NCBI GenBank assembly: GCA_039028615.1
Contig: JBCCHT010000055.1
Span: forward strand, 1-64,000
Source: Myxococcota bacterium
Lineage (GTDB): Bacteria > Myxococcota_A > Polyangia > Nannocystales > Nannocystaceae
Reading direction: 5' to 3'
DNA length: 64,000 nucleotides
The notes under the pieces were generated by a model. The model saw only the letters and a list, made by a program, of their open reading frames with translations. It was not told where the DNA came from and made no database searches. Below are positions 1-64,000 of the stretch, piece after piece (position 1 is the first letter of the stretch; each line of letters opens with the position of its first letter). The translations under genes were made by a program, and so were the position numbers.

Positions 1-184
1 GGGGAGGGCTGAAGCGAAGCCGCGTAGGATGGAGGGGGCCCGGTCGCGCGGAGGCGGCCGCCGACAATCGTCGAGAAACACCCGAGTATCACGGCCGCCG
101 AGCACGTCCGGGGAGGGTTCCAGCCGTCAACAGGCGAGCCGCCCGCTCGAACAATCCCGCAAGCGCACCGCGAAGCACTCGCGC

Positions 185-922
185 CTACAACCCAACCTCC
201 GCCTGCCCCGCCATATCCGGCGTGTACCCCCCAGTCAGCAGATCATCGAGATCACAGTAGACCCAACTCCCCCCCCCATCCCCCGAAATCCGCGAAGCAT
301 AGTCGTAAACCCCCGCCGCACCGATCGCCAAGTCCCCCCAGTACTCGTCGTTATTCGGCTCCTTCGCATCGTCCCACCCCGGGTTGCCCATCCCCGCCAC
401 CCACGTCCACGAAGCCGCATCCCCCATCGACGGATTGCTCCCATCCGGCCCATACCCCATCTCCACCATCAGCTCCGGCGCCAGGTCATTCGATGAGCTC
501 TGATCGGTGAGCCCCTCGGCAAACAGCCGCACGTAGACCGTGAAGACCTCATCCACCGCCACGTCGACCGCAGGCGGGAACTGAAGGCGGCACCAGGACA
601 CGTCGTACTCGATCGTCGACCGCGTGTCCTCGGAGGTCTCCGGCTCGCCGCTGCTGCTGTCCGCCTCGCCCGTGGTGCCGCTGTCGCTGCCGTCAGTCGC
701 GGCCGTGGTCGCGCTGCCGCTCCCGCTCGAGTCCTCGGTGGGCGTCGCGGTGGTCCCGGAGCCCTGGTCGTCGGTGGTGGGCAGCGGGATGGTGGTCGCG
801 GTGGGGTCGGTATTTCCGGTGGTGGTCGTCGTCACCAAGCCGGTGGTGTCGTCCCCGGTGCCGGCCGTGCACCCCACGCTTGCCACGCACACACTCGTCA
901 CGAAGGTACGGATCCAAGCCAT
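185..922 (-). CDS. Hypothetical lipoprotein (Thr/Ser/Gly-rich linker plus C-terminal globular domain)
   Basis: Signal peptide with lipobox-like VASVGC, long T/S/G/D-rich linker, then a folded-looking domain (WCRLQFP...WVYCDLD). Confidence 0.75.
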   Translation of the reverse strand: MAWIRTFVTSVCVASVGCTAGTGDDTTGLVTTTTTGNTDPTATTIPLPTTDDQGSGTTATPTEDSSGSGSATTAATDGSDSGTTGEADSSSGEPETSEDTRSTIEYDVSWCRLQFPPAVDVAVDEVFTVYVRLFAEGLTDQSSSNDLAPELMVEMGYGPDGSNPSMGDAASWTWVAGMGNPGWDDAKEPNNDEYWGDLAIGAAGVYDYASRISGDGGGSWVYCDLDDLLTGGYTPDMAGQAEVGL

Positions 923-1002
923 GCTTCAGGCTTACCCCGAAGCCACGGCTCACGGCAACGCGCGGGGCCACATCGCCCCGCGCGCCCGCCCTCCGCCCGC
1001 GT

Positions 1003-4000
1003 TCAGGACACGGGCTCGATGATGCACAGCAGGTCGCCCGCCGTGATGTCGTCGTTGGCCGCAACCGCCAGCTTGGTCACCTTGCCCGCGACGGGCGAGG
1101 CCACGACGGTCTCCATCTTCATGGCCGACAGCACCACCAGGGGGTCGCCCGCGTCGACGGTGACGCCGACCTTCGTGCGCACGTCGATGACCAGGCCCGG
1201 CATGGGCGCGCCCACGGAGCCGGGGTCGCCCGGATCCGCCCGCTCCCGCACGACGACTTCCTTGCTCGCCTCGGCGTCGCGCACCCGGATGGTCCGCATG
1301 CGCCCGTTGAGCAGGAAGAACACCTCGCGGATGCCCTCGTCGTCGACCTGCCCCACGTTGTTCAGCTGCACGATGAGGGTCTTGCCGCGCTCGATCTCGA
1401 CGGCGGCCTCTTCCCCGACGGCCATGGGCGCGAAGCAGAAGCGAGTGGGCAGCACCGAGATGTCGCTATGCGCGATGCGGAACTGCATGTACTCGTCGAA
1501 GACCTTGGGATAGAGCGCCGCGCTGACGACGTCGATGTCCCGAATGCGAGGGCCGTGCTTGTCGTGCAGATCGGCCTTGAGCACCTTGAAGTCGAGGTCG
1601 GGCATCGAGGCACCGGGCCGGCCCTCGATGAGCGGCTCGTCGCGTACGACCTTGGCCCGCAGCTCCTCGGGGAATCCGCCGTAGGGGATGCCGAGATAGC
1701 CCTGGAAGTACTCGACCACGGAGCGCGGGAAGCTGAGCGTGGCCGCCTGCTCGAGCACGTCGTTCTCGCTCAGATCGTTCTGGACCATGAACTGGGCGAA
1801 GTCGCCGACGACCTTGGACGAGGGCGTCACCTTGACGACGTCGCCGAGCAACCGGTTGGCGGCCCCGTAGGCGCGCTTGATGGCGGGCCAGCGCTCGGCG
1901 AGACCGAGCTGCCGCGCCTGGAACTGCAGGTTGGTGTACTGCCCGCCCGGCATCTCGTGGAAGTAGACGTCGGCGCTACCGCTCTTGAGGCCGGACTCGA
2001 AGGGCGCGTACAGCTGCCGCGCCTGCTCCCAGTAATTCTCGAGGCCCTGGAGGCGCTCGAGGGTGAGCCCGGTGTCGCGAGCCGTGTCGCGGAGGGCGGC
2101 GACCACCGCTCCCATCGCGGGCTGCGAGGTCAGGCCGGCCATGGGCGCGAGCGCGAGGTCGACGACGTCGGCCCCCTCTTCGGCGCACGCGAGCATGCTG
2201 GCCACGCCGGTCGAGGCGGTGTCGTGGGTGTGCACGTGGATCGGCACGTCGGGGTAGGCCTCGCGCAGCGCCTTGACGAGCATCTTGCCCGCGCGCGGCT
2301 TGAGCAGGCCGGCCATGTCCTTGATGGCCAGAACGTGCGTGCCCATCTCGACGAGCTTGCCCGCCAGGTCCACGTAGTACTGCATGGAGTACTTGGTGCG
2401 GCGCGTGTCGGAGACGTCACCCGTGTAGCAGAGGCAGGCTTCGATGATGCCGCCCGCCTCGCCCACCGCATCCATGCCGAGCTTCAGGTTCTCGACGTAG
2501 TTGAGGCAGTCGAAGACGCGGAAGACGTCGATGCCCCGCGTGCACGCCTCGCGCACGAAGGTCTTGACCACGTTGTCGGGATAGTTGGTGTAGCCGACCG
2601 CGTTCGCTCCGCGCAGGAGCATCTGGAACGGGATGTTCGGCACCAGCTCGCGGAGCTTCTCGAGTCGGTCCCAGGGGTCCTCCCGCAGGAAGCGGAGGCA
2701 GACGTCGAAGGTCGCCCCGCCCCACATCTCGAGGCTGTAGGCGGGCGCCATCACGTGGGCGGTGGCCGGCGCGATCGCGGCGAGCTCGCGGGTCCGCACG
2801 CGGGTGGCGAGCAGCGACTGATGGGCGTCGCGCCACGTGGTGTCGGTGATGAGCAGCCCCTTGTGCTCGCGCACCGCCTTGGCGAACGCCTCCGGGCCCT
2901 TCTCCTTGTAGATGGCCCGCCAGCCCTGCGGTGGAGCCTCGACGGGGGACTCGGGCACCTCGGGCTCGACCTGCCCGGGGGGATCGGTGGAGGCCCACGG
3001 CGTCATCGGCCCGTTGACGACCTGCTCGCCGAGGTACCGCAGCAGTCGCATGCCGCGGTTGCGACGACGCGGGAAGCGGAACAGCCGCGGGGTGGAGTCG
3101 ATGAACGAGGTGTCGACCTCTCCGTTCAAGAACTCGTCGTGGCTGAGCACGTTCTGCAAGAACTGGATGTTGGTCTTGACCCCGCGGATGCGGAACTCGG
3201 CGAGCGCCCGCGCCACCTTCTGGGCCGCAGCCTCGAAGGTGAGCGCCCGGCCGATGACCTTGATGAGCAGCGAGTCGTAGTGGGGCAGGATCTCGGAGCC
3301 GCGGTAGCCGTCGCCACCGTCGAGCCGCACGCCGAAGCCCGAGCCGGTGCGGAACTCCTCGATGCGCCCCGTGTCGGGCTGGAAGCTGCGCAGCGGGTCT
3401 TCGGTGGTGACGCGGCACTGCAAGGCGTAGCCACGCGCGGTGATCTTGTCCTGGGTGAGGCCGAGCTCGGGCAGGGTGGCCCCGCCCGCGATGAGGATCT
3501 GCGACTGCACGAGGTCGACGCCCGTCACCTCCTCGGTGACGGTGTGCTCGACCTGAATCCGCGGGTTGGCCTCGATGAAGTAGTGGCGGTCCTGCTGATC
3601 GACGAGGAACTCGAAGGTGCCCGCGCACTCGTAGCCCACCGCCTTGGCCAGGCGCACCGCGTCGGCGGTGAGGGCATCGCGAACCTCGGGGTTGAGCCCG
3701 CGGGCGGGCGCGATCTCGACGACCTTCTGGTGACGACGCTGCACGGAGCAATCTCGCTCGAACAGGTGCACGACGTTGCCCTCGCGGTCGCCGAGGATCT
3801 GGACCTCGATATGCCGCGGCTTCTCGACGAAGCGCTCGATGAACACGGTGCCGTCGCCGAACGCGGCCTCGGCCTCGGAGGTCGCGCGAAAGAACGAGTC
3901 CTCGAGTTCGTCGGAGCTCCGCACCACTCGCATACCGCGACCACCACCGCCCTTGGCGGCCTTGATCATCAGCGGGTAGCCGACCTCGTCGGCGAAGGCT

Positions 4001-4461
4001 CGGGCGTCTTGGACGTTGCCCACCGCGTCGGGCGTTCCGGGAATGACCGGCACCTTGGCGGCCTGGGCCATGCGACGCCCCTCGGTCTTGTCGCCGAGGT
4101 TGCGCAGCACCTCCGCGGGCGGGCCCACGAACATGATGCCCGCGTCGGCGCAGGCCTGGGCGAGGTCGGCGTTCTCGGACAAGAAGCCGTAGCCGGGATG
4201 AATGGCATCGACCCCGTTCTCGAGCGCGACTTGGATGATCTCGGGGATCCCCAAGTACGCACCCACGGCGGACTTGCCCTTCCCGACGAGGTACGACTCG
4301 TCGGCCTTGTAGCGGTGAAGGTGCAGACGATCTTCGTGGCTGAAGATGGCCACCGTTCCAATCCCGAGCTCGGTCGCGGCCCGAAACACACGGATCGCAA
4401 TCTCTCCCCGGTTGGCGCAGAGGATCTTCTTGATGGGTCTAGACGGCGCGACGTCGGACAT
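1003..4461 (-). CDS. pyc: Pyruvate carboxylase
   Basis: Biotin carboxylase N-terminus (ANRGEIAIR, HPGYGFLSEN, RDCSVQRRHQK), carboxyltransferase (RDAHQSL, EMWGGATFD, IKDMAGL, HTHDT), biotin carrier AMKM; ATG 4461 chosen as start. Confidence 0.97.
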   Translation of the reverse strand: MSDVAPSRPIKKILCANRGEIAIRVFRAATELGIGTVAIFSHEDRLHLHRYKADESYLVGKGKSAVGAYLGIPEIIQVALENGVDAIHPGYGFLSENADLAQACADAGIMFVGPPAEVLRNLGDKTEGRRMAQAAKVPVIPGTPDAVGNVQDARAFADEVGYPLMIKAAKGGGGRGMRVVRSSDELEDSFFRATSEAEAAFGDGTVFIERFVEKPRHIEVQILGDREGNVVHLFERDCSVQRRHQKVVEIAPARGLNPEVRDALTADAVRLAKAVGYECAGTFEFLVDQQDRHYFIEANPRIQVEHTVTEEVTGVDLVQSQILIAGGATLPELGLTQDKITARGYALQCRVTTEDPLRSFQPDTGRIEEFRTGSGFGVRLDGGDGYRGSEILPHYDSLLIKVIGRALTFEAAAQKVARALAEFRIRGVKTNIQFLQNVLSHDEFLNGEVDTSFIDSTPRLFRFPRRRNRGMRLLRYLGEQVVNGPMTPWASTDPPGQVEPEVPESPVEAPPQGWRAIYKEKGPEAFAKAVREHKGLLITDTTWRDAHQSLLATRVRTRELAAIAPATAHVMAPAYSLEMWGGATFDVCLRFLREDPWDRLEKLRELVPNIPFQMLLRGANAVGYTNYPDNVVKTFVREACTRGIDVFRVFDCLNYVENLKLGMDAVGEAGGIIEACLCYTGDVSDTRRTKYSMQYYVDLAGKLVEMGTHVLAIKDMAGLLKPRAGKMLVKALREAYPDVPIHVHTHDTASTGVASMLACAEEGADVVDLALAPMAGLTSQPAMGAVVAALRDTARDTGLTLERLQGLENYWEQARQLYAPFESGLKSGSADVYFHEMPGGQYTNLQFQARQLGLAERWPAIKRAYGAANRLLGDVVKVTPSSKVVGDFAQFMVQNDLSENDVLEQAATLSFPRSVVEYFQGYLGIPYGGFPEELRAKVVRDEPLIEGRPGASMPDLDFKVLKADLHDKHGPRIRDIDVVSAALYPKVFDEYMQFRIAHSDISVLPTRFCFAPMAVGEEAAVEIERGKTLIVQLNNVGQVDDEGIREVFFLLNGRMRTIRVRDAEASKEVVVRERADPGDPGSVGAPMPGLVIDVRTKVGVTVDAGDPLVVLSAMKMETVVASPVAGKVTKLAVAANDDITAGDLLCIIEPVS

Positions 4462-4528
4462 GGCGGCGAAGCGGCAGCCTGGTGAACCCGGCCATCCACT
4501 GCCGGTCGGGCACCGCGTCACGGTTCTA

Positions 4529-5362
4529 TCATGGGCGCCGCGTCGGGTCGTCCATCCTCAGCTCGATCATCGAATTGTCGTGTCCAGCTGGATCCTGAAA
4601 TACCCCAGCCTCCATGAGGATCTGCAGGATCGGAGTACTCACCGCGATGCATAAATCGAGCACGTTGTCCTGGCCCGCTTCGGCGTAGTCCGACGCATGG
4701 TCGTCGAACGCCACCGGGTGATGCGTAGTGCCGTCTTTGGCTCGCAACCGAACCCGTGCTCGATCCTCGGGCTCGACCCCTCGCAGCTCGTCACTCCAAT
4801 ACGTTCGAAGTCGAGTGGGATGGCCTTCGCAACGTCCCGGACCCGACGGCAACATCGTGGCCGCGAGCACCCGCGGGGGTGCCGCGAAGGGCTCGATGGC
4901 CGCACCGAGCCCCGTAAGGCGGTTTCCGTCTTCGGAAAAGAGTGGACCCCCTACCGCGACATGGGTGGGCTGCCCCTCGTCGGTAGCTTCGCCGAAGTCT
5001 CCGATGAGCAACACGCTGCGGTTCTCGTCGTCCTCGTTCGCCGGGGCCAACAAGGCTCGCTGCGGTCGCACGGGACCTCGGGTCGCACGACTGACCACGA
5101 AGACCCGCGGGTCGAGGGCCGCCGCGTCCACCTCGACGTTGAACACGACGAGGATGGAATCGAGTCCGTCCAGCTCGGGGTCGTCGACCCGAGAACAATG
5201 TGCAGCGAGGATGGCCGGGCGAGTCGTGGGATCCGCGCTGGGCTCGGGCGGAGGCTCGCGGCGCGCGAGACCGGGCGAGGCCGCGGGCGCGGGCGAGAAC
5301 CATCCGCAGCCGACCGCTCCCACGAGGGCTGGGGCCAAGAGCCACGACCGAGCTCGATTCAT
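4529..5362 (-). CDS. Hypothetical lipoprotein
   Basis: MNRARSWLLAPALVGAVGC lipoprotein signal; divergent from miaE; start trimmed from the ORF track. Confidence 0.65.
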   Translation of the reverse strand: MNRARSWLLAPALVGAVGCGWFSPAPAASPGLARREPPPEPSADPTTRPAILAAHCSRVDDPELDGLDSILVVFNVEVDAAALDPRVFVVSRATRGPVRPQRALLAPANEDDENRSVLLIGDFGEATDEGQPTHVAVGGPLFSEDGNRLTGLGAAIEPFAAPPRVLAATMLPSGPGRCEGHPTRLRTYWSDELRGVEPEDRARVRLRAKDGTTHHPVAFDDHASDYAEAGQDNVLDLCIAVSTPILQILMEAGVFQDPAGHDNSMIELRMDDPTRRP

Positions 5363-5510
5363 CGACGACGAGCGTAGCAGGCCAAACCCGCGGCTACGCG
5401 CGATACCCGGGGTGAAGATCTCTTCCGGGCAACCCGTCGGTGCGCACACTCCGCGAAGCCGCGAGCACCACCTGTGGTCACGCGACGGTGAGGCGGTACC
5501 CTGCGCGCCC

Positions 5511-6134
5511 GTGCTGCACCTCGCCTCGCACACCGGCCCCGTGTGGGATCGCTGGGCCCTCGACCACCTCGACATGCTGGTCCTGGACCATGCGCACTGC
5601 GAGAAGAAAGCGGCCTCGACCGCGATCAATTTGATCTTCCGCTACACGCATGTGGTCGCGTTGATGGAGCCGCTGTCGCGGCTGGCCCGAGAAGAGCTGT
5701 CGCACTTCGAGTTGGTGCTCGAGCACCTGCATCGGCGGGGCACGGGCTTCGAACGGCTGCAGCCGAGCCCCTACGCGGCGTCGCTCATGGAGATCTGTCG
5801 GCGCCCCGAGCCGGAGCGCTTGCTCGACACGCTGCTGTGCTGCTCGATGATCGAAGCGCGGAGCTGCGAACGCATGCAGCGGCTGCACGAGGCCTTGCAA
5901 GCGCGCGACGAGGCGGGCGACGAAGCGGCCGACCCCGCCCTCACCGCGCTGTACGGCAGCCTGCTCGCCAGCGAGGCGCGGCATCACGCCAGCTACGTCG
6001 ACCTCGCGCGCGGGCTCGGGCTCGCCGACGAGCCACAGCTCAAGCAGCGCCTCGAGCAGGTGGCCGCCCACGAAGCCGAGGTCATCGCCCATGCGCCGCT
6101 CGAGCCTCGGCTGCACAACGGCCCCGTTGCCTGA
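5511..6134 (+). CDS. miaE: tRNA-(ms2io6A37) hydroxylase, ferritin-like diiron enzyme
   Basis: DHAHCEKKAA, REELSHFE, IEARSCER and SEARHH motifs; GTG start at 5511. Confidence 0.92.
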   Translation: MLHLASHTGPVWDRWALDHLDMLVLDHAHCEKKAASTAINLIFRYTHVVALMEPLSRLAREELSHFELVLEHLHRRGTGFERLQPSPYAASLMEICRRPEPERLLDTLLCCSMIEARSCERMQRLHEALQARDEAGDEAADPALTALYGSLLASEARHHASYVDLARGLGLADEPQLKQRLEQVAAHEAEVIAHAPLEPRLHNGPVA

Positions 6135-6152
6135 GCTGATATACCCAGCCGG

Positions 6153-6626
6153 GTGAGCGACGACCCCCGTCCCTTTCGGATCCTCGGCCTCCAGCAGATC
6201 GCGATCGGCGGCCTCGACAAAGGCGAGCTGCGCTCGCTGTGGAGCGACCTGCTCGGCGTGCCCACGCGCGGCACCTATCGCTCCGAGAAGGAGAACGTGG
6301 ACGAGGACATCCTGGTGCTCGGCCATGGGCTCGGTGAGGTCGAGCTCGACCTGATGCAGCCGATCGATGCCGAGGGTCGACCGCGGGTGCATCAGCCTCC
6401 GCTCAATCACCTGGGGCTGTGGGTCGACGACCTCCCCGCCGCGGTGGCGTGGCTCGAGCAGCGCGGTGTGCGCTTCACACCGGGCGGGATTCGCAAGGGC
6501 GCGGCCGGGCACGACGTGTGCTTCATTCACCCCAAGGGTTCCGAGGCGGCGCCGCAGGGCGGACGCGGTGTGCTCATCGAGCTGGTCCAGGCCCCGCCCG
6601 CGGTCATCGAAGGCGCACCGCAGTAG
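6153..6626 (+). CDS. VOC/glyoxalase-family protein (methylmalonyl-CoA epimerase-like)
   Basis: [24 protein letters not shown] and GVLIELVQ motifs. Confidence 0.85.
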
Positions 6627-6667
6627 CGCTGGACCGCGGGCGAACCTTTCTGCGAAGCTCCGAGCGT

Positions 6668-7621
6668 ATGCCCCGCCGTCGCCGGTTCTATATGGATTTC
6701 GAGCCCTTCGACTCGGGCTTCATGAAGGTCTCCGACCTTCACACCATCTATTACGAACAATCGGGCAACCCGAAGGGCAAGCCGGTCGTGTTCGTGCACG
6801 GGGGCCCGGGCGGCGGCACCGATCCCAAGCAGCGGCGCTTCTTCGATCCGCAGGCCTACCGGATCATCCTGTTCGACCAGCGCGGCTGCGGTCGCAGCAC
6901 GCCGCACGCCGAGCTCACCGACAACACCACGTGGCACCTCATCGCCGACATGGAGGCGATTCGAGAGAAACTCGGCATCGACAAGTGGCAGGTCTTCGGC
7001 GGCTCGTGGGGCAGCACGCTGGCGCTGGCCTACGCCGAGAAGCACCCCGAGCGGGTCACCGAGCTCGTGCTGCGCGGCATCTTCATGCTGCGCAACAAGG
7101 AGCTGCGGTGGTTCTACCAAGAGGGCGCCTCGGCGATCTTCCCCGACACCTGGGAGAGCTACGTCGCCGCCATCCCGCCCGAGGAGCGCGGGGACTTGAT
7201 GAAGGCGTACTACGAGCGCCTGACCTCCGACGACCCCGCCGTCCGTCTCGCCGCCGCGCAGGCGTGGAGCGTGTGGGAAGCCAGCACGAGCTTCCTGATG
7301 CAGTCCAAGGACTACATGGTCCACGCGGGAGAGGGCGAGTTCGCGCTGGCCTTCGCGCGCATCGAGTGCCATTACTTCGTCAACGGCGGCTTCTTCGAGG
7401 TCGAAGACCAGCTGCTGCGCGACATCGACAAGATTCGCCACATCCCCACCGTCATCGTGCAGGGCCGCTACGACGTGGTCTGCCCCATGATGTCGGCCTG
7501 GGATCTCCACCGCGCGTTCCCGGAGTCGGAGCTCAAGATCATCCCCGATGCCGGTCACTCCGCCTACGAGCCCGGCATCGTCGATGCGCTGATCGAGGCC
7601 ACCGACCGCTTCCGCGGCTGA
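6668..7621 (+). CDS. pip: Prolyl aminopeptidase (S33), copy 1
   Basis: HGGPGGG, FDQRGCGRS, nucleophile GGSWG, GRYD, AGHS; ATG 6668. Confidence 0.95.
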   Translation: MPRRRRFYMDFEPFDSGFMKVSDLHTIYYEQSGNPKGKPVVFVHGGPGGGTDPKQRRFFDPQAYRIILFDQRGCGRSTPHAELTDNTTWHLIADMEAIREKLGIDKWQVFGGSWGSTLALAYAEKHPERVTELVLRGIFMLRNKELRWFYQEGASAIFPDTWESYVAAIPPEERGDLMKAYYERLTSDDPAVRLAAAQAWSVWEASTSFLMQSKDYMVHAGEGEFALAFARIECHYFVNGGFFEVEDQLLRDIDKIRHIPTVIVQGRYDVVCPMMSAWDLHRAFPESELKIIPDAGHSAYEPGIVDALIEATDRFRG

Positions 7622-7700
7622 CAGTGGCCGCCCACCGGGCTCCCCCCGAGCCCGTGCTCGTGCCCTTGCCCCGACCGGCCGGGCCTGAGAAGCTCACGCC

Positions 7701-8654
7701 GTGAGTGCACGGCGAAGCCTCTACCCCGAGATCGAGCCCTACGACACCGGCAAGCTGGCCGTCTCGGACCTGCATTCCATCTACTACGAGCAGTGCGGCA
7801 ACCCGAAGGGCAAGCCGGTCGTGTTCTTGCACGGCGGCCCCGGTGGCGGCATCGAGCCTCGTCATCGCTGCTTCTTCGATCCGCAGGCGTATCGGATCAT
7901 CTTGTTCGACCAGCGGGGCTGCGGTCGCTCGACGCCCTTCGCCTCGCTCGTCGACAACACCACCGATCATCTCGTGCAGGACATCGAGACCCTGCGTGAG
8001 CACCTGGGCATCGAAAAGTGGCAGGTCTTCGGTGGCTCGTGGGGCAGCACGCTGGCGCTAGCCTACGCGCAGAAGCACCGCGAGCGCGTGACCGAGATGG
8101 TCCTGCGGGGGATCTTCACCTTTGCCCCCGACGAGATGGACTGGTTTTACATCAACGGCACGCGGGTGCTCTTTCCCGATGCCTACGAAGACTTCGTCGG
8201 CGAGCTGCCGCCGGAGGAACGCGACGACTTGATCGGCGCGTATCACCGCCGCCTCACGAGCGACGACCCCGAGGTGCGCCGCAAAGCGGCCAAGGCGTGG
8301 AGCATGTGGGAATGCCGCGTGGCGACGCTGCTGCCCGACGAAGGCTTGGTCGCCCACTGTGAAGACGCCTCGTTCACGCTGGCCTTCGCTCGCATCGAGT
8401 GCCACTACTTCGTCCATAGCGGCTTCTTCGGCTCGCCCACGCAGCTGCTCGACAACATGGAGTCCTTGGCCGGCATCCCGGCCGTCATCGTGCACGGCCG
8501 CTACGACGTCATTTGTCCGCCGCGCAACGCATGGCGTCTGCACAAGGCTTGGCCCGGCTCACAGCTCGAATTGGTGCCGGATGCGGGACACTCCGCCAAC
8601 GAGCCCGGCATCTCTTCGGCCCTCGTTCGCGCCACCGATCAATTCCGCCCCTAG
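7701..8654 (+). CDS. pip: Prolyl aminopeptidase (S33), copy 2
   Basis: Same HGGPG/GGSWG/GRYD/AGHS motifs; tandem paralogue. Confidence 0.95.
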   Translation: MSARRSLYPEIEPYDTGKLAVSDLHSIYYEQCGNPKGKPVVFLHGGPGGGIEPRHRCFFDPQAYRIILFDQRGCGRSTPFASLVDNTTDHLVQDIETLREHLGIEKWQVFGGSWGSTLALAYAQKHRERVTEMVLRGIFTFAPDEMDWFYINGTRVLFPDAYEDFVGELPPEERDDLIGAYHRRLTSDDPEVRRKAAKAWSMWECRVATLLPDEGLVAHCEDASFTLAFARIECHYFVHSGFFGSPTQLLDNMESLAGIPAVIVHGRYDVICPPRNAWRLHKAWPGSQLELVPDAGHSANEPGISSALVRATDQFRP

Positions 8655-8717
8655 ATGGTCCGCGTACCGGGCCATCGCCCGCTTGCGTGACGCGGCGGCG
8701 GTGGCTCACGATGGCTC

Positions 8718-9374
8718 ATGCTCCGCGCTCCGCTGTCGCTTCTCGTCCTGGTCTGTGCGTGCTCCACCGCGAGCACGGTGACCGAAGACAGTCAGACCCC
8801 CGCGGCCGGAGCCTCCAGCTACACCGCGGCCGGGGCTGAGCACACCGCCCTCGCCCCCGAGCTGACCGCCATCGCACGCTCGGAGGGCACCATCGACAAG
8901 ATCAACCTGCGCCTCGATGCCGATGGCAAGGTCGTCAAGCAGTCGGTCTATCACCACGACGAGACGGCCGTGCCCGCGGCGGTGCGCGACCTGGCCAAGG
9001 AGCGCTTCGGCGACGCGCCCATCCGCTCGTACGAGACCGAGGTCTACGCCGACCTGGGCCTGGTGTTCGAGGTCGAGGTCGACCAGGACGGCAGCGGCTG
9101 CGAGCTCGCGGCCACCGAGGACGGCACCGAGCTGTACACCGAGTGCCGCGTCGACCCGGCGACGCTGAGCGATGCGATCAAGGCGAGCATCGAGAAGACC
9201 GCCCCCGGCGGCAAGATCCTCGAGGCGGAGTCGAAGTCGGGGCCGAGCGTCGACGACGAGACCACGGTCGAGGTCGAGACGGGCGATCGGGAGCTGTACA
9301 TTCGCATGAAGGCCGACGGCACCGTGATCCAGGTGCTTCGCCGCGTGCCCGCGGTCATCGAAGTCCCCCTGTGA
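8718..9374 (+). CDS. Hypothetical lipoprotein, PepSY/BLIP-like repeats
   Basis: LVCAC lipobox; repeated VPAAV...F(E)VEV and LSDAIK...ILEAE...VEVE pattern. Confidence 0.65.
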   Translation: MLRAPLSLLVLVCACSTASTVTEDSQTPAAGASSYTAAGAEHTALAPELTAIARSEGTIDKINLRLDADGKVVKQSVYHHDETAVPAAVRDLAKERFGDAPIRSYETEVYADLGLVFEVEVDQDGSGCELAATEDGTELYTECRVDPATLSDAIKASIEKTAPGGKILEAESKSGPSVDDETTVEVETGDRELYIRMKADGTVIQVLRRVPAVIEVPL

Positions 9375-9695
9375 CGATCGAAGACGGCGGCGGCCCGGGA
9401 TGTCGCCGCACGGGGAGGTCGGTGCGAAGCACACACGCCCCGTCGACGGCACCGCATGGATACAGCTCGGTGATTGCCTGACGAAACGAGGGCTCTTCTC
9501 CATCGAGTCGGGCTCACGTGACGGATCGCGCGCGCGCTCGCCCTTGCGAAGAGGCGGCCGTAGGCACGGAGAAAAGGGGGTCTTCCGCCGTTTTCCGTCG
9601 GTTCCGTCCGCTTGCACCAGAGCCGTACTCCTGCCGAGCGCCGAATAAATGGTGCACGGATGAAAGGATCGCCGAAGGGTCGTCATAACCCCGCC

Positions 9696-10244
9696 GTGAA
9701 CATCGACTTCAAGCGATTCCTCGCCGCCGCGGCGCTGCTCAGTGGAGCGAGCGCGTGTGACCTGCTCGACGACGAGGAGGAGACCGGAGGGGGCGGAACC
9801 GACACCCCCGCGACCTCCACCGACGACCCGGGCACGGGCGGCACCGCGGGCTCGAACGCCACGACGGACGCGGGCGCCACCGAAGAGCCCGCGGACACGG
9901 GCAGCACCGCAGCCGCCGACGAAGGCTCGAGCGGCGCGGGCGAGGACACCGAAGGCCCCTTCGTCTGCGAGGACGGTGGCGAGCTCAGCGACATGCAGAT
10001 CTGCGATGGCGTCCCCGACTGCGAGGGCGGAGAGGACGAGGCCGGGCCGGGCTGTGGCTTCGAATGCGACGATGGCGAGACGATCCCCGAGAGCTGGGTC
10101 TGCGACGAGGCCGAGGACTGTGCGGGCGGCGAGGACGAGCTCGAGTGTGGGTTCATCTGCGGCGACGGCGAAGAGATTCCCATCGAGTGGGTGTGCGACA
10201 TGCGAGCGGACTGCAAGGACGGCAGCGACGAAGCCGACTGCTGA
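9696..10244 (+). CDS. Lipoprotein with three LDL-receptor class A-like repeats
   Basis: GASAC lipobox, T/G-rich linker, three FxCxDG...CDxxxDCxxGxDE...C units. Confidence 0.85.
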   Translation: MNIDFKRFLAAAALLSGASACDLLDDEEETGGGGTDTPATSTDDPGTGGTAGSNATTDAGATEEPADTGSTAAADEGSSGAGEDTEGPFVCEDGGELSDMQICDGVPDCEGGEDEAGPGCGFECDDGETIPESWVCDEAEDCAGGEDELECGFICGDGEEIPIEWVCDMRADCKDGSDEADC

Positions 10245-10563
10245 GTCCCGCGCCCGGGCTCGGATCGCTCCGACCCGGTCGTACTGACACCGAGACGGGG
10301 AGGCCGCGGGCGTGGTCTCCCCGTTTGCGCGATGCGCCACACTCGACTCAGCTGTCAAAAGTAATGCGCGACGGGTGGTCGTCGCGTCGCCCATGTCGAT
10401 TTCCGCTCGAATCCAGTGACGATCATGCGTTGAGCCCCGAACTTCATTGAGGACGTACTCCCGAGTCGGCACGATGGGAGCGTGGTGATTGGTAGTGGCA
10501 AGGGCGCGGCCCTTGCGTAGCTCGCTCGTAGACCATCGACCTCGCCATCGCGATTGGAGTGCC

Positions 10564-12402
10564 ATGTCGTCCTTGCCCGTGAAGCTGCCCTCGACCTCTC
10601 ATGTCTTGCTCGCGGGGGGCCTTTGGCTCTTCGGCTGCTCCGTGCCGCCGCAGGGGTGGCCGGGAGGAGCAGATACGGACGGCAGCGGCATCAGCGGAAC
10701 GGGCAACCAGGACACAGACGCGGCCGACGACGAGTCGGACGAGTCCGGCACGAACCTCGACATGGGGGGCGGCTTCACCTGCATGGTCGGCATCGCGACG
10801 CCCCCGGGCTGCGGCGACGGAGTGCAGACCGAGGACGAGGCCTGCGACGATGGCAATAACGAGAGCGGCGACGGCTGCACGGCGGACTGCCTGTGCGTGG
10901 AGCCCGGCTACCAGTGCCCGATCCCGGGGCAGCCCTGCTACCAGGCCGCGATCTGTGGCGACGGCATCGTGGTGGTCCCCGAGCCCTGCGACGACGGCAA
11001 CAACGAAAACGGCGACGGCTGCTCGGAGTTCTGCAAGATCGAGCTGGGCTGGGACTGCGCGGGCGACCCCAGCGAGTGCTTCCAGACCACCTGCGGCGAC
11101 GGGGTCCAAGAGGGCGCCGAGGCCTGCGACGATGGCAACACGGTGCCCTTCGACGGCTGCTCATCGACCTGCCAGGCCGAGCCCGACTGCTCGGGGAGCG
11201 GGGGCTGCAGCTCGGAGTGCGGGGACGGGCTGGTCATCGACGAGCAGTGCGACGACGGCAACAACACCAACGGTGACGGGTGCTCGGCCTCGTGCGAGAT
11301 CGAGGCCGGCTTCGAGTGCGAAGAGGATGACTCCTGCGAGCAGATCAACGACGAGTGCGTGCTGCGAGTGCCCGCGATCTTCCGCGACTTCAACGCCAGC
11401 CACTCCGACTTCGAGGTGCTCTGCGACGGGCTCCAAGAAGGAGGCGTCCAGCCCATGCTCAACGACGCGGGCAAGCCGGTCCTGAGCGCCTCGCCCATCT
11501 GTCAGAGCACCGGGTTCTCGCAGTGGTACACCGACAGCTCGGACAGCGCGACGATCGTGGGCGACGTGGTGCTCTTCGACAACGGCGACGGCAGCTTCGT
11601 CAACCGATGGGGCCCCGAGGGTGAGCGCTGGACCGCGCTGGAGAACCCGAACTGGGCGGCCAACACCGTCGAGGAGTGCGAGGCCATGGGCTGCGTGCCC
11701 TGCCCCTGGAACCCGGTGGTGGGCTGCACCGCCGACATCGTCGAGTACGACGGCCAGCCCTTCTTCTTCCCCGTCGACGGGCATCCCGACGCGCTCGACG
11801 ACACGCGGCATCCCGCTCGCATCGGGCCCGCCTACGGCTATCCGAACTGGCCCTACGAGACCGACCTGGTGCCCGAGGCGGGGAATCACAACTTCCACTT
11901 CACCACCGAGCTGGTCTACTGGTTCCAGTACGACGCCAGCACCAGCGCCCAGCTCGACTTCACTGGGGACGACGACGTGTGGGTCTTCGTCAACGGCCAC
12001 CTCGCCCTCGACCTGGGCGGCGTGCACGTGCCGCTGTCCGGGGTGGTCACCATCGACCCCACGACCGAGGCAGAGTACGAGCTGACCGACGGCAATGTCT
12101 ATCCGATCTCGGTCTTCCACGCCGAGCGCCGACTCGACGGTTCCTCTTTCCGCCTCACCCTCGCCGGGTTCTCCAACACGCCCTCCAACTGCCTGGCCAT
12201 CTGCGGCGACGGCATCGTGGGGCTCGGCGAGCAGTGCGACGACGGGATCAACGACGGCGGCTACGGCGAGTGCGGCGAAGGCTGCGTGCTCGGGGAGTAC
12301 TGCGGCGACGGCATCGTGCAAGAGGAAGAGGACTGCGACGACGGGAACTACGTCAACGGTGACGAGTGCCCCAACGGCTGCGTGATGATCAACATCCCCT
12401 AG
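10564..12402 (+). CDS. Myxococcus Cys-rich repeat (DUF4215-like) plus fibro-slime domain lipoprotein
   Basis: Many CGDG...E.CDDGN...GDGCS repeats; fibro-slime motifs HNFHFTTE, FTGDDDVWVFVNG, DLGGVH, FHAER. Confidence 0.9.
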   Translation: MSSLPVKLPSTSHVLLAGGLWLFGCSVPPQGWPGGADTDGSGISGTGNQDTDAADDESDESGTNLDMGGGFTCMVGIATPPGCGDGVQTEDEACDDGNNESGDGCTADCLCVEPGYQCPIPGQPCYQAAICGDGIVVVPEPCDDGNNENGDGCSEFCKIELGWDCAGDPSECFQTTCGDGVQEGAEACDDGNTVPFDGCSSTCQAEPDCSGSGGCSSECGDGLVIDEQCDDGNNTNGDGCSASCEIEAGFECEEDDSCEQINDECVLRVPAIFRDFNASHSDFEVLCDGLQEGGVQPMLNDAGKPVLSASPICQSTGFSQWYTDSSDSATIVGDVVLFDNGDGSFVNRWGPEGERWTALENPNWAANTVEECEAMGCVPCPWNPVVGCTADIVEYDGQPFFFPVDGHPDALDDTRHPARIGPAYGYPNWPYETDLVPEAGNHNFHFTTELVYWFQYDASTSAQLDFTGDDDVWVFVNGHLALDLGGVHVPLSGVVTIDPTTEAEYELTDGNVYPISVFHAERRLDGSSFRLTLAGFSNTPSNCLAICGDGIVGLGEQCDDGINDGGYGECGEGCVLGEYCGDGIVQEEEDCDDGNYVNGDECPNGCVMINIP

Positions 12403-12408
12403 GGCGGC

Positions 12409-12948
12409 TCAGCCCGCCGGGGGGCGCTCGCGGCCACGCCATAGCCACGCCGCGCCCAGCCACCACGGCAGCTCCCAGACCAGGCCGGCCAGCACCGCCA
12501 GCGCGGCCGCCCCCAGGTCGTTCCAGCCCGCCGTGTTGTCCGGCCGCCCCAGCAGCCCCATGAGGTTGAAGGGGCTGTAGGCCTCCCTGGTCAGCGGCCA
12601 TAGCCACGCCACGCCGATGCCGTTGCTGGCGTTGGTGTCCATGGTGCTGTCGGTCAGCAGGTGCCCGAGGCCCCCCACGAACACGCCCAGCACCAGCGGC
12701 CACACCGTGCTCGCGCCCGCGCCCCGAGCCCGTGCCACCACCCCCGCCACCGCGGCCGCCAGCCCGCAGAAGAACACGTTGTGCGTGACCACCCGGTGCC
12801 ACTCGTTGAACTGCGGCGCCCAGATCACGGCGAAGTCGATGTCGGGCAGGACACCGCCGAGCACCATGCCCGCGACGGAGATCGGGACCCCGCGCGCCGC
12901 CGCCCGACCGATGACGTACGAGAACGCGGCGTGCCCCACCGGGGTCAT
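12409..12948 (-). CDS. Inner-membrane metal-dependent hydrolase (YdjM-like)
   Basis: GH..., LPDID, HRVVTH, HLLTD, WP motifs with TM helices; ATGA overlap with the upstream peptidase. Confidence 0.85.
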   Translation of the reverse strand: MTPVGHAAFSYVIGRAAARGVPISVAGMVLGGVLPDIDFAVIWAPQFNEWHRVVTHNVFFCGLAAAVAGVVARARGAGASTVWPLVLGVFVGGLGHLLTDSTMDTNASNGIGVAWLWPLTREAYSPFNLMGLLGRPDNTAGWNDLGAAALAVLAGLVWELPWWLGAAWLWRGRERPPAG

Positions 12949-15038
12949 GGCTCGGGGACCTCGAGCTGCTCGAGCACGAACGCGTACCACAGCGCCGTCT
13001 CGCGCAGCGCGTCGTAGCGCCCCGATGGGCCGGCGTGGCCCGACTCCATGTCGGTCCGTAGCAGCAGCACGTTGTCGTCGGTCTTGGTGGTCCGCAGCTT
13101 GGCGACCCACTTGGCCGGCTCCCAGTAGCCCACGCGCGGATCGTTGAGCCCGGCCAGCACCAGCATGGGCGGGTGGTCGACCGCCTTCACGTTGTCGTAG
13201 GGGGAGTAAGACCGCATGGCGTCGTAGTACTTGCGCTCCTGCGGGTTGCCCCACTCGTCGTACTCGATGACCGTCAGCGGAAGCGTGGGGTCGAGCATGG
13301 TGCTGAGCACGTCGACGAAGGGCACGTCGGCCACCACCGCCCCGAACAGGTCGGGCCGAAGGTTGACCACCGCGCCCATCAGCAGGCCGCCCGCGCTTCC
13401 GCCCCGGATCGCCAAGCGGGCCGGCTCGGTGTAGCCGCGATCGCATAGCGACTGGGCACACGCGACGAAGTCGGAGAACGTCGTGGGCTTGCGCTCGAGC
13501 TTGCCCGCCTCGTACCAGGGGCGGCCCCCCTCCCCGCCCCCGCGCACGTGGGCCATCGCGAAGATCATGCCGCGCTCGAGCAGCGAGACCCGGCTGGACG
13601 AAAACGACGGGTCATAGGAACTGCCGTAGGCGCCGTAGCCGATGAGCAGGGTGGGCTGCGGCCGGCTGCGATCGAGGTCGGCCCGGTGCACCAGCGAGAT
13701 GGGGACCATGGTGCCGTCGGGGGCTTCGGCCTCGATCCGCTCGCACACGAAGCGCGCCGCGTCGTAGCCCTTGACGACCGCCTGCTTGCGACGCACTCGG
13801 GTCCGCTCGACGAGGTCGTAGTCGAAGATCGACGACGGCGTGACCAGGGAGGTGTAGCCGAAGCGCAGGGTCTTGGTGTCGAACTCGAGGTTGGTGCTGG
13901 TCCAGACGTTGTAGACCGGCTCGGGCATCTCGATGTCGTGCCGCTGTCCCGTGGCCACCGTCTCGACCGAGAGCACGGGCAAGCCCCGTTCGCGCCGCGC
14001 GATGACCAAGTGTTCGGCGAAGCACTCGACCGAGTCGAGCTTGATGGCGGGATCGTGGGCGATCTTCTCGACCCAGTGCTCCCGCTGCGGCGCGTCGAGC
14101 CGCAGCTCCATCACCCGGAAGTTGATCGCCTCCTCGTTGGTCAGCACGAACAATCGATCGCCGTGGTGGCTGACGCCGTACTCCACCCCGTACTTGCGCG
14201 GGGCAACGGTCCACCACTGCCCCTCGGGCTCGTCGGCGGCCAGCATGCGCACCTCGCTGGTGACCTGACTGTCGATGTCCATCACCAAGAAGCGTCGGCT
14301 GCGAGTCCGGGACAGGCCGACGAAGAACGCCTCGTCGGGCTCCTCGTGGATCAGCACGTCGTCGGAGGCGGGCGTGCCCATGCGATGGCGCATGACCTGG
14401 TAGGGCCGCGAGGCCTCGTCGAGCACGACATAGAACAGGAACTGGCCGTCTTCCGACCACACCACGTCGGTGCTCAGGTTGGTGCGCAGCTCGGTGAGCG
14501 GCTCCTCGAGCATGGCGCCCGTGGCCAGCTCGCGCACGTGCAGGGTGTGGTGCTCGTCGCCCGTGTCGTCGACGAGATAGGCGACCCGCTCGTGCGCGGG
14601 GTCGAGGCTCCACCCGCCGATGTCGTAGTAGGCGTGCCCCTCGGCCAGCGCGTTTTCGTCGAGCACGATCTGCTCGGCGTCGTCGGCCTGCTCGCCCGGG
14701 TCTCCGGCGTCGGGCGGTCGGCGACAGATCTGGACGTACGACTTGCCCTCGATCGTGCGCGAGTAATACAGGAAGGGGCCGTAGCGAAACGGCACGCCGT
14801 GGTCGGTCTGCTTGATCCGCCCCAGGATCTCGTCGTAGAGGCGCTGCTGCTTGGCCTCGGTGGGAGCCATGACCGCGGCCGTGTAGTCGTTCTCGGCCCG
14901 CAGATAGGCCTCGACGGCCGGGTCTTCACGCTCGCGAAGCCACGCGTAGGGGTCGGGGCGCGCTTGGCCGTGCTCGCGATGCACGTGGTCACGGAGTTCA
15001 GCGACGGGAGGGGTGAGCGAAGCGGGAGACTTGGTCAC
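12945..15038 (-). CDS. ptrB: Oligopeptidase B (S9A)
   Basis: DPYAWL, HVRGGGE, GGSAGG nucleophile, EYDEWGNP, NDPRV, GH; GTG start 15038. Confidence 0.92.
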   Translation of the reverse strand: MTKSPASLTPPVAELRDHVHREHGQARPDPYAWLREREDPAVEAYLRAENDYTAAVMAPTEAKQQRLYDEILGRIKQTDHGVPFRYGPFLYYSRTIEGKSYVQICRRPPDAGDPGEQADDAEQIVLDENALAEGHAYYDIGGWSLDPAHERVAYLVDDTGDEHHTLHVRELATGAMLEEPLTELRTNLSTDVVWSEDGQFLFYVVLDEASRPYQVMRHRMGTPASDDVLIHEEPDEAFFVGLSRTRSRRFLVMDIDSQVTSEVRMLAADEPEGQWWTVAPRKYGVEYGVSHHGDRLFVLTNEEAINFRVMELRLDAPQREHWVEKIAHDPAIKLDSVECFAEHLVIARRERGLPVLSVETVATGQRHDIEMPEPVYNVWTSTNLEFDTKTLRFGYTSLVTPSSIFDYDLVERTRVRRKQAVVKGYDAARFVCERIEAEAPDGTMVPISLVHRADLDRSRPQPTLLIGYGAYGSSYDPSFSSSRVSLLERGMIFAMAHVRGGGEGGRPWYEAGKLERKPTTFSDFVACAQSLCDRGYTEPARLAIRGGSAGGLLMGAVVNLRPDLFGAVVADVPFVDVLSTMLDPTLPLTVIEYDEWGNPQERKYYDAMRSYSPYDNVKAVDHPPMLVLAGLNDPRVGYWEPAKWVAKLRTTKTDDNVLLLRTDMESGHAGPSGRYDALRETALWYAFVLEQLEVPEP

Positions 15039-15209
15039 GGGGAAGCGGGGGTGGCACGGCGGCCAGCCGAGGCAGGGTACGACAGCCATCGCGATCACGC
15101 AGGCGCGCGTCACCGAAGCGCGAATCGACGGAACATTGAGTTGCGGGCTCTAGCGACCGCCCTTGCCACCTGCCGCGAACCCAACGACTGGTTTGCTACG
15201 CTTGGCTCG

Positions 15210-17657
15210 ATGTCGGGCGATGGGGAGGACGCCGGGACCGCGGCGACCATCCACTCCGGGGCGCATACGGTGGTCTCGGCGGCGAGCAAGGAGCCCCCCG
15301 CCGCCGCCGATCAAAACCGCGCCGCTCGGCGGGGGATCCACGAAGCGGACACCATGGCCGGCGCCGCGGCGCTGACGGCCCGCGGGGTCAAGCCGCTGTC
15401 GCTCAGCGTGGACACCGTCGCGCTCACGACGGGCGGCTCCCGCTCGGAAGCCGAGCGAGCCGACGCCGAGGCGGACACGGTGGACCTCGACGGCCGCACC
15501 GTCCCCTCCGATGTGGCGACCCAGGTCGGGCGCGTCCGCGTCACTCGGACGCCCAAGGGGCCGCTCGATGTCGGCCTCGCCAAGTACGGAATCGAAAACG
15601 TCCTCGGGCGCGGAGGCATGGGCGTGGTGGTCAAAGGCAAGGACCGCCTGCTCGGGCGGAGCGTGGCCATCAAGACGCTGCACCCCGGGCTCGAGAACGA
15701 CGCTGCGAATCGGCGCCGCTTCATCATCGAAGCGCAGGTGGGCGCGCAGCTCGAGCACCCCAACATCGTGCCCGTCTACAGCATGGAGCAGGGCGACGAG
15801 GCCCTCGCCTTCACCATGCGACTGCTCGGGGGCCAGACCCTCGATGGGTTCCTCAAGGAGTGCAAGGAGCAGGTCGAGGCCGGGGCCGTCGACGAAGAGC
15901 ACGCCCTGCCCGAGCGCTTCGAAATCTTCCTGAAGGTCTGCGATGCCGTCGACTACGCCCACTCCCGGGGGGTCATCCACCGCGACCTCAAGCCGCTCAA
16001 CGTCATCGTCGGCGACCACCACGAGGTCTACCTGTACGACTGGGGCATCGCGAAGGTGCTGACCGAAGACGGCGAGGTCGACCGCGACGCGGACCAGACC
16101 CACCGCCCCCTCGGCGCCGACCAGCTCGAGCCCAAGCCCGCCGCGCCCGACCACCACGAGGACGTCGACACCAGCATCGAGACCGTCACCCAGCACGGCG
16201 AGATGGTGGGCACCGCGACCTATATGCCGCCCGAGCAGGCGCGCGGGCTCCCGCAGCTGCACGGGCCCGCCTCCGACCAGTTTGCGCTCGGCATGATCCT
16301 GCGCGAGCTGGTCACCCTCGAGCGTCCCCGTCGGGGCCCCGCCTTCCAGCAGATCCGACAGGCCGCGGCGGGCATTCGGTTCGAGTTCGAGGTCGACGCC
16401 GAAGGCCAACGCATCCCGCCGGGCCTGGTCGCCATCGTCGACAAGGCCACCGCCCACGAGGCCAGCGACCGCTACGAGTCCGTCGAGGCCTTCGCCGACG
16501 ACGTGCGACGCTACGCACGGGGCAGCCAGGTCAGCGTCTATCCCGATCCGTGGACCCGCCGCGTCTTCAAGTACCTCAGCCGACGCCCCGCGCTGGTGCT
16601 GGGGACCATCGCCACCCTGATCCTCGCCGCGGCCCTCACCGCCATCCTCGGCTTGGTGCGCACCGTCGAGACCCAGCGCCGCGCCGTGTCGCAGTCCGAG
16701 CGCCTCAGCGCGCTCACCAGCGACGTGGTGGGGCGCTCGGAGGCCATCGACGCCAGCTTTGCCCGCACCCGCATGCTGGTCGAGGGCCTCGGGGTCGCGG
16801 TCGAAGACCTCCTCGAGCACGACGAACCGATCGACGGCGAGCTGCGCTACGGCGTCTCGGGACGCCTGGTGGGCGAGCGTGGTCCCGCGCTCGCCTCCCC
16901 GCACCCCGTACAGCGCTATGGCTTCGACGTCAGCTGGCAGACCCCGCTGTACCTGTACCCGGCCGAGGTTCCCTTCGCCGACGTCGAGCGGACGATCCGG
17001 GTCATGGCGCCGCTCCCCGAGCGTTTTCGGGCGGTGCTCATGCGCTCCCTCGACGAGCGTGCGGTGAACTGGCCGCGGGCGAAGCAGCTGAGCTCCCTCG
17101 ACGCGGGCGAGCCCCCGCTGCACGTCACCTACGCCGCGTTCGAAAACGGCCTGCTGCTCAACTACCCCGGCTACGTCCCCTTCCCCGATGACTACGACCC
17201 GCGACGACGCCCGTGGTACCGCGAAGCCAAGGGCCGCAGCGGGGTGTTCTTCGGTCGCCCCTACCCCGACGCGAGCGGCAGCGCCATCCTCGTGCCCTGC
17301 GACCGCGCCCTGCACGATGCCGAGGGCCGCTTCGTCGGCGTCGCGGGAGCGGACATCGCCCTGGACGACCTGGCCCGCGCGATGCGGGTCGACCACCCGG
17401 GGTGGATCCGCTCGAGCCTCGTGTACACCGACGGCACCGAGATCATCGACACGGAACAAGAGGGCCTGCGCTTCGGGGTCGGGCTGCACAACGAGGCGCA
17501 CATGGACGCGCGCCCCATCGAGCCCGAGGTCCGCGAGGCGTTCACCAACAAGGTGACCGGCTTCGTGCGCGTCGGCGATCAGCTCGTCGTGTTCGACCGC
17601 CTCGAGGCCATCGACTGGACCTTCGTCGTGCGGCTCGACGCACGCCAGATTCTGTAG
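15210..17657 (+). CDS. Hanks-type Ser/Thr kinase with TM helix and C-terminal dCache sensor
   Basis: LGRGGMG, VAIK, HRDLKP, DWG, GTATYMPPEQ; one TM; YDPRRRPWY...PY...GVAGAD Cache motif. Confidence 0.9.
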   Translation: MSGDGEDAGTAATIHSGAHTVVSAASKEPPAAADQNRAARRGIHEADTMAGAAALTARGVKPLSLSVDTVALTTGGSRSEAERADAEADTVDLDGRTVPSDVATQVGRVRVTRTPKGPLDVGLAKYGIENVLGRGGMGVVVKGKDRLLGRSVAIKTLHPGLENDAANRRRFIIEAQVGAQLEHPNIVPVYSMEQGDEALAFTMRLLGGQTLDGFLKECKEQVEAGAVDEEHALPERFEIFLKVCDAVDYAHSRGVIHRDLKPLNVIVGDHHEVYLYDWGIAKVLTEDGEVDRDADQTHRPLGADQLEPKPAAPDHHEDVDTSIETVTQHGEMVGTATYMPPEQARGLPQLHGPASDQFALGMILRELVTLERPRRGPAFQQIRQAAAGIRFEFEVDAEGQRIPPGLVAIVDKATAHEASDRYESVEAFADDVRRYARGSQVSVYPDPWTRRVFKYLSRRPALVLGTIATLILAAALTAILGLVRTVETQRRAVSQSERLSALTSDVVGRSEAIDASFARTRMLVEGLGVAVEDLLEHDEPIDGELRYGVSGRLVGERGPALASPHPVQRYGFDVSWQTPLYLYPAEVPFADVERTIRVMAPLPERFRAVLMRSLDERAVNWPRAKQLSSLDAGEPPLHVTYAAFENGLLLNYPGYVPFPDDYDPRRRPWYREAKGRSGVFFGRPYPDASGSAILVPCDRALHDAEGRFVGVAGADIALDDLARAMRVDHPGWIRSSLVYTDGTEIIDTEQEGLRFGVGLHNEAHMDARPIEPEVREAFTNKVTGFVRVGDQLVVFDRLEAIDWTFVVRLDARQIL

Positions 17658-17681
17658 CGACCGGCCCGGGAGTCGGTCGGG

Positions 17682-17936
17682 TCAATCGGTGAATTCGGTA
17701 TCCCGACGGCCACTGCGGCGCCGCTCGACCTCGCGGACGACCGGGTCGACCGGCGGCACCGTCTGGTGGAGGAACACGTGCTCGCGGGGCGCGGTCTCCT
17801 CGCGCACCCGGGGCTGCATCACCCCGTCGCCGGATTCGGACGTGTCCGTCGGTTCCTCTTCCTCTTGGGAGGTCGCGCCAGCCGCATCCGATTTCGCGCG
17901 CCGAAATTTGAGCCCATGAATGACGTGGGTGGCCAA
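17682..17936 (-). CDS. Small hypothetical protein
   Basis: Short ORF filling an intergenic gap with plausible codon use; start uncertain (TTG 17936). Confidence 0.35.
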   Translation of the reverse strand: MATHVIHGLKFRRAKSDAAGATSQEEEEPTDTSESGDGVMQPRVREETAPREHVFLHQTVPPVDPVVREVERRRSGRRDTEFTD

Positions 17937-18089
17937 AGGAACCGAAACCTCAGGTTTTGTCTTACCGGCTAAGGGACCCTCAGGGCAAGCACCATTTCGG
18001 TGACCGCGCCGGACGGCCGCGGTGTGCAACCGCGAGCGCGACGAGCGGATCGCGACGTCGAGCTGCTATGCTGAAACCGCGTCACGACC

Positions 18090-18641
18090 ATGGTGGACGT
18101 CAATCAATCCCTTAGACATTGGCTTTGTATGTGCGGGCTTGCTGCCCTCGCCGCGGGTTGTTTTGCGGCCGGCACCGAAGACGCGGCCAGCCTCGACGAC
18201 GACTACATGGACGATCCGCCGCCTCCGGGTGACTGCGAGACGGACTGTCCTACGGCAAACCCGGGCAGCGACGGCGCGAGCCCAGGCGGGCCATGCCTCG
18301 ATTCCGACGATTGCGCGGCGGGGGGCATTTGCGCGGCCGAGTTCGACGGTGAGGTGCAAACCTTCACCTGCCAACTATCGTGCGTACCGCTCCAAGATGA
18401 TGCGCAATGGTGCGCAGACGACAGCTCGTGCTGCGAAGACGGGGCCATTTGTTCCGCCCGAGGCCTGTGCCTGATCCCCGACGCAGGTCTCGACGACAGC
18501 GGCACCGCGTCCGACACGGGCAGCGATGGCAGCGGCACGGACGGTACCGGAGGGTCGAGCTCGGGTGGCTCGAGCGGCTCCGGTACGGGCGGCTCCTCGG
18601 GCGATGCCGGCGGGTCCTCCTCGAGCGGCGGCCGGGGGTAG
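18090..18641 (+). CDS. Cys-rich hypothetical lipoprotein
   Basis: LAAGC lipobox, Cys-rich core, G/S-rich tail. Confidence 0.75.
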   Translation: MVDVNQSLRHWLCMCGLAALAAGCFAAGTEDAASLDDDYMDDPPPPGDCETDCPTANPGSDGASPGGPCLDSDDCAAGGICAAEFDGEVQTFTCQLSCVPLQDDAQWCADDSSCCEDGAICSARGLCLIPDAGLDDSGTASDTGSDGSGTDGTGGSSSGGSSGSGTGGSSGDAGGSSSSGGRG

Positions 18642-18663
18642 CAGACCACGACCCTCGGCCGTG

Positions 18664-19566
18664 TCAGGCCGGCTTCGGGTCGTGTCGTTCCAAGAAGCGC
18701 AGCACCGCCCCCGACCACCCGGCGGGATCTTCGAGCATCGGGTAGTGGCCCACCGATTCGAGCCAGGTCAGCTCCGACCCGGCGATCTCCTCGTGGAGCG
18801 CCTGCGCAATCGCGGGCACCGCAACCGGGTCCACGCGCCCCCAGACCACGTGGACTGGCCGCTCAGTTCGCCGTAGCGCGCCGATCCAGCGGGTCCAGAA
18901 GCGCCGCCGCTCGTGCAGATACTGCGAGATGTCGGGCAGGCGCAGGTGCCCCTCCGACTCGCGAATCCCCGCCCACATCGAAGCCAAGCGCGAAGGCGGC
19001 ACGGCGTCCGCGGACGCGAAGATCTTCCGCATCCGCGCGTGGAAGAAGCGCTCGTTGGCCAGGCGGGCGAGCCACGGTCCCGTCCACTGGCTGCGCAACA
19101 GCTTCTGCGTCGCCCGCAGCTGCGCCAGCTCGATGTGCACGCTGCCGTTGCACAGCGTCACCGTGTCGAAGGCGAAGGGCAGCATGTCCCGCTCGAGTCG
19201 GGCCAGCAGCTCGGTCGCCACCGAGGTCCCATAGTCGTGCGCCAGCAGGTGGGCCCGTGAAAGCCCCAGCTCGCGCCAGACCGCGACCGCGACCTCGGCC
19301 TGCTCGAGCAGCGAGTACGAGTAGTCGCGCGGCTTGGCCGACAGCCCGAAGCCGGGGAAGTCGAGCAAGACCACGCGGCGGTTGGCGGCCAGCATCGGCA
19401 GCGCGGGCTCGAAGTCGTGGCACGAGGTGGGAAACCCGTGCAGGACCACCAGCGGCGTGGCCTCGGCGCCGGCCGGCCCTGCCTCCACGGTGAAGACCTT
19501 GAGCCCGCAGACGTCGAGCCAGCGCCCGCGGTCGCGCCAGGCCTGGAGCTCCTGCTCCGCTCCCAT
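18664..19566 (-). CDS. Alpha/beta hydrolase (epoxide hydrolase/MEST-like)
   Basis: LHGFP, DFPGFG, HDYG (Asp nucleophile), GHYP. Confidence 0.9.
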   Translation of the reverse strand: MGAEQELQAWRDRGRWLDVCGLKVFTVEAGPAGAEATPLVVLHGFPTSCHDFEPALPMLAANRRVVLLDFPGFGLSAKPRDYSYSLLEQAEVAVAVWRELGLSRAHLLAHDYGTSVATELLARLERDMLPFAFDTVTLCNGSVHIELAQLRATQKLLRSQWTGPWLARLANERFFHARMRKIFASADAVPPSRLASMWAGIRESEGHLRLPDISQYLHERRRFWTRWIGALRRTERPVHVVWGRVDPVAVPAIAQALHEEIAGSELTWLESVGHYPMLEDPAGWSGAVLRFLERHDPKPA

Positions 19567-19572
19567 CGCGGC

Positions 19573-20565
19573 CTAGGCCTCACCCGCCAGCCAGGCGCCC
19601 ACCTGACGTGCGTAGTAGGTCAGCACCACGTCGGCCCCGGCACGGCGGATGGACAGCAGGCTCTCCATCACCACCTTGCGCTCGTCGAGCCAGCCCCGCT
19701 CGGTCGCGGCCTTGAGCATCGCGTACTCGCCACTGACCTGATACGCGGCCACGGGCAGCGGCGTGGCTTCGCGCAGCGCCGCAATGACGTCGAGGTAGGC
19801 CCCCGCCGGCTTGACCATCAGCATGTCGGCGCCCTCGCTCTCGTCGAGGCTCGCCTCGCGCAGGGCCTCGCGCACGTTGGCCGGGTCCATCTGGTAGGTC
19901 TTCTTGTCGCCGCTTTTGGGGGCGGAGTCGAGCGCCTCGCGGAAGGGCCCGTAGAACGCCGACGCGTACTTGGCCGTGTACGAGAGGATCGAGACCTCGG
20001 TGAAGCCCTCGTCGTCGAGCGCGTCCCGGATGGCGCTGACCCGGCCGTCCATCATGTCGCTGGGCGCGATGATGTCGGCCCCGGCTCGCGCCTGGGAGAC
20101 CGCCTGCTTGCACAGCACCTCGACCGTCTCGTCGTTGAGGATCTTGCCGTCGGAGACAATGCCGTCGTGCCCGTCCGACGAGTAGGGATCGAGCGCGACG
20201 TCGGTCACCAGCATCAGGTCTGGCCAGCGATCCTTCACCGCCTCGAGCGTGCGCGGGATCAGCCCGTTGTCGTTGTACGACTCGGTTCCCGTGGAGTCCT
20301 TGAGCGCGTCGTCGATGGCAGGGAACAAGGCGATCATTCGCACCCCGACGTCGTAGGCCCGCTCGATCTCTGCGAGCAGCCCCTTTCGGCCGTGGCGATG
20401 GCAGCCCGGCATCGCCCCGATCGGCACGTCGCCCTCGTCCTCGTGCACGAAGAGCGGATAGATGAAGTGCTCGGGGCCGACGACCGTCTCGCGCACCGCG
20501 TTGCGAATGGCGGCAGACTTGCGATTACGGCGGGGCCGCTCGGGGAGGATGATCCGGCTCTTCAT
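19573..20565 (-). CDS. hemB: Porphobilinogen synthase, Asp-rich (non-Zn/Mg) type
   Basis: RPRRNR, DVALDPYSSDGHDG, PSDMMDGRV, KYASAFYGPFR, MVKP, AYQVSGEY. Confidence 0.97.
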   Translation of the reverse strand: MKSRIILPERPRRNRKSAAIRNAVRETVVGPEHFIYPLFVHEDEGDVPIGAMPGCHRHGRKGLLAEIERAYDVGVRMIALFPAIDDALKDSTGTESYNDNGLIPRTLEAVKDRWPDLMLVTDVALDPYSSDGHDGIVSDGKILNDETVEVLCKQAVSQARAGADIIAPSDMMDGRVSAIRDALDDEGFTEVSILSYTAKYASAFYGPFREALDSAPKSGDKKTYQMDPANVREALREASLDESEGADMLMVKPAGAYLDVIAALREATPLPVAAYQVSGEYAMLKAATERGWLDERKVVMESLLSIRRAGADVVLTYYARQVGAWLAGEA

Positions 20566-20611
20566 GGTCGGCGGTGACGCTAACAGCTCGCGCCGCCCGC
20601 CGCACCTCGCA

Positions 20612-21252
20612 TCACGACCCGCCCGCGTGGGCTGGCCCGAGCGTCGATTCGAGCTTCTTGCGATGGGTCACCCAGGTCGAGTCGGCATCGGCAAAGCGCC
20701 AGGGCAGCTCGCGGTGCTCGGGGTCCGCGAAGTCGATGCCGATGCGAGGCCCCACCGCGATCGTGGCGGGCGGGGTGCCAGCGTGCATCGTCAGACCGCC
20801 GGGGCGGCACAGGTCGTGTCCCGACCACTCGGTGTCGATGGCCAAGGCCTGGCCGATCTTGCCGGGCCCTGCCAGCAGCACCGGACCCGACTTGCCCCCG
20901 CGGCGCTCGGCGATGGTCGCCAGCCCCTCCACGGGTTCACACGCCCGGATGAGCACCGCCTGCGCGTCGCCGTCCTCGCCGGTCGACACGTTGAGCATCT
21001 GGTGGATGCCGTAGCAGACGTAGACATAGGCGCGCCCGGGTGGGCCCCAGATCGCGTCGTTGCGCTCGGTTCGGCCGGAGCGAGCGTGGCACGCGGTATC
21101 CCCCGGCCAGCGGTAGGCCTCCACCTCGGTGATGCGCAGGACTACGTCGTCTCGCCGGATCCACTGCCCGACGAGCGCGGGCGCGACCTCGAGGACGTCG
21201 CGACTGAAGAACGACGATGGAAGCGGCGGGGGCACGGAGGGTCGAGCCATCG

Positions 21253-21256
<4 letters not shown>
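20612..21256 (-). CDS. mpg: DNA-3-methyladenine glycosylase (MPG/AAG family)
   Basis: ITEVEAY, YVYVCYGIH, AVLIRA, GPGK, PRIGI, PWRF. Confidence 0.92.
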
Positions 21257-23982
<2,726 letters not shown>

Positions 23983-24161
23983 GGCACCCCGGTCTCCAAA
24001 CAGAACCGGCCGACCCTAACACTCGACTCCGGCCCGTGTCGGTAGGCAAACCGGGGCGCCTGTACCGCTCGAGGGCCCGGGGCAATGCGCCTCGAAGTCC
24101 CGTCGTGGTGCGCGTTTCCGGCCGGCGAGGCCAGTCCTTCGAGGGCCGGGCCCGCACCGCC

Positions 24162-24881
24162 TCAGATCATGATGCCCAACTCGTAACGTCGGTACAGCGC
24201 TGATTTACGCCGATCGGTTCGCATCGACGTTCGGTTGATGTCCGTGATGGAAAAGGGCGCGGCCTCCCGAGCCAGACCGACCTTGCGTTCCATCGTCCAG
24301 TCGGCCATCGGCTCGAGCTCGTCACGCGTCAGACCGAACAGCTGCAAAAAGAGCACGGTGCCGTGCGGTGTGTCGATCTTCCCTAGCTGTGGGTCCGGCA
24401 CGCAGACCACGCCCACGAGGGCGCTGGCCCGGGTCGTGCCCGTCTCGGGGTCGGCGTCGGTCGGCCCGAGCGGCCCTCCCAAGTCGATCACGTGACCGCT
24501 GTCGAAGGGGCCATGCCCGGACAGCACGTAGTGCCCCAGCATCTGCAGCAGCTGCACCGCCCACATCGGCGGACGTTCCTGCTCGGGCGTCCGCGGGATC
24601 CGAAAGGTGAGCTCGTACCCGAAGCCGCTCTGCTCTGGATCGGGCGAGCTCTTTTCGAATAACTCCGTCAGCCCGTAGCCCACCAAGTGCCAGTGATCGG
24701 GCCCCCTACCCTCGTGGGCCACCACGGCGGGCAAGGGGCTACGACCCTCGAGGTCGTAGGGCTTTTGGCTGGTGAGCTGGTGCGGCGTCTGGCCGGGATG
24801 GATCGTCGCCAAGGCGCGATCGATCGCCGCCCAGCCGGGCGCGTGCACGGGATACCGCGGATCGTCCTTCGCGTCGCTCAT
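24162..24881 (-). CDS. Suppressor-of-fused (SUFU)-like protein
   Basis: PGWAAID, HWHLVGYGLTEL, SGFGYELTFR, DPQLGKIDTPHG.V.FLQ; ATGA overlap with serC stop. Confidence 0.88.
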   Translation of the reverse strand: MSDAKDDPRYPVHAPGWAAIDRALATIHPGQTPHQLTSQKPYDLEGRSPLPAVVAHEGRGPDHWHLVGYGLTELFEKSSPDPEQSGFGYELTFRIPRTPEQERPPMWAVQLLQMLGHYVLSGHGPFDSGHVIDLGGPLGPTDADPETGTTRASALVGVVCVPDPQLGKIDTPHGTVLFLQLFGLTRDELEPMADWTMERKVGLAREAAPFSITDINRTSMRTDRRKSALYRRYELGIMI

Positions 24882-25993
24882 CCCTTGCGCTCGAACTCCC
24901 GCATGAACTCGCACAGCACGTCGACGCCCGCCTCGGGGAAGGCGTTGTAGATCGACGCGCGGCAGCCCCCGACGGAGCGGTGACCCTTGAGCCCGGAAAG
25001 CCCGGCCGCGGCCGCGTCGGCGATGAAGGTCTTGGTGCGCGCATCGGCATCGTCGCCCGCGAGCGTCCAGGTGACGTTCATGGTGGAGCGGCTGCCCGCC
25101 TTGGCGTGCGGCTGGTACAGGCTGCTCTCATCGAGCACCGAGTAGAGCTTGTCGGCCTTGCGGCGGTTGACCGCGCCCACGGCCTCGACCCCACCCTTAC
25201 CCTTGACCCAGTCGAGCACGTTGCGGAGCACCATGATCCCGAAGGTGTTGGGCGTGTTGAACAGGCTGTTCTTCTCCGAGTGCGTCGTGTAGCGCAGCAT
25301 CGTGGGCACGTAGGCCGCGGCCTCTTTTTCGAGCAGCTCGCGGCGCATGAACACCAGCGTCACCCCGGAGGGGCCGAGGTTCTTCTGCGCGCCCGCGTAG
25401 CCGAGCGAGATGTTCTCGAGGGCCATCTTCCGCGACCCGATGTTGCTCGACAGGTCGACGACGAGCGGCGTGTCCCCGGCGTCGGGGATCTCGGCCAGCT
25501 CGGTGCCGTAGATGGTGTTGTTACTCGTCAGGTGCAGGTAGCTCGCACCCGAGTAGCGATCGGCCGCGGGCAGCTGCGGGACGTGGTCGTAGCCGCTGTC
25601 GGCCGAGCTGGCGATGACCTCGGTCGCGCCCAGGCCCTTGCTCTCCTTGATCGCCTTCTTCGACCACACGCCGGTGTCGACGTAGGCGGCCGGCTTGTCG
25701 GCGACGCGAAGGTTGTAGGGCACCATCGCGAACTGGAGGCTCGCGCCGCCCTGGAGCAGCAGCACCTCGTAGTCCTTGGGCACGCCGAGCACGTCGTGCA
25801 CCAGCGCCTTCGCCTCCTCGTGGATGGCGTCATAGGTCTTGCTGCGATGGGAGATCTCGAGGATCGAGAGCCGGGACTCGAGCGAGTCGTCGCCGGGCAC
25901 GTCGAGCGAGCGCACGGCGGCCGCCGTACGCTCGAAGACCTCGGGCGGGAGGATCGCGGGACCGGCCGAGAAGTTGAAGGGGCGCTCCGTCAT
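24878..25993 (-). CDS. serC: Phosphoserine aminotransferase
   Basis: NFSAGP, EISHRS, LQGGAS, NNTIYG, AGAQKNLGP (PLP Lys), GHRSVGG.RASIYNA; start 25993 or 26002. Confidence 0.96.
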   Translation of the reverse strand: MTERPFNFSAGPAILPPEVFERTAAAVRSLDVPGDDSLESRLSILEISHRSKTYDAIHEEAKALVHDVLGVPKDYEVLLLQGGASLQFAMVPYNLRVADKPAAYVDTGVWSKKAIKESKGLGATEVIASSADSGYDHVPQLPAADRYSGASYLHLTSNNTIYGTELAEIPDAGDTPLVVDLSSNIGSRKMALENISLGYAGAQKNLGPSGVTLVFMRRELLEKEAAAYVPTMLRYTTHSEKNSLFNTPNTFGIMVLRNVLDWVKGKGGVEAVGAVNRRKADKLYSVLDESSLYQPHAKAGSRSTMNVTWTLAGDDADARTKTFIADAAAAGLSGLKGHRSVGGCRASIYNAFPEAGVDVLCEFMREFERKG

Positions 25994-26165
25994 GGAGGCC
26001 ATTGGCTCGGATTTCGGAGGCGAAGTCAAAAGCGAACCCCGACATCCGCGACTCTCCCGTCCCAATTGGGCGTGAGGTGAATCGCACCCCGCCCACCGGG
26101 CATTTCATCGCGCGGCGACGGTGCCTTTTGAAGCGCGTGTCGCCACGGTGTAGCGTCCGGGCATC

Positions 26166-26726
<561 letters not shown>

Positions 26727-26764
26727 GCCCCCCGTGCGCGGGTCCCCTCGCCCGGGGCCCGGCC

Positions 26765-28165
26765 TCAGCCTTCGATCTCGGCGACGATCTGCGCTCGGAT
26801 GGCCAAGACCTCCGAGCGCAGGGTCGCCACCTCTGCGCGCCACTCGGTCACGTCCCCGAGGTCGGGGTCGGCCATGATCGCGGGCTCGATCTGCCCCGCG
26901 ATGGTGTCGATGCGCTCGTCGATGGCCTCGAGCGTCCACAGGTTATCCAGCAGGTCGTGCGACGCCGCCGTGTAGTCGCTCCACATCGAGGTCACCAGGC
27001 CTTCGATGATCGGGTCGCAGGTCGCCGCCCGGCGCCCGACGGCGCCGTCACCGATGGGGCGCGGCTCGCAATCGGCCGACAGATCGGACCAGTGCGGCTG
27101 GTCGAAGAACTCCTTGAACGGGTTGGGGTCATCGAAGCTGTTGTCGAGGTCCCAGGGGATCAGCCACACCCGCTGGGTCTGAGTCTCCTCGTACCAGTAG
27201 TAGTTGTGGTTGCCGCAGCCCCAGTCCCCGCACCAAAACCCCAGCGCGCCGTCCCAGTTCTCCACCATGCGATCGACGGCCAAGAGCCGAGCGAGCGCGG
27301 CTCGGTCCATCCATCGATCGATCACCTCGTCCATGGCCTCGGGCGTGGACGACTGGAGCTCCTGCGCGAACAAGACCATGTCGAGTGCGTCGGGAGACTC
27401 GTCGCGGTTGGTCTTGAGCGCGTCGAGGTAGGGCCCTTCGCCGAAGTGCATGGGCCACACTTCTTTGTACAGGTTGCCCTCTCCGTCCTCGGGGAAATTC
27501 ACCCGAGTGAAGCGCCCGTCCACCTGCTCGACCAGCGCGTATAGCCCCATCAGCTCCCCGTTGATGACGAGCTGGGCATGGACCGCCCGAGACGCGGGCA
27601 CACCGAAGTCGCGGAACAAGGCGTAGCCGAGCCGCTCGGTGATCTTCGACGGGTCGGCCTTCATCGAGTGGAAGTTCAGGCGCTTGAGCCCATCGAGAAG
27701 CTGGTCCTCGACATACTCGTCGAAGCGAATCTTCATCGACAGCTTGTCGCAGACCAACATGCCGCCCTCGAAGCAGTTCGCCAGCGAGCCCACGTTGCCC
27801 TTGTAGCGAATGGCCACGTTCTCCAGCCGCTGCCCATCGACCTCGACCGCGGCGGGGACATACTCCTCCGCCTGCGGGTCCGCGTTGATGCGCTCCAGGT
27901 CCTCGGGCGCAATCTCGACGGAGTAGGTGCGGAGCTGGGTGGGATCGAAGACCCAGTCGCCGTGGTCGGCCCCGGCCGGGTCTCCGCCCGTCGAAGAATC
28001 CGCCCCCGTGGTCGGCTCGCCCGCCGTGCCCAACTCCGAGCCCGTGCCCGTCGCGGTGGCGTCCTCCGCCTCCGACGACAGGCCCGCATCACACGACCAC
28101 GATGCGAGCGTGGCCCCCAACACGGGGACGAGACGAGCCCTCTTCAACATCCCCATCCAATCCAT
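26765..28165 (-). CDS. CotH-family kinase, probable lipoprotein
   Basis: Signal ending ASWSC; IRYKGN, KLSMKI.FD, GLYALVEQVD, GNLYK, NWDG, HNYYWY, IPWDLD. Confidence 0.88.
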   Translation of the reverse strand: MDWMGMLKRARLVPVLGATLASWSCDAGLSSEAEDATATGTGSELGTAGEPTTGADSSTGGDPAGADHGDWVFDPTQLRTYSVEIAPEDLERINADPQAEEYVPAAVEVDGQRLENVAIRYKGNVGSLANCFEGGMLVCDKLSMKIRFDEYVEDQLLDGLKRLNFHSMKADPSKITERLGYALFRDFGVPASRAVHAQLVINGELMGLYALVEQVDGRFTRVNFPEDGEGNLYKEVWPMHFGEGPYLDALKTNRDESPDALDMVLFAQELQSSTPEAMDEVIDRWMDRAALARLLAVDRMVENWDGALGFWCGDWGCGNHNYYWYEETQTQRVWLIPWDLDNSFDDPNPFKEFFDQPHWSDLSADCEPRPIGDGAVGRRAATCDPIIEGLVTSMWSDYTAASHDLLDNLWTLEAIDERIDTIAGQIEPAIMADPDLGDVTEWRAEVATLRSEVLAIRAQIVAEIEG

Positions 28166-28376
28166 CGATGCCAGTGTGCCAGGCCGCACCGCACCGTGTC
28201 ACCGGGAACGAACCATGCCGCTGGCGGTGGATTCGCGAGGACGAACGAAGGGCTGAAGTGGCAAGTTCCGCATGCTCATCCAGCCCGGCGAGTGCAACCC
28301 GGCCCGATCGGAACACCAGGCTCCGATGGCCGAGTCGAAGCGGATCGACTCGACCATCGGCCGTGCTCGATGAGCA

Positions 28377-30515
28377 TCACCCACCGCGGCAGTCGACGTT
28401 GCGTTCGGCTTGATCGAGCAACACTGCGGCCAGGGTGTCGGAGATGGGCAGGCCCGGGTCGCGGTCGAGCCAGAAGAACTCGCCGACCGGGTTGACCTCG
28501 AGGAACACGTGGCGCCCATCGGGCGTGACGATGAAGTCGGCCGCGCCGTAGTTGAGGCCGAGCTTGCGCTGCAGGGCGAGCAAACCCGTCTCGACGTCCT
28601 TGGGCAGCGAATAGGGCTGCCAGTCGTTGATGAGACCCAGGCCGTCGCGACGCCAGTCGACTTCGGTCTGCGCGCGACGAGCGGAGTCGATGGATGCCGA
28701 CATGACCTTCGTGCCGGCCACCGTGACCCGTAGCTCGACCACCTTGGTCAGCTCCTCCTGGAAGGTCATGGGACACAGGGAGAGCCCATCGAGTTCTTGG
28801 AGGTCCTGCTCCTTCACGCGCGTGGTGTAGACCACGTTCTCCCGGCCTTCGCGGTAGATGGCGAAGGAGTGCTGCATCTTGGTGACGACCCGGCCTTCGA
28901 GGCGTCGCCAGAAGTCGCGGGCATCCTCGGCTCGGTTGGTCACCAGCGTGCGCGGCACCTCGAGCCCGACCTCGGACGCGAGGCGAAGCTGGAGTTCCTT
29001 GTGGTGCGTGCGGGTGACCGAGGCGAGCCGATCGAGCTGGAAGCACTCCAAGTTCGCGATGGTGCCGAACAGGGTGCGACGGGTCTCGCCCACCGCCGCC
29101 TCTCGGGTATCACCCATGGAGCGCGGCAGGCCGCCCCCCGCGGCGAAGCGCCGATACCAGACCGCCTGCAGCGACTCGAGGGCATAGCCCTTGCCGTCGA
29201 CCACCACCAAGCCGGTCCCGCCGCGACTGCGCACGGTCGACAGGCCCACCTCCTGCGGATAGCGGTCGGTGTTCATGCGGATCGGCACGCCGCCCCGCTG
29301 CTCGATGGCTGCGCTGACCGTCTCGATGCACTCGTTGTCGCCGCTGTGGGTGATGATGAGCACCGTCGGTTTCGACGAGTCGGCGGTGACCACCGCGGGG
29401 GCTTGCCGAGGCGTCTCGGCCGGTTCGGTCGTGACTCCGGGCAACGTCGCCCGAGCCTCGGCCGCCGGTCGGGGCACGACCTCGACCGGCTCGAGCACCC
29501 GCGCTTCGCTCGGCGCCCGCTCGGGCTGCCCCGTGGCGTCGACCAGCCACTGCCCGATCGCATCGGCGATGGGTAGCTCGAGGTCTCGCTCGAGCCACCC
29601 CCACTCGCCCGCGGGGTTGAGCTCGAGGAACACGTGCTCTCCCTCGGGCGTCACGATGAAGTCCATCACCCCGAAGGACAGACCCAGGCGATCGAGCAGC
29701 TGCCGCGCCTGCGCTCGCAAGGCATCGGGCACGGTGGCGTGCTCCCACGGCGGCCCCTCGTCGGCCCGAAGCCGCCGCCAGTCGACCTCACCGCGCGTGG
29801 TTCCCCGGGTATCGATCGCGCCGGCAAAGCACTGGTCTCCCACCAGCACGACCCGGAGCTCTCGCCCCTTGGGTATCTCGGGCTGGAAGATCTGCGGAAC
29901 CCAGCGCAGGTCTTCGGCCTGCTGCAGGTCGTCGCTCGAGACCCGGCTGGTGTACATGAAGTCGCCGCGACCGCCCTTCATGTCGTAGCTGATGGGCGTC
30001 ATCAGCTTGGTGACCACCGCCGATTCCTGCTGCGCCGCGAAGCCCCGCACCTCCCCCGGATGGTTGCTGAACAGGGTGTCGGGCACGGTCATGCCCACCC
30101 GCGCCGCCTCGATCAGCTGCCGGGGTTTGGACTCGGCCGCGAGCTGCAGATCGATGCGGTCGAGCCACCCCGCGCCATCGAGCAGGGGCAACAGCTGGGT
30201 CATGGCCACGCGGGCGTGATGGCTGGCGATGCCCCGCCACCGCGGCGCCAAGCCATCGAGGCCGCTTGCGGTCCACAGGCGGCGCATCCACACCGCCCCG
30301 ACCCGCGACAGATCGACCGCGCGACCATCCGCATGGAGGACCCCTTGCACCGTGCCCTGCTGGGCACGCACCGACAGCGACAGCTCGGCGGGAAAACGAT
30401 CGGTGTCGACACGGAGTGCTTCCACTCCGCGCCGAGCCACCGCCGCCTGCACGCGATCGATGGTGAAGAAGTCCCCGCGGTGGGTCAGGAGAAGGACGAG
30501 CGTGTCGTCGGCCAA
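28377..30515 (-). CDS. Fused di-domain microviridin-type ATP-grasp ligase (MdnB/MvdC-like amide ligase plus MdnC/MvdD-like ester ligase)
   Basis: Domain 1 VLLLTHRGDFFTIDRV...FLELNPAGEWGWLERDL; ~57-aa P/A/E/T linker; domain 2 VLIITHSGDNECI...CPMTFQE...FLEVNPVGEFFWL; TTG start 7 nt after the precursor stop. Confidence 0.93.
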   Translation of the reverse strand: MADDTLVLLLTHRGDFFTIDRVQAAVARRGVEALRVDTDRFPAELSLSVRAQQGTVQGVLHADGRAVDLSRVGAVWMRRLWTASGLDGLAPRWRGIASHHARVAMTQLLPLLDGAGWLDRIDLQLAAESKPRQLIEAARVGMTVPDTLFSNHPGEVRGFAAQQESAVVTKLMTPISYDMKGGRGDFMYTSRVSSDDLQQAEDLRWVPQIFQPEIPKGRELRVVLVGDQCFAGAIDTRGTTRGEVDWRRLRADEGPPWEHATVPDALRAQARQLLDRLGLSFGVMDFIVTPEGEHVFLELNPAGEWGWLERDLELPIADAIGQWLVDATGQPERAPSEARVLEPVEVVPRPAAEARATLPGVTTEPAETPRQAPAVVTADSSKPTVLIITHSGDNECIETVSAAIEQRGGVPIRMNTDRYPQEVGLSTVRSRGGTGLVVVDGKGYALESLQAVWYRRFAAGGGLPRSMGDTREAAVGETRRTLFGTIANLECFQLDRLASVTRTHHKELQLRLASEVGLEVPRTLVTNRAEDARDFWRRLEGRVVTKMQHSFAIYREGRENVVYTTRVKEQDLQELDGLSLCPMTFQEELTKVVELRVTVAGTKVMSASIDSARRAQTEVDWRRDGLGLINDWQPYSLPKDVETGLLALQRKLGLNYGAADFIVTPDGRHVFLEVNPVGEFFWLDRDPGLPISDTLAAVLLDQAERNVDCRGG

Positions 30516-30522
30516 GGCTCGA

Positions 30523-31683
30523 CTACCCCGCCCCGCCGTCTTCCCAATCGGACGGGTACTTGAGCGTCACCGGGCCGCCACCGCCGTCTTCTTCGTCCGA
30601 CGGGTACTTCTCGGTGACCGGGCCTTCCTCGTGATCGGACGGATACTTGCGCGTCACCGGACCGTCCTCTTCGTCCGATGGGTACTTCCGCGTCACCGGA
30701 CCGCCGCCGCCGTCCTCTTCGTCCGACGGGTACTTGCGCGTCACCGGGCCGCCGCCGTCCTCCTCGTCCGATGGGTACTTGCGCGTCACCGGGCCGCCAC
30801 TGCCATCTTCCTCGTCCGACGGATACTTGCGCGTCACCGGGCCGCCGCCGTCCTCGTGATCGGACGGGTACTTGCGCGTCACCGGACCACCGCCGTCCTC
30901 TTCGTCGGAGGGGTACTTGAGCGTCACCGGGCCGCCGCCGCCGTCCTCGTGATCGGACGGGTACTTCTTGGTCACCGGTCCGCCGTCTTCTTCGTCGGAC
31001 GGGTACTTCTGGGTGACCGGTCCGCCGCCGCCGTCCTCGTGATCGGACGGGTACTTCTTGGTGACCGGTCCGCCACCGCCGTCCTCGGCGTCGGAGGGGT
31101 ACTTCAAGGTCACCGGGCCATCCTCGTGATCGGAGGGGTGCTTGCGGGTGACGGGACCCTCCTCTTCGTCGGACGGGTACTTGAGCGTCTGCAGATCGGA
31201 ATCGCCGCCCTGCTGATCCTCGAGGAAGCGGGCGAAGAAGGGTTGGTCGCGGACGCGCGTGGGCTCGACCTTCTCCATCAGGCGCGCCGCTCGACGACCC
31301 GCCAGACGAGCGCGACGCATCAGCGACTCGGCGTGGTCGCGCATCTCCTTGACGCGATCGTCATGGGCGTCCTGCCAGGTCTTCGCGGCTTCGCGTTGAC
31401 CGGCCTCGACCAAGGTCCGGGCCACGTCGCGCATGCGCTCGAGCACGGTCGCTTGGCTCTCGGGTTCGTCGGACGCGGCCGCGAGTGCTTCGTGCGCTCG
31501 GTTGACGGCCTCGGCTGCCGCCTCGTTCCCGGCCGCACCTCCCGCATCACCAGAGGCCGCACGCGTGCGAGCTTTGGCGGCCTTCTTGGCGACTTTCTTC
31601 GCTACTTTTTTCGCGACCTTTTTGGTCGCTTTCTTTGCAGCTTTCTTAGCAGTGGTTTTCTTGCGCGGTCGTCGTGTTGCCAT
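30523..31683 (-). CDS. Microviridin/marinostatin-family graspetide precursor with 15 tandem cores
   Basis: PFFARFL leader motif (31222-31242), then 15 TxK(Y/H)PSDxE(D/E) cores separated by G1-4P-type spacers; adjacent to ATP-grasp ligase; alternative ATG at 31278. Confidence 0.95.
   Translation of the reverse strand: MATRRPRKKTTAKKAAKKATKKVAKKVAKKVAKKAAKARTRAASGDAGGAAGNEAAAEAVNRAHEALAAASDEPESQATVLERMRDVARTLVEAGQREAAKTWQDAHDDRVKEMRDHAESLMRRARLAGRRAARLMEKVEPTRVRDQPFFARFLEDQQGGDSDLQTLKYPSDEEEGPVTRKHPSDHEDGPVTLKYPSDAEDGGGGPVTKKYPSDHEDGGGGPVTQKYPSDEEDGGPVTKKYPSDHEDGGGGPVTLKYPSDEEDGGGPVTRKYPSDHEDGGGPVTRKYPSDEEDGSGGPVTRKYPSDEEDGGGPVTRKYPSDEEDGGGGPVTRKYPSDEEDGPVTRKYPSDHEEGPVTEKYPSDEEDGGGGPVTLKYPSDWEDGGAG
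30538..31191 (-). repeat. In-frame tandem repeat, 15 units of 39-48 nt, encoding the core peptides
   Basis: Recurring + strand motif tcggacgggtactt(nnn)cgtcaccgg with a variable number of Gly codons. Confidence 0.95.
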
Positions 31684-31867
31684 GTTGGGGGCTCGCTTCG
31701 TTGCAGGTGCAAAATGCTAGCACCGCGCTACGGGATACCTGTGGCCCGTTGGGGGACCTTGGATCGATCGTTCCTGGGTCCAGCACGAAATGCGATCGGC
31801 GTCACAGCTGCAACGCGGGTGATCCGTGGCATGGGCCATCACGTGTGGCCCTGCTAGCCTGAGCGCC

Positions 31868-32338
31868 GTGAAGACCCCAGTCCGCACGATCATGCTCGGC
31901 CTGATGCTCGGAAGCACGATGGTAGCCACCGGCTGCTACGGCAACGTCGACGCCTTCATCGAGAAGAAAGCCAAGCTGGACTGCAAGCGCGTCGAAGAGT
32001 GCGACCGCTCCACGTTCGAAAACGCCTACAACGGGGACCAAGACCGCTGCCGCAGCGACACGGAGACGCTCCTCCACGGGCTCAACGACATCTTCGACGC
32101 CGCCGGTTGCGAGTACGACCCCGACGAGGGCCGCCTGTGCATCAAGACCTCCCGGCAGCTCAAGAAGACCTGCGGCAGCGATGCCGACCAAGACATCGTC
32201 GACGACTGCGAAGAAGTCCTGCGCTGCGGCGCGGGCCTGGGGCTCGATCCTGAGGACGAGTGGGACGAGCTGTCCCCCGAGCAGCTCGTTTCCGAACCCG
32301 AAGACGAGCCCGTCTCCGAGGACGAGCCCGAGGCCTAG
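31868..32338 (+). CDS. Cys-containing hypothetical lipoprotein
   Basis: VATGC lipobox, several Cys, acidic tail; divergent from the precursor. Confidence 0.7.
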   Translation: MKTPVRTIMLGLMLGSTMVATGCYGNVDAFIEKKAKLDCKRVEECDRSTFENAYNGDQDRCRSDTETLLHGLNDIFDAAGCEYDPDEGRLCIKTSRQLKKTCGSDADQDIVDDCEEVLRCGAGLGLDPEDEWDELSPEQLVSEPEDEPVSEDEPEA

Positions 32339-33570
32339 CCGGCCCGGTCTGTGCCCCAGCGCAGCTGCACGCGCGCGCCTCCGCTCGGTCCGTTTTCGAG
32401 CACCAGCGTGCCGCCGTGCAGCTCGGCCACCATCGTGGCGACCACGAGCCCGAGGCCACTGCCCTCGGGATGGTCGCTGCGACCCAGTCCCGCGCGGGCC
32501 GCCTCGCTGAAGCCGGGCCCGGAGTCCTGCACCCATAGGCCCTGCGCGTCGGCGCCGATGCGAACGCCCGCCCCGCGCTCGGCCCCCGCGTGGCGCTCGG
32601 CGTTGTGCAACAGGTTCGCCACGACGACCGACAGCAGCGCCCCGTCGACGTGCGCGGTGACGTCCTCGCCCTCGTACTGCGCCTCGGGAAAGTCCTCGCA
32701 GGCGCGCTCGATGAGCAGATCGACGCGGACTCGCTCGAGCCGCAGGTCCTGCTCCCCCGAAGACAGCCTCGCGTACCACAACAGCGTGTCGACATGCCGT
32801 CCCGCGGTGCAGGTGACGGCCGCCACCCGACCGAGCGCCGCCATCGGATCTTCGTCGCCCGCTTGGCCCGACTCGGCGACCGCCCGCAACGTCGACAGCG
32901 GCGTGCGCAGCTCGTGCGCGGCGGCGGCGATGAACCGAGCGCGACTACGAAATAGGCGCTCGAGCGGCGCGACGCTCATCGAGCTGAGTCGCCGCGCCAT
33001 GAGGATGCCCAGTACGGCCAGGCCCATGAACACGCCGAGCAGCCCGCCGGAGAAGCTCCATTGCGCCCAGCGAAGCTCGTCCAGATCGCGAGAGACCACC
33101 GCCAGTCCCCGGATGTCGAGGCTCTCGTCGGCAAAGATCGGCAGCACGTGGACCCGGTTGCCCGCCACGTCACCGAGCCAGCGCTCGGACTCGCCGGTCG
33201 CGACCTCTTCGAGCGCGGGCTGGAGCTCGCCGCGTAGCTTCGGGTCGAGCGGCTCGCCCCACAGCTGCGGATGCTCCTCGCTCGCCGCGAGCACGCGCAT
33301 GGGAAACTCGGGGTCTTCGGCCCAGGGCTCGCGCTCGAGCAGCTCGGCGTGAATGGCCCCCGACTCGTCGATCCACGACAGCCCGTAGATCACGGTGGCG
33401 CGGAGCTGGAGCTCGGTGTCGAGCTGCTCGAGTCGTCGCTCGCTGCCCTCGAGCAGAGCCACCGCCAGCAGGATGCCCAGCCCCGCAAACCACGACAGCG
33501 CGTACCAGCCCGCGATCTGGCGGCGGAGCCGAGGCAGGTGCGCCGAGCCGAGCTCGGGACGCTCACCCAC
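32335..33570 (-). CDS. Sensor histidine kinase
   Basis: Two TMs, AHELRTPL H-box, NLLHNA N-box, DSGPG and GSGLGL G-boxes. Confidence 0.93.
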   Translation of the reverse strand: MGERPELGSAHLPRLRRQIAGWYALSWFAGLGILLAVALLEGSERRLEQLDTELQLRATVIYGLSWIDESGAIHAELLEREPWAEDPEFPMRVLAASEEHPQLWGEPLDPKLRGELQPALEEVATGESERWLGDVAGNRVHVLPIFADESLDIRGLAVVSRDLDELRWAQWSFSGGLLGVFMGLAVLGILMARRLSSMSVAPLERLFRSRARFIAAAAHELRTPLSTLRAVAESGQAGDEDPMAALGRVAAVTCTAGRHVDTLLWYARLSSGEQDLRLERVRVDLLIERACEDFPEAQYEGEDVTAHVDGALLSVVVANLLHNAERHAGAERGAGVRIGADAQGLWVQDSGPGFSEAARAGLGRSDHPEGSGLGLVVATMVAELHGGTLVLENGPSGGARVQLRWGTDRAG

Positions 33571-34228
33571 GCGACGACTCCACGATGTAGCCGAGCCCTC
33601 GGCGGGTATGGATGAGCGGCGGTCGACCGAGCTTGCGACGCAGGCTGGCGACCGTGGCCTCTTCGACGTTCGACTTCGCGTCGAGGTCCCCCCAGCAGTG
33701 CTGCCTCAGCTCGGCCCGCGACACGACTCGCCCCTGGCGGCGGACGAGCAGCTCGAGCACCGCATACTCCTTGACCCGCAGCGGGAGCAGCACGCCGTCG
33801 CGCCGGACCTCGCGTCGCGCCAGATCGACCTGGAGATCGTCGACCTGAAGCTCGAGCATGGGACGGGTGGCACCCCGGCGACCGAGCGCAGCGATGCGCG
33901 CGAGCAGCTCGGCCATGGCGAAAGGCTTGCCCAGGTAGTCGTCGGCCCCGTGTGCGAGGCCCTCGACTCGGTCGTGGACCTCGCTGCGAGCAGTGAGCAC
34001 CAGCACCGGGACGCCGAAGCCCCCGGCCCGCCACGTGGCCAGGGACTGCAGGGCATCGCCGTCGGGCAAGCCACGGTCGAGCACCACCACGTCGAGCTCG
34101 GCCTCGTGAGTCCATGCCTCGGCCTCGGCCAGGGTGCCCGCGATCTCGCACACATCGCCCTGCGCCGTGCAACGACGCGCAATCGCCTCGGCCATCTCGG
34201 CCTCGTCTTCGACGATCAGGATGCGCAC
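33563..34228 (-). CDS. OmpR-family response regulator
   Basis: ILIVEDE, LDRGLP, LTAR, GADDYLGKPF, winged-helix TRRGLGY. Confidence 0.95.
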   Translation of the reverse strand: MRILIVEDEAEMAEAIARRCTAQGDVCEIAGTLAEAEAWTHEAELDVVVLDRGLPDGDALQSLATWRAGGFGVPVLVLTARSEVHDRVEGLAHGADDYLGKPFAMAELLARIAALGRRGATRPMLELQVDDLQVDLARREVRRDGVLLPLRVKEYAVLELLVRRQGRVVSRAELRQHCWGDLDAKSNVEEATVASLRRKLGRPPLIHTRRGLGYIVESSRG

Positions 34229-34240
34229 GGCCCCATCATC

Positions 34241-35407
34241 CTACAGGGGCTGATCGTTGGTCACGCAGTGAATGCCGCCACCGTCCACCCACAGGTCGCG
34301 AACGTCGACCATGTAGATGGTGCGCTCGGGGAACCACTGCTGGAGCTGGGCTTGCGCCGCCGCATCGGCCTGCGCGTTCCCGAAGGCCCCCGAGATCACG
34401 TAGCCGTTGCCCACCAGCCAGTTCATGTAGTCGGTGTCCGCGGGGAAGGGCATGCGGATGATGGTGAGGTCGGGTCGCTGCGCGGCGATCTGCCCCGCGA
34501 CGTTCTCGAAGAGGTCGGCAAAGACCGGGTCGAAGTCGGGGTTGCTGATCTGCCCCACCACCACCTCGTCCTCGGAGATGAAGCGCGCGAGCCCGTCGAC
34601 GTGACCCGTGGTGCCGTCCTCGGGGTGGAAGCCCTCGAGGTAGATCACCGAGCTGACGCCGAACGCCGACTCGAAGATGGCGGTGGCCTGGGCCTCGCTG
34701 AGGTCGGGGTTGCGATCGGTGACCACCGACCAGTTCACCATCACCGTGTCCAGGCCGTTGAACTCGAGGTCGCCGCGCTCGTGCACCATGTCGACGGTCT
34801 CGACCGGCAGCCCGAGGTAGTCCGCGATCACGGGCGGCACTCGGTTGTCGTCCTCGTAGGGGATGTCGGCCCCGAAGTTGCCGCCCCAGCCGTCGAAGCC
34901 CCAGTCCTGCACCACCATCTGGTCGTCGACCATCACGTAGCGGGGCCCGTTGTCCCGCATCCACGCGTTGTCGGTGGGGATGATGTGCCAGGTGATGCCG
35001 TCGCTCGACACCCCCGCGTCCGCCAGCATGTTCGTGGCGCGGTCTCGCATCGAGCCGTTCGCCGCGACGAGGTGGACCGGCTGGTGCTGGCGGGCGATGG
35101 CGATGACCTCGACGAAGGTCTCCTCGAAGTGTCGCTCCCACTCGCCGGGCCACTGCATCCACAGCGCCGCCTGGGGTTCCCACTCCGCGGGCACGCGTCG
35201 GGTCGCGGTGGGGTCCAGCCCCGAGTCTCCGCCCACGCCGCTGGTCGAGTCGTCGGCGCCCGCCGATGACCCCTCACCGCCCGAGCCTTCGCCCGAGCCC
35301 TCGCCCGGGGCGGCCGTGGCTCCATCCAGCGAAGAGCCGGTCGACGCCGGAGCCGCACACGCGAGCACGGGGAGCAGCAGAGCCGACGAAATCCAAGGTT
35401 GCTTCAT
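34241..35407 (-). CDS. Agmatine/peptidylarginine deiminase-family lipoprotein
   Basis: PVLAC lipobox, S/G linker, PAEWEPQ, WMRDNGP, GHVDG, GGGIHCVT. Confidence 0.88.
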   Translation of the reverse strand: MKQPWISSALLLPVLACAAPASTGSSLDGATAAPGEGSGEGSGGEGSSAGADDSTSGVGGDSGLDPTATRRVPAEWEPQAALWMQWPGEWERHFEETFVEVIAIARQHQPVHLVAANGSMRDRATNMLADAGVSSDGITWHIIPTDNAWMRDNGPRYVMVDDQMVVQDWGFDGWGGNFGADIPYEDDNRVPPVIADYLGLPVETVDMVHERGDLEFNGLDTVMVNWSVVTDRNPDLSEAQATAIFESAFGVSSVIYLEGFHPEDGTTGHVDGLARFISEDEVVVGQISNPDFDPVFADLFENVAGQIAAQRPDLTIIRMPFPADTDYMNWLVGNGYVISGAFGNAQADAAAQAQLQQWFPERTIYMVDVRDLWVDGGGIHCVTNDQPL

Positions 35408-35515
35408 GGATTTGGGTATGCGCAGGCAACCTGAAATCCGACTGAAATTGCGCAGAAGCGACGTTGGCGGCCGATCCGAGCCTGCCGCCCCTAGCGCACG
35501 AGTACACTTCCGCGG

Positions 35516-36721
35516 ATGACCTACACCCACTACGGCTGGCCCTCGTCTCCGTACTCCGCCAAGTCCCGGGCCGCGCTGCGAGCCTCGGGATTGCCGTGGA
35601 CGGAAGCGCAGCCCCATGCCCTGAGCCTCGCATGGTTGCAGGCACACGTGGGGCGCAAGGTCATCCCGGTCATGCGCACGCCGAGCGGGCAGTTCGTTCA
35701 GGACAGCTCGCGCATCGTCGATACGCTCACCGAGGCCAGCGGTCGGCCCCTCGTGCCGGAGCCGGGCCTCGCCCGCGTGCTCGCCTCTTGGGTCGAGGTC
35801 TTTGCCGACGAGTGGATGATCTACCCCGCGATGTATTTTCGCTGGCGCTACCACGGCGGCGACTTCGACTACATGGTTCGCGACTTCGGCCGCTGTGCCC
35901 TGCCCGGCCTCCCCGGCGTGGTCCAGCGCCGCGGCGGTCTCGAGGTCGCCAAGGCCATGAGCCGCTACCTGCCCATCATGGGCATCGACAAGCACACCGG
36001 GCCCGCCATCGAGACCCTGACCCTGGAGCTGCTCGATCGACTCGAGGCCCGTCTCGACGAGAGTGCCTACGTCTTCGGCGAGACGCCCTGCGTGGCCGAC
36101 TTTGCCCTCTACGGCCCCTTGGGCGCGCATGTCGGCCGAGACCCGTGGTCGGCCGGGGTCATCGATGCGCGACCGTCCGTGCGCCGATGGCTCGAGGCCC
36201 TCGACGAAGGACGCGACGAGGCGGCGCCGCTTTCGGTGGACGAGGCGCTGCCGCCCGCGCTGGCGTCTTTGCTGCGACTGATGTTCGAGATTGCCGCGCC
36301 CGCGTGGGTGCAGGCGCACGGGTTCGCCACCGAGCAATGGGAGGGCCCCGGCTCGAGCATGCATCGACGCGTCGGGACCTTCGACGCGCAGCTGCCCGCC
36401 GCCGATGGCATCACGCACTCGATGAAGCTCACCGCGGTCACCGTATGGAAGATGCATCGGCCCCTGCGCGCGCGACTGGAGCTTCCCGAGGCACAGGCTC
36501 GCGCGGCGGGTGAAGTCCTCGAGTCGTTGGGGGCGAGCGGGCTGCTCGATCTGCCGTTGCTCGACGGGTTCGATCTCGACTCGATCGCGTGGCGCAAGGA
36601 TCAGACCTCGTTCGGCCCGCTGGGCAAGCTGCTCGACAGCCTCACGCCTGCGTTGAAGCGCGCGCCCGCGTGGCGTCCGTTACATCCGCTACGCCGCGGA
36701 CCGGTGCGTGCGCTCGGCTGA
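35516..36721 (+). CDS. Glutathione S-transferase-like protein
   Basis: SPYSAKSR, IPVM, QDSS.I, FADEW, ADFALYG. Confidence 0.8.
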   Translation: MTYTHYGWPSSPYSAKSRAALRASGLPWTEAQPHALSLAWLQAHVGRKVIPVMRTPSGQFVQDSSRIVDTLTEASGRPLVPEPGLARVLASWVEVFADEWMIYPAMYFRWRYHGGDFDYMVRDFGRCALPGLPGVVQRRGGLEVAKAMSRYLPIMGIDKHTGPAIETLTLELLDRLEARLDESAYVFGETPCVADFALYGPLGAHVGRDPWSAGVIDARPSVRRWLEALDEGRDEAAPLSVDEALPPALASLLRLMFEIAAPAWVQAHGFATEQWEGPGSSMHRRVGTFDAQLPAADGITHSMKLTAVTVWKMHRPLRARLELPEAQARAAGEVLESLGASGLLDLPLLDGFDLDSIAWRKDQTSFGPLGKLLDSLTPALKRAPAWRPLHPLRRGPVRALG

Positions 36722-36803
36722 GCCCGCGTCGGCGATGCTCCGGGCCGGAGTTCATCCCCGGGGTTTTGCCGCGTGGCAACAGCGGGCCTATGCTCCGCCG
36801 CTC

Positions 36804-37736
36804 ATGCCCTCGTCCTACTGGCTTACGAAGACGCTCGTTCCCCTCGGCATCCTCATCGCGGCATGTGGACCGAGCCTGGGCGAGAGCGAGGCAGATACGA
36901 ACGGCGCGACCACGGACCTCGCGACCACCACCGACGCGAGCGCGAGCGGGGCCGCGTCCGAAGGCGCAGGTACGACTACCGGGGGAGCCTCCGTGCCCAG
37001 CACGTCGTCGGGCGCCGACGAAACGGGCAACGGCTCGTCGAGCGGTTCCGATGACGGCCCGCCGCCCGAAGGCGACTGCGACACGTTCCTCCAGGATTGC
37101 CCCGAAGGCCGCAAGTGCATGCCCTGGGCCGACGATGGCCAGGGGGTCTACAACGCCCTTCGTTGCTCGATCTTGCCCGAGATTCAGCGCCAAGAGGGAG
37201 AGCCCTGCACCGTCGAAGGCCCGCGAACGTCGGGCGTGGACGACTGCGGCATCGGCCTGATGTGCTTCGAGGTCGAAGAGGGCTCCAACGACGGGGTGTG
37301 CCGCCGGTTTTGCGATCTCGAAGAGCCCAACGCCCCCTGCCCCAACCCGGAGACGAGCTGCGCCGCGTGGAACGACGGCCTGTTCGGCCTGTGCTCCTCG
37401 GTCTGCAATCCCTTCGATGATGCTTGCCCGAGCGGCACGTACTGTTACGGAACACCGGAGTTCGACTGCAGCTACGGGTCCTGCGGCTATCTCACTGGGG
37501 CCGGTCAGCAAGCCGCACCATGCGTACTGTCGACCGATTGCGACGAGGGGTTCCAGTGCACCGAAGGCTCGAGCGTCCCCGATTGCGACTTCGAGCAGTG
37601 CTGCACCTTGCTGTGCTCAGCCGCGGAGCCCGATTCATGCGCCACGCTCGAAGGGACCGAATGCCGCCCCTTCACCAAGCGGGGCGGGTGCTTCGACCAG
37701 GACATCGCCGGAGCCTGCGTCCTTCCCGGCGCGTAG
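36804..37736 (+). CDS. Cys-rich lipoprotein (myxobacterial CD...QDCPEG.KC type)
   Basis: IAAC lipobox, T/S/G linker, more than 20 Cys in repeated modules. Confidence 0.8.
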   Translation: MPSSYWLTKTLVPLGILIAACGPSLGESEADTNGATTDLATTTDASASGAASEGAGTTTGGASVPSTSSGADETGNGSSSGSDDGPPPEGDCDTFLQDCPEGRKCMPWADDGQGVYNALRCSILPEIQRQEGEPCTVEGPRTSGVDDCGIGLMCFEVEEGSNDGVCRRFCDLEEPNAPCPNPETSCAAWNDGLFGLCSSVCNPFDDACPSGTYCYGTPEFDCSYGSCGYLTGAGQQAAPCVLSTDCDEGFQCTEGSSVPDCDFEQCCTLLCSAAEPDSCATLEGTECRPFTKRGGCFDQDIAGACVLPGA

Positions 37737-38782
37737 GTCGAAAACGCCAGCTGGAGCTGCACCAGTGTCCGATGACTCGACACACCCGCCCGGTGCACGT
37801 CGATGTCGGTCGCGTGCGCCAGCTGTAGCTTTGCGTGCCCCCGTGCCAGGAACACGCTGAGCCCAGCCTCCAGCGGGATGTTCGGGCCCCCGTTGGCCGA
37901 GAACGCCCCCGACCGGACCGCGAGGCTCAGCCGTCGCTCGATGACCATCGCGCAGAGCTGCCCGTAGGCTCCCCACTCCAACGGGCGGGCGCCCACCTCG
38001 AGAGTGCGGATGAACCCCTCGGCGTTCGCCGCCAGGGGCCCTCCAGACACGGTGAGATCGAACGAAGCGCCCGTCTGCCGATTTCGTGTGCCGCCGGTCG
38101 ACCCCATAGAGTCGAGTTCGGACCGTCGCTCGACCGTGTACGCGCTCGCCCCCACGGCCCAGCGCAGGTCCGTCGGCCCCCGCACGTAGGGTTCCTGGGT
38201 GTAGGCCACCGCGCCGAGCGGCGCGACCACGATGCGTGCGGTGTAGAGCGGACCGCCGTCGACCCGCAGCGAGCCCGCGCCCCCGCCGTTCATGACGCCC
38301 GCGTAGTACTCCAAGCGCCCGTCTGCCGGGCGACCGAACACCGTGATTCCGACATCCCGGTCGACGCGAAACCGATCGACGACTGCGCCGCGGCCGGGGA
38401 GCGGCAGCACGTTGAGTCCCGTTCGGAAGCCGCGGCTGAGCCACGGCCGAAACTGACCGAGCTGGATGGCCAGCGCATCGTGGACGCGGACGGTGGCGGT
38501 CGCATCGAGCAGCCTCGGCTCGCCCGCCAGCTCCGGCATGACCCGCGCCGTGACCCGCCCCCGCAGAAGCTCCAGACCGACGATGGGCCGGGCGAGACGA
38601 AGACCGAAGCCGTGTCCGACTCCGTGGGCGTCGGCTCGGGTCTCGTAGCGCAGCTGACCGAGAAACCCGAACGAGACCTGGACCGCCGCCTCCTCACCAG
38701 CATCCGAGGCCGGTACCTCGGGAACGACCGGTGGCTCCGCGATGCCGAGCCCCACGCCGACCAGTAGCGCCAACAACCCCAT
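37505..38782 (-). CDS. Porin (OprO/OprP-like); natural end probably about 37738
   Basis: Signal peptide, QLRY, R.ARP, LLDA, LGQF, RDVG, beta-strand pattern ending VQLQLAF; the frame reads through into the convergent gene. Confidence 0.75.
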   Translation of the reverse strand: MGLLALLVGVGLGIAEPPVVPEVPASDAGEEAAVQVSFGFLGQLRYETRADAHGVGHGFGLRLARPIVGLELLRGRVTARVMPELAGEPRLLDATATVRVHDALAIQLGQFRPWLSRGFRTGLNVLPLPGRGAVVDRFRVDRDVGITVFGRPADGRLEYYAGVMNGGGAGSLRVDGGPLYTARIVVAPLGAVAYTQEPYVRGPTDLRWAVGASAYTVERRSELDSMGSTGGTRNRQTGASFDLTVSGGPLAANAEGFIRTLEVGARPLEWGAYGQLCAMVIERRLSLAVRSGAFSANGGPNIPLEAGLSVFLARGHAKLQLAHATDIDVHRAGVSSHRTLVQLQLAFSTYAPGRTQAPAMSWSKHPPRLVKGRHSVPSSVAHESGSAAEHSKVQHCSKSQSGTLEPSVHWNPSSQSVDSTHGAAC

Positions 38783-38795
38783 CGGTCCGTCCCCC

Positions 38796-40459
<1,664 letters not shown>

Positions 40460-40463
<4 letters not shown>

Positions 40464-40885
40464 CGTGCGTCTCCGTGGTGTTGGCCCCACGAGAACACCG
40501 CCATGCCGAACACCATCGCGACGGTGAACACCAGGGCGCTGCGGCCCAGGCCCGCTGCGCTCACCAGCGCGGGCCCGGGACAGAACCCGCCGAGCCCCCA
40601 GCCGGCACCGAAGAGCAACGCGCCCACGACGAGCCGAGCATCGATGTCACGCCGCGTGGGCAGGTGGAACCGCGGGCCGAGGTGCGGCGCACTCCTGCGC
40701 GTGACGAGCCGATACGCGGGGGCGTAGACCGCGATTGCGCCGGCCATGACGAAGGCCAGCGAGGGGTCCCAGTCTCCGGTGACGTCCAGAAAAGAGAGGA
40801 CCTTGGCCGGGTTGGTCATGCCGGCGAGGCCGAGCCCGAGGCCGAAGACGACCCCGCATAAAAGAGCAGTGCTCGTTGGTTTCAT
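40460..40885 (-). CDS. YeeE/YedE-family sulfur transport membrane protein
   Basis: [30 protein letters not shown]. Confidence 0.9.
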
Positions 40886-40892
40886 GGTCGAG

Positions 40893-41324
40893 TCATCCCG
40901 CGAGGTGTCGGGTCCAGTAGACGGTGGCGGCCGCCGTACTCATGAAGATGGCGGTGGCGACGAGCGAGCGAACAGAGAGCCGGGAGAGGCCGCAGACTCC
41001 GTGTCCGCTGGTGCAGCCGCTGCCGATGCGCGTGCCGAGCCCCACCGTGAGGCCAGCGAGGGCGAGCCACGGCCACGAGCGCGGGGACCCTCCACCGAAC
41101 ACGTCGGGCGTAGCGACCGAGAGGATGAGTCCGGCGATCATCAGCCCCCCGACGAATGCGATCCGCCAGGAGCGGTCGTCCCGAGCCCCCGGGGTCATCA
41201 GCCCGCCGACGATTCCGCTGATGCCGGCGATGCGGCCATTGAACGAGAGCATGGCCACCGACGCGAGGCCGATCACGACGCCCCCGAGCGTCGAAGACAG
41301 AGGAGTGAATTCAGTCATGGTCAT
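40893..41324 (-). CDS. YeeE/YedE-family sulfur transport membrane protein
   Basis: [26 protein letters not shown]. Confidence 0.9.
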
Positions 41325-41565
41325 CGTGGTCCGGCCACATCGAAGTCAGAGCCGGAAGAGCGCAGGTGAAAGTGCGGAAGGTCGGGCGCACGAAAGGCTC
41401 ACCGCGGCCACAATGGCCGCAGGAATGGCTCGCATGGACATTTGCCGCCCTGAAAAGCAAGCCACGTGCCAGCGCCAATCGGCCCTCGTAGGCGTCAGGA
41501 CGCTCCGAACCCGCCCTCGTGTTTCACGAGGGTCGCAACGCGTTTCACCTGCGGTGGACGTGCCC

Positions 41566-42051
41566 TCAGGTCAGGACTTGCGGGGCCACCAGCACCCCGT
41601 CCGCGTCGGCGTAGACCCAGTGTCCGGGCTCGAAACGAGCGCCGCCGAACTCGACCGCGATCCCCTTTTGCCCTTCGCCACGCTTTTGTGTCTTGCACGG
41701 CGTCGTGCCCAGGCAGTGAATCCCGAAATCCATGCCGTCGATCACCGCGCGGTCGCGAATGCACCCGTACACCAGCGCCCCCGCCCAGCCGTTGTCGATG
41801 GCCAGCTGCACGAGCCGATCCCCGATGAGCGCCCGCCGCATCGAGCCGCCGCCGTCGATGACCAACACGCGACCCTCTCCCCGCTGACCGAAGGCCTCTC
41901 GCACCAGAGAGTTGTCTTCGTAGACCTTCACCGTGAACGCCGGGCCATGGAACGACGCGCGCTGGCCGACATGCACCCACTGGATCTGGGGCGACTGCAC
42001 GGTGGCAGCGTGGTCGTCGTAGAGGTCGGCCGTCGCGAAGTCGTTGGTCAT
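41566..42051 (-). CDS. rraA: RraA-like / HMG aldolase-family protein
   Basis: TADLYD, EDNSLV, VLVIDGGGS, GWAG, G.IRD, YADADGV. Confidence 0.9.
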   Translation of the reverse strand: MTNDFATADLYDDHAATVQSPQIQWVHVGQRASFHGPAFTVKVYEDNSLVREAFGQRGEGRVLVIDGGGSMRRALIGDRLVQLAIDNGWAGALVYGCIRDRAVIDGMDFGIHCLGTTPCKTQKRGEGQKGIAVEFGGARFEPGHWVYADADGVLVAPQVLT

Positions 42052-42083
42052 GGGCGGCGCCATGATAGACGACGCCCCGTCCC

Positions 42084-44348
42084 TCACACGAGCTGCCAGA
42101 CATCGGCCGTGCGGTGGGCGACGCCGAAGAGGCTCTCGCCGCAGGCGACCAGCTGGTCCATCGGCCCGCCCACGGGCAGCGAAGCAGAGCCCGCCCCCCG
42201 CACCACGCGGTCCCGCCCCGGCAGCAGCCGGTACAGGTGCTCGCGGGTCACCACCACCTCGGCCGCGGCCTCGGTCGCCCGCGTCCACTCGTCGGGCTGT
42301 CGCTCCCAACGCCAGACCTCGCCCGTGCCCGGCCTGGTGGCAAACAACCCGCGCGGGCCCGCGTGTAGAGCCGTCGCCGGGCCCCCGATGGCCTCCCACT
42401 CGTCGCCTTCGACGTGCTGCTCCACCCGCTCCCGCGACGAGGACACGCGGAACAACTCGACATCGGTCACGGCGAAGTCCGCCCCGGGCCCCGCGATGCG
42501 CTCCCAGGCCCCGGTGTCGTCGTGCAGGCGCAGCAGCTCTCCCGTGCCCGCCGATTCCATGAACACCCCGAGCCCGCCCGCATGAAGCCGCCGCGCGGGA
42601 CCACCGAGCTCCGTCCAGTGCTCACCATCGAAGCGAAGCACCCGGCCGTCTCGTTCGCTCAGCCCGAACAACGCATCGGCCGTGCTCACAAAGCCATGGC
42701 CGCCGTCCCCCACCCGCGTCCACCGATGAGGCTGGCCTTCCCAGCGCCACAGATCCCGGCCCCCACTTCGGGTGGCGAACAAGCCGAAGGGGCCCCCGTA
42801 GATCTCGCGCACCGGTCCGCCGATCTGCACTCGCGAGCTACGGAACGCCAAGGGCCCGAGTCGGACCTCGGCCCCGCTCCCGCGCAGGTGCATCAGCACG
42901 TGGTGGTCGAGGCGACAGCGGCCCACGTGGGCGCCGATCCAGGCGCTGCCCGGCCACGCCACGCCCGTCAGCGTTCCACCTTCGATTCGTGCGTTGTGCC
43001 AGGTCGTCCCCCGCAGGTCGGCGAAGCTGAAGTCGACGTCGATCAGCGTCGCGTTGTTGAAGCTGGCGTCACGCAGGTCGGCGCCCACGAAGCGGCCGCC
43101 CCGAATGGTGGCCCGCGAAAAGTCGGCCCCGCGTAGGCAGGCGCCCCCCTCGAACCCCACCTCGGTCAGGTGAGCATCGGCAAAGCTCACCGCGGGCGCG
43201 TCGACGTCGGTGAACTCGGTGTCTTCGATGCGAGCCCCCCGGAAGCGAGCCCGGCACAGGCGGCTGCGGCGAAAGTCACAGCCGCCGAAGCTCGCCTCGC
43301 GGAAGCTGGCGTCGTCGAGCACGGCCTCGAGGAACTCGTCACCGACGAAGCGCGCCGCATTGGCGATGAGCCCTTCGCCCGCGTCGATCCGGCGAAAGCG
43401 GGCGCCACCACATCGCGCGCCGCGGAGGTTCGCCCCCGACATCTTCGAACGATCGAAGGTGCTCTCGCCCAGGTCGGCCCCGCTGAAGACCGCATCACGC
43501 AGGTCGCAATCTCGCAGGTCGCAGCGGGTCAGGGTCGCGCCCTCGAACAGCGCCCCTCGAGCGTCCACGCTCTGCAGGTCACGCCCCCCGAGCCCCGCGT
43601 GCTCGCGCAGGTCGGCGCCCACCAGACACAGGTTCTGCAAGTCGACCCCCGGCGGCTCCCACTGTCGAAGATCACGGTGCGAGAGGTCTTCGACGGGTCC
43701 GCCCGGGGGCCGCAGCGTGGGGACCACGGGCGTGTACCCGCGATCGAGAAACCACGCGTCGTACTCGGCTCGGCTCTGCACCGTCTCGACCCCGTGAACC
43801 CAGCCTCCGCCCTCGTTCTTCCACCGCAGGGTCACCCACGCGCCGGGATGATTGGGGTCGTAGAGGATGAGGGTGGCCGGCCCTTCGTAGCCGATGGCGA
43901 GCACCTGGTGACCGCAGCCGCGCTGTCGGTCCAATAGCCCCAGAGGCACGGGACGATCGGCATCGAGGGCACTGACCAGCTCGGCAAACGCTTGGCCGTG
44001 CGGATGGCAGGCCGCCGCCAGCTGCTCGGCGACACCGCCGACCCGGGCCGCCATGACCAGCTCCGCCGCGACCCCGGCCGACGCGTCGTGCTGACGCCGT
44101 GCGAGCAGCGCGGCCAGGACATCCCCCGGTGGCGGGCACTCGGCCTCGGCGGGGAACCCCTCGCCGTCCACGTGCCACCAATCGAGCGCCGCGTAGACCA
44201 TCCCGCCCGCGCGCCCGTCGATGGTCACCGTCCAGGGCTCGGGCTGCGCCCCGGAGACCCGTGTGTCGTCGAACGCGTTGGCGAAACGAAACCCGTGCTG
44301 CGAGGGCACGAAGCCCACGCTCTTGGTCACGGATTCCGACTCGCTCAT
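42084..44348 (-). CDS. Multidomain protein: papain-like N-domain, pentapeptide repeats, tectonin-like propeller
   Basis: HGFRFAN...GGM...HQVLAIGY...YDPN; long A(D/N)(L/F)xx pentapeptide tract; W..(I/V/L)GGP repeats. Confidence 0.8.
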   Translation of the reverse strand: MSESESVTKSVGFVPSQHGFRFANAFDDTRVSGAQPEPWTVTIDGRAGGMVYAALDWWHVDGEGFPAEAECPPPGDVLAALLARRQHDASAGVAAELVMAARVGGVAEQLAAACHPHGQAFAELVSALDADRPVPLGLLDRQRGCGHQVLAIGYEGPATLILYDPNHPGAWVTLRWKNEGGGWVHGVETVQSRAEYDAWFLDRGYTPVVPTLRPPGGPVEDLSHRDLRQWEPPGVDLQNLCLVGADLREHAGLGGRDLQSVDARGALFEGATLTRCDLRDCDLRDAVFSGADLGESTFDRSKMSGANLRGARCGGARFRRIDAGEGLIANAARFVGDEFLEAVLDDASFREASFGGCDFRRSRLCRARFRGARIEDTEFTDVDAPAVSFADAHLTEVGFEGGACLRGADFSRATIRGGRFVGADLRDASFNNATLIDVDFSFADLRGTTWHNARIEGGTLTGVAWPGSAWIGAHVGRCRLDHHVLMHLRGSGAEVRLGPLAFRSSRVQIGGPVREIYGGPFGLFATRSGGRDLWRWEGQPHRWTRVGDGGHGFVSTADALFGLSERDGRVLRFDGEHWTELGGPARRLHAGGLGVFMESAGTGELLRLHDDTGAWERIAGPGADFAVTDVELFRVSSSRERVEQHVEGDEWEAIGGPATALHAGPRGLFATRPGTGEVWRWERQPDEWTRATEAAAEVVVTREHLYRLLPGRDRVVRGAGSASLPVGGPMDQLVACGESLFGVAHRTADVWQLV

Positions 44349-44425
44349 CCGCACCAAGCTTTCACCGTCTGCGCCCGCTTGTCACGTCGGTGGCCTCGGG
44401 CCGCAGACCGGGTCGGCGGCCGGCC

Positions 44426-45535
44426 TCAACCGTCGGCGATCGTGGCCCGCAACAGCGCCTCGTAGCGCGGCAGGACCTGCGAGTCCGCATGCGGCCGGGT
44501 CATCGCTCGCCGGTCCGCCCGCAAGGCTCCCCCCTCGCACCACGCCCGACACTGCTCGCCGAGGCGTCGCACGAGGTCGTCGTCGGAATCGTAGCGGTAC
44601 TCGGCGGCAAACAGCTCCGGGTACGAGAGACGATCGGGGACCAGGGGGTACGCCCCGGCGTGCGCCGCCTCGAGCATCGCGATGCCGAAGAACTCGTGGT
44701 CTGCGGTCGAGACCGCGATGTGAGCCCGACCGAGCACCTCGCGATAGGCCTCGCCCGTCTCGCAGTAGCCCCAATGCACGACCCGATCGCCCAGCCACTT
44801 TTGGGCCTGCTCGAACACGGGCGGCACCCGACGATAACGCTGCCCGCACACCGCCACTCGAAACGGCACCTCGGCGTCGAGCAACGCTCGCAGCGCAGCG
44901 AAGAATCGGTCGGGTCGCTTGTCGTGCTCCCACCGATGGTTCCACAGGATCACCGGGCCCGACGCGCGGCTCGGGTCGTCCGGGGGGCACTCGGGCCGCG
45001 GCGCTTCGTCGGGCAACGGGACGGGCACGCCGAGCACCTCACTGCGAGCTGCGATCCGGTCGATCCACCCCCGCGGCACCGCGTCGGGCATCTTGGCCAG
45101 CAGGGCTGCCCCCGCCTCGAGGAAGCCGTCGCGGTTGTGCGCCGAGTTGAACACGCAGCGGGTCGCCGCCAGCGCGGAGACGAGCTGGGTGAAGCCGAAG
45201 TGGTGATCGCGAGCCTTGGTCTCGCCGCCCTGGTCGGGGTACGTGAGCTGATTTTCGTGGAAGTACAGCACCGTCGGCCGCCGCGCGAGCGTGGGGCACA
45301 GCCCGATGAGCTCGGCCAAGGGCACGTAGCTGCTGGCGAAGAGCAGATCGTGGTCCCCTTCGAGCACCTCGCGGTGCTCCAGCGCCGCCCATGCCGCAAA
45401 CCCGCGCATGCGCCATTTCCAGTGGCGTCCGGGCAGGGTCAGGGTCGTCCATCGCGCCTCGATGCCGCCCGTCAGGGACCGCGTGAAACTCGCGTGTGAT
45501 CCGCCCTCGAAGGGTTCGACGTAGAGGATACGCAT
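44426..45535 (-). CDS. GT-B glycosyltransferase, DUF3524/GTDC1 (QTMAN)-like
   Basis: EPFEGGSH, LPGRHWKWRMRG, YFHENQL.YP, FNSAHN, WNHRWEHDK, HEFFGI, RLSYPE. Confidence 0.88.
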   Translation of the reverse strand: MRILYVEPFEGGSHASFTRSLTGGIEARWTTLTLPGRHWKWRMRGFAAWAALEHREVLEGDHDLLFASSYVPLAELIGLCPTLARRPTVLYFHENQLTYPDQGGETKARDHHFGFTQLVSALAATRCVFNSAHNRDGFLEAGAALLAKMPDAVPRGWIDRIAARSEVLGVPVPLPDEAPRPECPPDDPSRASGPVILWNHRWEHDKRPDRFFAALRALLDAEVPFRVAVCGQRYRRVPPVFEQAQKWLGDRVVHWGYCETGEAYREVLGRAHIAVSTADHEFFGIAMLEAAHAGAYPLVPDRLSYPELFAAEYRYDSDDDLVRRLGEQCRAWCEGGALRADRRAMTRPHADSQVLPRYEALLRATIADG

Positions 45536-45625
45536 GCAGTAACCGCCGTTGGCGCCCGTGCATACCCCAAGTACGCGCCAAGTGGTGGCCCCGATGTCAT
45601 CATGGCCCACAGGAGCGAAGCGAAG

Positions 45626-46339
45626 ATGGACGACGAACAAGGACCCGATCTCCTCCGCAAGATCCGCCGACGCGAGCTCCTCATGCGAGCCGCGACCGGC
45701 TCGGTCGTCACCGCCCTGGGCGGCGGCCTCTACTACCTCTCCGATTCCCTGACCCGCGAAGCCAAGGCCCAAAGCCGCGACGACGGCCGCCCTCGCCTGC
45801 CCCCCGGGCAGCGAGTCATCGAGCGCCTCAAGCCCATGGGGGGCCAGCCCGGCGATCCCAGCCGCGCCAACTTCCGCCTCAAGGTGCACGGCGAGGTCGA
45901 CAACCCCCTCGACCTCAACTTCGCCGACCTGCTCAAGCTCGGCCCCTCCACCGTACGGGCCGACGTGCACTGCGTGACCGGCTGGAGCCTGCTCGGCGCG
46001 AGCTGGACCGGCGTCACCATCAAGAAGCTGGCCGAGACCGCGGGCATTCGCGACACGGCTCGCCACGTGATCTTCGAGGCGGCCGGAGGCTACACCGCCA
46101 ACGTGCGCCTGCGCGAGGCGATGGGCGACGACGTCATGGTCACCTGGGAGCACGAGGGTCGACCCCTGCGGCGCCCCAACGGTGCACCCGTCCGCTCGCT
46201 CGTTCCCGACCTGTACTTCTGGAAGAGCTCCAAGTGGCTGACCGGCGTGCGCTTCACTCGACGCGACCACCCGGGCTACTGGGAGATGCGCGGCTATCAC
46301 AACCACGCCGACCCGTGGAAGGAAGAGCGATATGGCTGA
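45626..46339 (+). CDS. Tat-exported molybdopterin oxidoreductase (sulfite oxidase/MsrP-like)
   Basis: RRRELL Tat-like motif, LPPGQ, DVHCVTGWS (Mo-ligating Cys), YFWKS.KW, GYWE.RGYH. Confidence 0.88.
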   Translation: MDDEQGPDLLRKIRRRELLMRAATGSVVTALGGGLYYLSDSLTREAKAQSRDDGRPRLPPGQRVIERLKPMGGQPGDPSRANFRLKVHGEVDNPLDLNFADLLKLGPSTVRADVHCVTGWSLLGASWTGVTIKKLAETAGIRDTARHVIFEAAGGYTANVRLREAMGDDVMVTWEHEGRPLRRPNGAPVRSLVPDLYFWKSSKWLTGVRFTRRDHPGYWEMRGYHNHADPWKEERYG

Positions 46340-46943
46340 AGAGCGCGCCGACGCGGCGCCTCGGAAAAAGCCCTCTCGACGCATCGGCAACCGGCTCCGC
46401 AAGTGGCTGCGAGCCCTCCACCGCGACTTCGGCTACATCGCGGTGGGCCTGACCTTCATCTATGCGCTCAGCGGCTTGGCGGTCAATCACATCGCCGACT
46501 GGGATCCCAACTTCGAGAACTACGAGCGCGAGTTCACCGTCGAGGCTCCCCTGCCCGACGACGACGAGCAAGCCGCGGCCATCGTGCAGAAGGCGGCCGG
46601 GGTGCAAGGCGAGCCCCTCGACATCTACCGGGTCACCGACGACCTGCTCGAGGTCACCTACGACGACCGCACACTGCACGTGACCATGAGCAGCGGCCGC
46701 GTATTCGAAGAGGGGCAAGAGCCGCGCTTTTTCATTCGCGCCGCCAACTGGTTGCACCTCAATCGCGGCAAGAAGGCCTGGACCTGGTTCGCCGACGGCT
46801 ACGCCATCGTGCTGCTGTTCCTCGCCACCTCGGGCATCTTCATGCTGCCCGGACGCAAGGGCCTGGTCGGTCGCGGCGCCGTGCTCATCGGCTTGGGGAT
46901 CGCCGTACCACTCATCTACCTGACCTACGTCGGTAGCCCGTAG
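46332..46943 (+). CDS. PepSY-associated TM helix protein
   Basis: R.LHRD.G, SGLAVNH, NWLHLN, three TM helices. Confidence 0.82.
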   Translation: MAEERADAAPRKKPSRRIGNRLRKWLRALHRDFGYIAVGLTFIYALSGLAVNHIADWDPNFENYEREFTVEAPLPDDDEQAAAIVQKAAGVQGEPLDIYRVTDDLLEVTYDDRTLHVTMSSGRVFEEGQEPRFFIRAANWLHLNRGKKAWTWFADGYAIVLLFLATSGIFMLPGRKGLVGRGAVLIGLGIAVPLIYLTYVGSP

Positions 46944-46969
46944 CCGCGAACCGTGCCATCGTCGATGCG

Positions 46970-47857
46970 ATGGCAGACAGCCGGGTGACTCGACGACGCG
47001 CTCTGGCGGCCATGGCTGCGGCGGGCACCGCCCCCATGCTGTGGCTGCCCGGCTGCCAGCAGGACCCCTACGGCAGCCGGCCGCAGCCCAGCCCGCCGCC
47101 GCCCGCCGTGCCCTCGCGCGGGAGCGAAGCCAGCATCGTCCAGCGGATCCAGGCCCGCGCCACCAAAGACGGCCAGGACGCCACGCTCTCCCGCGTGTTC
47201 CCCTCGCCCCAGCTGCGCAACCTCGACCCCTTCGTCCTGCTCGACGACTTCGACGTGCGGGTGCCCGCCGGTTTTCCCGATCATCCGCACCGAGGCTTCG
47301 AGGCGTTCACCTACATGATCGAGGGCGCGTTTCATCACCGCGACAACCTCGGCAACGACTCCACCATCTCCGCAGGCGGGACCCAGCGCTTCAACTCGGG
47401 CTCGGGCGCACGCCACTCCGAGATGCCGGGCACCCGCGGCAGCAACCGCGGCCTGCAGCTATGGGTGAACCTGCCGCGGGCCAAAAAATCGATGACGCCC
47501 GAGTACCAAGGGGTGCAAAGCGACGACATGCCCGTCGACGAGCGCGAGGGGCAGCGTGTCCACACCATCGTGGGGCCGACCTCTCCGGTCGCGCTGCATA
47601 CCGATGTCGAGTACCTCGACGTCACGCTGCTGGCGGACGGTCGCTTCGGGCGCGTGATCCCGGCCGACGCCAGCACGCTGCTTTACGTGCTCGACGGCTC
47701 GGTGCAGGTGGGCGAGACGGTCGTGCCGCGCGGACACGGGCTGGTACTCGGCGAGGGCGAGCTCGAGGCCAAGGGCAAGGCGGGGACACGCTTCGCGTGG
47801 CTTCGCGGCGCGCCACACCACGAGCCCATCCGCCACCGCGGTCCCTTCGTCGACTAG
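46970..47857 (+). CDS. Pirin-family protein with Tat/lipoprotein signal
   Basis: TRRRAL...LPGC signal; DPFVLLD, HPHRGFE, H.E, LQLWVNLP, GPFV. Confidence 0.9.
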   Translation: MADSRVTRRRALAAMAAAGTAPMLWLPGCQQDPYGSRPQPSPPPPAVPSRGSEASIVQRIQARATKDGQDATLSRVFPSPQLRNLDPFVLLDDFDVRVPAGFPDHPHRGFEAFTYMIEGAFHHRDNLGNDSTISAGGTQRFNSGSGARHSEMPGTRGSNRGLQLWVNLPRAKKSMTPEYQGVQSDDMPVDEREGQRVHTIVGPTSPVALHTDVEYLDVTLLADGRFGRVIPADASTLLYVLDGSVQVGETVVPRGHGLVLGEGELEAKGKAGTRFAWLRGAPHHEPIRHRGPFVD

Positions 47858-48492
47858 GCCGCAGTGCCCCGCATCTGCGGGTGCCCGAGCAAGCGCCCAG
47901 CTGAAGGCTTCGGAATGAACGTTGCCGCCAGGTTCGTTCGCCATGGCTGACACATCGCCGATGGGCCGACGGGTTCGATCGCCCAGGTTCGGGGGTCGCG
48001 ACTCGTGTATGTCCAAACACCGACAGTGCGGACCCCGCTACGCCATGCGTGACATCCGTAGCGTTACCCACCGTGGCGTCGCCCCGCGATGTCGATTGTG
48101 GTCCATTCCGTCGTCGAACCGTCGTTGCACGAGGATAGAGTGACGCACCGCTTCGGGGGCCGTTCATGGTTCCCTACGCCACCTCCCCGGCCACGCCCAT
48201 GACCAACCCGATCACGATCTCTCTCGCGTTGATGTGTTGCGCGTTCCTGGTCGCCGTCGCCTACGTTGCGATCGACGAGCGCGTCTGAGCGGGTCTCGCC
48301 TCGATCGACACGGTGAGACCACGCCGACACTCCGGTGGCGAGCCATGCCCCTGGAGCCGGGGAGGGCGTTGTCTGCGCTAGCGCTCGAGTGCGCGTGCTC
48401 GTCCTTCGTACCGGCCGTAGGCAGTCGTACGGGCCCCCCAGAGCCATCTCACGGGCGCTCGGGCGACCAGGCGCTACTCTTCGCGCACTACT

Positions 48493-50157
48493 GTGAATGC
48501 TTGGCTTCGTTGGGGGTGTGCAGCCCTGCTGCTGGCGAGTTGCCGGGATGCCGAGGAGGTCGCCAACTCGGCCGACTCGGACGGTCCAGATGGGGGCTCG
48601 TCGACGACCGGCGAGACTCCCGAGCACGATCCACCGTCGGCGGCTGAGCCCAAGGCAGGCCGGCTCACCCATCTGCAGTACCGCTACGCCGTGCTCGATG
48701 TGCTGGGCGTCGAGATGACCGACGATGAAATCGACGCGCTTCCCCGGGACATCCCGACGGGGCGTGACTACTCGACCACCATCGGTCCGCAGTCCTTCAA
48801 CTCCAGCTACGTCCTCGCGTACGCACAGATCGCGCGCTCCGTCACGGAGCGTCTCGATCTCGACCAGCTCGTGGCTGAGGTCGCCGGTTGCGACGGCATC
48901 GATCCCAGCTGCCGCCCCGCGCTGGTGGAGCGTCTGGGACTGCAGATGTACCGACGTCCGCTCACCCCCGACGAGCAAGAGCGCTACCTGGATCTGGCCA
49001 CCGCCATCGCGGCCGCGTCCGAGACGACGGAGCACGATGTCGTCCGCGGCATCGTCCAGGCGATGATGCAGGCGCCGTCGTTCCTGTACCGGATCGAAAA
49101 CGAGATCGAGGGGGAGCCCGGCACGGTGCACGTCGTCGACGGCTACGAGTTGGCGACCCGGCTGTCGTTCTTCCTGTGGCAGTCGGCCCCCGACGAGGAA
49201 CTGCTCGAGTTCGCGGCAGGACCCGAGGGCGACGGTGAGTTCGATCCCGACGCTGTCTCCGAGCAGATCGACCGCATGCTGGCCGACCCGAGGTTCGCCC
49301 GCTCGCGTTCGCTGTTCTGGGGCGACTATACGCTGGCGTCGCGGTCGGCCTTCGGCACCTCGGACACTGCCCTCGCCGACGAGCTGCGCAACAGCCTGGT
49401 GGCGACGCTGGAGCGGATCTCGGGAGCATCGGGCAGCGAAGAGCCCCTATCGGCCCTCTTCGACGGGCGCGAGCTGGTCATGACCCCCGCGGTGGCCGAG
49501 CTCGCGGGGGCAACCGTTCAGGGAGAGGGCCTGCAGGTCTACGACGTGGCCGACATGGACGAGCGCCTCGGCGTCGTCACGCATCCCGCCATGCTCGCTT
49601 CGATGGGCACGACCTCCTTCGTGGGCCGCGGCTTGTTCTTGAGCGAGCGGCTTTTGTGCCAACGGGTCGCCACGCCGCCCGACGAAGTCAGCGAGGACAT
49701 CGAGAATACGGCCCAGGCCACGGAAGACATGACCCCGCGAGAGGCCAGCGAGTTCCGCTTCGGGCTGGAGCCGGTCTGCCTCAGCTGCCACACCCAGTTC
49801 GAGCCCATCGCCTACGCGTTCGAGCGCTACGACATCACCGGGCACTTCTCCACCGTCGACGAGCACGGCCGTGCCTTGTTCTCCCACGGCGTGCTGCCCC
49901 CCAACGGCGACCGCCCCGAGATTGCCTTTGCCGACGCGCCCGAGCTGCTCAGCCAACTGGCGCAGGACCAGACGGTCTACCGCTGCCTCGTGGACAACAT
50001 GACGGAGTTCGGCACCGGTCAGCCCCCGAGCGCGCTGGGCAACTTCCTCGACCTGGCCACGGTGGCCTTCCTTCGAGACGGACTGACCTTCGAGCAGCTC
50101 GTCCGGGCCGTGGCGACCAACGAGCAACGAACCCTCACGAGGGTGGTGGAGCCATGA
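48493..50157 (+). CDS. DUF1592/DUF1588/DUF1595-type lipoprotein with a CxxCH motif
   Basis: LASC lipobox, RLT..QY, YRRPL, PSFLYR.E, ELATRLSFFLW.S.PD, RG....E.LLC, CLSCH. Confidence 0.88.
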   Translation: MNAWLRWGCAALLLASCRDAEEVANSADSDGPDGGSSTTGETPEHDPPSAAEPKAGRLTHLQYRYAVLDVLGVEMTDDEIDALPRDIPTGRDYSTTIGPQSFNSSYVLAYAQIARSVTERLDLDQLVAEVAGCDGIDPSCRPALVERLGLQMYRRPLTPDEQERYLDLATAIAAASETTEHDVVRGIVQAMMQAPSFLYRIENEIEGEPGTVHVVDGYELATRLSFFLWQSAPDEELLEFAAGPEGDGEFDPDAVSEQIDRMLADPRFARSRSLFWGDYTLASRSAFGTSDTALADELRNSLVATLERISGASGSEEPLSALFDGRELVMTPAVAELAGATVQGEGLQVYDVADMDERLGVVTHPAMLASMGTTSFVGRGLFLSERLLCQRVATPPDEVSEDIENTAQATEDMTPREASEFRFGLEPVCLSCHTQFEPIAYAFERYDITGHFSTVDEHGRALFSHGVLPPNGDRPEIAFADAPELLSQLAQDQTVYRCLVDNMTEFGTGQPPSALGNFLDLATVAFLRDGLTFEQLVRAVATNEQRTLTRVVEP

Positions 50158-51584
50158 GCCGAACGAAGCCACGCGGGTTGACGCGCCGTGCCCTGCTCCG
50201 CGGGGCAGGCGGGGCGGCCATCGCCCTCCCGCTACTGCCCGAGCTGTTGCCCCGCGCCCGGGCGGCGAGCGATGACGCGATCCCGTGTCGCTTGTTCACC
50301 ATGAGCTTCGGTCTGGGACTGTCGACCGCGATGCAGGCGGAGCGCTTCGAAGGTCCGCTCGAGCCGCTGTCGCCGTTCGCCAGCAAGGCTGCGCTGTTCA
50401 CCAGTATCGACAACGAGCCGCTGTCGGGGAGCGGGACACCGCACTACCGCATGGCCGCCGCGTTGTTCACCGGAGTCCCGCAGCAGGGCGCGCCCTCGTA
50501 CACCGCCAATGGACCGAGCATGGAGCAGGTGATGAAGCGGGCGCTTCATCCCAGCGGCGTGCCGAACGTGGCCATTCCCGAGCTGTCGGCGGGGTTGTGG
50601 TCGAACACGGGGTGCGTGGCCGCGTTCACGCGCCACTGGAACGACGACGGCTCGCCGGGGCGGCGACCCGAGCGGAGGCCCTCGGAGGTCTTCGAGACGC
50701 TCTTTGGTGGTCTGCCCCCTCCAGACTCTCCCGGTGGGCCAACGCCTGCGGACATCGCCGCCCGTCACGTGCACCGTAGCGTGCTCGACACGGTGCTCGA
50801 CGACTACGCCGCGATGGTCGGGCCCAACTCGCCGCTGGGGGCGGAGTCCAAGGCCCGCATCGACAACCATCTGTCGGCCATCCGCGACGTCGAGAAGCAG
50901 CTCGTGCGCCCCCTGGACTCGGATCCTCCGCGTGAATGCCCGGGGGAGGTCCCCGACGATGTCAGCGACCCGGAGCCCTACTCGTTTTACGACGCCAAGA
51001 CGGGCGTCGCGGGCAACGGCGCGCCGCAGATCGACTGGCAGGTGGCCGATGCCGCGATGCAGCTCATCGGCCGGCTCGTGGCTCTGGGGGCGGCCTGCGA
51101 CCAGCTTCGCTTCGGCAGTCTAGTTTCCCTCGCGGCGGGGGAGTACCTGCGCTTCGCCGGAGACTACTCGGCACTCGGCGAAACGGTCGACTTCAGCCAG
51201 CTGTTTTCGGTCAGCACGGCCCACGACGCGATCTTCCACGCCTACAACCCGGCCGCGGTCCGCATGCACCAGCACCTCTCCCTGTCCATGCTGGCCCATA
51301 CGCTCACGGAGATGGACGCCATCGTGGAGCCCAACGGGCAGACCCTGCTGGACAACTCGCTGGTGCTGTTGGCCACCGAGTACGGGGAAAACCACATCGC
51401 CGAGCCGGCCTTCCACGCCGTCTTGGGCGGCGGCGAGCGCTTCAACCCGGGGTGGTACGAGCAGCCGCTCTTGCCGTCGGACGTCTACCATCAGGCCATG
51501 GCCGCCTATGAGATCGACTCTGGCATCCCCACGCGCTGGCCTGCCTACGTGGAGACGGAGATCCCAGGGTTCCGCAATCAATAG
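50154..51584 (+). CDS. DUF1552-family Tat-exported protein
   Basis: LTRRALLRGAGGAAIALPLL, SVLD.V, HL.AIRDVE, TLLDNSLV; ATGA-coupled to the DUF1592 gene. Confidence 0.85.
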   Translation: MSRTKPRGLTRRALLRGAGGAAIALPLLPELLPRARAASDDAIPCRLFTMSFGLGLSTAMQAERFEGPLEPLSPFASKAALFTSIDNEPLSGSGTPHYRMAAALFTGVPQQGAPSYTANGPSMEQVMKRALHPSGVPNVAIPELSAGLWSNTGCVAAFTRHWNDDGSPGRRPERRPSEVFETLFGGLPPPDSPGGPTPADIAARHVHRSVLDTVLDDYAAMVGPNSPLGAESKARIDNHLSAIRDVEKQLVRPLDSDPPRECPGEVPDDVSDPEPYSFYDAKTGVAGNGAPQIDWQVADAAMQLIGRLVALGAACDQLRFGSLVSLAAGEYLRFAGDYSALGETVDFSQLFSVSTAHDAIFHAYNPAAVRMHQHLSLSMLAHTLTEMDAIVEPNGQTLLDNSLVLLATEYGENHIAEPAFHAVLGGGERFNPGWYEQPLLPSDVYHQAMAAYEIDSGIPTRWPAYVETEIPGFRNQ

Positions 51585-51594
51585 GTCCACCACG

Positions 51595-51745
51595 TAGCGG
51601 CAGCGACCTTCGCCGATGGCGTAGGGCTGGCGATGCTCTGCAGCAGCATGCCCATGCCGACCTGGCGATGATCGGGCTGGTAGTACTCGGGCTCCTCGTA
51701 GCCCCCGAAGCTCCACGAGCTGACCCACACCCGAGTGAGCGCCTC
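51595..51745 (-). pseudogene. Collapsed remnant of the 3' part of the PPDK_N gene at 53382-55613
   Basis: Colinear nucleotide matches to 53383-53417, 53535-53553 and 53814-53915; translates EALTRVW..SWSFG.YEE.EYYQ.DHRQVGMGML and QPY.IGEGRCR. Confidence 0.85.
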
Positions 51746-51966
51746 TTCGATGAACCAGGCGACCGGATGCCACGGACGGGCCACTGCCGTCGACCATGGT
51801 TCCATCCGGCACTCGAATTACGAAAGCGAGCCGGGCGCCCCCATACGAGGGTGCTTGCATCGGCGCCGAGTGCCCATCGCGATGCGGTCGCCGACGGTGG
51901 AAGGATCACGGCGACCGACGAGCACCCTTGCCAGCCACGATGCGCAGGGCCAAAGTGGATGGCTGT

Positions 51967-53256
51967 ATGGTTGTGTCGCTCCGCTCGCGTTCACTCATCG
52001 GCACGCTGGTGCTCGGTGGAGCATGCGGTCCATCGGCGGCGCCGAGCGATGGTGGTGCCAGCGGTTCCACGACGGCAACCTCGGGGACCTCGAGCGGCGC
52101 GCTTTCGGCCGAGGCCTCCGGCACCACGGAGAGTGCCACCGACTGCCCCGAGTCCGATCTTCCCGAGCCGTTCTGCCACGTATTCTGGCCTCACGAGACA
52201 CTGAGCATTCCCACGGCCCTGCTGTCGAACGTGCGTGACGGCGTGCGCCCGAGCGTCGTGTACGACCGGGACCAATCGAGATTGTTGCTGGTCAACCCGC
52301 TCGACCCAACCGAGGTATTCGTCGAAGGCCCGCCCACCGTCGAGCTCCCCCCGAGCTTCACCCCGACGGTCGGGGACATCGATGGGGATGGAGCGGAGGA
52401 TCTCGCGTACTACGCCGGGAACGACCCGCAGGAAGTCGCGGTGTACCACGGCGACAGTCTCGACTACTGGACCACGGTACCCGCTGGAACCGGGTTCGCA
52501 CGGATGGTCGGGACCGTCGATGTGGACGGCGACGATGCGGCCGAACTCCTCGTCGCCGAGATCGACGACGACGGCATGACCTTCAATGCGTTCGGCGCCG
52601 ACGGGGCCGAACTGCAGCTCGAACAGTCCGCGCAGACCGGGGTCGGATGCATCGTCGGGGCCCCCGCGCAAGCGGACTTCAATGGGGACGGGCGCACCGA
52701 TTTACTCTTCGCGTGGCCCGAAGGTTGCGAGCCGTATCTGGAGGCGTCCAACACTCCCCGACAGGTGACGACCGTGCTCGCGGCCAGCGAGCCCTCGCCC
52801 GAGATGGTCTTCAGCCATTCGCCGCAACCGGTGTGGGCTCGCGACGTCGAGGTTGCGGATCTCGACGGCGACCGCGACGCCGAGCTGATCATCGTCGAGA
52901 GCATGGACGTCATCGTCGTCATGAACTGGCGCGATGGTGCCTTCGTCGAACAAGAGCGGCTGAGCGTCCCCGCTGGATATCACGACGTCACCCTCGACCA
53001 AGTCGTGGCGGGGAACTTCGCCAACCGAGGCCTCGGCAGCGGCGTGTTCGTGGCCCCTCTCCTTCCCGACCACGAGGATTTCGTGCCCGGGGAGGGCTCC
53101 TTTGGCGTCCTCTTCCGCGCCGATGTCTCACCGCAGTTCATGGAAGTCGCGTGGACCGGGGTGTTTTACGGCACCGATCTGAACGACGACGGAGCCGCCG
53201 ACTTCTTTGCCCGGCGGGATGGCACGCCCGGAGTATTCGTTTCGACGTCACAGTAG
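51967..53256 (+). CDS. FG-GAP/VCBS-repeat lipoprotein
   Basis: GGAC lipobox; GDIDGDGAEDL, DVDGDDAAEL, ADFNGDGRTDL, ADLDGDRDAEL, DLNDDGAADF. Confidence 0.85.
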   Translation: MVVSLRSRSLIGTLVLGGACGPSAAPSDGGASGSTTATSGTSSGALSAEASGTTESATDCPESDLPEPFCHVFWPHETLSIPTALLSNVRDGVRPSVVYDRDQSRLLLVNPLDPTEVFVEGPPTVELPPSFTPTVGDIDGDGAEDLAYYAGNDPQEVAVYHGDSLDYWTTVPAGTGFARMVGTVDVDGDDAAELLVAEIDDDGMTFNAFGADGAELQLEQSAQTGVGCIVGAPAQADFNGDGRTDLLFAWPEGCEPYLEASNTPRQVTTVLAASEPSPEMVFSHSPQPVWARDVEVADLDGDRDAELIIVESMDVIVVMNWRDGAFVEQERLSVPAGYHDVTLDQVVAGNFANRGLGSGVFVAPLLPDHEDFVPGEGSFGVLFRADVSPQFMEVAWTGVFYGTDLNDDGAADFFARRDGTPGVFVSTSQ

Positions 53257-53381
53257 CCCGACCCACCGATAGAACCCGATGTCGCTATCGGGTCTTTCGC
53301 CATTGCTTCGAGAACGACGAACCAATGACATCACGACGATTGTGCGCCCGCGTCCTTGCGCTCGTTCGAGAGGCAGAGATT

Positions 53382-55613
53382 CTAGCGGCAGCGGCCTTCG
53401 CCGATCTCGTAGGGCTGCGCGGCGAAGGGGCGAACCTGCTTGAGCATGAGCCTGCCCTCGGCCGTGATCTTGAACTCGAGGTCGAGCATGACCTTGGTGT
53501 CCTCGGGCGGCTCGGCATCGACGGGATAGACGTCGGCGATGTTCTGCAGCAGCGTGCCCAGCTCCAGCAGCTGGGCGTCGTCGAGCACGACCCCGCCTTC
53601 GGGCACCAGCGACGACTGCACGACCCGGTCGACCGAGACGGTGCCGTCCCCGACCCGTATGCGATTGAGCTCCGCCACCAAGCCCGGCGTGGAGCTGACC
53701 ACGGGCACCTCGCCGCGCTGGACGTTGATGGTGTAGCGCGGGTCCTCGAGCTCGGTGGGGTTGCCGGTCAGGGCCACGCCGTTGGCAAGTTCATCGACGA
53801 AGCGTGGATTGGCCAGCATGCCCATACCCACCTGGCGGTGGTCGAGCTGGTAGTACTCGCGCTCCTCGTAGGCCCCGAAGCTCCAGAGGCTGGCCCATAC
53901 CCGGGTGAGCGCCTCGGACATCGGCTTCGACCGGCGCCCCGCCTCGCAGGCCGACTCGGCGTCGGTGGGCGCATCGAGGGCACAGCCGGAGACCGACTGA
54001 TAAAGGCCCGCCCCGTTGAAGCTCAGGCTGTCCTCGGCGTTCGAGGAGGAACGAAAGCGAACCATGGTGGTCGCATCGCCGAACTCGGCTTCGATCTGGG
54101 TTCGCAAGCTCTCGAGCAACGCGGGGTCGACCACGCCGTGGGTCTCGATCTCCTCGCGCAATGCGGTCAGCCACTGCTCGCGGCGCTCGGCGTCGGAGCG
54201 GAAGATGGCGTCGTCGAGCCAGCGCTCGAGCGTCGCGGCGTAGGTCAACCGCTCGACCCCGCCCTCGACCGGAACCTCCCACTCGTTGGCCTCCATGAAG
54301 GCAAAGTACGCGCCCATCGGCACGCCAAAGCCACGCACGACGTGCTCGGTGTCACCGACCGAGCGCAGCACGGCCAAGCCGGTCGCCTTGGCGCCGTAGC
54401 GGGAGACGGCCGCGGTACGCTCGGCCGCGGTGGCCACGGGGATGGCATCGAGCGAAGTGGGCTCGGTGCCGTCGCGATCGGGGGGAGCATTGAGCTCAGC
54501 GCGCGGGCGTTGCTGCGCCCAGTGAGCCTCGGCCTCCTCGACCGTCGCCTCGCGCACGGAGTACTCGGTGGGCAAGACCTCGAGGCGAACGAGCTGCCCC
54601 TCGAAGGGCTCGAACACGTCGAGGGCATTGGCGACGTGCACGTTGGGCGTGCCCCGCAGGGCCGACAGCACGTTGAGGTGAGTGAGGATGTCCTGGCGCG
54701 CCCCGGTGACCGCCGCCGCCATCACTCCTTCGAGAGTCACGGGCGGCTCGTCGACGACCACGATGTCCTGCCAGCCGAAGGGGCCGATGCGTCCGTCGAC
54801 CAGGTCGTCGTCGGTGAAGCGGCGCACCCGACCAAAGGCCAGCCCGGGCGTATAGGCTTCGTACTGCGGGCCGGGAGCCTCGGCGACGATGGTCACCGGG
54901 AAGGGCGGGTCGTCCCAGGTCTCGGCCTGCTCGACGTGCAGCGGCGAGTCGGGGTGGTAGCTGAGTTCGCCCGCCCCGAAGCGGTCTTGGAGCTGACGAT
55001 AGACGCCGTAGATCTGCTCCTGGCTCAGCCACTCGTCCTCGTCGCCGAGGATCTCGACGGTGAAGATGAAGCGCTCGCCTTGCGGCCCGGGCACGCTCAG
55101 CTCGGAGATGGTGCCGCCGTAGTACTCGCGGGTCTCACGGGCCAGGATGAGCGCCTGGTAGTCCTCGTAGGTGACGCCGGGGAACAACGGCTCGAACGCC
55201 TCGGCGAGCACGCAGAAGTGCGTGCGGTACCAGTTGGTGTCGGCGATGAGGATGGGCAAGCGCGGGTCGGGCACCGCGGGCACGAAGTACTTGGCCCCGC
55301 GGCTGAACGAGGCGTGGTTGCCGTGGCCGATGGAGAGCCGTCGCCACGTGTCTTCGTCGGGGAGGTCGTGGGTGCAGGCGGAATGTCCCACTCGCTGCTC
55401 CGCCTGCGCACATACGTCGGGATGCGGCTCGCACCCCGCGACCGGGTCGCCCCAGGTGCCGGGATCGCAATAACAACGATCGATCACCGGATCGCAGGTC
55501 GCATGCTCCCCGCAGGTCTGCGCGCATTCGTCCGCGGCAGCGTCGTCGCCTGTCTCCGTGCGACAGCCCGCGGCCCATACCAGCGCCGCACCGGCCAACC
55601 ACGGCACGACCAT
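53382..55613 (-). CDS. Lipoprotein with EGF-like module and PEP/pyruvate-binding (PPDK_N) domain
   Basis: WAAGC lipobox; C..TCG..A.C...C.C.PG..GDP..GC; YGAKA..LA.L, RFRSSSNAEDS..FNGAGLY.S, VWASLW, DLEFK, KQVRP. Confidence 0.87.
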   Translation of the reverse strand: MVVPWLAGAALVWAAGCRTETGDDAAADECAQTCGEHATCDPVIDRCYCDPGTWGDPVAGCEPHPDVCAQAEQRVGHSACTHDLPDEDTWRRLSIGHGNHASFSRGAKYFVPAVPDPRLPILIADTNWYRTHFCVLAEAFEPLFPGVTYEDYQALILARETREYYGGTISELSVPGPQGERFIFTVEILGDEDEWLSQEQIYGVYRQLQDRFGAGELSYHPDSPLHVEQAETWDDPPFPVTIVAEAPGPQYEAYTPGLAFGRVRRFTDDDLVDGRIGPFGWQDIVVVDEPPVTLEGVMAAAVTGARQDILTHLNVLSALRGTPNVHVANALDVFEPFEGQLVRLEVLPTEYSVREATVEEAEAHWAQQRPRAELNAPPDRDGTEPTSLDAIPVATAAERTAAVSRYGAKATGLAVLRSVGDTEHVVRGFGVPMGAYFAFMEANEWEVPVEGGVERLTYAATLERWLDDAIFRSDAERREQWLTALREEIETHGVVDPALLESLRTQIEAEFGDATTMVRFRSSSNAEDSLSFNGAGLYQSVSGCALDAPTDAESACEAGRRSKPMSEALTRVWASLWSFGAYEEREYYQLDHRQVGMGMLANPRFVDELANGVALTGNPTELEDPRYTINVQRGEVPVVSSTPGLVAELNRIRVGDGTVSVDRVVQSSLVPEGGVVLDDAQLLELGTLLQNIADVYPVDAEPPEDTKVMLDLEFKITAEGRLMLKQVRPFAAQPYEIGEGRCR

Positions 55614-55783
55614 GTTCCACCCATAAGCCAAGGACTTCAGTATAGCCGGTCCTCGGCGTTTGCCAGGTTCGACCCTCGCGACGTCGACCCCCTGACACCA
55701 AAGTCATACCGCGGCCTCTACGCGAAGCATGACGTCTCGGGCCGAGGTTTGGACACTCGTCGACCCGGTGTTAGGTTCAACGC

Positions 55784-56176
55784 ATGACCATGATTTCTAG
55801 ACTGACCTTGGCGTGCATCCTCGGCATGTGTGCCGTGCCCAGCTTGGCCCACGCCACGACCGGCGCCGGAACGGCAGGACCGGGCGGCGACACGGGGCCA
55901 GGCAACGGCGAGACCAGCGAGCCCAGTGACGAGAGCACGGGCGACACTGGGGGCGACAGCGGTACGGCGGGCGACGGCACGGCCGGCATTCCGGGCTCGA
56001 CGAGCTTCGGTGGCGAAGAATCGGGCAGCACTTCGGGTGCAACCACGGCCGGCGACGACGGTGGCAGCGACGACGGAAGCGACGACGGTGGCTGCTCCAT
56101 TGGTTCCCGCGACGCGGCGCCCGGCGTGATGGCGCTCGGCCTGCTCGGCTTGTTCGCGATGCGTCGCCGTCGCTGA
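55784..56176 (+). CDS. MYXO-CTERM surface-sorting protein (low-complexity)
   Basis: Signal peptide AHA, G/T/S/D-rich body, C-terminal GGCS...LGLLGLFAMRRRR. Confidence 0.85.
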   Translation: MTMISRLTLACILGMCAVPSLAHATTGAGTAGPGGDTGPGNGETSEPSDESTGDTGGDSGTAGDGTAGIPGSTSFGGEESGSTSGATTAGDDGGSDDGSDDGGCSIGSRDAAPGVMALGLLGLFAMRRRR

Positions 56177-56268
56177 TTCGATGCCCTCCCCCAACGAAAG
56201 GCCCCGCCCTCGACCAATGGTCGAGACGCGGGGCCAAAACTTTTGGTCGGGAGCGAACGAGCGTGGGC

Positions 56269-56580
56269 TCAGGCGGCAGCCGGCAGCGCGCGCTTGTTGA
56301 GACCCGACTGCACCACGGCCATCCCGATGGGACCGAGGAACGCGATGAGGATGAAGGCCAAGGCCCCGCCGGTCTCGCCTCCGGTCGCCGTCTCGACACC
56401 CGAGGACCACTTCCACAGCCACAGCAGGTTGAGGATCGGAATGATCAGCATCCACGCGGTGGGGATCTGGGCGCCCACGGAGTTCATCTCGGTCTTGGTC
56501 GAGACCAGCCAGATGAGGGGATAGATCCCCAAGGTGAACATTCCCAGGAGTAGAACGACGACGGGCGAGCGGGCGGTCAT
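56269..56580 (-). CDS. DUF4234-like small membrane protein
   Basis: RSP..V.LL..FTLGIY..IW, TM helices, Q..LN at the C-terminus. Confidence 0.75.
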   Translation of the reverse strand: MTARSPVVVLLLGMFTLGIYPLIWLVSTKTEMNSVGAQIPTAWMLIIPILNLLWLWKWSSGVETATGGETGGALAFILIAFLGPIGMAVVQSGLNKRALPAAA

Positions 56581-56714
56581 GGTGGTTTTCCTTGCATCCC
56601 GATAGACGGAAGACCGAGCCGGCCGTCGCACGTTCGTGGCAAAGAAAACGCATCAATTGACCATGGCCGCTCCGCGGGCCGCTGCCTAGCTTGTTCGCGG
56701 AGGTCGTGCGACCG

Positions 56715-57725
56715 ATGGTGGAAGTCTCGGCGTGGGCTGCAATGGCGGCCGGAGCATCGCTTCAGCGGCACCGAGTGACCCTCCCTTCGTTGGGGGATTC
56801 ACAGGTCGAGGTCGAGGTCACCCACTGTGGGATCTGCCGCAGCGACGTGCACCTGGTCGACGATGACTGGGGCTCGAGCCAATACCCGGTCATCCCCGGA
56901 CACGAGATCGTCGGGGTCGTGCGGGACCATGGCGAGCGGGTCATGGGCCTTGCCCCCGGCACTCGGGTCGGCGTGGGCTGGCAATCGGACTCCTGTCAGG
57001 TTTGCCCCTCGTGCATCGAAGGGCACGACAACCTGTGCCGACGACAGCAGCGAACCTGCGTCGGTCGTAGCGGAGGGTTCGCCCGACGGGTCCGTGTGGA
57101 CGGCCGCTTCGTCTACCCGCTCCCCGAGGCGCTCCCGAGTGAAGAAGCCGCGCCATTGCTCTGCGCGGGCGCGACCGTGTTCGCGCCCCTGCGGCGCTTC
57201 GGCATCAGCCCGGGCGCACGCGTCGGTGTGATCGGACTGGGGGGCTTGGGTCACCTCGCGGTGCAGTTCGCCCGGCAGTTCGGAGCCGAGGTCACCGTGT
57301 TCACCAGCGACCCGGACAAGGGAGCGCTGGCCAAGGAGCTGGGGGCCAGCCGCGTGGTCGCATCGGCCGATCGAGACGCACTCAAAGGCGAACGCAACCG
57401 CCACGACCTGATCGTCTCCACGGTGCACGTCGAGCTGCCGTGGTCGAGGTACGTGGGCGCGCTGGCGCCTCGAGGCACGCTGTGCCTGCTGGGCATGCCG
57501 CCCAAGCCGATCTCCGTTCACGCCGGGCTCCTGGTCGAAGGGCAGCGCAACCTGACGGGCAGCGTGGTGGCGTCGCGCTCGATGATCCGCCAGATGCTCG
57601 CGGTCGCAGCGGAGCGCCGCGTTCGACCGATGGTGGAGACCATGGCCATGGAAGACGCGGAGCGGGGGCTCCAACGCGTTCGTGATGGCCAGGCTCGCTT
57701 CCGGGTGGTGCTGGCGGCCTCATGA
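56715..57725 (+). CDS. Zn-dependent NAD(P)H alcohol dehydrogenase/aldehyde reductase (CAD/Ahr-like)
   Basis: CGICRSD, PGHEIVG, CxxCxxC...C, PLLCAG, GLGGLG. Confidence 0.93.
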   Translation: MVEVSAWAAMAAGASLQRHRVTLPSLGDSQVEVEVTHCGICRSDVHLVDDDWGSSQYPVIPGHEIVGVVRDHGERVMGLAPGTRVGVGWQSDSCQVCPSCIEGHDNLCRRQQRTCVGRSGGFARRVRVDGRFVYPLPEALPSEEAAPLLCAGATVFAPLRRFGISPGARVGVIGLGGLGHLAVQFARQFGAEVTVFTSDPDKGALAKELGASRVVASADRDALKGERNRHDLIVSTVHVELPWSRYVGALAPRGTLCLLGMPPKPISVHAGLLVEGQRNLTGSVVASRSMIRQMLAVAAERRVRPMVETMAMEDAERGLQRVRDGQARFRVVLAAS

Positions 57726-58699
57726 TGTTGGGCACCCACATCCTGGGCTCGGGCAGCGTGCTTCCGGGGCGACTGGTGCCCACGTCAGAGGTCTGCGCTA
57801 AGGCCTATCCCCACCGCACGCCGCAGCAGCTCGAGGAGCGCACGGGGATCGCCAGCCGCTGGTGGGCGCATCCGGGCACGACGCGGGCCGAGGTCTCCGC
57901 CCAGGCGCTGGACAAGGCCCTGGCCCAGGCGAAGCTGCCCGCGGGGAAGCTCGAGCGCATCATCTACGTGGACTCGACGGGCGGCGACCGTCGACTGCCC
58001 GCCACGAGCAACGCGGTGGCCGAGGCCCTGGGCCTCGAGGGTAGCTGCGACTGCATCGACCTCAACAACGCCTGCGTCGGCTTCCTCTCCGCGATGGACT
58101 GGGCGGCCCGCTGCACCGCGACCGGCCTCGGCCCCGTGGCGGTCGTGACCACCGAGCTGTGGTCGCACGTCATCGATCCCTCCGAGCGTCGCACCTATGC
58201 CGTGTTCGGAGACGCCTCGGTCGCCACCATCTTCGGGCCCGCCCGCGGCAACTCGGGAGTCGTCGCCAGCTGGCTGCGCAACGACGGTCGCCTGCAGGGC
58301 AGCGTCAGCTGCCGCCACGCGGGGAGCACCTGCGTCCCGGAGTTCGTCCGCTTCCAGGTCAGCGGCTCGCAGATCGGCGAAGAAGCCACCGACGCCATCG
58401 TTCGCAGCATGCACGAGGTGCTCGACCGCGCCGCGATCACCTTCGACGAGGTGCGCTGGGTCCTGCCGCATCAACCCAACGGCCGCATGCTCACCACCAT
58501 CCTCGAGCGCATCGGCCTCGACCCCTCTCGCACGCTCCCCTTGGTCCGCGAGGTGGGCAGCGTGGGCGCAGCCTCGGTGCCGCTGGCCCTCGATCGCCTC
58601 ATCGAGCGCGGCGACCTGAACGCGGGCGACCTCGTGCTGCTCTCCGCGGTGGGAGCCGGGATCGGCTTCGGCTCCATCCTCTACCGGGCGGGCGAGTGA
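57722..58699 (+). CDS. KAS III / FabH-like thiolase-fold enzyme
   Basis: ERTGI..R, DLNNACVGF, FGDA, HQPN, GSVGAAS, GAG. Confidence 0.88.
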   Translation: MMLGTHILGSGSVLPGRLVPTSEVCAKAYPHRTPQQLEERTGIASRWWAHPGTTRAEVSAQALDKALAQAKLPAGKLERIIYVDSTGGDRRLPATSNAVAEALGLEGSCDCIDLNNACVGFLSAMDWAARCTATGLGPVAVVTTELWSHVIDPSERRTYAVFGDASVATIFGPARGNSGVVASWLRNDGRLQGSVSCRHAGSTCVPEFVRFQVSGSQIGEEATDAIVRSMHEVLDRAAITFDEVRWVLPHQPNGRMLTTILERIGLDPSRTLPLVREVGSVGAASVPLALDRLIERGDLNAGDLVLLSAVGAGIGFGSILYRAGE

Positions 58700-59487
58700 T
58701 GCCGACGTCCTCGCTGGCCATGGCGCACTGGCTCGCGACCATGAAGCGGTGGCGTCGGTACTTTCGCTATCGAGTCGAGGGCTTCGAGCACCTGGCCAGC
58801 CACGACTGCCACGTGGTGGTCGGCTACCACGGCCGTCCCCTCGCCTACGACCTGTTCATGCTCGGCGCGCACGTGCACGACGAACTCGGCTACCTGCCGG
58901 TCGCGCTCGTGCACCGCGGGTTCCTGCGCAATGCGTACCTGCGCTGGCTGACCGAGGGGCTCGAGTGGGCGACCGGCCGCGGGCCACAGCTCGAAGACGC
59001 CGTCGCCCGCGGCCGCCACATCATCATCGCGCCGGGGGGCGACCGCGAGGGGCTGAGGCCAGGATGGGTGCGCTACCGCGTCGACTGGGGCGACCACCTC
59101 GGCTACCTGCGCTTCGCCATCTCGCGGCGCCTGCCCATCGTGCCGGTCGCCGCCAGCGGGGTCGACGATGCCTACTTCGGGCTCGTCGACGGCCATCGCC
59201 TGGCCGGCAAGTCGTGGCTGCGGCAAGCCCTGCCGCCGTGGATCGGGGTGGGCCCGCTCGGCCCCTGGCCCTTGTCGCCGCCCTTCCCCGCCAAAGTCCA
59301 CCAAGTCATCGGTTCCCCCATCACTCCCACGGAGTACGGCGAGCTGTCACGGGACGACCGCGACGGTCTGCTCGCCCTGCACCGTGACGTGCAGTCCCGA
59401 GTCCAGCGTCTACTCGACCGGGCTCGGTCCGCGACCTCTTCTTCCAGCAAGCGAGCATCCCATGCCAAGCACTCCTTCCATCGATGA
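58699..59487 (+). CDS. Lysophospholipid/DGAT-type acyltransferase
   Basis: YH....YD (HX5D-like), APGGDREG, LPIVPVA; TGATG overlap. Confidence 0.82.
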   Translation: MPTSSLAMAHWLATMKRWRRYFRYRVEGFEHLASHDCHVVVGYHGRPLAYDLFMLGAHVHDELGYLPVALVHRGFLRNAYLRWLTEGLEWATGRGPQLEDAVARGRHIIIAPGGDREGLRPGWVRYRVDWGDHLGYLRFAISRRLPIVPVAASGVDDAYFGLVDGHRLAGKSWLRQALPPWIGVGPLGPWPLSPPFPAKVHQVIGSPITPTEYGELSRDDRDGLLALHRDVQSRVQRLLDRARSATSSSSKRASHAKHSFHR

Positions 59488-60325
59488 ACGGTGGGTCCTC
59501 ATTCTCGGCGGGACCTTCGGCGCGGGCGCAGCCATTGCCGGCGCCTTGGCCCGAGATCCGGGCCTGAACGTCCTGGCCTTCCACCGCGGCAACCATCCCG
59601 AGGGCGCGGACGAAGTACGGCAAGCGGTGGAGGCCGCCGGGCGCCGCGTGATCTTCATCGAAGCCGACGCCGGGCGACCGCCCGTGATCGAAGAGCTCTC
59701 CGACCGGGTGCTGGAGGCGATCGGCACGGGGAAGATTCACATGTTCGTGCACTCGATCGCCGACGCCTCGGTGGGGCAGCTGTGCACGGGCGAGCGCTGG
59801 CTGCACCCCAAGCAGTTCCTCAAGACCTTCGACAGCATGGCGCACTCGTTCGTCTACTGGACGCAGCAGATGCTCCGCAAAGACCTGCTGACCCCGGGAG
59901 CACGCCTGCTCGCCCTGGACAACGCGATCAACGAGTCGCTGCTGGTCAACCTGCCCGTCATCGCGGCCGCCAAGGCCTCACTCGAGGTCTACGTCCGGCA
60001 CCTCGCGCTCGAGCTGGGGCCGCAGGGCTACCGCGTCAACGCGCTCAAGTTCGGTACCGTGGAGACGGCCGCCCTCAAGTGGATCTTCCCCGCCGAGGTC
60101 TGGGAAGAGGTCAAGGCGGTGCACCATCGGATGCACCCGGCGGGGCGGATGATCACGTTGCCGGAGGTCGCTCGCTTCGTCTCGGTGCTCGCCTCGGAGC
60201 CCGGCGCCTGGTTCAACAGCGCCATCATCGATTTCACGGGCGGCCAGATGCACGGCGTGTATCAGCACCTGATGGACTACGTCATCGACCGCACGCAGAC
60301 GCCGCTGCCATGCGACGCGGAGTAG
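59462..60325 (+). CDS. SDR, enoyl-ACP reductase (FabI/FabL)-like
   Basis: ILGGTFGAG, VHSIA, AKASLE, ALELGP.G.RVNA, DFTGG. Confidence 0.82.
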   Translation: MPSTPSIDERWVLILGGTFGAGAAIAGALARDPGLNVLAFHRGNHPEGADEVRQAVEAAGRRVIFIEADAGRPPVIEELSDRVLEAIGTGKIHMFVHSIADASVGQLCTGERWLHPKQFLKTFDSMAHSFVYWTQQMLRKDLLTPGARLLALDNAINESLLVNLPVIAAAKASLEVYVRHLALELGPQGYRVNALKFGTVETAALKWIFPAEVWEEVKAVHHRMHPAGRMITLPEVARFVSVLASEPGAWFNSAIIDFTGGQMHGVYQHLMDYVIDRTQTPLPCDAE

Positions 60326-61170
60326 CCCTGGTCACGGGCGCGTCTCGGGGCCTCGGCCTCGCGACCGCCGTGGCCTTGGTGCGCCGTGGTTTTCGAGTCT
60401 TGGCCACCATGCGGAACCCCGCCCGGGCCGAAGCGCTGCGCGAGGCGGTAGCGCGCCATCACTTCGACCCCGACGATCGGAGGTCGTTGCAGGTCCTCCG
60501 CCTCGATGTCGACGACGCCGAAGCCACGGCCGAGTTCAGCGAGCGAATGCTCGTCGAGCACGGGGCGGTGGACGTGCTGGTGAACAACGCGGGCATCATG
60601 GCCGAAGGCTTCGCCGAGGAGTTCGACGAGGCGGAGCTGCGTCGACTCTTCGAGACCAACTTCTTCGCCGCCACTCGCCTCACCCGCGCCTTCGTCCCGG
60701 CCATGCGTGAGCGGCGACGCGGCTGGGTCATCAACGTGTCGAGCATCGGGGGGCGCTTCGCCGTGCCGAGCCATGCGGGCTACCACGCCTCGAAGTTCGC
60801 CCTCGAGGGCTGGTCCGAGGCCCTCCGCTACGAGCTGCGCCCGTTCAACGTGTTCGTGACGCTGGTCGAGCCCGGGGTCTTCGATACCGAGATCTTCGGC
60901 ACCTCGCTGCGTCGGGTGGGAGACGGCGCGAACGGTCGCGGCCCCTATGCTCGACTCGCGCAGCAGCTCCGTACCGCTTCCGATCGTGTGCGACGACGCT
61001 GGGCGGGCGTACCGAGCGAGGTGGGCGAACGCATCGCGAGCATCGCGGTCACGCCCAAGCCGCGACTGCGGTATCCCGTGGGGCTCGACGCGTGGGCGAG
61101 TCATGCCGCGGGCTCGGGAATGGTCACTCGGCTGTGGGAGCGCACGGTCTCGCAATGGTCGAAGGGATGA
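60310..61170 (+). CDS. Classical SDR oxidoreductase
   Basis: TGASRGLG, NNAG, SS, YHASK, EPG. Confidence 0.92.
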   Translation: MRRGVALVTGASRGLGLATAVALVRRGFRVLATMRNPARAEALREAVARHHFDPDDRRSLQVLRLDVDDAEATAEFSERMLVEHGAVDVLVNNAGIMAEGFAEEFDEAELRRLFETNFFAATRLTRAFVPAMRERRRGWVINVSSIGGRFAVPSHAGYHASKFALEGWSEALRYELRPFNVFVTLVEPGVFDTEIFGTSLRRVGDGANGRGPYARLAQQLRTASDRVRRRWAGVPSEVGERIASIAVTPKPRLRYPVGLDAWASHAAGSGMVTRLWERTVSQWSKG

Positions 61171-63791
61171 CCGAAACGGTGAAGTTCGAGGAGATCCTGG
61201 GCTTCCTCGAGCATGTGCCGGCCCTGCGAGGGCTCGACCCGGCGCTGCGCCGACGGCTGGCGGAAGGGCTCGAGCTGAAGCGTCACGGCGACGATGCGTC
61301 GCTGCAGCGCGGCCGACCGACTCACGCGGCGGATCCCCTTCGCTTCATCGTCCACGGGCATCTACTCCGAGGGACCGCGCTGTCGGCCGAACGAGCGGGA
61401 GGCCGCATCGCCACCGCCGGCTCGCTCGTCGGGTTGCTGGCGGTGGATGCTTGGGCACGCGCGCGCGGCCTCTTTGCTGGGGCTCGGCATGGGACCCAGG
61501 CCCGACGAGACCTGCGATGTCACGGAGCGGTGTGGGCCCTGGAGCTGCCCGCGGCGCGCTTCGACGATGTCCTCGGTTCACCGGACGCCACCGAGCTTCG
61601 CGAGCACCTGCTGCGGCTCGTCCCCGCCGATGTTCATGCGCCCCGGATCGTGGAACAACTGCGACGACAGCCCGCCTATCGTCGCGCCGATCCCCGGGCT
61701 CTCCTGCGCGTCGTGGAGCGGTCGCCATCGCGGTCTTGGCGGAGCGGAGACTCGCAGCCGGTCGATGCGGGGCACCTGCACTACGTCATCGCGGGTGCCC
61801 TGGACATCGCTGGAGACCGATACGAGCACCTGGTCGCGGGAGAGCTCGAATCCGAGGGCGCCGTGCCGAACGACGAACGAGGCCGACCTATGGAAGCGGC
61901 CGCGGGCACGATGACGGTGGACATCCCGCGCGAGGATCTCGAGCGGGTCCGCCGAGGGAGCCGCCCCGCACGGCTCCCTCATGCCACCGATCCCCGCGCC
62001 TTGCCGATGGTGGTCGTGCTCCACGACCCGGACTGCGCCCCCGATGAATGGGCGACCGAAGCGGGACACCGGGCCTTGGTCGACGCCATGGCGCAGCCCT
62101 TCGAGGAGCGGGTCGCTTCACTGCGCGTGGTCTGGTCGACGTCACCGACGGAGGTCCCCCACCCGCTGCAGCCGCCCACGCTGCTGTCGTTGGATCCGAA
62201 TGAAGCGCTCGAGCACCAGCTCGCCCGGGGGCTCATGGCGTTCGCCCGAGATTGGGGCCCCTTTTTCGATCGCGTGGTCGTCGATACGGGTGCCATCGCC
62301 GAGACCCGACGAGCCTGCGCCGCCGTCTGGCGAACCGTCGCGACGCTGCAGTGCCCCGCCACGCTGGCCTACGTCATCGACTTCGCCCGAGCCTGGGCCG
62401 AGCTCCCGCGCCGACTCGGCCTGCTCCCCCCCGTCGAGCTCGTCCCCACCGTCGTGCTGACGACACCGACCTCAGCCCCGCGACCCGACGAGCCTCCCAC
62501 CCCCTCCGACAGCGCTCGAGCGCTCGGTCGGTGGCTCGCCCGATGCACGACTCGACGCCCGGAGGCCACGCCCCCGACCCCGACCACTCCCCCGTGGCCG
62601 CTCGACGCCGTCCGGCTCTCCCCCGCCGACCTGACCCGTGCCCAACGCTGGGCCCGAGCGCTGACCTCCCGTCGCGTTGGGCTCGCCATCGGAGGCTCGG
62701 GCATCCAGTCCCTCGTCGCGCTGCCCTTGATCCGCGGCTTGGCCCAACGCGGCATCCCCATCGACCACTACGCGGGCACCAGCGTGGGCGCCTTCATCGG
62801 CGTGCTGCATGCGGCCCGGGGTGAGGCCGGACTCGAGCCCGTCGAGCACGACTGGCCGGGACTCCAGCTGGCCGTCCTCCACGGCTATCGACGCGGCGAC
62901 GCCCTCCGACGATGGCTCGCCGAGGCCACGCACGACATCGACCTGAGCGCCCTGCCCTCGCCCGCCATCGTGGTGTCGACCCGGGCGGAGACCCTCGAAG
63001 CCCACCTCCACACCTCGGGGCCCGCCGCGTGGGCCTGCCTGGCCAGCGGCTCCATGCCACCGATGGCCCCGACCTTCATCGGCGGCCGCCGATTCGTCGA
63101 CGGAGTGGTGGCCGCCGACCTCCCCGCCGCGGCCTTGCGCTCGGCCGGGGCCGCCCTGGTGCTCGGCGTCCAGGCCATGCCCCCCGTGAGCCGCGAGCCG
63201 GCGTGGGCGACCGCCGTGCAGTCGCGCCGCGGCGGTCCATGGGCCCCGCTCGCCCCCGCCCGCCGCTTCTGGGACTTCGCCCGCTCGTACCTCGCGTTCG
63301 CCCGCCGAGCTGCGCAGAGCGAGACCCCCCACGCCGACCTCGTGCTCCACGGCTCCATCGAGCACACCCTGGCCGGCTTCTTCTGGCAGGGCGCTCGCAT
63401 CGTCGACGACACCACCCGCCACGAAGACCTCGAACACACGCTGAACGCGGCCGAGGCCCACTGGCGCGCCCTGACTCGCCGCAGCCCCCGACGGGTCGAC
63501 ATCGAGCCCGATACGGGGCGTGTGCGCACGGGCGAAGCGATCGACCTGAGCCTGAGCTCGGGTGTCGAACCTCGGCCCAGCGCCGATGCTCACGCACTGC
63601 TCGCCCGCCTGCACCGCTGGCTCGAACATCGCCCCGATCTCCGCCTACGCGTCACGCTCGAGCTCGATGCCGACGCCGATCCGGCAGCGTACGAACGAGC
63701 CTTGGAGACGCTGGCCCCCAACGCCGAACGAACCATCGAGCGCGGATCCGGCCGCGCCCGCCTGCGCCTCGCCGTGGAGGCCGCCCCGTAA
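61167..63791 (+). CDS. Patatin-like phospholipase with degenerate cNMP-like N-terminal region
   Basis: GLAIGGSG, GTSVG nucleophile, ASGSMP, FVDG; N-terminus resembles NTE-type regulatory domains (weak). Confidence 0.78.
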   Translation: MTETVKFEEILGFLEHVPALRGLDPALRRRLAEGLELKRHGDDASLQRGRPTHAADPLRFIVHGHLLRGTALSAERAGGRIATAGSLVGLLAVDAWARARGLFAGARHGTQARRDLRCHGAVWALELPAARFDDVLGSPDATELREHLLRLVPADVHAPRIVEQLRRQPAYRRADPRALLRVVERSPSRSWRSGDSQPVDAGHLHYVIAGALDIAGDRYEHLVAGELESEGAVPNDERGRPMEAAAGTMTVDIPREDLERVRRGSRPARLPHATDPRALPMVVVLHDPDCAPDEWATEAGHRALVDAMAQPFEERVASLRVVWSTSPTEVPHPLQPPTLLSLDPNEALEHQLARGLMAFARDWGPFFDRVVVDTGAIAETRRACAAVWRTVATLQCPATLAYVIDFARAWAELPRRLGLLPPVELVPTVVLTTPTSAPRPDEPPTPSDSARALGRWLARCTTRRPEATPPTPTTPPWPLDAVRLSPADLTRAQRWARALTSRRVGLAIGGSGIQSLVALPLIRGLAQRGIPIDHYAGTSVGAFIGVLHAARGEAGLEPVEHDWPGLQLAVLHGYRRGDALRRWLAEATHDIDLSALPSPAIVVSTRAETLEAHLHTSGPAAWACLASGSMPPMAPTFIGGRRFVDGVVAADLPAAALRSAGAALVLGVQAMPPVSREPAWATAVQSRRGGPWAPLAPARRFWDFARSYLAFARRAAQSETPHADLVLHGSIEHTLAGFFWQGARIVDDTTRHEDLEHTLNAAEAHWRALTRRSPRRVDIEPDTGRVRTGEAIDLSLSSGVEPRPSADAHALLARLHRWLEHRPDLRLRVTLELDADADPAAYERALETLAPNAERTIERGSGRARLRLAVEAAP

Positions 63792-64000
63792 TGCACCGCG
63801 CCCTGACCACCATCGAGCGCAGCTTCTTGGCCATGGCCGAGCGCATGGTGATGAACCCCGTCGTCATGGTGCGCTGCCGCGGCACGCTGCCCCCCGATGC
63901 CCTGCGCAGCGCCATCGAACGCGTTCAGGCGCGACACGACGCGCTCCGCGTTCGAATCGTGCGCGATGCCTCCCCCTGGTTTTCGCCGCGGGGGGTGGGC
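63791..64000 (+). CDS. Partial condensation-domain/PapA5-like acyltransferase (runs off the window)
   Basis: TAATG overlap; MHRALTTIERSF...RGTLPPDALRSAIERVQARHDALRVRI matches the N-terminal pattern of this superfamily. Confidence 0.6.
   Translation, partial: MHRALTTIERSFLAMAERMVMNPVVMVRCRGTLPPDALRSAIERVQARHDALRVRIVRDASPWFSPRGVG

What the first reader, a model, noticed from the sequence alone, without database searches (positions are those of the whole stretch)
28377..31683. Minimal two-gene graspetide system: 15-core microviridin-type precursor plus one fused ligase
Seen: PFFARFL leader motif, 15 cores, and a di-domain ATP-grasp gene 7 nt downstream; the flanks show no ABC transporter, C39 peptidase or GNAT acetyltransferase. 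Known: microviridin clusters typically have precursors with one or a few cores, two separate ligases, and often a GNAT and an ABC transporter. In the core TxKYPSDxEE/D, T1-D7 and S6-E9 form esters and K3-(E/D)10 forms an amide. All six ring residues are kept in all 15 cores, allowing up to 45 crosslinks per precursor. Inference: a streamlined, highly multivalent protease-inhibitor system in a myxobacterium, distinct from plesiocin-type TTxxxxEE cores. I cannot confirm novelty without a search.
Basis: partly seen in the sequence, partly recalled or inferred. Interest (0 to 1): 0.92.

Follow-up and report, generated by a model that had tools for sequence, protein, structure and literature searches.

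The report
Protein-sized microviridin with fused ring-closing enzyme
A myxobacterium encodes a 386-residue protein carrying fifteen copies of a known protease-blocking peptide unit behind an unrecognised folded leader domain, next to one enzyme fused from the two that normally close its rings; in some distant relatives that leader is a separate gene, hinting that the chemistry can be aimed at whole proteins.

Summary
Window 30523-31683(-) is a 386-aa precursor with PFFARFL and 15 cores that keep all six ring residues. Seven nt downstream lies a 712-aa MvdC-like + MvdD-like fusion with intact catalytic motifs. No exporter, C39 peptidase or GNAT turned up in the window.

It is rare but not unique: 12 other full-length fusions and 9 other 15-core precursors were found. 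Reviews read here give at most five cores, and two surveys capped precursors at 100-150 aa.

The ligases of such giant precursors form one well-supported clade. In four genomes of another class the helical domain + PFFARFL is a stand-alone, core-less gene. Those same four carry ligases of this clade with no precursor beside them, and leader-less core-bearing proteins elsewhere. This suggests a natural leader acting in trans.

Best reading: a polyvalent serine-protease inhibitor, possibly never cut into single peptides. No activity was tested. New variant of a known kind.

The parts
30523..31683 (-). Precursor gene, 386 aa (41 kDa), microviridin type
   Evidence: NF033738; PF12559
31549..31683 (-). 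aa 1-45: Lys/Ala-rich basic tail (net +20), no hydrophobic signal-peptide stretch; also present in the G049 orthologue
31252..31530 (-). aa 52-144: helical 'leader domain' (two helices plus one long helix), no Pfam/NCBIfam family; homologous to the domain before PFFARFL in other giant precursors and in core-less leader proteins
   Evidence: (pLDDT 89); 53 of 105 aa identical to G049 with third-position-biased change
31222..31242 (-). PFFARFL ligase-activating leader motif (aa 148-154)
   Evidence: role from PMC8939145 and PMC13039773
30538..31188 (-). Array of 15 cores TxK[Y/H]PSDx[E][D/E] with (G)nPV linkers; P1 residue R7, L4, K2, Q1, E1; 10 of 14 linkers hold GG
28377..30515 (-). Fused di-domain ATP-grasp ligase, 712 aa, TTG start 7 nt after the precursor stop
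29538..30503 (-). N-terminal MvdC/MdnB-like domain (predicted lactam, K3-D/E10); K130, K170, D285 and N300 invariant in 13 fusions, E298 present here
29367..29537 (-). Pro/Ala-rich variable linker of about 57 aa
28407..29366 (-). C-terminal MvdD/MdnC-like domain (predicted two esters); K506, K546, D660, E673 and N675 invariant in 13 fusions

Best explanation
A two-gene microviridin (group 1 graspetide) unit of a distinct 'protein-sized precursor' branch. Step 1 (inferred from the 7-nt gap): both genes are co-expressed. Step 2: PFFARFL switches on the ligase domains (shown for cyanobacterial MdnB/C, inferred here). The helical domain before it is part of a folded leader module (inferred from its conservation and from its occurrence with PFFARFL as a stand-alone gene). 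Step 3 (by homology): the C-terminal domain makes two esters per core and the N-terminal domain then makes the lactam, working distributively along 15 cores. The fusion keeps both activities on one long substrate (inferred). Step 4 (inferred): the product is a beads-on-a-string serine-protease inhibitor, mostly trypsin-type (9 Arg/Lys P1) and elastase/subtilisin-type (4 Leu P1). It has no dedicated release or export step and works intact or only loosely trimmed.
For: Intact cores under purifying selection. Catalytic motifs kept in both domains; the AMdnC K165/D280 equivalents are present. Same architecture in G049 with 9 cores. All 13 fusions plus 4 split pairs with 10-15-core precursors form one branch, 100/98 (core counts). 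No exporter, C39 or GNAT among the flank ORFs scanned at this locus or at 5 of 5 such related loci. No signal peptide, and 4 of 14 linkers lack GG. Relatives carry folded domains after or between leader and cores (P0035, P0036, P0041, P0063, P0064). Ten of 10 leader-less carriers hold 3-8 cores between two other domains. P1 rule from PMC7823629 passages.
Against: No expression or activity data. Ten of 14 linkers contain GG and a GG follows the leader, as in class II precursors. The genome encodes 3 C39 peptidase genes, one a full ABC exporter in a plesiocin-type cluster, and 6 M1 peptidase genes; NosP works from 0.8 Mb away. The window's helical domain alone scores only 20.8 bits against a profile built without it and G049 (reversed control 3.4), and with default filters that profile did not retrieve it from the genome's ORFs. 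A Glu298-to-Asp change sits in the lactam domain of 3 of 13 fusions, including G049.
Confidence: 0.55

Rival explanations
1. An extreme class II microviridin cassette. After ring closure, a peptidase encoded elsewhere (C39-ABC or M1/NosP type) cuts the array into up to 11 different small tricyclic peptides that are exported; the N-terminal domain is only a disposable leader.
For: GG in 10 of 14 linkers and after the leader. Class II precursors are defined by tandem cores with or without GG. Trans peptidases exist in the genome and in Nostoc.
Against: None of 6 giant-precursor loci has a transporter or C39 beside it, whereas class II clusters normally do. The C39-ABC on C18 has its own short plesiocin-type substrate. 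Cores are embedded between folded domains in relatives.
Confidence: 0.3
2. The rings are made but the protein is not mainly a protease inhibitor. It is an intracellular scaffold or nucleic-acid-associated protein whose acidic tail (net -30) is neutralised by cyclisation and whose basic tail binds DNA, RNA or membrane.
For: Histone-like tail of net +20 and no signal peptide. The core-less leader gene follows an S1-domain gene in 3 of 4 genomes. P1 includes Gln and Glu.
Against: 13 of 15 P1 residues (R, K, L) are ones that give trypsin, elastase or subtilisin inhibition. The basic tail is short or absent in many relatives. All characterised graspetides were protease inhibitors as of PMC8939145.
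Confidence: 0.1
3. A silent or decaying locus, or an assembly artefact (lost stop codon, expanded repeat).
For: No expression data. The fusion is patchy in the family (2 of 73 genomes).
Against: 13 full-length fusions at 48-100% identity. 14 distinct DNA versions among 15 cores with synonymous divergence. Orthologous locus in G049.
Confidence: 0.05

Closest known systems
Class II microviridins, e.g. AMdnA/AMdnC of Anabaena PCC 7120 (PMC5934393, passages; PMC7823629, passages)
   Same: PFFARFL leader, tandem TxKYPSDx(D/E)(D/E) cores, MdnC- and MdnB-type ligases, GG in most linkers
   Different: 15 cores against 'up to five'; 147-aa N-terminus with a folded domain; one fused ligase against two; no GNAT, MdnE or C39 in the cluster
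Myxomiditides, myx cluster of a Myxococcota MAG (PMC12848669: parts 1-2 of 6 of the text, passages, SI part 1)
   Same: Myxococcota host, same tricyclic core, cooperating ATP-grasp ligases (MyxD1-MyxD2 bind each other)
   Different: Four separate ligases, short precursors, extra KxxE lactams; here one fusion, no KxxE extension, 15 cores
Plesiocin-type (group 2) graspetides, e.g. Rcp of Rheinheimera (PMC11626197, passages)
   Same: Repeated cores on one precursor, protease-inhibitor logic
   Different: TTxxxxEE bicyclic ester cores, single ligase, C39-ABC in the cluster; a cluster of that kind lies elsewhere in this genome
Engineered leader-in-trans or leader-fused MdnB/MdnC (PMC5934393, PMC7823629, PMC13039773, passages)
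   Same: Shows that a free PFFARFL leader can switch the ligases on for leader-less cores
   Different: Those are laboratory constructs; relatives found here appear to encode a free leader naturally

Membership tests
Microviridin (group 1 graspetide) | Core TxKxPSDx(D/E)(D/E) | tested here: met
   15 of 15 cores; motif as in PMC12848669
Microviridin (group 1 graspetide) | PFFARFL leader motif | tested here: met
   aa 148-154; NF033738 and PF12559 hits
Microviridin (group 1 graspetide) | MvdD-type and MvdC-type ATP-grasp ligases with intact catalytic motifs | tested here: met
   Both present, as two domains of one protein
Microviridin (group 1 graspetide) | Two esters and one lactam actually formed per core | not testable with these tools
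   Needs co-expression and MS
Microviridin (group 1 graspetide) | Serine-protease inhibition | not testable with these tools
   Predicted from P1 residues only
Class II (multicore) microviridin precursor | One leader with tandem cores, up to five | tested here: not met
   Tandem cores yes, but 15 against 'up to five'
Class II (multicore) microviridin precursor | C39 peptidase transporter normally in the cluster | tested here: not met
   None among 42 window ORFs scanned; three elsewhere in the genome
Class 3 microviridin (myxomiditide) | (KxxE)n before the core and a third ligase type (MyxF) | tested here: not met
   Linkers are (G)nPV; only two ATP-grasp domains at the locus
Plesiocin (group 2) | TTxxxxEE cores | tested here: not met
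   Cores are TxKxPSD
Known folded domain family (for the N-terminal domain) | Sequence or fold match of aa 52-144 to a described family | tested here: inconclusive
   No Pfam/NCBIfam hit on that stretch; fold searches give only generic helical-hairpin/TPR-like rows, best Z 9.2, rmsd 1.6, 61 aligned

The most novel reading that the evidence does not exclude
This locus belongs to an undescribed branch of microviridin chemistry that modifies whole proteins, not short peptides. A folded leader module (helical domain + PFFARFL) switches on a dedicated ligase clade. Here it is fused to 15 cores and served by a fused two-in-one ligase. In genomes G754, G760, G761 and G763 it is a free, core-less protein that activates unlinked ligases in trans, so that they cyclise leader-less cores embedded in larger proteins. 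That would be a naturally split leader/core RiPP system.
Probability: 0.4. Interest if true: 0.87.

Novelty: new variant of a known kind. Interest (0 to 1): 0.68.

Why it matters
Multicore microviridins are described with up to five cores, and two large surveys excluded precursors over 100 or 150 aa, so this branch would have been invisible to them. A natural ester+amide ligase fusion working on 15 cores makes processivity and ring order on long substrates directly testable with two genes in E. coli. It could be a one-enzyme tool for tricyclic inhibitor libraries. If the stand-alone leader proteins activate in trans, nature has separated leader from core, something so far done only in the laboratory for this family in the papers read here. 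That would turn a peptide pathway into a protein-modification system.

Tried and rejected
Binding of the helical domain (aa 52-144, motif left out) to the fused ligase: complex prediction gave no answer (score 0.00); no evidence either way.

Single-sequence fold of the ligase: useless, pLDDT 35, so the domain arrangement is unknown.

Searches on the helical domain: ESM Atlas gave no usable hit; Foldseek gave none at E<=0.001; VIA-align gave generic helical rows only. Atlas search with the carriers' C-terminal domain gave leads under 0.9 only.

Expression: no RNA holder was listed. No sigma-70-like promoter in 28000-32000.

Core-less leader profile: not found in 401 genomes of the window's class (that search did not ring on the window's own gene either), nor in viral contigs. 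The domain+motif profile was not found in 351 genomes of the class of G724.

Idea that the carriers' N-terminus descends from the extra N-terminal part of cis precursors: not supported (2.9% probability).

Single origin of the fusion: neither shown nor rejected (AU p 0.069; 2 changes on the best tree).

Fusions in 80 metagenome loci: 0. Among 401 phylum genomes only the window's gene was a fusion (2 candidates scored per genome). Plasmids: 3 Nostoc records, none examined for fusion beyond the listing.

Earlier scan notes: nothing.

Papers not held: Li 2016, Zhao 2021, Ramesh 2021, Choi and Link 2023. Ahmed 2017 and Lee 2020 were seen only through citing papers.
Full report
OBSERVATION. The two ORFs are as described. 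The precursor (30523-31683, minus strand, 386 aa) has PFFARFL at aa 148 and 15 cores; the ligase starts 7 nt after its stop. All six ring positions are kept; core 2 has His for Tyr. The strict core motif occurs nowhere else in the 12.3-Mb genome. The repeats are old and selected: there are 14 distinct DNA versions of 15. Ring positions show 225 synonymous against 26 non-synonymous pairwise differences; the two variable positions show 21 against 144. The 712-aa ligase has an MvdC-like N-half and an MvdD-like C-half, with ATP and metal motifs intact in both. No exporter, C39 or GNAT family was hit among 42 other window ORFs. The genome has three C39 genes and six M1 peptidase genes elsewhere.

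HOW RARE. The fusion: 13 full-length proteins of 700-730 aa (this one included, others 48-88% identical) among 17 hits from 8000 scored candidates. In the family, 27 of 73 genomes match the ligase, but only this genome and same-genus G049 have it fused. Of 17 regions fetched, the 14 split loci with a precursor have 1-2 cores and G049 has 9. In the best 80 of 133 metagenome loci none was fused, and 68 precursors had 1-4 cores.

A scan of 185,579 species genomes for three close Tyr-type cores gave 25 loci (the pattern is narrow and listed neither this genome nor G049). Most are cyanobacterial with 3-5 cores, but four have 10, 10, 13 and 15 cores with split ligases (L134, L136, L143, L149). Protein searches gave eight more precursors with 15 strict cores (P0018-P0023, P0031, P0061); these are related to each other and not independent. 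So 15 cores is matched elsewhere, but is three times the 'up to five' of the two papers that state a limit (PMC7823629 passages; PMC13039773 part 1 of 5 and passages).

The precursor has 147 residues before PFFARFL: a basic tail (net +20) and a helical domain (pLDDT 89) with no family hit. It is real coding sequence: 53 of 105 residues match G049, with change biased to third positions. A profile of domain+motif found 31 representatives among 1.84 billion. Eleven carry cores. Thirteen or so are 113-172 aa long, end at or just after a PFFAR(F/Y)L-type motif and have no core. With the motif removed, the two sets still align (hhalign 95%, E 3e-8; reversed control 0.1%). The window's own domain scores a modest 20.8 bits against the relatives' profile (reversed 3.4) and was not retrieved from the genome's ORFs with default filters. 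The link therefore rests on position and invariant residues as well as score.

A SEPARATE LIGASE BRANCH. The tree held 43 ligase pairs, cut down from 102 by dereplication. All 13 fusions and the four split pairs with giant precursors form one branch (100/98). The three other triple-core loci included fall outside. The four split pairs were chosen by core number, which is a bias. One origin of the fusion is neither shown nor rejected. Two further giant precursors with the helical domain (P0063, P0064; 14 and 13 strict cores) share contig lengths with fusions P0012 and P0010; this linkage is inferred, not read from DNA. No exporter, C39 or GNAT was found among the 32 flank and precursor ORFs scanned at L031, L134, L136, L143 and L149; their neighbours are unrelated housekeeping genes. 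L134, L143 and L149 have long N-termini of other kinds, so the helical domain is not universal in the branch.

SPLIT FORM IN RELATIVES. Among 38 genomes of the class of G726, 7 match the domain. In four (G754, G760, G761, G763) the gene is core-less, with a stop shortly after the motif and no ligase in the stretch fetched; three lie behind an S1-domain gene. Each of these four also has both ligase types elsewhere. In G754 and G760 about 15 kb around the pair holds no core or leader; in G761 and G763 the contigs are short, so a neighbouring precursor is not excluded. Each also has, on a third contig, a protein with 2-5 cores and no PFFARFL. The N-terminal part of that carrier matched exactly these four of 38 genomes.

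These orphan ligases were found through the leader domain, not through cores, and fall inside the same branch (18 rows, SH-aLRT 100). The four form a sub-branch (98), while the conventional cluster of G760 falls outside (quick tree, 34 rows, 15 dropped for time). Against over-reading: these are related draft genomes without completeness figures. Three other genomes of the class have a lone MvdD-type ligase with no core within 1.5 kb. Nothing biochemical was tested. That a free leader can activate these ligases is known from laboratory work (PMC5934393 passages; PMC7823629).

MECHANISM. Ring chemistry follows from homology and from the NMR of myxomiditide, which also shows that Asp serves at position 10 (PMC12848669). 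Processing is probably distributive and may be incomplete. The residue between T and K sets the target: here R7, K2, L4, Q1, E1, that is trypsin-type and elastase/subtilisin-type proteases. Whether the chain is cut is open. For an intact polymer: no signal peptide, no transporter or peptidase at 6 of 6 loci, four linkers without GG, and cores embedded in larger proteins in relatives. The same genome also fuses 20 plesiocin-type cores to a tyrosinase-like protein beside another ATP-grasp gene (the tyrosinase label is mine, by eye). For cutting: GG in 10 of 14 linkers, and trans peptidases in the genome and in Nostoc. I put these at 0.55 and 0.30.

NOVELTY. It is a member of the microviridin family by core, leader and ligases, but not a class II cluster as defined. 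Nine full-text searches and the passages read showed no natural MvdC-MvdD fusion, no precursor of this size and no natural free leader. The 2026 survey used ORFs under 100 aa (SI part 1 of 7; its table of 667 accessions was not checked for fusions). The 2022 survey used 150 aa or less (PMC8939145 passages and section 5; supplement term search). Uncharacterised microviridin clusters are already noted in other myxobacterial genera (PMC12766979 passages). PMC11626197 and PMC10885120 were seen as passages and PMC13003496 as abstract. Ahmed 2017, Lee 2020, Ramesh 2021, Li 2016, Zhao 2021, Choi and Link 2023 and their supplements were not seen and could list such loci.

VERDICT. Real, intact and unusual; a new variant of a known kind. 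It stays high because of the folded leader domain, the separate ligase branch and the apparent natural trans-leader form.

Noticed in passing
G000:C20:108733-111916 (own genome, outside the window): A 693-aa protein with a tyrosinase-like N-terminus (label by eye) fused to 20 TTxxxxEE plesiocin-type cores, a small gene upstream and an ATP-grasp gene directly downstream. One paper holds both words 'graspetide' and 'tyrosinase' and looks unrelated by its listing. Worth its own look.
   Followed up: partly
G000:C18:214229-218700: Conventional plesiocin-type cluster: short precursor with four TTLAxGEE cores, ATP-grasp, HlyD-like gene (label by eye) and C39-ABC exporter.
   Followed up: partly
L179, L180, L181, L182 (G761, G760, G754, G763): Core-less genes made of the helical domain plus PFFAR(F/Y)L at the C-terminus, behind an S1-domain gene in three genomes.
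   Followed up: yes
L204-L207; P0067, P0078-P0084, P0087, P0088: Leader-less proteins with 2-8 microviridin cores between an N-terminal region and a C-terminal ~100-aa domain of no family; that domain lies before the leader in P0066, P0068, P0069 and P0074.
   Followed up: partly
L149:4656-6119 (Mariniblastus MAG): 15-core precursor with a deviant leader motif and split ligases in a planctomycete, inside the same ligase branch.
   Followed up: partly
L132:4659-6050 (Vampirovibrionaceae MAG): Ten TxKxPSD repeats with QE/DG endings, no PFFARFL and no ligase within 5 kb.
   Followed up: no
L237, L239, L240 (G756, G757, G755): Lone MvdD-type ligases with no core or leader within 1.5 kb; substrate unknown.
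   Followed up: no
L198 and L177 (G728); L136 (G726); L200 (G754): In G728 the long precursor and its ligase pair lie on different contigs. By eye, the ligase pairs of G728 and G754 keep neighbours (oxoprolinase-like; folD/gcvH-like) that flank the intact cluster in G726, as if the precursor had moved away.
   Followed up: partly
L036-L047 (family genomes): A separate single-core subfamily with two Cys before the core (YHCLDxxCTKKYPSD), possibly a disulfide or extra ring.
   Followed up: no
L162, L163, L165: Microviridin loci with three or four ATP-grasp genes, like the myx cluster.
   Followed up: no
P0003, P0005, P0008: The metal-binding Glu of the lactam domain is Asp in this sub-branch of fusions; products may lack the amide ring.
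   Followed up: no
window 12948-15113: Prolyl oligopeptidase (S9) gene 13 kb from the cluster; every linker after core 1 ends in Pro-Val, but no link was tested.
   Followed up: no
window 24162-24914; 26765-28189; 34241-36457: SUFU-domain protein, CotH kinase and peptidyl-arginine deiminase genes near the cluster; not among the flank genes of the G049 locus.
   Followed up: partly
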